Positions 1-64,000 of a stretch of DNA of 64,000 nt are shown one piece after another. Origin of the DNA: Saccostrea cucullata (lineage: Eukaryota); the NCBI RefSeq assembly GCF_032062105.1, contig NW_026930981.1, positions 186,001 through 250,000 on the forward strand, in the 5' to 3' direction. The translations under genes and the position numbers were made by a program. Below the pieces are notes generated by a model. That model made no database searches. It worked only from the letters and a program-made list of their open reading frames with translations, and was not told the DNA's origin. Position 1 is the first letter of the stretch. Each line of letters opens with the position of its first letter.

Positions 1-12100: not shown

Positions 12101-13338
12101 TCAGATCTCATTGCAGCGTTCACTCCTTTAACACCTGTATCCAAAATCTTCACACAATAGTGCCCACTTGATGTAAATTCTAGCTCAATCGGTTGATTAA
12201 ACATGGATATTTTGTCATTTTTCAAGTCCAGAATGGCTCCTGCTTTCTTGAGTGATGGTTTGCTCAATAGGAGTGGAATATCAGCTTTCACAATCTCTGT
12301 GTCAATTTTACAATGAATGGTGCCTATCACAGCAGGTATAGAAGCACTTTGGAAAGAATACACAATTTTTCCATCCCCAAATTTGAATGCCCGATGACTT
12401 GGTGTGGTCGCAATCTTCTTGCCCATTTCTTCACAGAATCCGTTAAACCACTTCTCACCACATACTGTCCGAGTGCAAGCTGTATCTATTATTGCAGTTC
12501 CGGTTGATTCAAGGACAAAAATTTCATTTGCCGAGGGTTGTTCTTTGGTAAGAAGTGTCAGGTTACAATCCTCCACTGTGTCTGTATTGTGTTCCGTTAT
12601 TTTCACTGAATTCTTTTCCGGACAGTCCTTAGCCCAATGGAATACACTTTGACAGATTGCACATTTTGTTCGCTTTCCAAACTTATTCAAAGGATTTGTA
12701 CCTCGCTGTTTTCCTTTAGCGTCTGCACTGTATCCACCTTTTCTCTGTTGGGTATAGAAAATTGGCTCCTGTTTTACAGTTATACTTGTGCTTACATTAC
12801 TTTCTGTTCCAACACATTCCCCAAAGATCCTCTGAAGGGCCGATTTCATGGTTTTATATTTCAGATCACTAGCAGCTGTTAATGCAAGCTGTTTTTTCTC
12901 TGATGAAAGTCCTGCATTGTCTAAAAGTTTGAACGCTAAAACCGCTTCTGGAAGTGCCATCTCATACTTTTTGGCTTTATTGTAAAGTTTATCAAATTCA
13001 ATGATGTACTCTGACATTGACTTACTCTCTGATTTCCTAAAAGAGTCAAAGTTCTTATAAGCTTCATAGGCTTTGTCCTTATCATCACGTAAAAATACCT
13101 TGTCCAAGTGTTCCATCAACTTTTTCATACCGTCTTTGTCTGCAAGATCTTCTGCTGGAAGTTCCATCGCCGTTTCTCTTACGTTTCCGGTCAGAGAGAG
13201 TGAAACCGCTAACGCTTGCTTCTCCGCTTTGAGTTCTGTAACTAACCGCCATACTTCTACTTCATTCTTCCATGTTTCGTACGTCATGTTTTTCTGATCA
13301 AACATGGGTGGATTCTTAAAGTTGTTAGCCGTTGCCAT
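9127..13338 (-). CDS. Copia Gag-Pol polyprotein (~1400 aa, uninterrupted)
   Basis: Zn knuckle CAICQSVFHWAKDC; protease IIDTACTRTVCG; integrase HKQFGH..CDSC with DLH / SDNGGEF / IERHN; RT CVYGL and HVDDFLWGG; RNase H FSDSS and ADCLTK. First true ATG at 13338 (MATANN); the ORF track starts on a non-ATG codon at 13365. Confidence 0.95.
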   Translation of the reverse strand: MATANNFKNPPMFDQKNMTYETWKNEVEVWRLVTELKAEKQALAVSLSLTGNVRETAMELPAEDLADKDGMKKLMEHLDKVFLRDDKDKAYEAYKNFDSFRKSESKSMSEYIIEFDKLYNKAKKYEMALPEAVLAFKLLDNAGLSSEKKQLALTAASDLKYKTMKSALQRIFGECVGTESNVSTSITVKQEPIFYTQQRKGGYSADAKGKQRGTNPLNKFGKRTKCAICQSVFHWAKDCPEKNSVKITEHNTDTVEDCNLTLLTKEQPSANEIFVLESTGTAIIDTACTRTVCGEKWFNGFCEEMGKKIATTPSHRAFKFGDGKIVYSFQSASIPAVIGTIHCKIDTEIVKADIPLLLSKPSLKKAGAILDLKNDKISMFNQPIELEFTSSGHYCVKILDTGVKGVNAAMRSEEVLEVAQDLSPAEKEKILTKLHKQFGHASSERLAQLLRNAGTTDKETLNLLRTVCDSCDVCLINKRPSPRPVVGLPLATEFNEMVAVDLHELEHGTWYLHIIDEFTRFSAGSIMKSKKSSEFVQNFLKLWIAVYGPPKCLYSDNGGEFNNEEVRDMAENFNIEIKTTAAYSPWSNGLIERHNQTLTEILHKVKADNHCDWDTALSWALMAKNALNNVHGFSSHQLVFGSNPRLPSVLTDKVPALEGTTMSALVGKHIEALHSARTAFTKSECSERIRRALRKQVRPSGNTFKTGDKVYYKRPDSREWRGPGVVIGQDSAVVFVRHGGICVRVHQCRLTKVNTDRSESQSVPTDVQESQSQDEKEEKEQLDNHFESEDSACSEAEETDKNSRRNDFSDSIKISKDQIVQYKNADTGEKCVAKVLGRAGKATGTNRNWFNLKFMEPESQKDAEISVDLSKVQELETLETDVQGSEEDNDITQEDNVMVLTDVKFKEAKEKELDSWKTNNVYIERKDIGQKCISTRWICSLKDTTEGTIQKARLVARGFEEADKDDIPKDSPTCGSDSLRLVLAIISQRNWNLHTMDIKTAFLQGSEIEREIYVRPPPEANCSGIVWQLRKCVYGLSDASLNWYKRIKDVLSMSGVEVSKVDPAIFFWKNKERKVEGVLACHVDDFLWGGSSEFENTVIRQIRSTFYVGKEDHEENGSLPYVGIELSRHKETIQLSQKKYQNNLQFIPIDKNRLTDKELGLTLMEKEILQSKIGQILWIARQSRPDVIFDASNLASSLKKANVQMLVDANKIIKNIKSESVLLKFPKIGPENTVRLVVFSDSSLGNLPDGGSQGGHFIALAGENGQFSPLAWQSKRIRRVARSTLASETLAMAEAIDNGIFLASLYTELLYGKAEPKRLPIVCLTDCHSLKDAINSTKQVTEKRLRLEISSIRELMQQEQIQAVKWINSKEQLADCLTKKGASSLNLLKALQQSALESTSLKQ

Positions 13339-13365
13339 TATTTTGTGTTTCTTTGTTTCCTGCAC

Positions 13366-13377
13366 GCTCTGCTACCA
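13366..13377 (-). other. Primer binding site complementary to the 3' end of initiator tRNA-Met
   Basis: TGGTAGCAGAGC immediately after the 5' LTR ...TTTACA. Confidence 0.9.
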
Positions 13378-13447
13378 TGTAAACTTACTTGTAAATGTTC
13401 CTCTAGAACTTGGTGTTGCGGGTACCCGCCATTACTAACAGGAAGTG
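13378..13447 (-). repeat. Truncated 5' LTR (70 bp; U3-side half missing)
   Basis: Identity to the 3' LTR stops abruptly at CACTTCCTG (element orientation). Confidence 0.9.
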
Positions 13448-13930
13448 ATCAAGATTAAACTCATAGCAATAACCATGTTTTTAAAATTTAGCTTTAATAC
13501 CAATCAACTGCATTAATTACACTGATGAATCAAGATGGTTGAATAGCAAAGGGAGACAACTTATCTTAATCACTGAGTAAAAAAGGAACAAATTATAGTA
13601 AAAAAGCCCAGCCCTCAACTCAAGACACTCCAGAACCTCTTACTCTTGGGCAATGAATTTCAAAGCACCCTTTCTCATCACAACTATACACTTGCTAAAT
13701 TCTCAGAAGTGGGAATGAAGTTTTTCAAAGAATTGATCAATTTTCACTTTATAATCAATAAAGCGACACCCTAACTCCTGAACCCTGATAATTTAACAAT
13801 TTTGGAAGAAGCACTCTTGTTTGTCATAACTGTTATTAATCTGACCACTAAATACCCAGGGACAGATTAACAAGGATTTTTCCCTACATGATCATTAGAA
13901 CCTGCCTTAACTCCAGCGCCCCATACTCAA

Positions 13931-16825
13931 ACATAGGTAATCAGAGATTACAGAGCTCACCTCAACGAATGTTGTCTTTAAGTAAGGCAAAGTCATACAA
14001 TTAACCAAAAAAAAAAGTGTACATTCCAAAAATGAAAATATTTAAGCAATTTTGATCTGATACTTTGAAATAGACCTACATAAAAAATTTAAACTAGTTC
14101 TTCTTAATGAAAATGTAATCAAAATCCAGCATCTGAAGCAAATTTGAGATTTTCATCTCTTGATGCAACATTTGTGCAAGTTCGGTTTATACTATGTTAT
14201 ATGAGCCTTATAGGTTTTTGGTAATAGACCTGCAACCATAACTTTTACCTGGTCTATTATCTGAAAAATGTATGTCAAATTCAGCATCCGAAGCAAGTCC
14301 ATTAGTGTGCATCCTAAGATGTATCGTCCATGCAAGTTTGCTCATTATAGGGCTCATAGTTAATTGGAAATGAAACATGTATTAAAAACTAACATTTTCA
14401 GTCATCCACAAAAAGTAGGTCAGATTCAGCATCTGAAGCAAGCCTGGTAGTACGCATCCTTAGATGTATCATCCATGCAAGATTGGTCAACATAGGACTT
14501 ATAGTTACTCGGAAATGAAACCTGCACCAAAAACTTTAACCTGTTCACTCAACCAGAAAATGTAGGTCAGATTCAGCATCCGAAGCAAGCCCAGTAGTGT
14601 GCATCCTTAGATGTATCATCCATGCAAGTTTGGTCAACATAGGGCTTAAAGTTACTTGCAAATGAAACCTGCACCAAAAACTTTAACCTGTTCATTCAAC
14701 TGGAAAATGTAGGTCAGATGCAGCATCCGAAGCAAGCCCGGTAATATTCATCCTTAGATGTATCATGCATGCAAGTTTGGTCAACATAGGGCTTAAAGTT
14801 ACTTGCAAATGAAACCTGCACCAATAACTTTAACCTGTTCACTCAACTGGAAAATGTAGGTCAGATTCAGCATCCGAAGCAAGCCTGGTAGTATCCATCC
14901 TTAGATGTATCATCCATGCAAGTTTGGTCAACATAGGACTTATAGTTACTTGGAAATGAAACCTGCACCAAAAACTTTAACCTGTTCACTCAACCGGAAA
15001 ATGTAGGTCAGATTCAGCATCCGAAGCAAGTCGGTAATATGCATCCTTAGATGTATCATCCATGCAAGTTTGATCAACACAGGGCTTATAGTAACTTGGA
15101 AATGAAATCTACACCAAAAACTGCACCAAAAATGTTAACCTGCTCAAAAACATTAACCTGGTCATTCCTTTGCTGAAACTGCAGCATCTGAAACTTTGAA
15201 TGGTACAATGAAACACAGTAGAACCATCTTCCATGCATGTCTAATCAATATAGGACATAAAAGTACTTAAAAAGAAAACTGCTCCAAAAAACTTAACCTT
15301 AACCTGGGACGCCGACACGGACGCCGACGCCGAGGGTATTACATAAGCTCCCCCAACTTCGTTGAGGTGAGCTAAAAACATAGGTAATCAGAGATTACAG
15401 AGCTCACCTCAACGAATGTTGTCTTTAAGTAAGGCAAAGTCACACAATTAACCAAAAAAAAAGTGTACATTCCAAAAATGAAAATATTTAAGCAATTTTG
15501 ATCTGATACTTTGAAATAGACCTACATAAAAAATTTAAACTAGTTCTTCTTAATGAAAATGTAATCAAAATCCAGCATCTGAAGCAAATTTGAGATTTTC
15601 ATCTCTTGATGCAACATTTGTGCAAGTTCGGTTTATACTGTTATATGAGCCTTATAGGTTTTTGGTAATAGACCTGCAACCATAACTTTTACCTGGTCTA
15701 TTATCTGAAAAATGTATGTCAAATTCAGCATCCGAAGCAAGTCCATTAGTGTGCATCCTAAGATGTATCGTCCATGCAAGTTTGCTCATTATAGGGCTCA
15801 TAGTTAATTGGAAATGAAACATGTATTAAAAACTAACATTTTCAGTCATCCACAAAAAGTAGGTCAGATTCAGCATCTGAAGCAAGCCTGGTAGTACGCA
15901 TCCTTAGATGTATCATCCATGCAAGATTGGTCAACATAGGACTTATAGTTACTCGGAAATGAAACCTGCACCAAAAACTTTAACCTGTTCACTCAACCAG
16001 AAAATGTAGGTCAGATTCAGCATCCGAAGCAAGCCCAGTAGTGTGCATCCTTAGATGTATCATCCATGCAAGTTTGGTCAACATAGGGCTTAAAGTTACT
16101 TGCAAATGAAACCTGCACCAAAAACTTTAACCTGTTCATTCAACTGGAAAATGTAGGTCAGATGCAGCATCCGAAGCAAGCCCGGTAATATTCATCCTTA
16201 GATGTATCATGCATGCAAGTTTGGTCAACATAGGGCTTAAAGTTACTTGCAAATGAAACCTGCACCAATAACTTTAACCTGTTCACTCAACTGGAAAATG
16301 TAGGTCAGATTCAGCATCCGAAGCAAGCCTGGTAGTATCCATCCTTAGATGTATCATCCATGCAAGTTTGGTCAACATAGGACTTATAGTTACTTGGAAA
16401 TGAAACCTGCACCAAAAACTTTAACCTGTTCACTCAACCGGAAAATGTAGGTCAGATTCAGCATCCGAAGCAAGCCCGGTAATATGCATCCTTAGATGTA
16501 TCATCCATGCAAGTTTGGTCAACACAGGGCTTATAGTAACTTGGAAATGAAATCTACACCAAAAACTGCACCAAAAATGTTAACCTGCTCCAAAAACATT
16601 AACCTGGTCATTCCTTTGCTGAAACTGCAGCATCTGAAACTTTGAATGGTACAATGAAACACAGTAGAACCATCTTCCATGCATGTCTAATCAATATAGG
16701 ACATAAAAGTACTTAAAAAGAAAACTGCTCCAAAAAACTTAACCTTAACCTGGGACGCCGACGCCGACACGGACGCCGACGCCGAGGGTATTACATAAGC
16801 TCCCCCAACTTCGTTGAGGTGAGCT
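13931..16825 (+). mobile_element. Head-to-tail dimer of a ~1.45-kb HINE with internal 147-bp tandem repeats
   Basis: Units start ACATAGGTAATCAGAGATTAC at 13931 and 15378. Subterminal inverted repeats AGCTCACCTCAACGAA / TTCGTTGAGGTGAGCT; GACGCC microsatellite; AATGAAA recurs at 14514, 14661, 14808. Confidence 0.88.
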
Positions 16826-18139
16826 AAAAAGCTATGAATTTCACAAGATTTTGATGATGCACCCTTCTTCATTATAATTTTGTTCCAAGTTAAATGGTTT
16901 CTTAATTCCCAGGAGCAAAAATGATTTTTTAAAGAATTAATGTTTTTACTATATAATCAGTATATAGACCCCACTGAACACCAGAATCCCATACCAAGTT
17001 GCAATAGTAAGGTCAAGGTGATACCTGGATACATGGTCAAGGTCATAGAATTATGACACAGTTGAGTTAAATACCTTAAACCAATTTATATCCACATATG
17101 AGCTTTGATAAAAATACCTTAGATACTTTGAAACTAAGCAAAACACAAAATATGCAATTGTGGAGAAACACAGCTGAGAAGTTTTCAATATCGATTTTCC
17201 AGTATTTGAAATTTAGTTAAATCTTTAGAAGGAGGGATTGTAGACTGGGACTAGAACAATATGACAAACAATATGTATTCATGGCTGAGCAGAAGAATTA
17301 CCCAATTTATTTGTGTCTTCCTTCATTATAAATCAGATTTTCTTCTCATTTGTCTTTAATTGAAGGAAAATTTTTCATAGACTAGACAAAAAAGCACATA
17401 AAAGACTTGATTTTTCATCAATTCATTTTATGCTATTCATCACTGTGTTTATGAAAACACATGAATAATGGAGATAATGAATAGAATAGATCATTTCTTC
17501 ACAAAACAGTTGTAGCATCAAATTGTCCGCTAACTTGGTAAAATTATAGGACCATTAATTGACATATTAAGAAAATCACCTTTTTCTAAATCCAACAAAA
17601 TTATTTCCCAGTGGCTGAGTTAGACACCCAGTAAGAAAAAAGTCCTGGGGACGAGAATTAACGAGTAATCTGCGTAAAAAGTGTCCCCATTCTGTGACAT
17701 CCTGGATAACGTGTCCCATCAGCTTCAGGGACAACATTTACCTCGGTAAACTCAGCATCAACACCAGATTTAATGTGTCCCCTGGCCATGGAAGCTGCCA
17801 TAATCATTTAAACATTCCCATGTAATGGATTTGTGACCAAAGAGCAATTTATCTCTTTAACAGAAATACCATAGATCACAATGTTTTATGGAGTATACCT
17901 GACAATACAAACAATTATTTCATGTCCTTGTTTCGTCTCCTTCGAAGCAGAGAAAACATCTTTGTCAGTTTGTCTGTCTGTTTGTCACAATCCATAGACA
18001 GCCAAACAGACAGACAAAGGGATCTCACATATATACACATCTATTAATTGGAACAAGAATATTTACCTTGTGATCTTGAACTTGACCTTTGACCTCTTTA
18101 AAAAAAAGTACTGCATGACCTTAACCCTAACACTGCTCC

Positions 18140-18530
18140 ATCAGAACAGAGGGTTGTGGGTTCAAACCCAAACCGCAACTTAAGGGGGCTGGAGGTTGTG
18201 GCCATTTTTAGATTATATTTATCTCCTTTAGAAGAAGAGCTCCAGATGAAGATTTAGAAAATGATTAAATTTTAAAACTAAAATTTTTGAAATTTTTCTT
18301 TGCCAAACCGCAACTGACTTAAATCAATAGGTAGCAACTGTTTCTTTTCCAAGTGCTTAACACTTTGAATAGAGAGTTTTGAGTTTTTTGAATTAGACCT
18401 AGCATATAAAGCTCCAAAACACAACAGGCATTGGGCCCCCGTTATTAAATTCCACCAATACGCCAGTATATGGTGACTTCTCTATACAAGTGAACAATTC
18501 TCAAATGAGACTCAAAACAACATACAATCC
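18140..18530 (+). mobile_element. Degenerate tRNA-derived SINE
   Basis: B-box-like GGTTCAAACCC; body is the reverse complement of the SINE at 43466; CAAT-like tail. Confidence 0.5.
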
Positions 18531-18925
18531 ATCACAAACAGACTCACACCCAGGTTGCTAATTCAGACATTTCCAGAAGCAGTTGGATCTGCAACCTAGA
18601 CTTTTTTTTTTAGGACAACCTGTTTTACTTATGTTTTAATTAAATGTGTTTCATTTATCAATATTTCTATCAAAAATGATAGAATGTTGGAATTTTTAAC
18701 CCTGTATTGAACTTTGAAAAATGAAACAATTTTACTGATGAATAATCTGTTCTCTGAGGTTTAAAGTAGTATATTACTGGCCTTCTGAAAACCTGATTTA
18801 ATTAATGTGTGCCTTTTTTTTTTTAAAAAAAAAGACCACTATAAACACACAATAAACTGAACACCTTCTTCTTCTATAAAATGATGCCCTGAACCAAAAA
18901 AGCAGTTATTTTCCTTGTCACTTAC

Positions 18926-19280
18926 CAATGGTGTATTTTGCTCCCTCCAGCCTCACTACACACTTTGCACGACTTCCGCCCGGAGAAATAGGACCCTCTT
19001 CCTGTTCCATCACTAAGGGAAGTAAGTCTGTTTGGTCCCAGGTTACTGTTGCATCATGGGAATGAGAGTACACCAAGTCCCTTTTGTTTGCATGCTCCAT
19101 GTAGGGCTGAGTGTTATCCAGACTGACAGTAGCCCGGAGTGGAAGTTTTTTAGAACCACATGCAGAAGTGGGATTTACTGAGGAGATCTTCCTCTCAAAC
19201 GATTCAATCCGACTCTGAACAGAATTTACCAGTTTACCATCACTGTTTTCAGCAAAAGGTTTAGGTTTAGATTTTGGCAT
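18926..19280 (-). CDS. PDE1: Probable alternative first coding exon of PDE1 (MPKSKPKP...RAKCVVRLEGAKYTI|G)
   Basis: 118 codons + 1 nt open from ATG; donor ATTG|GTAAGT at 18925; shares the terminal motif. Confidence 0.62.
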
Positions 19281-21234
19281 CTCAAAGGGTATTTAAATCT
19301 GGTTTTCAGTACTTTCTCCCTCAATCATGATATATTTCACATAAATCTCTTTAACAGAGAACAATAATTACAATCCAATGCTGCAAAAAGTTATCTCCAT
19401 TCCATTGCTGTTCCAGAAGTGCATATCAGAAGAGGCTTTATGTATTGTTACTTGACAAAATTGGAAATGAAAGCAGTTGCTAAGTTTCCACACAAATCAG
19501 ATACTCTGTAAATCCTGCAAATTTAATAAGACTTGTGATTTTCTGATGTGGATTACCATGGCTAAGGTTGCTGGTCTCAGCAATCTGTTGCTGCAGCAAG
19601 TTGCTAAACCATCAATTACGGAAGTACCAACTTTTTCACTGTCCCACACAAATGCAGTGTCACAATAATAATGCTGTAATCCTTAAAATAGATTTTCATT
19701 TAATCAATAGGGACAAAGCGAAGGGGACAAAATTATGAAGGAAGAGCTGCAATACAAGTAAACTTGATCCAGTCTTCTAGGGTATATATCCTCCACATGG
19801 ATCCATCACTCTCTGCCAGTCCACAAGAGAAAACATTTATTTATCCACATTTATAAAACACCTCTCCTTTTAATCTAACGTTAACCCCTTGTTCCTCCAG
19901 ATTTGCTGGTTATGAGTACCACAAATGAAATATACAATGGCTTTGACTACAGCTAATTTCATTCATTCCGCATCACCATTCAAAAAAAAAAAAGACCAAA
20001 AAAAATTGGCATCTGATATGAAATGAATGCTATTAATTACTGACACAATCTGTCTCTCTCATTATTAGTGGCCTCCCTGTCAAGTTATATATCACTGATA
20101 ATTAGTCGAGTGCGCCCAATATCAGAAAAGTCCTCATCTGAAATCAAAGCATTTTATTTGTATTGATTCTGCAGGTCTGCCAATCCTTAGTGACAAAATC
20201 TGACCGTAAGTGACACAAAATAATTTGTAAAATATCACTATGGCATCATCATTAAGGCCGTGTGTTCTCTAGAACATTCCCAGTTCCCACTTCTATTATT
20301 AAATGTCAGCACATCACATTGTAGTCCTGGAATATGCATCTGAAAATCTGATCACTCACTCATATCCGAATGCCAATACTTCTCTCTTAATGGAAGCATT
20401 TGGAGAAAACTGGTAGACTGAAGAATTTGTCAACAAAGATCAACCCAAAAAACATATCTGCATACAAAAACTGCTTATATATGCTAAGGAGGGTCTATAA
20501 ATGGCAAAAACCTAATAAGGTGACTTAACCAAAATAGTCAAGAACAATTCTTGCTGATGGGGGTCGCAGGTCTATGAGACTGGAGATATTTCACCATCGA
20601 TTTGGTTTTATGTAAAGATGATCTTATCTGCTTATTAAACAAACAAGCATTGGGTTAGGTTTTATTGACGGACAGCCTTAAATTCTGCATTCTGTTGCAC
20701 CAAGATGTTACTCTAAACTTTTGATCAAACTTTTCTTATTGATCTACGTAGGCCTGTGACGTTGACTCTTGTACAACATGCCGGGAAAACTGCACATTTA
20801 ATGACAGGTTTTAGAGGACTTTGTAAATAGCTTGTATCTTTAATGAACACCTGAAACAAAGTTACCCTGCTATGAAATCCGCTATGAATTTAACATTTTC
20901 TCATTCCTGTGGTCAAAAGCTTAAAAGTGGCTAAAAATGAAAATATAAAAAATTAATACAAATATATTTATAGAACCAAAAGAAGAGCTAAATGTGGAGA
21001 ACCTCAGTATGTATACCGATGAGCAAATGGACTAATGATCAAAAGTTTTTACTTGTATTTCAGCTTTACAGTAAAGCAAGAATTTTTTTTTATTTTGTAA
21101 GTGATGCATATCATGAAATTTTGCAATTATATTTTCCTAGTCAACATGTCCTAATCTATACTTTTAGTTTTTATTATCTGACTGTTTTCTGCAGAATAAC
21201 AGAAGGGACAACTTCCGTCTTTGTGACAGTTTAC

Positions 21235-21292
21235 CTACTCGTGACCTTGGGTGTCTGTATTTCCACAAGAAATGAGCAGTTGTCTTGCTCAT
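21235..21292 (-). CDS. Possible further phase-1 first exon (MSKTTAHFLWKYRHPRSRV|)
   Basis: ATG at 21292, donor GTAG|GTAAAC in phase 1; lacks the YTI motif. Confidence 0.25.
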
Positions 21293-22750
21293 GGACTATT
21301 CTATCAAGCCTTACAATGTCTTATTTATTCCCCATCGCTCAGTCTTCACCAGAACAATGGTAACAATTATACTCCGACATTCCGATTCAAGGACTTTCCT
21401 CCGTGGACGTGTCAGAATGATATCCGGTGTCTGTGTAGAGGACAAAGTTTGATCTCCGTAGAGATGTCTTCGTATTTATCATTTCTTGTATTAAAATGAA
21501 TTCTCACTGTACATCACGAGATCATGAGTTCACAGCGGGTCTCATAAAATTAAACAAAAAATAGATATTCCAGGAAATGGTCATTTTATACAAACATCCA
21601 TTATATATATATTATGACAGATTTGTGCATTTATTTATGCAAAATCAGAGATTTTCAATGAATGGAATATGCATATGCTGTACATATTGAAAAGGCATCA
21701 ACTGGAAGGGTGCTTGACTTTGAGGAAAAAAGAGGGTGGTGAGGGTATAGTGGACTCTAATTTGACACAAACAGAATGTTTAAGAAATGTAGAAAACTAT
21801 CTGTATTACCTATGACTAATGAATGCATCTTGTTCTCAGCAAACATGAGTTCCCTGACCCTTATGAGGGGGGCCCACCTTAAGTCTATAGTGTCGAATGT
21901 GAACATTGTGTCAGTCTAGGTGCTGGATTTGTACCAAAGATGAATTAAATAATGCCTCATGTACTTGGATCTTTCTCAATGACTGAGGTCATAGAGGCAC
22001 CTTTTTTAGTGTATTTTACTCATTTCGTTTGATTTATGGCATGGTAAGTTGTGAAAATTAATCCTGGCCTCAAAATGTTGTGATTAGTTTTTGTGCAAGA
22101 AAGGTCAAGCGAACACCGCAAACACCATGATCAAGTTATCAGCACATCACTTAGTCAATCAGTCTCACACAAATGTTTTATTGATCAATTAAAGACCCCC
22201 GATTATGGAAGAACGGCTCTGGTGCTTTATGTAATTTCCAAAACTTGATGGAATAGTAACTCCTGTCTTCAGATTCAATAAAGACGAATTATTGAATGGC
22301 GAAGGCTAATCGTTTATTCCGAGGGTCCTAATCTCTAGACAACAGTGAAACATCAAATCGGGCTTTTCGTTAACTTCAAATTAATTGGTCACTTAATTTA
22401 TACAGACATCAATTGAACAATTTTCAGGCCATAGATGCAAGATGAGAAATCAATAATTATCTGGCTCACAATTTGTTGAAATGTTACCTAGTAAACTTAT
22501 TCCTGGTCCATAGTGTCTTCAAATTGTCCAGAAGTCTCTCAAAATAATTATTTGTGGAGAGAAAGGGTTTAGAAAAGCTGGTTTACATGATGAATGTAAA
22601 TAGTTTCTTTACGTGGCAATATTATTAAAATTATAGCTCTTTCAGCATCTATAGCCATAAAATTGTTCAACTGATGTCTGTTCAAATTAATAAATATAGA
22701 GGTCTGTCGAATCAGAGCTTACAAGTTAAACCTTCACAGGTTCCTGCCTA

Positions 22751-22958
22751 CTGTAGATCACTTAATTTTCGCGACACCTTATTTTTGCGAGATAGTCATT
22801 GACTCTTTATTAGCGAGACAAAATTTTCACGAATTGCTGTCATTGCTCTATATAATCTTACGGATTTCTATTATACGCGAGAATGAAATTTTCGCGAGCA
22901 TACCGTCTCGCGTAATTACGCCAAAATAAAGTTCTCGTGAATAAAAAGTGATTTACAG
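22751..22958. mobile_element. MITE with TA TSD, CGCGA-rich family
   Basis: TA|CTGTAGATCACT ... AGTGATTTACAG|TA; same family as 58274-58479 in the opposite orientation. Confidence 0.8.
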
Positions 22959-25472
22959 TATGTAGCATCAGTAGCTACCCCCTTAATCTGTCACTGTTTT
23001 GGAAAAAAAGAAATAATGACTGGTGATAAGGCATAGAAATACTCGATTTTCCATTCACTTGTTTACAATTACGACTGGTCTTGGACCTGACTTTGTACAA
23101 TATTCCGGCCTTAGACACTGTATAATTCTGAGCAATCGTAACCTTTCGTGGTGAGATTCTCCTTTCGCTTCAACAAACACTAAGCTGCCTGGATTTAGAA
23201 CCATTATTTCTAAATCAGTTGTGATCAGTAAAAAGGACACTAACCATTATTTTTCCAGCAGAATATTCAAATCAGGAGCCCAAGCTCAAAATAATAAGCC
23301 TCTCAATGTATACACTTGTGTTATCAGATCTTGTATTCAAGGAATCACTTGGTATAATTTAACCTTTCTACATTTATTTACTGACAGACATAAGAAACAT
23401 ACCATCTTATTTTTAGAGAACAAAAATTATACACAAGATATAACATTGTTCTCTACCAGTAAGGTCAGCTTCATCTTTGCAATCAATTATTGATATCATA
23501 ATTGTTTTTGGACCCAAATAAGAGCCTAAATTAAAGTAAATTTTAAAATTGCAAGTTTACAAAAAATTTGACTGAAATTAGTTTTATATAAAATTTTAAG
23601 TACTGCAGGATTACTCCAAATAGAGAATTCTTGTTTGTTTTCTTAAGACTTGATGCCCACGTAATGACTTCCTATAAATGACTGTAAGCATGCATATCAA
23701 TGGCTTCTAGCCGGAAATTCTCAAAATGAATTTGAACGAGAGTTGCAGAGGTAAAGATACAATATATCTCATCTCATTATGCTCACACATTACTTAAATG
23801 ACAATCAGTGAACCAAAAGATAAAGTCCCTAAGTCACTGTGGCAGTGTGCTTTAGGATCCAGGGATTGGACCTAGCATCCAAAAATCAGCCATTTCAAAA
23901 AGACTGCAGGGACTTCAAGAGAGTGATGAAGATTAAAACTGTTTTGAATGTTGAACATATACTGTATACATGTAACTAAATTTCGGGGTTTTTTTGTTTT
24001 TATTTTTGGGGGGGGGGTGTATGTGTACCTGTAACTTCCTAAAATTTTGAAAGGAGTGGTTTTTTTCAAGTTTTTTTTAAAATCTAGCTATATTGAACTT
24101 TGAACATAATTGAATTAAATTTATAAAATATTTGTTATTAAATTTCTGTTGCATTCCTTTTCCATGTCAGATAAATATTTCAAAACATTTACTTAAATAC
24201 CCATATTTCTATTTAAATATAAAGTGTTTGTGGAAAAATATATGTTAGCTTTCAGTCAAGTCTGAACAAGTTATCTCCCTTCCTCCGTTCACATCAGCCA
24301 CACTGAGCGGTTCGTATTGATCTTAATTCATCTCTTACAAAACCTACTGACTATACGTTTTATAATAAATTGAATCTTTGTTCACTTACAAGTTAAAAAA
24401 AAAAGGAATTCTCTCAAAATTTCATTCATATTAATATCAAACAGCATGAACTTATTTTTGTGTTTATATAGGAATATTTAAATTGTAATTAAACATCGAC
24501 ATTGTTCCATCTCAAGCATTTTCTTCTTTAAAAAACTGCACGTTTTTTGTTTTTTGTTTTTTTTTTTTTTTTTGATTACATCAAATATTTCTATTTCTAA
24601 CAGAATCTACATTTAAAGAGCTGCTAAGCTATCTAGTGCTTGGTGGATCTGAAACATAGATTTATCTCCCCCAGCATTTATTGCTCAGCCTATTATCACA
24701 GAAATTACAAGATGTGTACAGCACTCCCTTGTAGGTTCCTTCCAGTTTGACTTATGCACTTACTTTATTACCCATGTCTCTAAAACAATTTTACTGAAAT
24801 TTCCTCTTTAAATAAAATGAAAGAAAAGCCATTTTCATGGACAGTCTTGAAGCAAAAAAATTCTTCAAATATTCATGAAAATAATAACTAAAGCAAATGT
24901 TTATACAAGTTTAAACTGAATAAGCTTAGCTCTGTTATTAAGTCAATTTTGATTTTCATTGTCTGCTTTCAATAATGTCCAATAAAGTGATATGTTTATA
25001 ATGTCAAAAGTCTCAGATAATGAAATGATAAACTAAATCTATAAACAATTAATATAAATCTACTGTATACAAACTTGCATAAAGAATTGAACAATATTTG
25101 GCTTTTAATATTTATTAAATGTTTTTGAAAGATTCAAGGTTAAACAATCTTAACTGTTGGTATGAAATAAGTCAACCAAAATACAATCCAAGGATAGGTT
25201 GTCATTATAATGTTAGAATTTACAAAATGTCCACTTAGTACAAGGTTGTTGAAAACAATAAAAACAATGTAGTCACCTGCCTCATTTTAAAAAGTATACT
25301 GGGGGCATTTTCTTGATTGTTCAAAAATTTTCTATATAATGCAAAAGTGAGATTTTATATATTAAAATAAGGAAAGTTGATGGAAAAAGGAAGCAATGTC
25401 TCAATTTTCATTGTTGACATGCAATGATCAGATGCATGTGTCCGATTTCAAATTCAATGGAATATATCAAAT

Positions 25473-25649
25473 TGACATAATTATGAATAACAGTACTTAA
25501 CTATCATTATTTGATTAATTGTATATTTATGACATCTCTCTATTTTCCCTCTTACCATTACAATTATAGAGGAGAGGAAAATATTTAGAGATGTCATAAA
25601 CATACAATCAATCAAATAATGATAGCTACTGTTATTCATAATTATGTCA
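25473..25649. repeat. Long imperfect inverted repeat (foldback)
   Basis: TGACATAATTATGAATAACAGTA...TACTGTTATTCATAATTATGTCA, with inner arms TTTATGACATCTCT / AGAGATGTCATAAA. Confidence 0.85.
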
Positions 25650-27099
25650 TAATTAATACTTTTAAGTAATTGTCAGCTCAATAATCACCGTTTTTAGATG
25701 TGATTGCTGTGACTATAGCTTTTTAAACAATCTCCCACGATATTTTGGTCAGTGACTGATTTATCACTATAATGTTTAGAATATGGAAGCACTTGCATAA
25801 ACAGTGATAAGGCACGTCTTTTAGACACAGCAAACTGCGGTGAGATGCAGAGAAATTGACATTCACTGCACAGAGTACTTCGTACGCTGCAGATAATGAT
25901 GCAGTGATTACGTATATAATAGTTCACATGCCAAATTACTATCAAAGGTTTATCTAGAATATATCTGCAGACATTCAACAGTAAGGGGAGTTAAGTATGA
26001 GAATTAATTGTTATAAAAGTAACTGAAGATTAAATTATTATAATATATACTAGATTTAAATGCTTACAGGTAAAACAGAAGCAGTGCATTATAAAACAAC
26101 TTCTTCAGTTTAACTTGAAGATGAAGTAACTATTGCTTCATACAGATAATTCTGTTTGTGCACTATGAAGATTTATGACCAAAGCACATGCTTCTGTTTG
26201 AAGTCCGTACCAGCCTGATCAGTGTACACCCACTATCCTGACATCTGCTGTGAGTGGAGTCAATATTTTAAGGTTCATGGGTATTCTGATTAAAAAAACT
26301 CTTCATGACATCAATCACAGTCTATTATTCCTTAAAAAATTTGTCAAGTTGAAGTATCTTTTTTGGGTCCAATTTTGCCCCGCAAGCTAAGCTATATAAT
26401 TGTTACTTTATATTTTACTTGATAAATACATTTTTGTTAAAAAAAAAACATAAGAAACCTTTTATAAGAGTAAGCAGAGGGTTCGTGAACCTTAAACAGT
26501 TGCTGTAAAATGATTAAACTTTGTGGGGATCATATTGGTAGGCAAAAAAAAATTTTACTGGTTCATCTGTCCATTTTGATTTCGTTGTTAATTCATATTA
26601 TTAGAAGATAGATTATGAATCAATACACCTTATTTTCATAAGTCAGCTGCTATTTGGAATAATTAATAGATCGAGAGAAAATTTTTCGAGAGCTATGGTT
26701 TTTGTTGTATATTAATCATTATCAATTAATACAAATACGTGTAAAAATGTAATTTTCACAAGCAGACAGATTCGTATAATTACACAAAAAATAAAGTTTT
26801 CAAGAATAAAAATTGTTCATGTTTATGGGAATGTATATTTGTGGTTAAGCTCTACTGGTTTGTACTTATAGCAAAGGAAGAGAGAAGTTCTTAAACACTT
26901 TGCCCCCCTCCCCCAAAATTGGAACTTTACCACAGCAATAAAAAGAATAAAAACAGAGCCTGACCTAGATATTTATCTGATCTCTGTATATAAATTTCAT
27001 TTCAGTGTGCAACAGTTTCGAAGAAAATGCATGCCACATTATATTATAATCAGACTTAAACTGTATTTTGAGTAGATATTTTGAGAGTTTTTAACAGAA

Positions 27100-27950
27100 A
27101 TTGTGAAGAAAAAACCAAAACAGAAAACCAAAACTGTAGCAAAGGAGTAGCATTTTGAAAGAATTTCACAGAAATTTTTAATTTTTAAAATATAACCCAA
27201 CGGCTAAAAAAAACCCTGTATTACTTAATTAAAAAATAAGCAGTCATTGAAACCGATACACAGAATTAAATGTGTTTAGTGACAAGTTCATATTTTGTGT
27301 GCCAAGTTATATTGAAATAGCAAAAAGAAATGGCATTTTTCCATTTTAGCATTTTGATTTTTTAAACATTTCATTTCAGAAATTTCTATTTTTATCTAAC
27401 AATTGGCAACACCATTTTCTCAGAACCATTCAAAAACCGATTACACAGAATTATGTATTTAAATGGTAAAGTTCTACTTGTGTGCCATTTAGTTATATTG
27501 AAAAGAAATGCCAGTTTGGTGAACCTTGCTTGATGGGGCCATTTTTCTAGCATTTTGAAAAATGGAGACAGAAAAAAATTTCTATTTTTTAACAATGGCA
27601 AGATTTATCAGTGCTTAATTGATGCCATGTGCCAGGTTTTTATAATGGGGCACTGGATTATGGATCTTAGTGTAGTGTACTTGTGGGCCAAGTTATATTG
27701 AAATGGACCAAAACTGTAGGAGGTAGTGAGCATTTTGAAAGAATTTCACAGAAAATATATATTTTTAGTGTTTTTGAAGCTGACAACACTGTATATTGAT
27801 GGTCAAAGCAGAAATAAATAACTTGGAACATGAATTATTTGTGACTGTGTTTCATGTTTCAAACATTTGTGTGGGAAGTTTAAACGTATCGTTGAAATCA
27901 GACCAAAACTGTAGGAAGTACATTTGAAAAATTTTTTAGTGGTAAGTATA
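27100..27950 (+). repeat. Degenerate copies of the 156-bp HINE satellite
   Basis: ACCAAAACTGTAG..GAGTAGCATTTTGAAAGAATTTCACAGAA and GCCAAGTTATATTGAAAT motifs shared with the 55.4-60.2 kb arrays. Confidence 0.7.
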
Positions 27951-30875
27951 AATATGTACATAATTTTTATGAATTTCAGTAACAGAAAAATGTTGTTTCC
28001 CAAAGAAAATGCAAAAGGATCGAGTGCCCATTAATCATACTGATCGATGCAATAATCTATAAACCAATCTTGTTAATGAAAATTTGTCAGACTGAGGGAC
28101 ACTCTTTTAAATTCTTATTGATCAACATCATTTATAATAAATTTTTGTAAATATAAAAATTGTTTTATTTTTAGTACTTTGCTTGTATAATTGTTGGACA
28201 TGATGGAGCACAAAAATTTGCGGATATAAATTTTCAAAGATGGAGCAAGACTACTGCAATTCAGATCAAATTGGGATTTTACTTGATAAAAATTTCCAGG
28301 AATTCAAAAACCAAATGTGTGAAAAAAATTGAACAAGTGACCTCTATTTTGTGACTGACTCTGCAACTAAGAAGATGGATTTTTAAAGTGCTTAATATTT
28401 GCATATGGATATCAATTAAGGACCCACCTAAAAAATTATGGAGAAAATGTTTGGATATTAAATGGTTAAAACAAAAACCATTTATTTTTCATTTTTCATC
28501 TCATTTGCATAAATGGTTTTGGAATGGTTAATTTGCATGTTACAGGGCCCAAAAAAATGGTGTTTGAATGGTGTTTGAATGGACTTTGAATGGAGATAAA
28601 ATGAAAAATGGTTTTTAAATGATCAGCCTTTCTGTTGAGAATTCTTGAAAGATTTGACGAAATGAAATGGTTTCTGAATGGTCTTTAAATGGTCAGAAAA
28701 GAAATGGCTTTTAAATGGTATCTAAATGGATTTCATTTTGATAAGGGTAGCTCATTATTTACCGTAAACTTCCAAATCCTAAAACAAGATCCGAGATTTA
28801 GAAGACTGTTCAGAAATCATTAAATAATGAACCTAATACGTCAAATTAAATTACTTTATAAAATCAATGCCTGTGAACGAGAGTGATCTGAAGCCAGTCG
28901 GTAAGACTGGTCCATTCATCTTGATTCTGGGGGGCAGATAAGGAATTCTCTCAAGTACTATGAAAACAGAATTTCCCAAAGCCTTAGATAAGGGGGGCAT
29001 ATTTAGATGGACAGATCTGAAAACATTCTGTGAATGAATACAAATAGACCTAAATGAACGGAGCCTATTCTTTGCCAGATTGTTTTATAGGATGGTACAT
29101 CATACTGATTGATCTACCCTGGGATCATATCGTGGGTCATACTCTGATTCTTGGTGGGCAACTGACCATCGCCAGTTGTCAACCTTTCAGAAATTTAAAG
29201 TGTATAGATTGTCCAACAACAGACAAAATAGCAAACACAGACTCACAGACCATCAGTCCCAAATTACTGTAAACTATACCAATTAAGTTCATTGCAGGCT
29301 AAAAGTATGACTTCATATAGGCTTCAAAGGTTACTTTTATTCACAAACAAGTTACTAAAAACTACACTAAAAAGATTCATTTTTTGCAACTCTGATTTTG
29401 TTAAAATTGGTTCAGAAGTTTGAGAAAAAGAAGTAAATGTTATGTGATAATGAATGGAATAAAACAAACAAACAAACAAACCGGCCAATGCTGAATGAAC
29501 CCTTGTGATTTTGCTGTGTCACAATAATGAATGAGCTACGTACAGCATCAGGCTTAGGGCTGAGCATCTAAATTAGTGAAGGTACTGCAGGTGAAATGTG
29601 CCATGTAGAATTTTCTGAATTTTGAATCTTGACGGGACAGAGATTCTTTCAGGTGAAGATAATAGAACTCTGGTGAAGATAATAGTAATTATAGAACTCT
29701 GAGTGGATTTTATTTTCTGCTCAAGCTATTCAGCCCCCCAGACAAATATGCACTTTTTCTCCATGAGAGCTGTGAGGGCTGATAATATTGATTCACCGAA
29801 AATCCAAAAAAATAAAATCAGGATTCCAATGTATCAGAATTAATTTTGCCGACAAAAGCATCAAAACTAGAGGAGAATAATGCAATAGTTGTTAGAATCT
29901 CGGGGGAAATTTATAAATATATACTTCTGAAATGGTATAAGCATTAAGGACGTTCTTTATTGGTGTTGACAAAGATTGATCCTGGAAACTTGGCTGTACC
30001 ACCTTAATGCCGTTTATCTGAATCCTGCGGGACGGACTAAATATTATCGAACATCGAGAACACACCAAAAGTACTGCGTAATAAAAACTAGCCAAATTAA
30101 ATTATAAACCAAGCTGACATCAGAACCATTTTCAAAGTTTATTTATTCCCACTTTACACCCCTACTCTTCTACATAACTTTTTGTCCATGCGTCACTTAA
30201 TTCGGTCCGTTATCTGGTCCTTTTCTTTCGTCAGACACTTCATGTTACCACCGTAAACTTGGGAGACAGGACATATGTTTTGAAATAGAATTTGTCAAAT
30301 AGTGATTTTTCCCACACAAAGTAAACAAGTCGGATCACTGTTATAAATACAAACACAGTGAGTGTTTGATTAGGAAACTTGAAGGCACTTAACAATTTGT
30401 AGTCTATTGACTAGTTCTCTTTCAGTGTTTATCTACCTTGGCTCATCAACTAAGTCTTCAAATAATACAAACATACATCTTCAAAATGTGTACTTTTAAA
30501 AATTTTAATTCAATTGTAACAAGCAGTTGCTTAGGACTGTGAGTAGTTTCTCTCTCACTTCTCAGCAAGACTATTTTACTTCTTTGAGGTACTTTGTTTT
30601 ATGCCAAATTTGGGCTTTTGCATACACATAGGCTCAGGCCAGTGTTAATGTCAAACCCAAACTCAGGTGTGTTACATCAAACAGTTAACCTAGAGACAAT
30701 TACTGTTACCAGTACAATGTTTTTGTGCAAACCTCTCACACACAAAGGGAATGTATGATCTAAGCCACTTGAATATGAATACTTTGAAGAACACATTGTT
30801 GTTATGACCATCACAAGAAAAATATCAATTTAAATTTACTATGACTTACCATATTTCATCATTTTATATTTTAAA

Positions 30876-31430
30876 ATATGAGGCTCATGGGCCACATCAC
30901 TCACCTGAGCACACAGCTAAGAAAAGTTTATTGGGGGAGGGGGCTTAATTTTATATTACTTGAGGATGCCTACAACATAGCATATAACTTTGCTGTTATT
31001 GAGATGATGATTTTTAAAGATTTTCTTCCTATATCACTTTGTAAAAATTTGATCCCCCATTGTGGCCCCATCTTACCTAGGCTGGAGGTCATGACTTGAA
31101 CAAACTTAATTCTATATTATGTCAGGAAATTTAAAAAATAACTTTCATCTTTTCTAGCATACCGGTTCTTGAGGAGAAGATTTTTAAATATAAAACCCAC
31201 CCAATTTTCACCATTTCTTAGTTATCTCCCCTTGGCAGAAAGTGTGACCCTTCATTTGAACAAATTTGAATCTCCTTCACCCAAGGATACTTTGTACCAA
31301 GTTCGGTTAAAATTGGCCCAGTAGTTTTTGACGAGATGAAAATATAAGATGCCAAAAAAAGACAACGATGATGACAGACCACAGGCAAGTCTTTATTAGA
31401 AAAGCTCACTTGATCCTTTGGCGTGAGCTA
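30876..31430 (+). mobile_element. Degenerate HINE of the 6661 family
   Basis: GAGGCTCATGGGCCACATCACTCACCTGAGC ... AAAGCTCACTTGATCCTTTGGCGTGAGCT. Confidence 0.75.
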
Positions 31431-32885
31431 ATAAAAAATCTTGAAGAATGTGTATTAATTTAATATGAATCTATGAAGAGAGAGAAGCAGGTCAACAAGA
31501 TTTCTTGTACATGTTACAGATTACGTCCAAACTTTCTCTCAACTTCTTCTTTCGAGCTCATTACTGGAAATCAAACCCCTTCTCCATCAAAATCTGACAT
31601 TTACGAGCCACAGTCATTTCAATTTCAATTTGATCCAGCAGGTTTGGGTTTGGATCAGTTTCCATCCGCAAGGAAGGAGAAATCATTACCTGACGACAGG
31701 AACAAGAAAGCTCCAAGGGTGATTAATTCTTACATTTACCTGTTACATAATTCTGTGTTTGCTGTCATTGGCTTATTATTGAATTATACGAGCTATTACA
31801 CTAGTTAGAGACCATTAATAACGAAGCTGCAGCCACTAATTACTACATAAGGTAACATGATGATAAAACACTAGGCCCGTCTCCGTATCCAGGTAAATTA
31901 TTACGGGAACTCGGTCTACAATAATAAAACTGTCTCCAATTTCCAATAGAGACATTATATATGCTTCTTCTATAACATCTTTTAATCATGTGAAATCCTT
32001 TAATTTATACAAGAATTTCCCTATTTACTCTAAAATTGGATTCTCTTTCTGACTACAAAGTTTCTGCATGATGTGTTTAAACACAAATTTTATTTTTCAT
32101 GAAGGACATATGTCCTTTGTGCATTAAACTTTAATTTTCCAATCAACTCCAAGGAAAAAATGACACTATATGCCTGCAGAAAAACAATTCATAACCTTGC
32201 TCAAAAGTTAATCAGGACTGAAAATACAATAATTCCTATTTCACACGTGTTGGGTTTCTGTCAAAACGGATCTGGTAAACAAATCTCTTTTCTTTTTCTC
32301 TGTGCAGCTTTCACACTTGGTTTCTTGACTATTCACACATCCTGCCTATTATCTTTTTTTTTCAGTGGTTCCATAGAATGTTTTCTAGTTTTGTTTATTG
32401 CCAATAACAATTTTTTTTAATGCATTATCCATGTGATGTGTTAAAAACCTTACCAAAAAAAAAAGAAGCAATAACGTCAAAACAAGGCAGCTATATGGTC
32501 AGTGACATTTTATCTCATTAGAGTCCAATCATGACAGGTGCACAATCATTGTATAATACATGAAATGTTTCTAATGATGCGGAGAAGGGAGTTCCGCATA
32601 TTTTTAAGACTCATTCATTCAAATTCTTTGATTTCCTTAGGCTGCAGAACACAATTTATTTTTTAAATTTTAATTAAAAATTTATTTACACTTGAATAGA
32701 ATAAAGAATTTCTTCAATATAATAATTCTTTTGAAAGGATTGAAGAGAACTGTCAGATTTTTATTTGACAGAAATGATTAAAAATTTGCTGATAAATTCA
32801 TTAATCCTGTGAACTGACAAGCCTGCTGAGCGTATCATTTAAATGTCTTCTCTATAGAGCCCCCGTATCTTATCTATACACTTAC

Positions 32886-33012
32886 CTATGGTGTATGCCG
32901 TGCCATCGAGGGTGAACGTCGCACTCTTGCACTTCTTGAAGATTTTGGGTGTGATGGGGCGGGGTCTCTTCGCCTGATCCAGTTTGTCCCGATCCTCTTC
33001 TCTGCCATCCAT
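32886..33012 (-). CDS. PDE1: Alternative first coding exon of PDE1 (MDGREEDRDKLDQAKRPRPITPKIFKKCKSATFTLDGTAYTI|)
   Basis: AAAATGG start; 42 codons + 1 nt; donor ATAG|GTAAGT. FKKCKSATFTLDGTAYTI closely matches the N-terminal peptide I recall for a long vertebrate PDE1C isoform (FKKCRSATFSIDGYSFTI). This frame is not in the ORF track. Confidence 0.75.
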
Positions 33013-34417
33013 TTTCACTAGATTCAGGGACCCAGGTCACAAAATAAATAATTCCCACTGATTCAGAATTTAGTTTGCAGACAAGTATTTTAAAATTCAC
33101 ATTTGGTCACCTCTTGAAAAGTTTCACAGATATTTAATACCATCCAAGTAGAACTTTAACATATTTGGGACCAGATTCACTCACAGTTTATGTATTTACA
33201 AATATACTCAGATCAATGGATACCTCTAAGTTCATTAAAATTCCGTGAAGTAAATAAACAGTTGATCACAGCTCTCCCTAATATGCAATAGTTCCAATTC
33301 CTTTTTCTTCAAATTCTATTATTGATTTTAATTTCTCTGCTCCGTATTATACCATTTTTCCTACATTTTCGCTGAATTTGTGGAATAATGTCGTACAGGT
33401 AGAGGGGACATCACTCTGCCAGAAGGTGAGGAGATTTCATTTAGGAGATTACCCCATACAACACTTAAATCCAGGAGAGATGAAATTTGAATTCTTAAGC
33501 CAAATTAAGTTCTCACCTAGTAGTTATTGCAGCATGGCCTCTCACACTGACCACTTCTCTGAATTCTAGCAGAGGGGCATCAGTAGCTACAGGACTCTTC
33601 TTTTAGTGTGTCTGTATATACTCCTATCATAACACAAAAAATAAATATTAATGTCAGATGGGGGATTCTTAGTCTGCGCTCCTCGTCAACTCCCACTCCC
33701 AGAACTCTTAAAGGATAACGTCAAAAAAGGCGGGCAAAACAATTACCAGATCACGCGATTATGCTCCTTTAATCTCAAATGAACTAATCCAGGAACTAGA
33801 AGTACACAGTATTGTGACTTCTCAATGCTACAGTGGTATTTATTAATAAAGAGGATATTTTGAATTTTTGCTGTATCATATCAACAATTAATACTTTTAT
33901 CAATTGTTCATAATGTTACGTTACATCCTGTAGGATCGGGCATCAAGACGTCCAGACTGAAAAGAGCTTTAATTACTCTCTGTGTTGACAAAGCATTCCC
34001 AAGATCGCGGGAATGAACATCAATCTCTTTAATACTGGCTTTAAAACCTTCACCAATTCTGCTGGGAAACTAAGAGATTCATTATCTAAAACTTACTATG
34101 AAATCTTACAATTCATTGTAAGCTTATTGTTACGCCTAAGGAAAGTAATCAAATTTTAGCTGTATACTCCATTGGAAGGAACCTTTTATAACCTCACTTC
34201 TAAAAATCTGTCAAACTTTTAATGATATGGAAAGGGTACATGACGGTGCTTAAAAACTAAGTGTGTATTAAATTAAACTTTTGACTCTATACAAAGTAAG
34301 TCAATATTTTATAAATTGAAGTTCATTCATCATGAAGCCTCAAACTCAAATTAGCTACTAAAAAAAACTTGCACAACTAGAGAAAGAAAAATTATAGCGA
34401 AGATTATAAATATTTTG

Positions 34418-34988
34418 CAGGGTTCGACACTAACGCTAGCCCGCTGGCCCGGGACAACTAAATAAGAAGTCGGGCTACCAAACTTGTCTTTAAACTTGCC
34501 CTGCAGGGCTACAGTAAATTTTACCAATTACTCACTAAGAGCATGAAAATAATAATAATTTACACACAATATTCCTGATAATTGTTAAATTCATTTTCAA
34601 ACATGTTTTATCATCATAATTATTATTTTTGTAAGTCGAAATGTAAACTTTAAAGGTGATTCAAAATACCCTATATGATTATAAAAATGGAATATTTCGT
34701 ATAGAAAAAATGTCTTAGGTACAATCATAGAGTGACATATAATTTTTACCCAAAATTCAGCCAGAATGCAGGATTTGCATCTCTATTTCCAAAATTTCCC
34801 GGGGGAAGCCCCCCGTACCCCTACCAGCAGGAGAAGGAGCCCCCTCCCACACCTACCCCCCTCATCACTTCGCGACTCGGCCACCAGCCTTTGGCTGCTG
34901 GACAAGTAATACATGAACAGGGCTAGTAGAAATTAGAAATGGCTAGCCCTGCTGACAACTATGGTTTTAAAGTTAGTGTCGATCCCTG
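34418..34988. mobile_element. Non-autonomous DNA transposon with 5-bp TSD
   Basis: TTTTG|CAGGGTTCGACACTAAC ... GTTAGTGTCGATCCCTG|TTTTG. Confidence 0.85.
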
Positions 34989-36939
34989 TTTTGTGGACAA
35001 TTTCAAGAGTCCAGACTTTGTAACTTTTTTAATTATACAATGTGGGAGTGTCAATAATTTTGACATTTTCTTTGCATAAAACAAGAAAATATTACCTAAT
35101 ATACAAACTTTTCTAAGGGACTTGTATTTTTTTTTTCAATTTGAGGATTTTTATGACTTCTTGAAAATGTCTAGTCTTCTTGGAAAATGAATTTATGCTG
35201 AAATCCTTCAATTTCCTTCCCTTATTGTCCATCTAATCCCGAGATATCTCGTCTCTGTCTGTCAGGGGGAGATGTATGGCGGTCTGGTCTCAGTATATCA
35301 ATCTAGCTTGTCAAACACAAGTGTCTACCTGATTGGCCATTATTGGGATTCTACCTGAAACAACCTTACAACCTCCCCGACTCTGTCTGTCAAAACAAAG
35401 CCTGTCCTCATTATCTTACAGACAGAAGAGTTTAGACTGATGGAATCACAAAGGATGCCACAATCTCACCACATCTGTTAGTACTTCTAACACGTTGTAC
35501 AAGTACTGATGATGAAATGTACTTTGCTGCCTCTCTGTTTTGTTTTGGTTGTCTCAAGAAGTATACTCCATCAGTCATTCAATTGTACATGTACGTTTAA
35601 TAAAAACATACCAATCAAAATTTTATCTAAATAAAATCATTTTTTTTTTAACTTATTTAATTCATTTATAATTATTTTTTTATAAACATGAAAGGATGTC
35701 TCTCCCCTATCCCTGTCGAACCACCAAGGAGAGACCAGCCATATGACTTTGACTCATAACCATAACCTAATGTAAAAGTCGCTATCACATAAGTGTTACA
35801 ACGAAGGAGAGACCATTCATATGACCTTGCATTGGTACCATGACATATCTTAAACGTTAAAGTCAATATCTAATTGCCCATTAATCTTGAAGATTGGACC
35901 TTGGGTCTGAAACTGCATGAAGGGTTCAAAAGTCATGACCCTGACACTATGTCAAACAGATGACACAGACAGACAGATAGACAAATGTGGCAAAAACAAC
36001 AAGTCCACACCCAATGGAGACACAGTAACTCAGGGTTGATCAGAAATAAATAACAACTGTTCCATCATTACAACATAAACCTGCTATTAAAAGCAATTAT
36101 CTGGTAATCCCACACTTCTTACAAATGTTAACTTCTTAATGCACAAGAATAAAAAGCAGCCTCCAAGAATAAAGCCAGAGTTTGTTTATGCATCATCCAA
36201 AGCCACAAAGCTCTCGGCACCGCTAGGGTTAGGCACGCAAAACAATGAGTCCCGAACCTGTGTGGCTACTTTCAAGTTAAAGAAGCTGCCAGAACCACCC
36301 ACCCTTTTACATTAATAGCGGCTCTCTTCGTAAAGATGAGCCATTACACGAGTTTGCAATTATCACAAATATCAGCTTCTGCAAAGCGTAGCTTTTTTTT
36401 AATTACGTAAAAAGAACTTTTTCTGGGCTTTGATATTCTTTTAATTACACCACTGCAATAAAATCTATAGTCCTAGAGCACTTGCACCAATATCAAAAAG
36501 ACATGAAAACAAAATATACATTGACTCAAGATTAATAAAATCCAAGATTGTCTTGAGGCAAATGTTCCATTTGATTGGGAGCAAGGTTTATTTAAACATT
36601 CCAGTCCTAACTGAAGGAAATAATGCTGTCAAACAAAAAACACATTTCTTAAATGAAAGATCACAATTTTCATGTTGTAGCTAGGAACAAAAGAAATTTG
36701 ACACTAAAATTATTAAAATTAAATAAAAGTGATGTTTTGAGCAACTCTAAACAGAATGCCTCCTCACTCATTGAGTCATTAAGATATTTCCATACTGTTC
36801 ACCAAGTTATAGCAGTGCATGCCCCCTGCCTTCTGAGTCATTAGAAAGGATGGCTTCTGCTCAAGAGGTTGTTACAGACAATGCATAAATGCTCGCTGAG
36901 TTGTAAAAGAGAATGCCTCCCTTCTCATTTCATTGTTAC

Positions 36940-37195
36940 AGAGAATGTTCTTGTCTCATATACCACTTGCAGGTAGAGGGCTGCAAATTTTAACCAATAT
37001 TTGGTACTCAGGGCCATTGAGCAGTGAGGGATCTTTTTCAGGTCAACATCTAATGCAGCACAGGACCTTGATTTAATTGGTCTCATCTGAAGGACTGGGA
37101 TCTGTATTCCACAGTGGATTCAAACCAACAACATAGGGATCAGCTCCTTACTTCTAGACTCTAGAGCAGACTCTCTAACCACTGCACCAGCTGGG
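36940..37195 (-). mobile_element. tRNA-derived SINE, degenerate
   Basis: GAGGGCTGCAAATTT...GGCCATTGAGCAGTGAGGG body shared with 43466-43790; tRNA-like head at the right end. Confidence 0.65.
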
Positions 37196-37322
37196 CAACA
37201 AAAAATTATGTAACCCTACTTCAGCGATCATCTCCAGACAAAACAAATGTCTATAGTTCTTAAAACAGACGGACAAACTGACAGACATGTGATTCAATTA
37301 TATCTTCCATGGTAGATATAAA

Positions 37323-38378
37323 ACCAGAAGTCTCTGATGAGCCTGTAGCTCTACTGATCTGTACATATAACAAAGGAACAGTAACACTTGGATTTCAATT
37401 TTTGCATAATACAGCAATAAATAGAATTATGTACAGTTAATTCTCGATAAACCGCCACCTTTTGTAATTTAGAAATCATGGCGGTATAACGAATTTGGCG
37501 ATGAATTGAATTTTCCATCTTTTAGGAAATAAGACGTAGAGCTATCGTTCTTAGAAACACCATTTAGCGTTTCTATTCTTATTATTACACGTACATGTAT
37601 ATATAAACATGTTTCTAAATTTGAAATTACTTTAAGTAATTAATTATGTACAATTTTGCTAAAACAAAATATTCAGTTATGAAATAAAGACAAGTACATG
37701 TGTATGCATTTAAATCTGCACGTCTAATTTTGAAAAAAAAAATGATGCTGGGTCGATCGTCGTGATATACTGCCTATAGTATGTAAAATAAGTTCTTGAA
37801 TAAATTCATTGTTTACATCATTGTTAATGAAACGTTCACAATTTCTGACATAATTATTTTTAAGCAAACTTTGCATTGTTTTTAAAAGCAGAGATCATCA
37901 AAATAATATCGTTATTGGCGTACTTTACAACGGCCGCTTTCGTGGCGAAGCCTTGACTAAATGATTTTATTAAACAGAATACAAAATTATTCTAACAGTT
38001 CATGTTAAAATTATTGTTTACTTAATTGCATGTACCTTGACTGGCTTTGCATGCTTTACAACAGGGATAGCGTCTACCAATTAGCCGCGCTTCACTGACC
38101 ACATGCACCTGTGGCGGTATTATCGAGATAATTGACACTTAAAAATGGACGTTTGTTGTGAAAACAGGGTGGCGGATGGCGGTATGCGAATTTGGCGTTA
38201 TAAAGAGAATTTTATATAGCAGGAAAAACGTTCTTGGGAAATCATGGCAGTATTGCGAAAATGGCGATGAATCGAATGGCGATAATTCGAGAATTGACTG
38301 TATCTAGTGTAGTCTACTTGTGTGCCAAGTTATATTGACCAAAACTGTAGGAGGAGGAACGTTCTGACCAGTAGAGCT
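37323..38378 (+). mobile_element. Short HINE of the 156-bp family, interrupted by a nested MITE
   Basis: ACCAGAAGTCTCTG..TGTAGCTCTACTG start and CTGACCAGTAGAGCT end, as at 55354. Confidence 0.75.
37434..38300. mobile_element. Tc1/mariner-type non-autonomous element nested in the HINE
   Basis: TA|CAGTTAATTCTCGA ... TCGAGAATTGACTG|TA. Removing it restores the satellite motif AGAATTATGTA-TCTAGTGTAGTCTAC. Confidence 0.85.
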
Positions 38379-39956
38379 AAAAAATTCAAACATAAATAGA
38401 CCTACAATTCTCTTTAAAGAGTTACAATCAGTGCCGAGTTTCTCTGAAAGACCAAGATTTCTTCAACTAACTACCATTTGTCAAACATTTGATCTGTTTT
38501 CTCTTGGATTCTATACAAATCTACTGGGTCCATTTGATGGTGATGACAAAACTGATGAAATTAAGCAGGCCTCATCAATAAAACATTTGTCTGTGGACAA
38601 TTTTGTCGACATTTAGTAAATAATATTTAATGGTGGGATCTTATGACACAGAGACGAGGTGACAAGAGACATAATGTGATAAAAATCCTCAAAACTGTTC
38701 AAACAATGTCCGATTTTATTCTCTTCTGACTTACAATCCCTCCATTTTTTCAGTTTTTAAATCCATTTTAATACAAATCACCATGGAAACCCAGTCTACA
38801 TGCTTCTGGTGTTGTCAGAATAACGTAATCCGATACAGATATTAAAATTTTCCGTTGGATATCGACACCAATCAGTGATAAGAAAATGTATTAAAAATAT
38901 TGAAAAAAAGGCAGAGAAAGCAATTGTCAGCTCAATTCTGAATAATGTATTACAAATAATTGAGTTGGAAATAATGAAATAATTTTCCTCCCACTTTTAG
39001 GCCTGGAACAATCTAAGCAATTGTCTGCCACAGTACAACTGCTGCCAAGGACAAAATTCAAAGCTTTTCTGAAACAGTACAACAAAGTTGTTTCACACCC
39101 CCTAAAACCAGTCTTAATTGGTACAATTTTTTTCCCTTCCCAAGAGTTCCTAAGGTTATCTGACACAGAAAATGCCCCCCCCCCTTCTAAGACACTTAAG
39201 ATTGTCTGACACACTACTAAGTTGCTTTCTGCCCATAAGATCAACTCTAAGATTGTTTGAAATAGTTAACACCCCCCCCCCCCCCGACAACATCAGCTTA
39301 TTTAATACAGTACAATGTTGTTTTCCTCCTCTTGGACCTATTCAGCTTGTATGAGACACTACATTGATGTTTTTATCTCCTAAGTTTATCTGAAACAGAA
39401 CATTACATTCTTTCTTTCTTTACTGAAGTGAAAATTCACGAAGAGAATACAAACAACACACAATCAATCGTTATTCACAATGAATATTCTTGTACAAGCT
39501 TTTCTACACCTATACGTTGCAAAAAATGTTCATAATTCATAAAATCACTTGAATGTGCAGATCTGAAAATAATTGGCAAAACCCTTTTCACGTAATGCCG
39601 AATGAAACAAAATGATTTGATTTGAAACACATAAAGTGTAATGAAAAAATAATAAAATTTAACTATAAAATTCATTGTAATAACAGAACAATAAAGCAAT
39701 ATCTGCAATCAAGAATTCAGTCTTTTCATGAATATTGATAAAGGAAGTGCGTAAACAGTAGGTCTAAATATAGACACGTATGTCCACAGGAAATTATAGA
39801 CAACGAGGCACGTTGCATTTTGACAACGATTATTAATAAAAGGTTAATATGCGTCATAACAGAGTATAGATGGTTGATTGATTACATTTAAAGATAAGTT
39901 AATTAATAGTAACACGCCATCCATGTCAAAAGTGAGTTGTATCTCAAAGGGCTTAC

Positions 39957-40180
39957 CTCGTTTTTCACGCCGTGTTTGTTTATCAATCTAAAAGTAGCGA
40001 CGGCGTCACGTGGTGGATTTACTTAAAAATAGAAATTATTCTCCTTGCAGGATAATAAATAATTATAATTTGATAACTTTATAACGAATTTTATTTAAAT
40101 GGTGTAATTTACAGCATTTTTGTAACTTTTATTGGTAAACAAAATATATAAATTTCCAGCCGTATTTTAAAATGGCGCAC
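39957..40180 (-). promoter_or_regulatory. Candidate internal promoter and short non-coding first exon
   Basis: Local CpG enrichment, GTCACGTG E-box/CRE-like site at 40005-40012, AAAATGGCG YY1-like site near 40170, strong donor GAG|GTAAGC at 39956. Confidence 0.4.
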
Positions 40181-42429
40181 GTTATAGCGTATATTACTTT
40201 AATAAATAGTTAATTTCATGAAAATTCAACAACAAAGATAAGTATGGCATACCTTTTACATATTCCAAGTAAAAAGTCTTTATAAAAGATACACTGAATT
40301 TGAAATTGAATGATTTCCTCTGATTCAGGCCTAGTCTATATTAACTGTGTGGTAGGTGTACTTTTATCTCAGTGCTAATGTTACTATATACCAAACACGG
40401 TACATTTTGTGTTCATTGTAACAGACTTTTATCTCACAACCCCCAGTGCTGACCGACTAATTAGGAAACAGTATAGGTTTAGAAATTAACAGTTTGACAA
40501 CATGAAGGGTAATATATCAGAAATGTTTACAAAACCAATCAGGTAACATTCTGCCAACAGGTATACCCACCTGGAAATTTACAGAACAAATATCTGAATG
40601 GTTTAGCAGGTAGATTTTGATTTAGGGGCAGGAAACTTATGGTCAGGTATTGTAAATAATCACTGTGTCTCTTTTGTGTGACCCTTTCAGCACCTACTTG
40701 TGTATGTCTGAAAACATCAAAGGACAGTCTTCTTAGGAGAACTAAATGTTTTTAAAGTTTTGAATTCAAAAGATTTTAATAAAAGCTATATATTTTTGAC
40801 AGAGAATTTTATTTTGTAAATTGAGGAGAAAGTTAATATATATATAAAATGAAACCCTCGGAAGTTTTTGATATTTCAATCCAGTTCATGCCTCCTGCCT
40901 ATCCTACAGAGGTTTGTAAGCCAATTCAAGTCAGACACCTGCTAGTAAGATGAAAGAAGTTTTCCTCCTCTCTCAATCTATGTTCAATACTGAGAGTTAT
41001 TGATGGTATTAAATGTTTTAACATCCCTCTGTTCTTTATGCCCCTGTGTGCGATTCTTGAACCCTTCTAAAAACCAGCAAGCACCAGCTGTCCTGAATAT
41101 AGCAGTTCTTATTGAAGTCCCACAAGTACTAGGCCTATTTGTACAGTGTACATCTATTTGCTTTTAGTTATTTAATTTTCTTTAAGAGCTAGGTCATTTT
41201 AAAACTGATCAACAGGCTGGGGTGAAGAACAAAGAGGTTAACAGAGAACTTACAGGTTTTTAGAATTTTCCATTGGAACTCGTGTATTCTTGAATTGTTA
41301 ACAAGAGAGCACTTCATTTAGCTTTTACTGCAGATCAGTTAGGTAGCTGAACATTATATAACAATCCACTGAAATTTTCACAAACCAACAGCATTTAAAA
41401 CACACTGTATTTATAACATAGCATTTTTATCATCTAACATATTCAACTTTTTATTGATGGAACAGCAAATAAATTATCTAAAACTCAAATACGTGACTGA
41501 TTTAACTGATATAGAATTTAATATATGTACAAGGAAACATTATATTGGAGATATAAATGATAAAATTAAAAAAATTTTATATATTTTTTTGGGGGAATGA
41601 CAATTTGTAACATCTAGGAATGATTAAAAGTATCTAGTAAGAAAAGATGTTATTTATAAGCCTGGAAAAAATTGAAAATGTCAATTTCAATATAATTTTT
41701 TTTAAATTCATGTAAAAAAATAAATTAAACGTAATTGACATTTAGAGCTTGGAGATAATTGGTCAGTTATCAAGTTTTTACATTTTTATTCTACCCAAAA
41801 AAAGGTTCCTTAACTAGCCTATTCCTTATTTCTTAAATGACATTAAATCAGCATTGACTACTGTGAACCGATTTTAATGTGTATTTTACAGAAAAATGTC
41901 AGAATTTTTTTTTATTTTTAAAACAATTAATTAGTTAATCATTAAGAAAGCCTCACAGTTCATACACAATTGTGTATTCACTGCATCCCTAAATATTTTA
42001 AGAAATTTGCCAAAATTTTCTACACAACAATTTTAAAGTTTCCGAGATGTTAATTCCCAGTTAATAATTAATATACATAATAGTATACTACGATTCTAAT
42101 TACTTACTCACAGTTTACACAATATATCTTACAACTGTCCACATTTCATATCTTGTATCAATGATTCTTGCCTTTATCCTGAATTGTAGTGAAATTCTGG
42201 TTTTAAAATGACAATATATGTACCAACTTCCTCGCTAACAGAGTCAATAACAACATCAATTAATTACATCCTGGTAAAAGGCACTAATTTTAAACACTGT
42301 CAACAAAATTACTACATCCAAGTAATCCTGCTGAACAAAACAAAATTACAGCATCCCTGTTTATACTGAATGATAGGTCATTTTTTCTTAATTAACCTTT
42401 AACACACAATCATCAGGTAACAGACTCAC

Positions 42430-42533
42430 CTGTACAGGCTGTGGGGGCTCCACCAACTACTGCTGTACGATCACTGAGCCCAGTCTCTGGAAGTCTCCAA
42501 TAACCCTCATCCTCAGCTCTATAAGACTGACTC
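42430..42533 (-). CDS. Internal exon (SQSYRAEDEGYWRLPETGLSDRTAVVGGAPTACT), phase 2 in / phase 1 out; probably a long PDE1 isoform
   Basis: Acceptor TTCCAG|, donor ACAG|GTGAGT, only one open frame, GC-rich relative to flanks, exit phase matches the other first exons. Confidence 0.5.
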
Positions 42534-42759
42534 CTGGAATCACACATAAAGCAGATCTCAGATGTTTCAAGTGCTCAGATATTATTTCTTCAATCAGGGG
42601 ATGGGAGAAATACCCTGTCTTGGTAAAATCAATTGATAACTAACAGTAGTGGAAGAGAGATTTACAAAAGGGTCCCCACTCTTATGCTTAGTCCACTCAA
42701 AAGAAGGGGGTGGAGAGGAATTAATTTTGGATAGGTATAAAGGTGCTTAATTAGTCTGA

Positions 42760-43460
42760 CATGAATGGGGAGGAATAAGGGTGCTTAGTACTTTGTCAAG
42801 GAGTGGGGGAATAAGGGTGCTTAATTCTCTGTCAAAGGGTATAGATGAATAAGGGTGCTTATAGTACTCAGTCAAGGAGTGGGGGAATAAGGGTGCTTAA
42901 TTCTCTGTCAAAGGGTATAGATGAATAAGGGTGCTTATAGTACTCAGTCAAGGAGTGTAGAGGAATAGAAGTGCCTAATTCTCTGTCAAAGGGTATAGAT
43001 GAATTGTAATGTGCTTATATTCAAATATTTTTCAGTCAAGGAGTGGGGGATACCAGTGAAGGGCTTCAAATTCTCTGTCAAAGGGTTTGATAAGGGGTTC
43101 TTAGTAACATGCCAAGTCAAGGAGCGGGGGTATGTTAAGGAAGCATATAATTCATCTGTCAAAATATAGACTTTTTAAAGAAAATTAAGGGTGCTTAAAT
43201 TACCAGTCAAGGAGATAAACGTAAACTCTTATTAACTATTGTATACAGATAAAAGGGTATAGAATGCACCACCGTCACGGGTGACTTCTATTAGAAATTT
43301 TCTTAATAAAAAAGCTAACAGAACAAGGAGTGAGTTTGATAATGTATTTGAGTAAATTCTCTGAAAAGGGTATATTTTGCCTAAAAAGTGCTTAGTACTC
43401 TTCAGTCAAGGAGTGTATCCAGGACATAGAAGTGCCTAGTGAATTTTGTACAAGGGGTGG
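42760..43460. repeat. Minisatellite, ~38-bp subunits arranged as a 76-bp dimer
   Basis: ATAAGGGTGCTTAATTCTCTGTCAAAGGGTATAGATG recurs at 42811 and 42887; the array becomes scrambled after ~43010. Confidence 0.75.
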
Positions 43461-43465
43461 AGAGG

Positions 43466-43790
43466 ATTGCTTGATTGATTGTATGTTGTTTTATGTCCCA
43501 TTCAAATATTTTTCACTTATAGATGTCCCCGTATACCAGTGAAGGGCTTCAAATTTTGACCTTTAGTCGGCACTCGGGGCCCTTGAGCAGTGGGGGTTCT
43601 TTATCATGCCAACCTCTGCCATGACACAGGACCTCAGTTTTTTAAGGTCTCATCCAAAGGACCAGGAACTTTCACTTCAAAGTGCCGAGTGCATGGCAAC
43701 GGAACAGTTGCTACCCTTTTTTATTGACTTATGTCAGTCACAGTCGAGATTTGAACTCACGACCTCCCAATCTACTGACTGCGCTGCCAT
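43466..43790 (-). mobile_element. tRNA-derived SINE
   Basis: (GATT)n tail at the left, conserved body, B-box complement GAGATTTGAACTC near 43746. Confidence 0.75.
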
Positions 43791-44000
43791 GAACAGTGGG
43801 GTCATAATGTAAGCACTGGTTTACAAGGTAGAATGAGTGCTCTACTGACTGATCTACTGTGAACAGTGGGGTGGAGCGACCTCTTGATCACAAAGCGAGC
43901 GCTCTATTGACTGATCTACTGTGAACAGTGGGGTAGAGCGACCCCAGGATCACAAAGCGAGTGCTTTACCTACTGATTTACTGTGAACAGTGGGGTAGAG
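43780..44000. repeat. 62-bp tandem repeat built from the SINE head and its flank
   Basis: CTACTGTGAACAGTGGGGT recurs at ~43854, 43916, 43978. Confidence 0.7.
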
Positions 44001-44511
44001 AGGTATACGATGCTTAATGTGTGCCTGATGTGAGAAGAAAATTTCTATGGTCATTAAAATCTCAATGAAATAAGGGGTCAAATGGAATCTTTCATGTTAA
44101 TTTTCCCTGCTAATGTAATGAAAACTTCTTTTTGTATTTTGACAACTTATTAGAGGGGACATTTGAGACATAACTGTGACAGATAATGATATTCTTTGTA
44201 TCTTTACATGTAATTCTAGAAGTATGATACAATTGTTAAAGTCAGATGAAGAACTACCAGCCACTGTTAAAAATAGAAAATTGAATGTATAATAAACCTT
44301 TAATAAAGCTTTTATGATGTAGCATACCTTTACATATGAGTTCCGACTAAATCCTAATTAAAACATAACTTCAAACATTTCATGTCAAACACAGCAATGC
44401 AGCATTCTGCGACATGTTAATGTGAATGAAACATGCATTAATTAAGTATTTGACAATCAGAGTGTGCAGCTAAAAATACACCTGACAGAAATAATCTTAA
44501 AACCAACTGAC

Positions 44512-44596
44512 CAGGTACGGTGAACCCGAAGAGTCTGTTGAATTGTACAAGCTGGTCCTGGTTTCCTTTTTTCTGAGGTCTTCTACTGTAATCTTT
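44512..44596 (-). other. Candidate 85-nt exon (KITVEDLRKKETRTSLYNSTDSSGSPYL)
   Basis: Acceptor TATTTACAG|, donor CTG|GTCAGT; the frame connection to the next exon is ambiguous. Confidence 0.3.
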
Positions 44597-47124
44597 CTGT
44601 AAATATAATAAATCAATACATGACATTAGCGATTATGTCAATATAATAAATTAATATATTACACCTGTAATTAGGTCATAAAATATTATTTGGTTAACTA
44701 TCCAGTTTATCTGTTTTGCCCTTGTCCCATGGAATGTACTGTTACACTTCTCAATCTGTTGTCTAAATTTTTATAATAGGGCTCACCATATATAAAACAG
44801 AAATATATGATTGTGCATCAGCCAAGTTGCTGAAGTTATTAGTCCAAAATAATTTTTTTCTTCTCCAACTCCATACAAACAGAAGGAAATTCATAGAATT
44901 AAATTTTCAAGAACAAATGTAACCAATAGTAATTAATGGTTTCATCATGAAAATAAAAACATTCCTACTGGCTGGTACCATTATAGCACATACCTAAAAC
45001 TGCCTAAATCTACTCTTAATCATCTTCATCTGCTATTTTTCATAATTACACAAAATACATATTTCATAACATTGAAGGAAAAAGAATCTTAGACTAATAC
45101 TTTCAGACGTGTCTGGAGATTGACTGTCCAATCACCAAATGACCTGGACACATACAATCAAACGTTAATATTGAGACCTGTATTTTTATAAATATTACAG
45201 AGCCAACTCTTATAGAGCACTGTCAGATACCCATGTGTGATCTCGAGATCACCCAAGGAATTATAAAGTGATAAGGACAAGATCACCCGTGGGTATCCAA
45301 CAATGTTATACAGAGAGACACAGATTAAAACTTTTAAAATCCTCTCGAGTCAAGTTTGGGTTTTATTGAACTTGATTTTACAATGAAACAGAATAGGAGG
45401 AAATGTTACTGTAAATGGGTAAAAAAATAAATGGGCCAGTAGTAATATAATGTACTTTTGTTATAAATTCAATCATAAACTACTATTTCTGATATAGGTA
45501 ACTAATGAATGAAATAAAAATTACCTGGTCACCATGTGTTCATTTCCAACACGACCTTAATATTCCCACATTGTGTCAATAATTGATTTATAAGTCAATA
45601 TCATTAATAAGTGTGTATATATAATAGGTTTTCCCTTATTTACAATATATTGGTTTGTTAAAACAGACCAGAATGTTTTGTTTTGGGGTTTTCATACTAG
45701 AATTTGTCATAATAGTTTTTTTCTTACAAGTTAATTTATATTTGTTGATGGGTCGCTGATATTGATGTTGCAAATCATGTACCTTTTCCCCAAAACAAAG
45801 CAAACATTTTTATATTTTGTCTTCACCTATCAAGACTGTATGTGGCTTTTGATTTATAACAATAAAGGCCGTGAAGCTTTCTTTAACTACTGAAGCCTGT
45901 ATCTGGTAGGGGTGATCAATTTTATCCTCAGCAGCACTTAACCTCTGTCATATGAAGCTGCCATTAGAGATAATCGTCCAGTCAGCGTCCAGTAGACCCC
46001 TCAGTAAGATATTGACCACTGTGTCTTTATTAATGCTCCATCATCACATGTTTCCTAAAGTCAATAACAAGGTAAATATTGTTTTGATCAGCACGCGATC
46101 CTCACAATACAATACCGGTCTGCCCTGGAGGAAGCGAGGGAACGGAATATTTGTGTTTTTAATTTACAATCTAATAACGGAAAGAATTACCGGGACACAC
46201 TCGGAATGGGAGGGAATGCTTTCAGTGAAACAATAAAACGGTGATTTTTGTTTTCATGGAACCCTGTTTTGTATTGATCTTTGTTATGGTGTTTACGATT
46301 TGTGTCCTGTTAATTCAATATTGGTTGGGAGGCCTGATAAATCTGCCTGTCAACGAGTTGATAGTCTTGGCCCAGAATGTCACAGAGTCTATTTATAGCA
46401 CACAATTTATACCATTCTCTGCAATTCATTCGTTAAAACGTCAGATATTGGTGCTGACACCATCTCTCTATCCTGTCACAAACATCACTTTTCATCAAGT
46501 CAAACTTTTAAATATCACATCCCTAAGTGTATCCAATCAACTTTACTCTTTTCTTCTAATGATATGGCCAAAAAATTGAAATGTCATTAAATTTCTAAGC
46601 TGTACTAAAACAATCATAAAAAGTCCAAATACATCCTCTTAATCAAACAAACTTGTGCAATAATGCCAAAATTTTTGTCCACTATAACCTACACTGTTGT
46701 TCTTTAATGCGGCCATTACTCTGAGAGTCTGTCATCTAACATCAGATAAAACGTCCCCCGATCTCTTCCTGGATAAAAGTAGCTCACCATGAAAGAAAAG
46801 GTCGATACTGGATAATCTAAAAATGAAATAAAAGACTTTAGTTAATAATAACTTAGATAATGATAAAGCATACAACTTCCTCCTTTCAGTAGAATTAGTG
46901 TTGAAGTAAGCTGGAACTTTACAGTTACTTAGTGAAGAGTCTGCATCATAACAATCACTACTTTTACCTGTTCAATGAAAAGTTATTGAAAACTTTTTTT
47001 CCTATATTGGGGGTCTTGATATTAATAAACTTATATCAATGTACTTTAAATAAAGAAAGTCTCATATATACCTTTCAAGTCTTTTGGTCCAGTGGTTCTT
47101 GAGAAGAATTTTATAAAGATAATA

Positions 47125-47271
47125 CAGTGAAACTATCACTTATTCGACATAATTTTGTGTCGGATTGCACAGTGTTAATAACAATGAAAATACTAAACTT
47201 GGAATAAAATTAAACGTCGGAATTCACAGTGTGTCGGATTATTCAGGTGTCGGATTAGACAGTTTTCACTG
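47125..47271. mobile_element. Small MITE with TA TSD
   Basis: TA|CAGTGAAACT ... AGTTTTCACTG|TA. Confidence 0.7.
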
Positions 47272-47371
47272 TACCAAACTATCACTTATTCTTATAATTA
47301 TCTCCTCTTGAAAGAGGGTATAACCCTTGGATTGAACAAAATTAAACCATTAACCCAAGAATAGTCAGTAG

Positions 47372-47881
47372 TGTGACAGGAGAGGAGAAAATGCAGCTGA
47401 CCCGACCAGGATTTGAACCCGGGCCCCCTGAATCTCCAGTCAGGTGCTCTACAGACTGAGCTATCCTGCAACCAGCCAGTGGCGGATGCCCTGTAAGGGG
47501 GGGCGGCCCCTAGATAGAACGTTCTATCGCGATATTGTCCTACGGACCCTCCTAAAATTGTCCAAATTAGCAAAAGAAAACGTAAATCACAGTTTCGTCT
47601 AGAAAATGTAGAAATATGTATACTTGGTAGACCTCATTTTTACCCTACAAAATCTCTAGAATCTGGGATAAAAGGCATAAGCAATCTCAAAAAGGTTTGT
47701 TTTGATTAATTTGGTAGTTATTTCCAGTGCAAATCCCTTCCTGGCCCCCATCAGGGCTTTGCCCTGTACCCACTGGGGGCCTCAAGGCGGCCCCCAGACC
47801 CCTTGCCTACTTTTGGCGCCCCCTCTAACTTCAATTCCTGAATCCGCACCTGCCGGCGATCGAACCCGGCTGACCACCACA
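47372..47881 (-). mobile_element. Short tRNA-related repeat with TG...CA ends, split by a nested insertion
   Basis: Minus strand reads GGATAGCTCAGTCTGTAGAGCACCTGACTGGAGATTCAGGGGGCCCGGGTTCAAATCCTGG (A box, anticodon-like arm, B box); acceptor stem is poor. Confidence 0.65.
47477..47852. mobile_element. Nested non-autonomous DNA transposon
   Basis: CCAGC|CAGTGGCGGAT ... ATCCGCACCTG|CCGGC: imperfect TIRs and a 5-bp TSD with one mismatch. Confidence 0.75.
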
Positions 47882-48328
47882 GTGAGTAGCAAACTAGTTG
47901 GTTCTGGAGAAGAATTAAGTTGAAAGTGTGAAAAGTTTATAGGCAGACAAACGGAACAGGCTAGACCTAAAGATAAAATGTGAAACATTTTGTCTACAGA
48001 TCTAGCCCAGATCAGAAAATCAGAGATACGGTGAGCTTAAAAAAATGCAAATTGATGCAGTGATAATTTTCATCTCTGAACCATTCTAATGCATAAAAAA
48101 ACTGGTTCTAGGATGTGTCTCCTGATCACCGATCATAAAGTTCTAAAAAAGTTGGATTGGGCCTATGTATAATTAACAATCGATGTGTGACTAAACAGTA
48201 CACCACTTCTGGTTAACGTGACAATTGATTGGTAATAATTTAGCACAATGTGAAGTTATAATATTATACTTATCCATGCTTCAACGCACATAGCTATAAT
48301 GTAGTGTAAAAACATCCTAAGACGGTAC

Positions 48329-48430
48329 CTGTCAACATTAACTGACTGATGCATCGAGGTGTTTGGTTTCTTTCACTCGGTGACTGACTCGCGCCCGCCA
48401 TGGGAGAAAGCGCGCCAAAATGTCACCTGT
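48329..48430 (-). promoter_or_regulatory. Candidate most-upstream promoter/first exon of the PDE1 locus
   Basis: CpG-rich patch; CCATGGCG at 48401 opens 24 codons + 1 nt to donor ACAG|GTACC (phase 1). Confidence 0.4.
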
Positions 48431-50459
48431 TTCATGGATAGGTCATTCATGATTACTTTCGAATAAAATTAAATCCATATACATGTGTATGGGGATTGAA
48501 TTTTAATTCTTTAAATTTTTCCTTTATTTTACTTATTGAGGTTTTTAAGTTTTAGAACAGTGTATGAAAATTAGGGGACGATCGTTTTAGTCGCGGAAGG
48601 AGGGGGGGGGGGGGGTCTGTCGAGTTGGATTATTCATCGGATCATAAGGTTGTTTATTTTCGTCAGTTTCTTGCCTTCGCCCTTCTTGTCCTTCCAAATA
48701 AATTTTCTGAGAAAAGTTTTTGGTGAATTTAAAAATATTGTTCATTTGAATTAAATTTGCTATTTGCTTTTAAAAAATGCCACAATTTTTTTTTTTTAAG
48801 TCAAACTTCTGTTTTCGATAAAGGGGCTTTGGGGTTACATGGATATTTTTTTCCGGAGGTTGTCCCCCCCCCTATCCCCCACCCCAACACCCGAAATAAA
48901 ATGTGAAAACATTTCTTCATACACGGACCTGTAAACTCATCGGCGATTAAAAAAGAAGGCAAGATTTTTTCTTCTTTATTTCTTCTACAAAGCTCCTACA
49001 TTGTACAGGAGTTTCAGCGAATTTTCTTTTAATTACAAGGGTGTATATTATTTTATTTCATAACGACATTTTATTGTATAAAACTTAGTTGCTGGATACA
49101 ATTCAGTATTTAGTATTACCTGGCAATATAAGCGCACTCGAGAATTCAATGATTTACATCATCATCTTCCTCTAAACATTGTTTAACAGACAAGGCACCT
49201 GATGTACGTCAGATTTAATTTATCAATTTATGTATTGAAAATTAGCTGTGTTTATTGTAAACATGAACTGATGAACTGAAAAAATCACATTTTCATAACA
49301 ACAAATTAAACCATACGCGGGTGTGGAGTTTGGGGTTCAGACAACCCTCCCCCGAAATTTGATGAGTTATAAAATGTACATACTCAGAAAACAGTAAAAA
49401 AAAAAAAAAAACCCTAATAGTCAATTTGATAGGGACAATCATACTTAATTATGAAGCTTAGGAGGTGAAGTGACCCAATCACCCCCATCCTACATGAAAA
49501 CTATTAAAAATTTTAATAACATTCTGCCCAATCACTTAAACATTTGAAATTGGAAATATTCTGGCTTGATTTTTTTTTAAACATGTTTAAGTAGCAATAC
49601 TTCAATGACAAACTCTTAGAAAAATTTATCTTTTATGAACCCCATTGCGCGCTCGCGCGCAATATCTTCCCTGGTAGTGATTGCCTTGAAATTTTAAAAA
49701 TCCTGGTAATTAAAAATCCAGGATCCACGCCTGTGAACTACATATGACAAGACTTTTCTTTGGCTACCATTATATTTTGACCCTGGCCTTTTGCAATATT
49801 TTACCAACCTTAAACCTTGGTCACAAATTTTGAACAGTCATGCAGAGCTAAAGCTTTCAAACTTCTTTATTCCTCATAAAAAGATCTTATGTCTTTGGAT
49901 GAAAATATTTTTTGTCTTTTGACTGTGGAGTTTGACTTACCAGTACCTTTAAAACTTTATCCTTGGTCAAAACTGCTTGAACAGATAGAGCTACGGCTTT
50001 TATAGTTCACTGGTGTATTCCTTGAGACAAGACCATCCCTTGGGTACCAACAATTTTAACCCTTTATAGCCTTGACCTTAGAGTTTATCATACTTAATTT
50101 TGAACAACTTTAACCTTGACAATCTTTTGAATACTCTAGTAGTTAGTGCTAAGGCTTTTACATTTCACAGATGTATTCCATGTGACAAGATCATCTTCTG
50201 GGTATCAATAATTTTGTCCTTTGAATTTAACCTTCTCTCTAGTTTTTGCTGGTCAGGCATCTTTAGGAACCATTGAATCATAATTTATTACATTTCCATC
50301 ATACCCAATCTGTAAAATTACACTTATTACAGTATATTGGTATGTTATTCTCACGAATTCTTTTATTTCTGTTAATATTCGAAAAAATGTCCTTGCATTG
50401 TCAAATCTTATACTTAGTATCTACAATGCTTGTCATGAATGTCATACAAGAACCCATAC

Positions 50460-52040
50460 TCAAAATGACTCACTCATCTCAGACACTCAGGTACAAATGA
50501 ATCACACTCATCTCAGACATTCAGGTCCAAATGGCTCACACTCATCTCAGACACTCAGGTCCAAATGACTAACACTCATCTCAGACACTCAGGTCCAAAT
50601 GACTAACACTCATCTCAGACACTCAGGTCCAAATGACTCATATACAACTCAGACACTCAGGTCCAAATGACTAACACTCATCTCAGACACTCAGGTCCAA
50701 ATGACTCACACACATCTCAGACACTGAGGTCCAAATGACTAACACTCATCTCAGACACTCATTTCCAAATGACTAACACTCATCTCAGACACTCAGGTCC
50801 AAATGACTCACACTCATCTCAGACACTCAGGTACAAATGAATCACACTCATCTCAGACATTCAAACACTCTTCTCAGACATTCAGATCCAAATGACTAGC
50901 ACTCATCTCAGACATTCAGGTCCAAATGATTAACAAACATCTCAGACACTCAGGTCCAAATGACTTACACTCATCTCAGACACTCAGGTCCAAAGGATTA
51001 ACAAACATCTCAGACACTCAGGTCCAAAAGATCCACACTTATCTCAGACATTCAGGTCCAAAAATCTCACACTCATCTCAGACATTCAGGTCCAAATGTC
51101 TCACACACATCTCAGACATTCGGGTCCAAATGACTCACACTCATTTCAGACACTCAGGTCCAAATGACTAACACTCATCTCAGACATTCAGGTCCAAATG
51201 ATTAACAAACATCTCAGACACTCAGGTCCAAATGACAGACACTTCCAAATGACAACACATCTCAGACACTCAGGTCCAAATGATCCACAAGGTCCATCTC
51301 AGACACTCAGGTCCAAGTGATCCACACTCATCTCAGACATTCAGGTCCAAATGTCTCACACACATCTCAGACATTCAGGTCCAAATGACTCACACTCATC
51401 TCAGACACTCAGGTCCAAATGACAAACACTCATCTCAGACACTAAGGTCCAAATTACTAACACTCATCTCAGACACTCAGGTCCAAATGACTAACACTCA
51501 TCTCAGACACTCAGATCCAAATGACTAACACTCATCTCAGACACTCAGGTCCAAATGACTAACACTCATCTCAGACACTCAGGTCCAAATGACTCACATA
51601 CAACTCAAACACTCAGGTCCAAATGACTCACACTCATCTCAGACACTCAGGTCCAAATGAGTCACAATCATCTCAGACATTCAGGTCCAAATGGCTCACA
51701 CTCATCTCAGACACTCAGGTCCAAATGATTAACACACATCTCAGACACTCAGGTCTAAGTGATCCACACACATCTCAGACATTCAGGTCCAAATGACTCA
51801 CACTCATCTCAGACACTCAGGTCCAAATGACTCACACTCATCTCAGACACTCAGGTCCAAATGACCCACAATCATCTCAGACATTCAGGTCCAAATGACT
51901 CACACTCATCTCAGACACTGAGGTCCAAATGACCCACAATCATCTCTGACACTCAGGTCCAAATGACCCACAATCATCTCTGACATTCAGGTCCAAATGA
52001 CTCACACTCATCTCAGACACTCTGGTCCAATGATCCACAT
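50460..52040. repeat. 34-bp minisatellite, roughly 45 copies
   Basis: Unit CTCATCTCAGACACTCAGGTCCAAATGACTAACA; TCAGGTCC at 50521 and 50555. Confidence 0.95.
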
Positions 52041-52747
52041 TCACGTCACAGATGAATTCTACTCATCTATAAATGCCCGTCATGTCATAAAATGACCCAA
52101 TATATGTCAGAAACTCAGGTTTCAAATGACATATAACTCATGTTATAAATGAATGAGTATAATATCAGAAATGACCAATATACATGTCATAAATGTCCAA
52201 CATTGTGTTAATTATTGACATGGATCGACAATCACGCATTTCTGCACCATCATTCTCTAACCATTAGCCCATAATGATAAACACCCACGTTTGAAGATGA
52301 AAAGTGGAAAGTCCATTTCAAAGTTTGAATTTATTTTGACATGAACTCATACCCAATATGCCATGTTCTTTAGTTACTTCTCCCATTGGTCTGTTCTGCA
52401 TACAGTGCTGTATGCTAAAAAAACTCCACAAGATGTGCTTTTCATAAATTAATATTTAATATAAATTCAAAAGTGGTGATAAAATGCATAAAGAGAAAAA
52501 TCAGGCGAGGTCACATTAACATGAATAAAAGAAATATTCACAATTCAGATTGCTCCTTAAATCTTTAAAAAGGTAAAAAATATGTAAATTATGATTTCAC
52601 ATCTTTCAAGGGTTTCTCCTTTTAAACAGATAAAAGATTTAGATAGCATTCAAAAGTATAAACTTAAAAAGTGATGCATAAATGATATGCCAAATATTTT
52701 CACTACCAAAAAAAGTATAGCAAAAAACAAAGACAATCACATAACTA

Positions 52748-53458
52748 AGGGTGAAACGTTTACAAAATTTTGTAAACGTTTAAACGAACAGCAGGAAACG
52801 AAACGGTACCATTTAAACGGGAGAATTTTATGTGTTGAATTTTTATGGCTACTTACTTAAGAAACACTAATTTAATATACCATTCTTTCACTATAATGTA
52901 AGTTTGAGTTGTCATTACTGTTTATTTGTTGGTTTTTATGACGAAATAGTAGGAAGTGTCAAAAACTGAAAAGAGATAGTAATAGAAAAATATAATACGA
53001 TAACATTGAAGGTTCCAGTTTACGTTCAATTTTTCAAAGCTTTTATGCCGTTATAAGCATGATACTTTTTATTTTCTAATCAATAAAAAGCAACAACAGG
53101 GGTTATGTATTTTTGAACATATACTTGGAAAAATAAAATAATACATCGCTAGTTTTCACTACTCGGAAATCGGAATTAAATATGTTAGACCAGATTGGTT
53201 TCTAGAAAGTTTTCTTTAATATTAACATTCGTTCATAACGTTACTGGTATCGATTATAACAGATAAAAAAATGTTTGTAACAGATACGAAGTGTGTATTC
53301 TTTGGTAAATATGAAATAAAACAACTTGTTTGCATGAAAGGTTTTTTCTGATAGACATTGATATTAAATTAACCTTCGTGTAAACGTTTACTCAATTTGT
53401 AAACGTTTAGAGCATCTAATCGAAACGTCGCCGTTTACACGTGTAATCGTTTCGCCCT
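52748..53458. mobile_element. MITE downstream of the NT5C3 stop codon
   Basis: TA|AGGGTGAAACGTTTACA ... TGTAATCGTTTCGCCCT|TA with AAACGTTT subterminal repeats. Confidence 0.8.
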
Positions 53459-54473
53459 TACACATAACGAGTGAACTTTGTATCTGTGTTAAAGATTGAA
53501 ATCCAGCTGAACTACAAAACGAATCATACCTATAATTAGCTTAAATTAATGTTTCTATAGTAACCTTATTAAAGTTAAAAATATTTTACATAGTTTTCTA
53601 AAGGAAGATTTTCCTATGACAAGTGAAAAAAAAAATATCAAAAAGTATTTTTAAGAATTACATCAATATACACATATTAATTTAAAATGGTCAAAGAAAT
53701 AAAAAAGGGGAAAAAGAGTTAGTTACAAAGAGTGGAGAACTTTTCTTTACTTTTGTTATAAGAAAAGTTAACTACATACAATTGTACACAACAGCAGTCA
53801 GAAGTAACAATAGAAGAAAGATGTGTGTTGCCATTCAGAATCACCTGACAATAGCAGAACCAGAGCTGCCATGATGTACATGTAATAGCGATTTCTTCTA
53901 ATAGCAGTAAATAAATACTGAACATACACTATGAAAAAATAAAGTTTAACTTGTAAATGTACCACTGATTATGTAAAAAAATGTATATTGACTCTGAGAA
54001 AAAACATTCAGTCATTACTGACAAATAATGACCATAGCTGCATTGTTAAATGCACTCTAACCCCCCCCCCCCCCCCCCCCCCCCCTTTCAATAAAAAATA
54101 CCAATATTACTTGTAAATAAAAATTGTTTACAAAAGTATTGGTTTTAAGAAATACCAAAAATTCCTTAACACAACTAGTCTATAGAATTGCATATAAGTC
54201 TGTATTCACAACTGAAACATACATATCAAATAAAAGAAATGGATTAAGCCCCCACCCTCGTAAAATGACACTAACCTATCGCACTCTTATATATATAGCA
54301 TACATTGCATGCTTCATTCAATATACCATTTATGATTCAGATCAAAGGGGGACAAATCAGTCTACCATTCACTCCATATAAGCTGAACACTTCTACTTCC
54401 ATATTAACATTGCACTGAAAGACTTAATTTGCACTAATGTCGATAAGGAGACAGATCCTGCTGTGAGTGAGGT

Positions 54474-54587
54474 CTAATTTTTACTCTGTAGCACCTTCCT
54501 TAGAATCGCGTTCACTACGTCTAAAGTCTCATCCTCCAATATCACGATATCATATCTCCTCATGTACAACTCCAGACTCTCTTCAAC
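54474..54587 (-). CDS. NT5C3: NT5C3 last coding exon (VEESLELYMRRYDIVILEDETLDVVNAILRKVLQSKN*)
   Basis: YDIV..DET C-terminal motif; acceptor TTGCCAG|; TAG at 54476-54474. Confidence 0.92.
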   Translation of the reverse strand, partial: VEESLELYMRRYDIVILEDETLDVVNAILRKVLQSKN

Positions 54588-54984
54588 CTGGCAAATGACA
54601 TGAAACAAAATACAAGTTAAATCTATACTTTTCTTCTTTAAAATTATCATGCTTAACCCCCCCCCCCCCTTAAAATTTAAAGAGTGGGAAAAAATTATCT
54701 ACTGAGCTGAACTGCTGATAGTTTTGAATAGTTTTGTAAAACATAAAAAAAATATTTAACTATCCAACATCTTAAATACACCTTATATTATACTTTCATG
54801 TATGTATATCATTTGAATCTGATTGGTCAAGACACATTTGTTAAAAAACACTATTACCAGCTGAATGATGAAGCCACGCCGTCCAGCGTAGCAACAGTCA
54901 ATATTGATTGATGACGGGTGATATTCCAAAAAATAGCGACTGCTCAGAATTTATGCATGCATGTTTCACTGTTACAATAAATAC

Positions 54985-55100
54985 TGCATGTAGTTGAGTG
55001 TAACATTGAAAATTTTCACCCCTCGAAAACCATTTTCAACTCAGGCACACAATGGTCTTCTTGGGGTGAAAATTTTCAATGTTACACTCAACTACATGCA
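54985..55100. repeat. Intronic hairpin / palindromic element
   Basis: TGCATGTAGTTGAGTGTAACATTGAAAATTTTCACCCC pairs perfectly with GGGGTGAAAATTTTCAATGTTACACTCAACTACATGCA. Confidence 0.85.
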
Positions 55101-55142
55101 ATATTTATATAATACATTTTTAATACCCCTTCTATAACCTAC

Positions 55143-55343
55143 CTTTACATTAAGAAATCCTACAGTGAGTTTATTTTTTACCCCTACAGCTCCATCAGCC
55201 ATGTGAAGATCTCCAATGGAATCCCCGATTAGGACGATGTTATTACGATGTTCTAAATTCTGGAAATAATCGGAGTCGTGTATCGCCCCCTCGTTCTTAT
55301 TAAACACATGAATTAGATCATCCTGGAAACCTGTCATTTGACC
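55143..55343 (-). CDS. NT5C3: NT5C3 exon (GQMTGFQDDLIHVFNKN...LIGDSIGDLHMADG...GFLNVK)
   Basis: HAD motifs III and IV (IHVFNK, GDSxGD); 201 nt, phase 0/0, canonical sites. Confidence 0.95.
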
Positions 55344-55353
55344 CTGAAAAAAA

Positions 55354-58178
55354 ACCAGAAGTCTCTGTCGAGACTGTAGCTCTACTGGTTTATACTTAAA
55401 ACAAAGGAAGAGAAAAGTACCAGTTGGGACTTGAGACTTTAAATCAGCAATAAATAGAAAAATGATCCTTGCCACTCATCAAAATAAAAACCAATGCACA
55501 GAATTATGTATCTTAGTATAGTCTACTTGTGTGCCAAGTTATACTGAAATCAGACCAAAACTGTAGGAGGAGTAGCATTTTGAAAGAATTTCACAGAAAT
55601 TTCTATTTTTAGTAACCACGGCAACACCGTTCATCGAAATCAAAAACCGATGCACAGAATTATGTATTTTAGTGTAGTCTACTTGTGTGCCAAGTAATAT
55701 TGAAATTGGACCAAAAATGTAGTAGGAGTAGCATTTTGAAAAAATTTCAAAGAAATTTATATTTTTAGTAACCACGGCAACACCGTTCATCGAAATCAAA
55801 AACCGATGCACAAAATTATGTATCTTAGTGTAGTCTACTTGTGTGCCAAGTTATACTGAAATCGGACCAAATCTGTAGGAGGAGTAGCATTTTGAAAGAA
55901 TTTCAAAGAAATTTCTATTTTTAGTAACCAAGGCAACACCGTTCATCAAAATCAAAAACCGATGCACAGAATTATGTATCTTAGTGTAATCTACATGTGT
56001 GCCAAGTTATAAGGAAATTGGACCAAAACTGTAGGAGGAGTAGCATTTTGAAAGAATTTCAAAGAAATTTCTATTTTTAGTAACCACGGCAACACCGTTC
56101 ATCGAAATCAAAAACCGATGTACAGAATTATGTATTTTAGTGTAGTCTACTTGTGTGCCAAGTAATATTGAAATTGGAAAAAAACTGTAGGAGGAGTAGC
56201 ATTTTGAAAGAATTTCAAAGAAATTTCTATTTTTAGTAACCACGGCAACACCGTTCATCGAAATCAAAAACCGATGCACAAAATTATGTATCTTAGTGTA
56301 GTCTACTTGTGTGCCAAGTTATATTGAAATCAGACCAAAACTGTAGGAGGAGTAGCATTTTGAAAAATTGTTTACAGACAGACAGATGGACAGACAGACA
56401 GACAGACAGACGGACAGACAGACGGACGGACGACGGACGCATTACTATCGCATAAGCTCTTCTGGTCTCTGACCAGTAGAGCTAACCAGAAGTCTCTGTC
56501 GAGACTGTAGCTCTACTGGTTTGTACTGATCAAAAACCGATGCACAGAATTATGTATCTTAGTGTAGTCTACTTGTGTGATAAGTTATATTGAAATCAGA
56601 CCAAAACTGTAGAAGGAGTAGCATTTTAAAGGAATTCCACAGAAAATTCTACTTTTAGTAACCATGGCAACACCACTCATCGAAATCAAAAACCGATGCA
56701 CTATTCTATGTATCTTAGTGTAGTCTACTTGTGTGCCAAGTGATATTGAAATGAGACTAAAACTGTAGAAGGAGTAGCGTTTTAAAAAATTTCTCAGAAA
56801 ATTCAATTTTTAGTAACCATGGCAACATCGTTCATCGAAATCAAAAACCGATGCATTATTTTATGTATCTTAGTGTAGTCTACTTGTGTGCCAAGTTATA
56901 TTGAAATCAGACCAAAACTTTAGAAGGCGTAGCGTTTTAAAGGAATTCCTCAGAAAATTCTATTTTTAGTAACCATTGCAACACCGCTCATCGAAATCAA
57001 AAACTGATGCACTATTCTATGTATCTTAGTGTAGTCTACTTGTATGCCAAGTGATATTGAAATGAGACTAAAACTGTAGAAGGAGTAGCGTTTTAAAGGA
57101 ATTTCACAGAAAATTCTATTTGTAGTAACCATGGCAACATCGTTCATCGAAATCATAAACCGATGCACTATTTTATGTATCTTAGTGTAGTCTACTTGTG
57201 TGCCAAGTTATATTGAAATCAGAACACAACTGCAGAAGGAGTAGTGTTTTAAAGGAATTTCTCAGAAAATTCTATTTTTAGTAACCAAGGCATCACCGTT
57301 CATCGAAATCAAAAACCGATGCACTATTTTATGTATCTTAGTGTAGTCAACTTGTGTGCCAAGTTATATTGAAATCAGACCAAAACTGTAGAAGGAGTAG
57401 AGTTTTAAAGGAATTACTCAGAAAATTCTATATTTAGTAACCATGGCAACACCGTTCATCGAAATCAAAAACCGATGCACTATTTTATGTATCTTAGTGT
57501 AGTCAACTTGTGTGCCAAATTATATTGAAATCAGACTAAAATTGTAGGAGGAGTAGCGTTTTGAAAAATTGTTTACAGACAGACAGACAGACAGACGGAC
57601 GGACGCCGGACGCATTACTATCACATAAGCTCTTCTGGTCTCTGACCAGTAGAGCTAATTACAAACCAGAAGTCTCTGTCGAGACTGTAGCTCTACTGGT
57701 TTGTACTTATAACAAAGGATAAGAAAAGAAGCCATTGCAATCAGACCAAAACTGTAGAAGGAGTGATGTTTTAAAGGAATTTCATGGACATTTCTACTTT
57801 TAGTACTAATGGCAACATCATTCATCAAAATCAAAAACTGATGCACTATTTAATGTATCTTAGTGTAGTCTACTTGTGTGCCAAGTTAAATTGAAATCAG
57901 ACCAAAACTGTAGAAGGAGTAGTGTTTTAAAGGAATTTCACAGAAAATTCTATTTTTAGTAACCACGGCAACACCATTCATCGAAATCAAAAACCGATGC
58001 ACAGAATTATGTGTCTTAGTGTAGTCTACTTGTGTGCCAAGTTACATTGAAATCGGACCAAAACTGTAGGAGGAGTAGCATTTTGAAAAATTGTTTACAG
58101 ACAGACAGACAGACAGACGGACGGACGACAGACACCTTACTATTGCATAAGCTCTTCTGGTCTCTGACCAGTAGAGCT
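55354..58178 (+). mobile_element. Three tandem HINEs with internal 156-bp satellite (55354-56483, 56485-57656, 57665-58178)
   Basis: Each starts ACCAGAAGTCTCTGTCGAGACTGTAGCTCTACTGG and ends (GACA)n(GACG)n...CTCTTCTGGTCTCTGACCAGTAGAGCT. Confidence 0.9.
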
Positions 58179-58273
58179 GAAAATACAATTCAGAGGTCAT
58201 GATCTATTTTTACATCTGTATAAAATGGAAAAAAATGATTTGAATAAAATTATATTTGAGCAAAAAATGACTA

Positions 58274-58479
58274 CTGTAAATCACTTTATTCGCGTGAATT
58301 TTATTTTCGCGTAATTACGCGGGTCTGCCTGCTCACGAAAAATTAATTCTTGCGTATACTTGTATTATAAATGTTTATATACAAGAGAAGTCACAGCTCG
58401 CAAAAATTTTGTTTCGTTAATAAATACCAAATAGCTAACTCGCGAAAATAAGGTGTCGCGAAAATACAGTGATCTACAG
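58274..58479. mobile_element. MITE with TA TSD (same family as 22751)
   Basis: TA|CTGTAAATCACT ... AGTGATCTACAG|TA. Confidence 0.8.
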
Positions 58480-58643
58480 TATACAGAGAACTGAAATTTC
58501 CTTTTAAAAAATTTTATAACAAAAGCTTGTTTTATTACCATTAATTATATTTTATTGACGGAATGATTTTACATACTACATGTACAAATCAAGTATAAAA
58601 CAGAAAGATTCATTAAAGCAATAAAATGTTATTTGCTACTGAC

Positions 58644-58806
58644 CTGAGCATCGTATTCCAGATAATTAGAGACGACCTTCATGTTGTCATGGAGAGTTGC
58701 CTGGTGTTTGATGACCTCAATGATGACATCACCAATCCCCGCAGAAAAGATCAGGAGAGGGATCTCATTAGCATGTAACTGGTCAAAAAACCATGTACAA
58801 CCATCC
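58644..58806 (-). CDS. NT5C3: NT5C3 exon (DGCTWFFDQLHANEIPLLIFSAGIGDVI...KVVSNYLEYDAQ)
   Basis: HAD motif II FSAGIGD and VVSN; 163 nt, phase 2/0. Confidence 0.95.
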
Positions 58807-58820
58807 CTATTAGGAAAATA

Positions 58821-60083
58821 ACCAGAAGTCTCTGTCGAGACTGTAACTCTACTGGTATGTACTTATCAAAAACCATTGCACTATTTTATGTATCTTTGTG
58901 TAGTCTACTTGTGTGCCAACTTATTTTGAAATCAAACTAGAACTGTAGAAGGAGTAGCGTTTTTAAGGAATTTCACAGAAAATTCTATTTTTAGTAACCA
59001 TGGTAACACCGTTCATCGAAATCAGAAACCGATGCACTATTCTATGTATCTTAGGGTAGTCTACTTGTGTGCCAAGTTATACTGAAATCAGACCAAAACT
59101 GTAGAAGGAGTAGCGTTTTTAAAGAATTTCACAGAAAATTCTATTTTTAGTAACCATGGCAACATCGTTCATCGAAATTAATAACCGATGCACTATTCTA
59201 TGTATCTTAGTGTAGTCTACTTGTGTGCCAAGTTATATTGAAATCAGACCAAAACTGTAGAAGAAGTAGCGTTTTTAAGGAATTTCACAGAAAATTCTAT
59301 TTTTAGTAACCATGGCAACATCGTTCATCGAAATTAAAAACCGATGCACTATTCTATGTATCTTAGTGTAGTCTACTTGTGTGCCAAGTTATATTGAAAT
59401 CAAACTAGAACTGTAGAAGGAGTAGCGTTTTTAAGGAATTTCACAGAAAATTCTATTTATAGTAACCATGGCAACACCGTTCATCTAAATTAAAAACCGA
59501 TGCACTATTCTATGTATCTTAGTGTAGCCTACTTGTGTGCCAAGTTATATTGAAATCAGACCAAAACTGCAGAAGGAGTAGCGTTTTAAAGGAATTTCAC
59601 AGAAAATTCTATTTTTAGTAACCATGGCAACACCGTTCATCGAAATCAAAAACCGATGCACTATTCTATGTATCTTAGTGTAGTCTACTTGTGTGCCAAG
59701 TTATATTGAAATCAGACCAAAACTGTGGAAGGAGTAGCATTTTAAAGGAATTTCACAGAAAATTCTATTTTTAGTAACCATGGCAACACCGTTCATCGAA
59801 ATCAAAAACCGATGCACTATTCTATGTATCTTAGTATAGTCTACTTGTGTGCCAAAGTATATTGAAATCACACCAAAACTGTGGAAGGAGTAGCGTTTTA
59901 AAGGAATTTCACAGAAAATTCTATTTTTAGTAACCATGGCAACACCGTTCATTGAAATTAAAAACCCATGCACTATTCTATGTATCTTAGTGTAGTCTAC
60001 TTGTGTGCCAAGTTATATTGAAATCAGACTAAAATTGTAGGAGGAGTAGCGTTTTGAAAAATTGTTTACAGACAGACGGACAG

Positions 60084-60118
<35 letters not shown>

Positions 60119-60177
60119 GACGGACGCCGGACGCATTACTATCGCATAAGCTCTTCTGGTCTCTGACCAGTAGAGCT
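58821..60177 (+). mobile_element. HINE with ~8 copies of the 156-bp satellite
   Basis: Same termini as the elements at 55354. Confidence 0.9.
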
Positions 60178-60322
60178 AAAAATTGGTTAGAAAAATTGTA
60201 CAGCCATTATCGACAGAAAAAATAAAATGTACAGAACAAAAGCAATAGCATCAAAATGTTTGACTTTTTAAATACTTTACAACCATTTCTCACCATAAAC
60301 TCTAGATTACAGTCTTCTGCCT

Positions 60323-60951
60323 ATGTAACCTCTGTCTGGAAGTTGAATTTTCTATCATTTATCTACTGTAAATATTACCTTAGCCTGACAGTTGAGTTTT
60401 CTATTATTTGACTCCTGATTATGTTACCTTAGCCTGAAAGTTGAATTTTCTACCACTTGTCTACTGTATATGTTACCTTAGCCTGAAAGTTGAATTTTCT
60501 ACCATTTCTCTACTGTAAATATTACCTTAGTCTGGCTGTTGAATTTTCTACCACTTGTCTTCTCTATATGTTACCATAGCCTGGCTGTTGAATTTTCTAC
60601 CATTTATCTACTGTAAATATTACCTTAGCCTGGCTGTTGAATTTTCTATTATTTGTCTACTGTATATGTTATCTTTGCCTGAAAGTTGAATTTTCTACCA
60701 TCTGTCAACTGTAAATATTATCTTGGTCTGCTTTGTTGAATTTTCTACCATTTGTCTAATGTTTATGGGTTTTTAAGCCAGACAGATGAATTTTCTACCA
60801 CTTGTCTACTGATATGTTACCTTAGTTTGGCAGTTGAATTTTCCATTTGTCTAATGTTTATGGGTTTTTTTAGCCTGACAGTTGAATTTTCTACCACTTG
60901 TCTACTGATATGTTACCTTAGTTTGGCAGTTGAATTTTCCACCATTTGTCT
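60323..60951. repeat. 49-bp minisatellite derived from the exon 3' end plus splice donor
   Basis: GTTGAATTTTCTACC recurs at 60440, 60489, 60538, etc.; the last unit overlaps the exon at 60917-60951. Confidence 0.88.
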
Positions 60952-61006
60952 AACATCATCTTTATTTATGTTACACTTCGCCAACAAATCATGGGCTTTT
61001 GTCCAC
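60917..61006 (-). CDS. NT5C3: NT5C3 exon (WTKAHDLLAKCNINKDDVRQMVENSTAKLR)
   Basis: 90 nt, phase 2/2, CTACAG| and AG|GTAAC. Confidence 0.92.
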
Positions 61007-61140
61007 CTGTAGATTAACAAAGATAAAATGATTTCAGTTTTAGCAACAGCCCTATTACACAATACAGTGTATACTGTTAAGAGAGTTCTAGGAAAATCTC
61101 TCATGTCACAGATATGTACAAAGTCTCACACATTACTCAC

Positions 61141-61226
61141 CATTCCACCATAATTGGAATTTTTTCTTCCATAGTTAGTTGAGGGTTGGTCTCAATAGGA
61201 AAATAGTGATCCCTTAATGCCCTCGC
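61141..61226 (-). CDS. NT5C3: NT5C3 exon (ARALRDHYFPIETNPQLTMEEKIPIMVEW)
   Basis: YxPIE..EEK.P.MVEW cap-domain motif; 86 nt, phase 0/2. Confidence 0.93.
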
Positions 61227-61584
61227 CTATAATGAGAAATGGATTACTAAAGTGAGCAGTCAGTGATCTGGACAAACAAGGAGAGACATGGAAATGATGT
61301 TTCCACATAGAAAACAATATATACGGAATCTAGGAAAATATTAAGTTATTAACATGCTCCAATAGTTTTTACTGTACACATGAAATGAAGTTTTAGATGA
61401 GGAAATTAAATTGACAAATGATCAGTAATTGTCAGTATGATTCCACTCATCAAATTTAGTATCATTGAATTTAGATTGTAAATAATATATTTACTGCTTG
61501 ACTGTCCCAGTGACTTGTTTTACAAGACTTAAGACAGTCGCCCCATTATCTGAGGTATGTTCTATTGAGTTAATACATACTGAC

Positions 61585-61631
61585 CTCTTCTTTATAGAAA
61601 TCTGGCAAAACATGTCCCTCTTCTAGAACAT
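61585..61631 (-). CDS. NT5C3: NT5C3 exon (NVLEEGHVLPDFYKEE)
   Basis: 47 nt, phase 1/0; keeps the frame between flanking exons. Confidence 0.88.
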
Positions 61632-62195
61632 CTGAAAATACAATTACATGGCAGGTTAAATGATTTACATATCTACATCATTAAAGTAGTCTACAAATTT
61701 TTAACTTTCTATTTTTAATGAATATAAAGAAAAAAAAATTATAAGTTTGAATGACTTTTTTTTAAAGTATGGTACCTGGATACCAAATATATTTAATATG
61801 GTTACTTACAGCTTAATTTTACTGAAAATTTTATCCTTGCATTTGAAACTAGAGTGTTTATAAACCTACAATATTATCTACAATTTTTCAGCACCATTAT
61901 ACTATATTGTAATGAAATTAAAACAATATACACATTCTCGTATCAAGAATTTTAGTATTCTGTGATGTGCTGACTGAAATGACCTGGGAGTTAGTTCAAA
62001 ATCATACAACAAATGTTGACAAAACACCATGCACTATTTAAGAAATATGACTTTAACTCTGCAAACTTTGCCATAGATATAGTTTAAAATGTCACCCACT
62101 TTATAAGAAACAATGGAATGGTAAATATACATATACATATATACAGCTAATGTTAAAATTGGATTAATAGACCAAAAGGAACATGGGATTAGATA

Positions 62196-62401
62196 CTGTA
62201 CACAGGAAAAATTTTCCCCCGTTTTATTTTCACCCCTTTGGCCCTACCCTCATTTGGCCAAATTTAAAATGGTGCGAATTCAAAGAATAATGTATATTTT
62301 CTTAAAAATAACTATGACTGCGTGAATATAAAATGGGGCAAAATTGTTTTTAAGTGTAAAAGGGTGAAAATAACATGGGACGAAAATAACCCTGTATACA
62401 G
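62196..62401. mobile_element. MITE with TA TSD
   Basis: TA|CTGTACACAGG ... CCTGTATACAG|TA. Confidence 0.75.
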
Positions 62402-62617
62402 TAGTATGGATTGCCAGTTTGAATTAAATGAATTCATTGAAAAATAGAGGAAATTCAAGGGATCTCTATCAAATCTCAAAATTTTATCTGATAAAAAAGA
62501 AGCACACTATCCTCACAGTCAGACCTAATTTATACACCTTCCCCCCAAGTCAGTAGGGGACTACAATGGGGGGAGAATGTTTGTATAAATCACATCACCC
62601 TGTGAGGTTTCACATAC

Positions 62618-62687
62618 TATGACAAGTCGAGCAGATTTGGCCTCGGTATGTGTATTTGGACAGAGTTCTATCAAAGTCGGCTACCAC
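62618..62687 (-). CDS. NT5C3: NT5C3 catalytic motif I exon, variant b (VVADFDRTLSKYTYRGQICSTCH)
   Basis: DFDxTL; 70 nt, phase 0/1; CTTTCAG| and A|GTATGT. Confidence 0.93.
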
Positions 62688-63232
62688 CTGAAAGTAAGGA
62701 AAAGACATGAAACTGGACATTAACAACACAAAAACTAAACTAGTGAGGTGCCTTTAGGACAGTACTGTAGGTCTATGATGCTTGGTGTAGATATGCTTCA
62801 AAGTCAACAAGTTTAGTTTAATAAATTTGTATCACACGTAAAACTTTTTTTTGTCAACACATCCTTTCATGATCATGATGATGTGAAGAATTCTGGGTAT
62901 GATATGTCATTCAATCTTGAATGAAAAGTTACAGAACTGAATTCTACATGTACCTGCATCAAAAAAATACAGTACTGTCACGTGTTAATGAACTGTATGG
63001 TTAGTGATTTACCCTAGCGCCCGTGTCTGTAGTTTGTGTGCTTCATACACTCAGAGATACAAATAAACTGTGCAGAGTCTGTATTCCTATGAGATCATTT
63101 GTACTACTTTGCATTTAACAGTAAATATTTCATATTCAATTTTACCGTTTTATTAATCTGGCTGAGGTATGAAACAACAAACTCTTCCACATATACATCT
63201 GGGCTGTGCAAGGGGAGATCATCTCTACTTAC

Positions 63233-63302
63233 TATGAGTGCCAGCACACTGTGTGCCATTTTCTTTGAATTTCGTCAAAGTGAAATCAAAATCAGCTGTC
63301 AC
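63233..63302 (-). CDS. NT5C3: NT5C3 catalytic motif I exon, variant a (VTADFDFTLTKFKENGTQCAGTH); duplicated, probably mutually exclusive with variant b
   Basis: DFDxTL; 70 nt, phase 0/1; TTGTATCAG| and A|GTAAGT; no stop codons. Confidence 0.85.
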
Positions 63303-63470
63303 CTGATACAATAAAGCAATTTCTTATAGTCTTATACAGAGTCATAAAAATGGTCCTTCCATTCTCCCTTCTTTTCCACTGTAACATTTTAACAGTTACA
63401 ATATGGTTTAACAATGTCAAACAAGACTAAAAAAATTGATCAGTAAAACCCTATGAAGGATAAAACATAC

Positions 63471-63569
63471 CTGTAACTTGTCATGGCCATCTTTGATCAT
63501 ATTCTGAATCACTTCTGTGACATGATCAGGACGAGCTATCTTCACATGGGGTAACTTGAGCTCTGGTAT
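63471..63569 (-). CDS. NT5C3: NT5C3 exon (IPELKLPHVKIARPDHVTEVIQNMIKDGHDKLQ); start exon lies outside the window
   Basis: 99 nt, phase 0/0; G..KLQ immediately precedes motif I, as in cN-III proteins. Confidence 0.9.
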
Positions 63570-64000
63570 CTGAAATCAAAATGATGCTCATGATTACTTC
63601 TAATAAGCTTGATAGGTGCCAAACACTACATGTGCATGTATCTTTAACAGAAAGTCAAATCAAGTTTTGTTTGGCTAATGTTAAGCAATATATATGGCAA
63701 ATATTCACCACTGTATGCAAGATAGTATAAGTACAAACAGCTAAAACTCAGTCTCACAAGGAAATAATCTGAACTGATATTTATTGTTGAGTAATTCATG
63801 GCTAATTGTTCAATAATTTCCCTAGAAATTAAGCAGCTTTAAGATGATATACAACTCTATTCCACGTCAGGTGTTAAAAATATAATTGATTTACATTTGT
63901 TTTTCTATAAACATGAGAAAATAGTCTGTCCCTTTTTTAACCTGAAAGCAGGTGTCTGCTTACACAAACTTAGGAATGAATGACTACAAATATATGTACT

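Follow-up and report, generated by a model that had tools for sequence, protein, structure and literature searches.

Tandem Alternative Exons Encode Two Forms of the Motif I Segment of NT5C3 in the Oyster Saccostrea cucullata

Results

The window, the whole 64,000-nt stretch of Saccostrea cucullata DNA that was analyzed, contains zero N and carries an NT5C3 gene on its minus strand. A constitutive exon of 99 nt (63471..63569), which ends in ...KLQ at phase 0, precedes a pair of alternative 70-nt exons, designated a (63233..63302) and b (62618..62687). The gene continues through the constitutive exon e3 (61585..61631, 47 nt), which completes the Asn69 codon, exon e4 (61141..61226, 86 nt), which ends in the Trp113 codon, and exon e5 (60917..61006, 90 nt), which is single here and places Trp at mouse Tyr114 and Ala at Ser117. 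Exon e6 (58644..58806, 163 nt) encodes HAD motif II, exon e7 (55143..55343, 201 nt) encodes the catalytic Lys and the GDSxGD motif, and the last coding exon (54474..54587) contains the stop codon. In RefSeq, long and short N termini arise from alternative first exons outside the window (P0208/P0209 versus P0207/P0210), as in vertebrate NT5C3A.

Exons a and b are each entered in phase 0 and left in phase 1, have AG acceptors and GT donors (GTAAGT for a and GTATGT for b), and are separated by a 545-nt intron; their coordinates, peptides, and GT-AG borders, as given in a preliminary description made from the sequence alone, were borne out. The two exons are identical at 40 of 70 nt and at 11 of 23 residues. 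Exon b is of the ancestral type (DFDRT...TCH), while the derived copy, a, has Phe after DFD and Gly at the position of mouse Thr66 and keeps His68. When exons were joined in silico, either a or b alone with the flanking exons gave an open frame of 289 codons. Inclusion of both produced a stop 640 nt upstream of the last junction and inclusion of neither a stop 578 nt upstream, in agreement with the earlier statement that both or neither would shift the frame. Arranged in tandem, homologous, and equal in length and phase, a and b have the layout of homologous mutually exclusive exons.

Both exons are also present on a second haplotig, C6616, in which a is identical and b differs at five bases, which fall in four codons and change one residue. 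The introns of the two haplotypes differ by 5 to 9%, in addition to indels. We considered whether C6616 could be a paralogue and ruled this out: its exons are 93 to 100% identical and its introns are shared, which identifies it as the other haplotype. Repeats occupy several of the introns. At 60341-60952, a 49-nt minisatellite of 12.5 copies is built from the 3' end of e5 and the e5 donor, and is found in the other haplotype too; the true e5 donor at 60917 is used by RNA contigs. A MITE-like element with 46-nt inverted ends lies in the intron between b and e3 (62194-62403), where many unrelated RNA contigs map. A 156-nt tandem unit forms four arrays in NT5C3 introns at 55476-60125, three of them flanked by (ACAG)n; since these arrays are missing from the matching introns of C6616, they are taken to be recent insertions.

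The use of the two exons was followed in RNA contigs assembled from four runs of three studies and aligned to positions 60860-63700, the depths of which are not expression levels. Intron differences indicate that the RNA comes from a close lineage and not from the sequenced individual. All four junctions by which the preliminary description proposed to check its claim, 63471>63302, 63233>61631, 63471>62687, and 62618>61631, were found. A single contig of run X3 joins the upstream exon to a and continues through e3, e4, and e5; run X2 joins the upstream exon to b and b to e3, and runs X1 and X4 join b to e3. With both a and b joined to their flanks in RNA, one gene does splice in swapped active-site segments, as had been claimed. 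No a>b joint was present among those listed for the four runs, although contigs cannot prove absence. Contigs of every one of the four runs extended over the intron between a and b, the distant part of the intron between b and e3 was uncovered, and in one contig of run X4, b was already joined to e3 while the intron upstream of b was still present. Taken together, these observations suggest that the intron downstream of b is often spliced out first.

Exon b is apparently the major form. Junctions of a occurred in one run only, and the full-length Logan proteins inspected from Magallana/Crassostrea clusters were all of the b type, so that a may be minor or tissue restricted. Automatic annotation in RefSeq had already placed both isoforms on this contig, with RefSeq X1 and X3 corresponding to b and X2 and X4 to a. 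The preliminary description knew of no report of the pair; we likewise found no paper, but the isoforms themselves had been annotated.

In other oysters, the exclusivity of a and b is leaky. Databases contain proteins with both segments from Ostrea, from Magallana/Crassostrea (one from three RNA contigs), and from Dreissena, so the predicted absence of 63233>62687 held for the S. cucullata joints listed but not for products of related oysters. These proteins start with exon a in a shifted frame and then continue into b. The oyster frame of this kind uses an ATG inside exon a, which lies at 63259 in S. cucullata, where, being in frame with b once a and b are joined, it would open 265 codons for a product without the N terminus; this ATG is present in three oyster genera and absent in Pinctada. 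The a+b mRNAs hold an early stop in the main frame and are likely substrates for decay.

We next turn to the conservation of the pair. In the genomes of Ostrea edulis, Magallana gigas, Pinctada imbricata, and Potamilus, a freshwater mussel, the pair was found in a-then-b order; a search of relatives proposed at the outset thus returned the tandem pair in four other bivalve genomes. Together with the presence of both exons on the second haplotig, this speaks against a chance resemblance. Isoform pairs differing in the motif I segment alone were found, as proteins only, in Saccostrea echinata, Crassostrea virginica, Mytilus, Mya, and Dreissena. An exon a never spliced in and missing or disrupted in related species, which the preliminary description named as fatal to its reading, is not what we observed, given its splicing in run X3 and its retention in tandem elsewhere. 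At the scallop (Mizuhopecten) and limpet (Lottia) loci, exon a was not found, and each has one b-type exon.

Between oyster genera, uncorrected proportions of nonsynonymous differences (pN) were 0 to 0.047 for a and 0.02 to 0.058 for b, against pS of 0.26 to 0.41 (0.26 to 0.37 for a); between a and b, pN, again an uncorrected proportion, was 0.42. These values indicate that both a and b are under purifying selection, and the suggested old duplication with both copies selected stands (pN of 0 to 0.06 versus pS of 0.26 to 0.41 among oyster genera). In an exon tree, b clusters with the single gastropod exon, which marks a as the derived copy. The a forms of oysters, pearl oysters, and mussels group together (94/92), as do those of clams and Potamilus (100/91). 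With its 23 columns, the tree is too short to tell a common origin of clam a and oyster a from separate ones; their shared position and donor type favor a single origin. The tandem duplication would go back at least to the ancestor that oysters, pearl oysters, and mussels share, and possibly to that of most bivalves. A frameshift has disabled b in one Ruditapes gene, which retains a (L014:10537-10606). Venerid clams hold several NT5C3 genes, and in one Mercenaria a form, Ala replaces the nucleophile Asp (P0159, P0232, and P0233 are from Mercenaria); it is possible that in these clams the two exon types have been sorted into separate genes.

Exon a could be mainly regulatory or decaying, lowering output through a+b inclusion or intron retention followed by decay, with an a protein that matters little. 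The a+b products in the Ostrea, Magallana/Crassostrea, and Dreissena databases, the coverage of the a-b intron in every run, and the lack of exon a at the scallop locus are what such an exon might leave behind. Selection acts on a at the protein level, however (pN of 0 to 0.05 and pS of 0.26 to 0.37 among oysters), and a frame-correct RNA contig joins it to the upstream exon and e3. We therefore regard this explanation as very improbable.

How one exon is chosen over the other was examined at the splice sites. Steric exclusion is unsupported, with a-b introns of 486 to 7976 nt across species, and so is exclusion through U12 sites, all sites being GT-AG with U2-type donors. As for a docking/selector arrangement, no pairing of the motif that follows a was shared across species. 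Exon a has a generally weaker pyrimidine tract, with a pyrimidine-poor acceptor, and a GTAAGT donor. Exon b has the stronger tract (equal to that of a in Pinctada), and its donor is GTAYGT in oysters, Pinctada, and Potamilus; in two single-exon species, the donor is GTAAGT. Downstream of the a donor lies a conserved intron stretch (63170..63232, minus strand) with motifs at 63219-63206 and 63175-63170 that may form a weak fold back onto the donor; it exceeded the shuffled score against Ostrea but not against Magallana.

A hairpin (62511..62607, minus strand) starts 11 nt after the b donor, with a folding energy of -50.5 kcal/mol (z score of -4.5). It is closed by a box C/box D motif of the kink-turn kind, and its interior is paired. 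The arms are kept in Ostrea and Magallana, around a variable interior of 87 to 157 nt. When Magallana was left out of its construction, a model of the hairpin matched Magallana (E of 1e-4, a rough value) and had no match in the five non-oyster loci; a third genomic match (L023, 38 bits) lacked the C/D motif and was discarded. In all four oyster copies, a 6-bp stem and a 3-nt bulge are followed by G.A, A.G, U.U, and G-C pairs formed from the C and D boxes, the C box ending in U instead of A. These copies thus hold the C box, D box, and terminal stem of a kink-turn as a sequence motif. One inner pair is G.U, A-U, or G-C across the three oyster genera. No conserved single-stranded guide or C'/D' boxes were found within the hairpin, the region before D being paired and variable, and Rfam gave no match at E<10. 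By its sequence, the oyster hairpin looks like a box C/D kink-turn. The element is single copy, and since only its two haplotype copies were found, origin from a transposon is unlikely. A SECIS element was ruled out: the hairpin is intronic, has no AA at the set distance in Ostrea, and has too long an apical part. The exon pair is older than the hairpin, which therefore cannot be the basic cause of exclusivity.

We then considered what the exchange means for the protein. In an alignment, the 70-nt exon corresponds to residues 46-68 of mouse cN-IIIA and comprises the first core strand, Asp49, Asp51, the squiggle and flap of HAD anatomy, and the stacking His68, so the segment is motif I plus the start of the cap, as the preliminary description had it. 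Both isoforms contain motif I DxDxT, the motif II Ser, the catalytic Lys, and GDSxGD, with identical catalytic aspartates, and database proteins of both types scored above the gathering cutoff of PF05822 (322 bits for b and 321 bits for a). A structural model of the a isoform (pLDDT of 92) superposes on mouse cN-IIIA (2BDU) at a TM score of 0.96; this predicted fold is as expected for a working enzyme, and the model is silent on specificity.

Published pocket determinants are H-N-W-Y in IIIA and F-G-W-W in fly IIIB, with Tyr60 in human IIIB and His at the stacking position in some IIIB orthologues; IIIA and IIIB overlap widely in specificity (PMC3946280, including its Table 2). At these four determinants, both S. 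cucullata isoforms read H-N-W-W. They do not match the cN-IIIA type (H-N-W-Y with Ser117), since both combine H-N-W-W with Ala. Of the cN-IIIB features (Trp121 and, at the stacking position, Phe or Tyr, sometimes His), both isoforms have the Trp and have His at the stacking site. The residues that differ between a and b adjoin the determinants, at positions 52, 66, and 67 (mouse numbering) and in the flap hairpin. In exon a, Arg52 is replaced by Phe and Thr66 by Gly. Thr66, which reportedly contacts uracil in the cN-IIIA-UMP structure 4FE3, corresponds to Thr, Ser, or Cys in 42 of the 43 outside rows. It is among the pocket residues left flexible in docking on mouse cN-IIIA (PMC3946280). The combination of Phe52, Gly66, and His68 occurs in 17 fetched proteins, matching the a forms of oysters, pearl oysters, and mussels.

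It could be argued that a and b share one substrate preference and differ in stability, in metal or salt tolerance, in phosphotransferase ratio, or in partner binding. The common H-N-W-W pocket and catalytic residues would fit such a view, as would a flap hairpin that is partly exposed and the many a/b differences at positions that vary freely across the family. The two changes fixed across pteriomorph a forms are, however, those at 52 and 66, which adjoin the catalytic Asp and the stacking His, and position 66 is otherwise nearly always Thr, Ser, or Cys. For this reason, we consider a shared preference unlikely.

A different pattern was found in other molluscs. Exon a measures 55 nt in Mya, Dreissena, Ruditapes, Mercenaria, and Potamilus; five flap residues are missing from it, and its last residue is Tyr or Phe, which is the stacking residue of the IIIB type. 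Exon b of the same five genera ends in His. Two Haliotis isoforms are distinguished by precisely the 30 residues that e5 encodes, with W-W in one and W-Y in the other (P0247/P0248, P0186/P0292, and P0187/P0246). At the Lottia locus, two 90-nt e5 exons lie in tandem, each with proper splice sites (L016:5410-5499 and 6599-6688); they are predicted to encode W-T-N-A-H and Y-E-K-S-H, which match IIIB and IIIA, respectively, at positions 114 and 117. In the snail Physella acuta, two isoforms differ at residues 48-65 alone, within the motif I exon, with Arg versus Trp after DFD (P0182 and P0293); this is probably another duplication of the motif I exon. Considered together, the clam and oyster motif I exons, the Haliotis and Lottia e5 exons, and the Physella pair indicate that segments with known determinants have been duplicated repeatedly, by sequence comparison on two occasions or more, perhaps three or four.

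These data bear on the proposal that one gene achieves by splicing what vertebrates achieved with NT5C3A and NT5C3B, a and b being functional equivalents of NT5C3B (m7GMP nucleotidase) and NT5C3A (pyrimidine nucleotidase), respectively. For oysters, the IIIA/IIIB reading is not supported, since H-N-W-W is found in both isoforms, with His68 and Trp114 in each, although Gly66 could widen the oyster pocket. Judged from the residues, an IIIA/IIIB-like swap fits better in clams, where a ends in Tyr or Phe and b in His, and in limpet and abalone, where the other exon pair gives W-W versus W-Y. Against this, clam exon a deletes five flap residues that the matched IIIB structures keep. As an account of the exon pair, functional equivalence to the vertebrate enzymes appears distinctly improbable to us.

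Discussion

The explanation that we favor, and consider likely, is that tandem duplication of the motif I exon allows one NT5C3 gene to make two folded, catalytically intact cN-III enzymes, of which a remodels the pocket wall. Exon b would retain the ancestral enzyme as the main form. Exon a would reshape the nucleoside pocket wall together with the squiggle/flap hinge: the change of Thr66 to Gly is predicted to remove a pocket hydroxyl, and it would act together with the change of Arg52 to Phe and new flap residues. The expected outcome is a shift in Km and kcat among CMP, UMP, m7GMP, and other modified nucleotides rather than a flip from IIIA to IIIB. Exon choice may be set by competing sites, a having a weak acceptor and a strong donor and b a strong acceptor and a weaker donor. 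Exon b would often be joined to e3 first, with nonsense-mediated decay clearing the errors. The kink-turn hairpin at the b donor may bias the choice in oysters.

A bolder proposal is conceivable. Molluscs could have repeatedly built a splice switch of NT5C3 substrate preference, through the motif I exon in bivalves and Physella and through e5 in limpet and abalone, as a substitute for the gene duplication of vertebrates. In oysters, this switch would be thrown in cis by the box C/D kink-turn at the b donor, which would bind an L7Ae-family protein and so link the supply of ribosomes or snoRNPs to the choice of pocket. We regard this scheme as a speculative one that is probably wrong as a whole.

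Returning to the two-enzyme explanation, we note that the isoforms were already in automatic annotations, so that what is new here is the pattern and not the existence of the exons. Mutually exclusive exons that hold a catalytic motif are rare, with nine events touching catalytic sites in a survey of five organisms, one of them in a fly nucleotidase of another fold, CG42249 (PMC7954323). The NT5C3 pair is old and expressed and comes with natural controls, namely, two-exon, one-exon, shortened-copy, and other-pocket-exon lineages. It offers natural variants for testing pyrimidine versus m7GMP preference in cN-III, a question answered only in part by published mutants, as well as a candidate RNA element for exon choice. 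The molluscan pattern, read from these sequences, suggests that splicing tunes the enzyme's substrates.

Mutually exclusive exons are familiar from exons 9 and 10 of PKM and exons 3A and 3C of KHK. In homologous pairs, the fold is kept and the residues that vary are concentrated close to functional sites (Lam et al. 2021, PMC7954323); the NT5C3 pair belongs in this class, and a word search of that study returned no NT5C3 case. Our literature search on NT5C3 exon switching, mutually exclusive exons, and molluscan NT5C3, which most subscription journals lay outside, likewise found nothing relevant. The 134-nt exons 6a and 6e of coq-2 are equal-length, homologous, and mutually exclusive, occur in molluscs, and differ in a few residues beside the active site, and the substrate switch was demonstrated by exon deletion (Tan et al. 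2020, PMC7434440). The likeness to NT5C3 extends to internal exons of a length that is not a multiple of three, with one ancestral and one derived copy. In contrast, coq-2 is another enzyme, whereas the NT5C3 exon holds the catalytic nucleophile itself and its effect is predicted from sequence. In its repeated origin, mrp-1 is closer to the duplication of different NT5C3 pocket exons in different lineages.

For the hairpin, the nearest counterpart is SNORD86, which acts in cis on a splice donor in NOP56 pre-mRNA (reviewed in PMC7038934). Both have box C/D motifs beside a donor and are able to pair internally. The oyster hairpin differs in having no conserved C'/D' boxes or guide, no Rfam match, and a host gene unrelated to snoRNPs, and is a candidate regulator. 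For the enzyme itself, vertebrate cN-IIIA, vertebrate cN-IIIB, and fly cN-IIIB share the family, fold, and catalytic motifs (E of about 1e-95; TM score of 0.96; PF05822; PMC3946280, PMC9144445). Unlike the vertebrate pair, the oyster isoforms both have the hybrid H-N-W-W pocket, and they have been diversified by exon rather than by gene.
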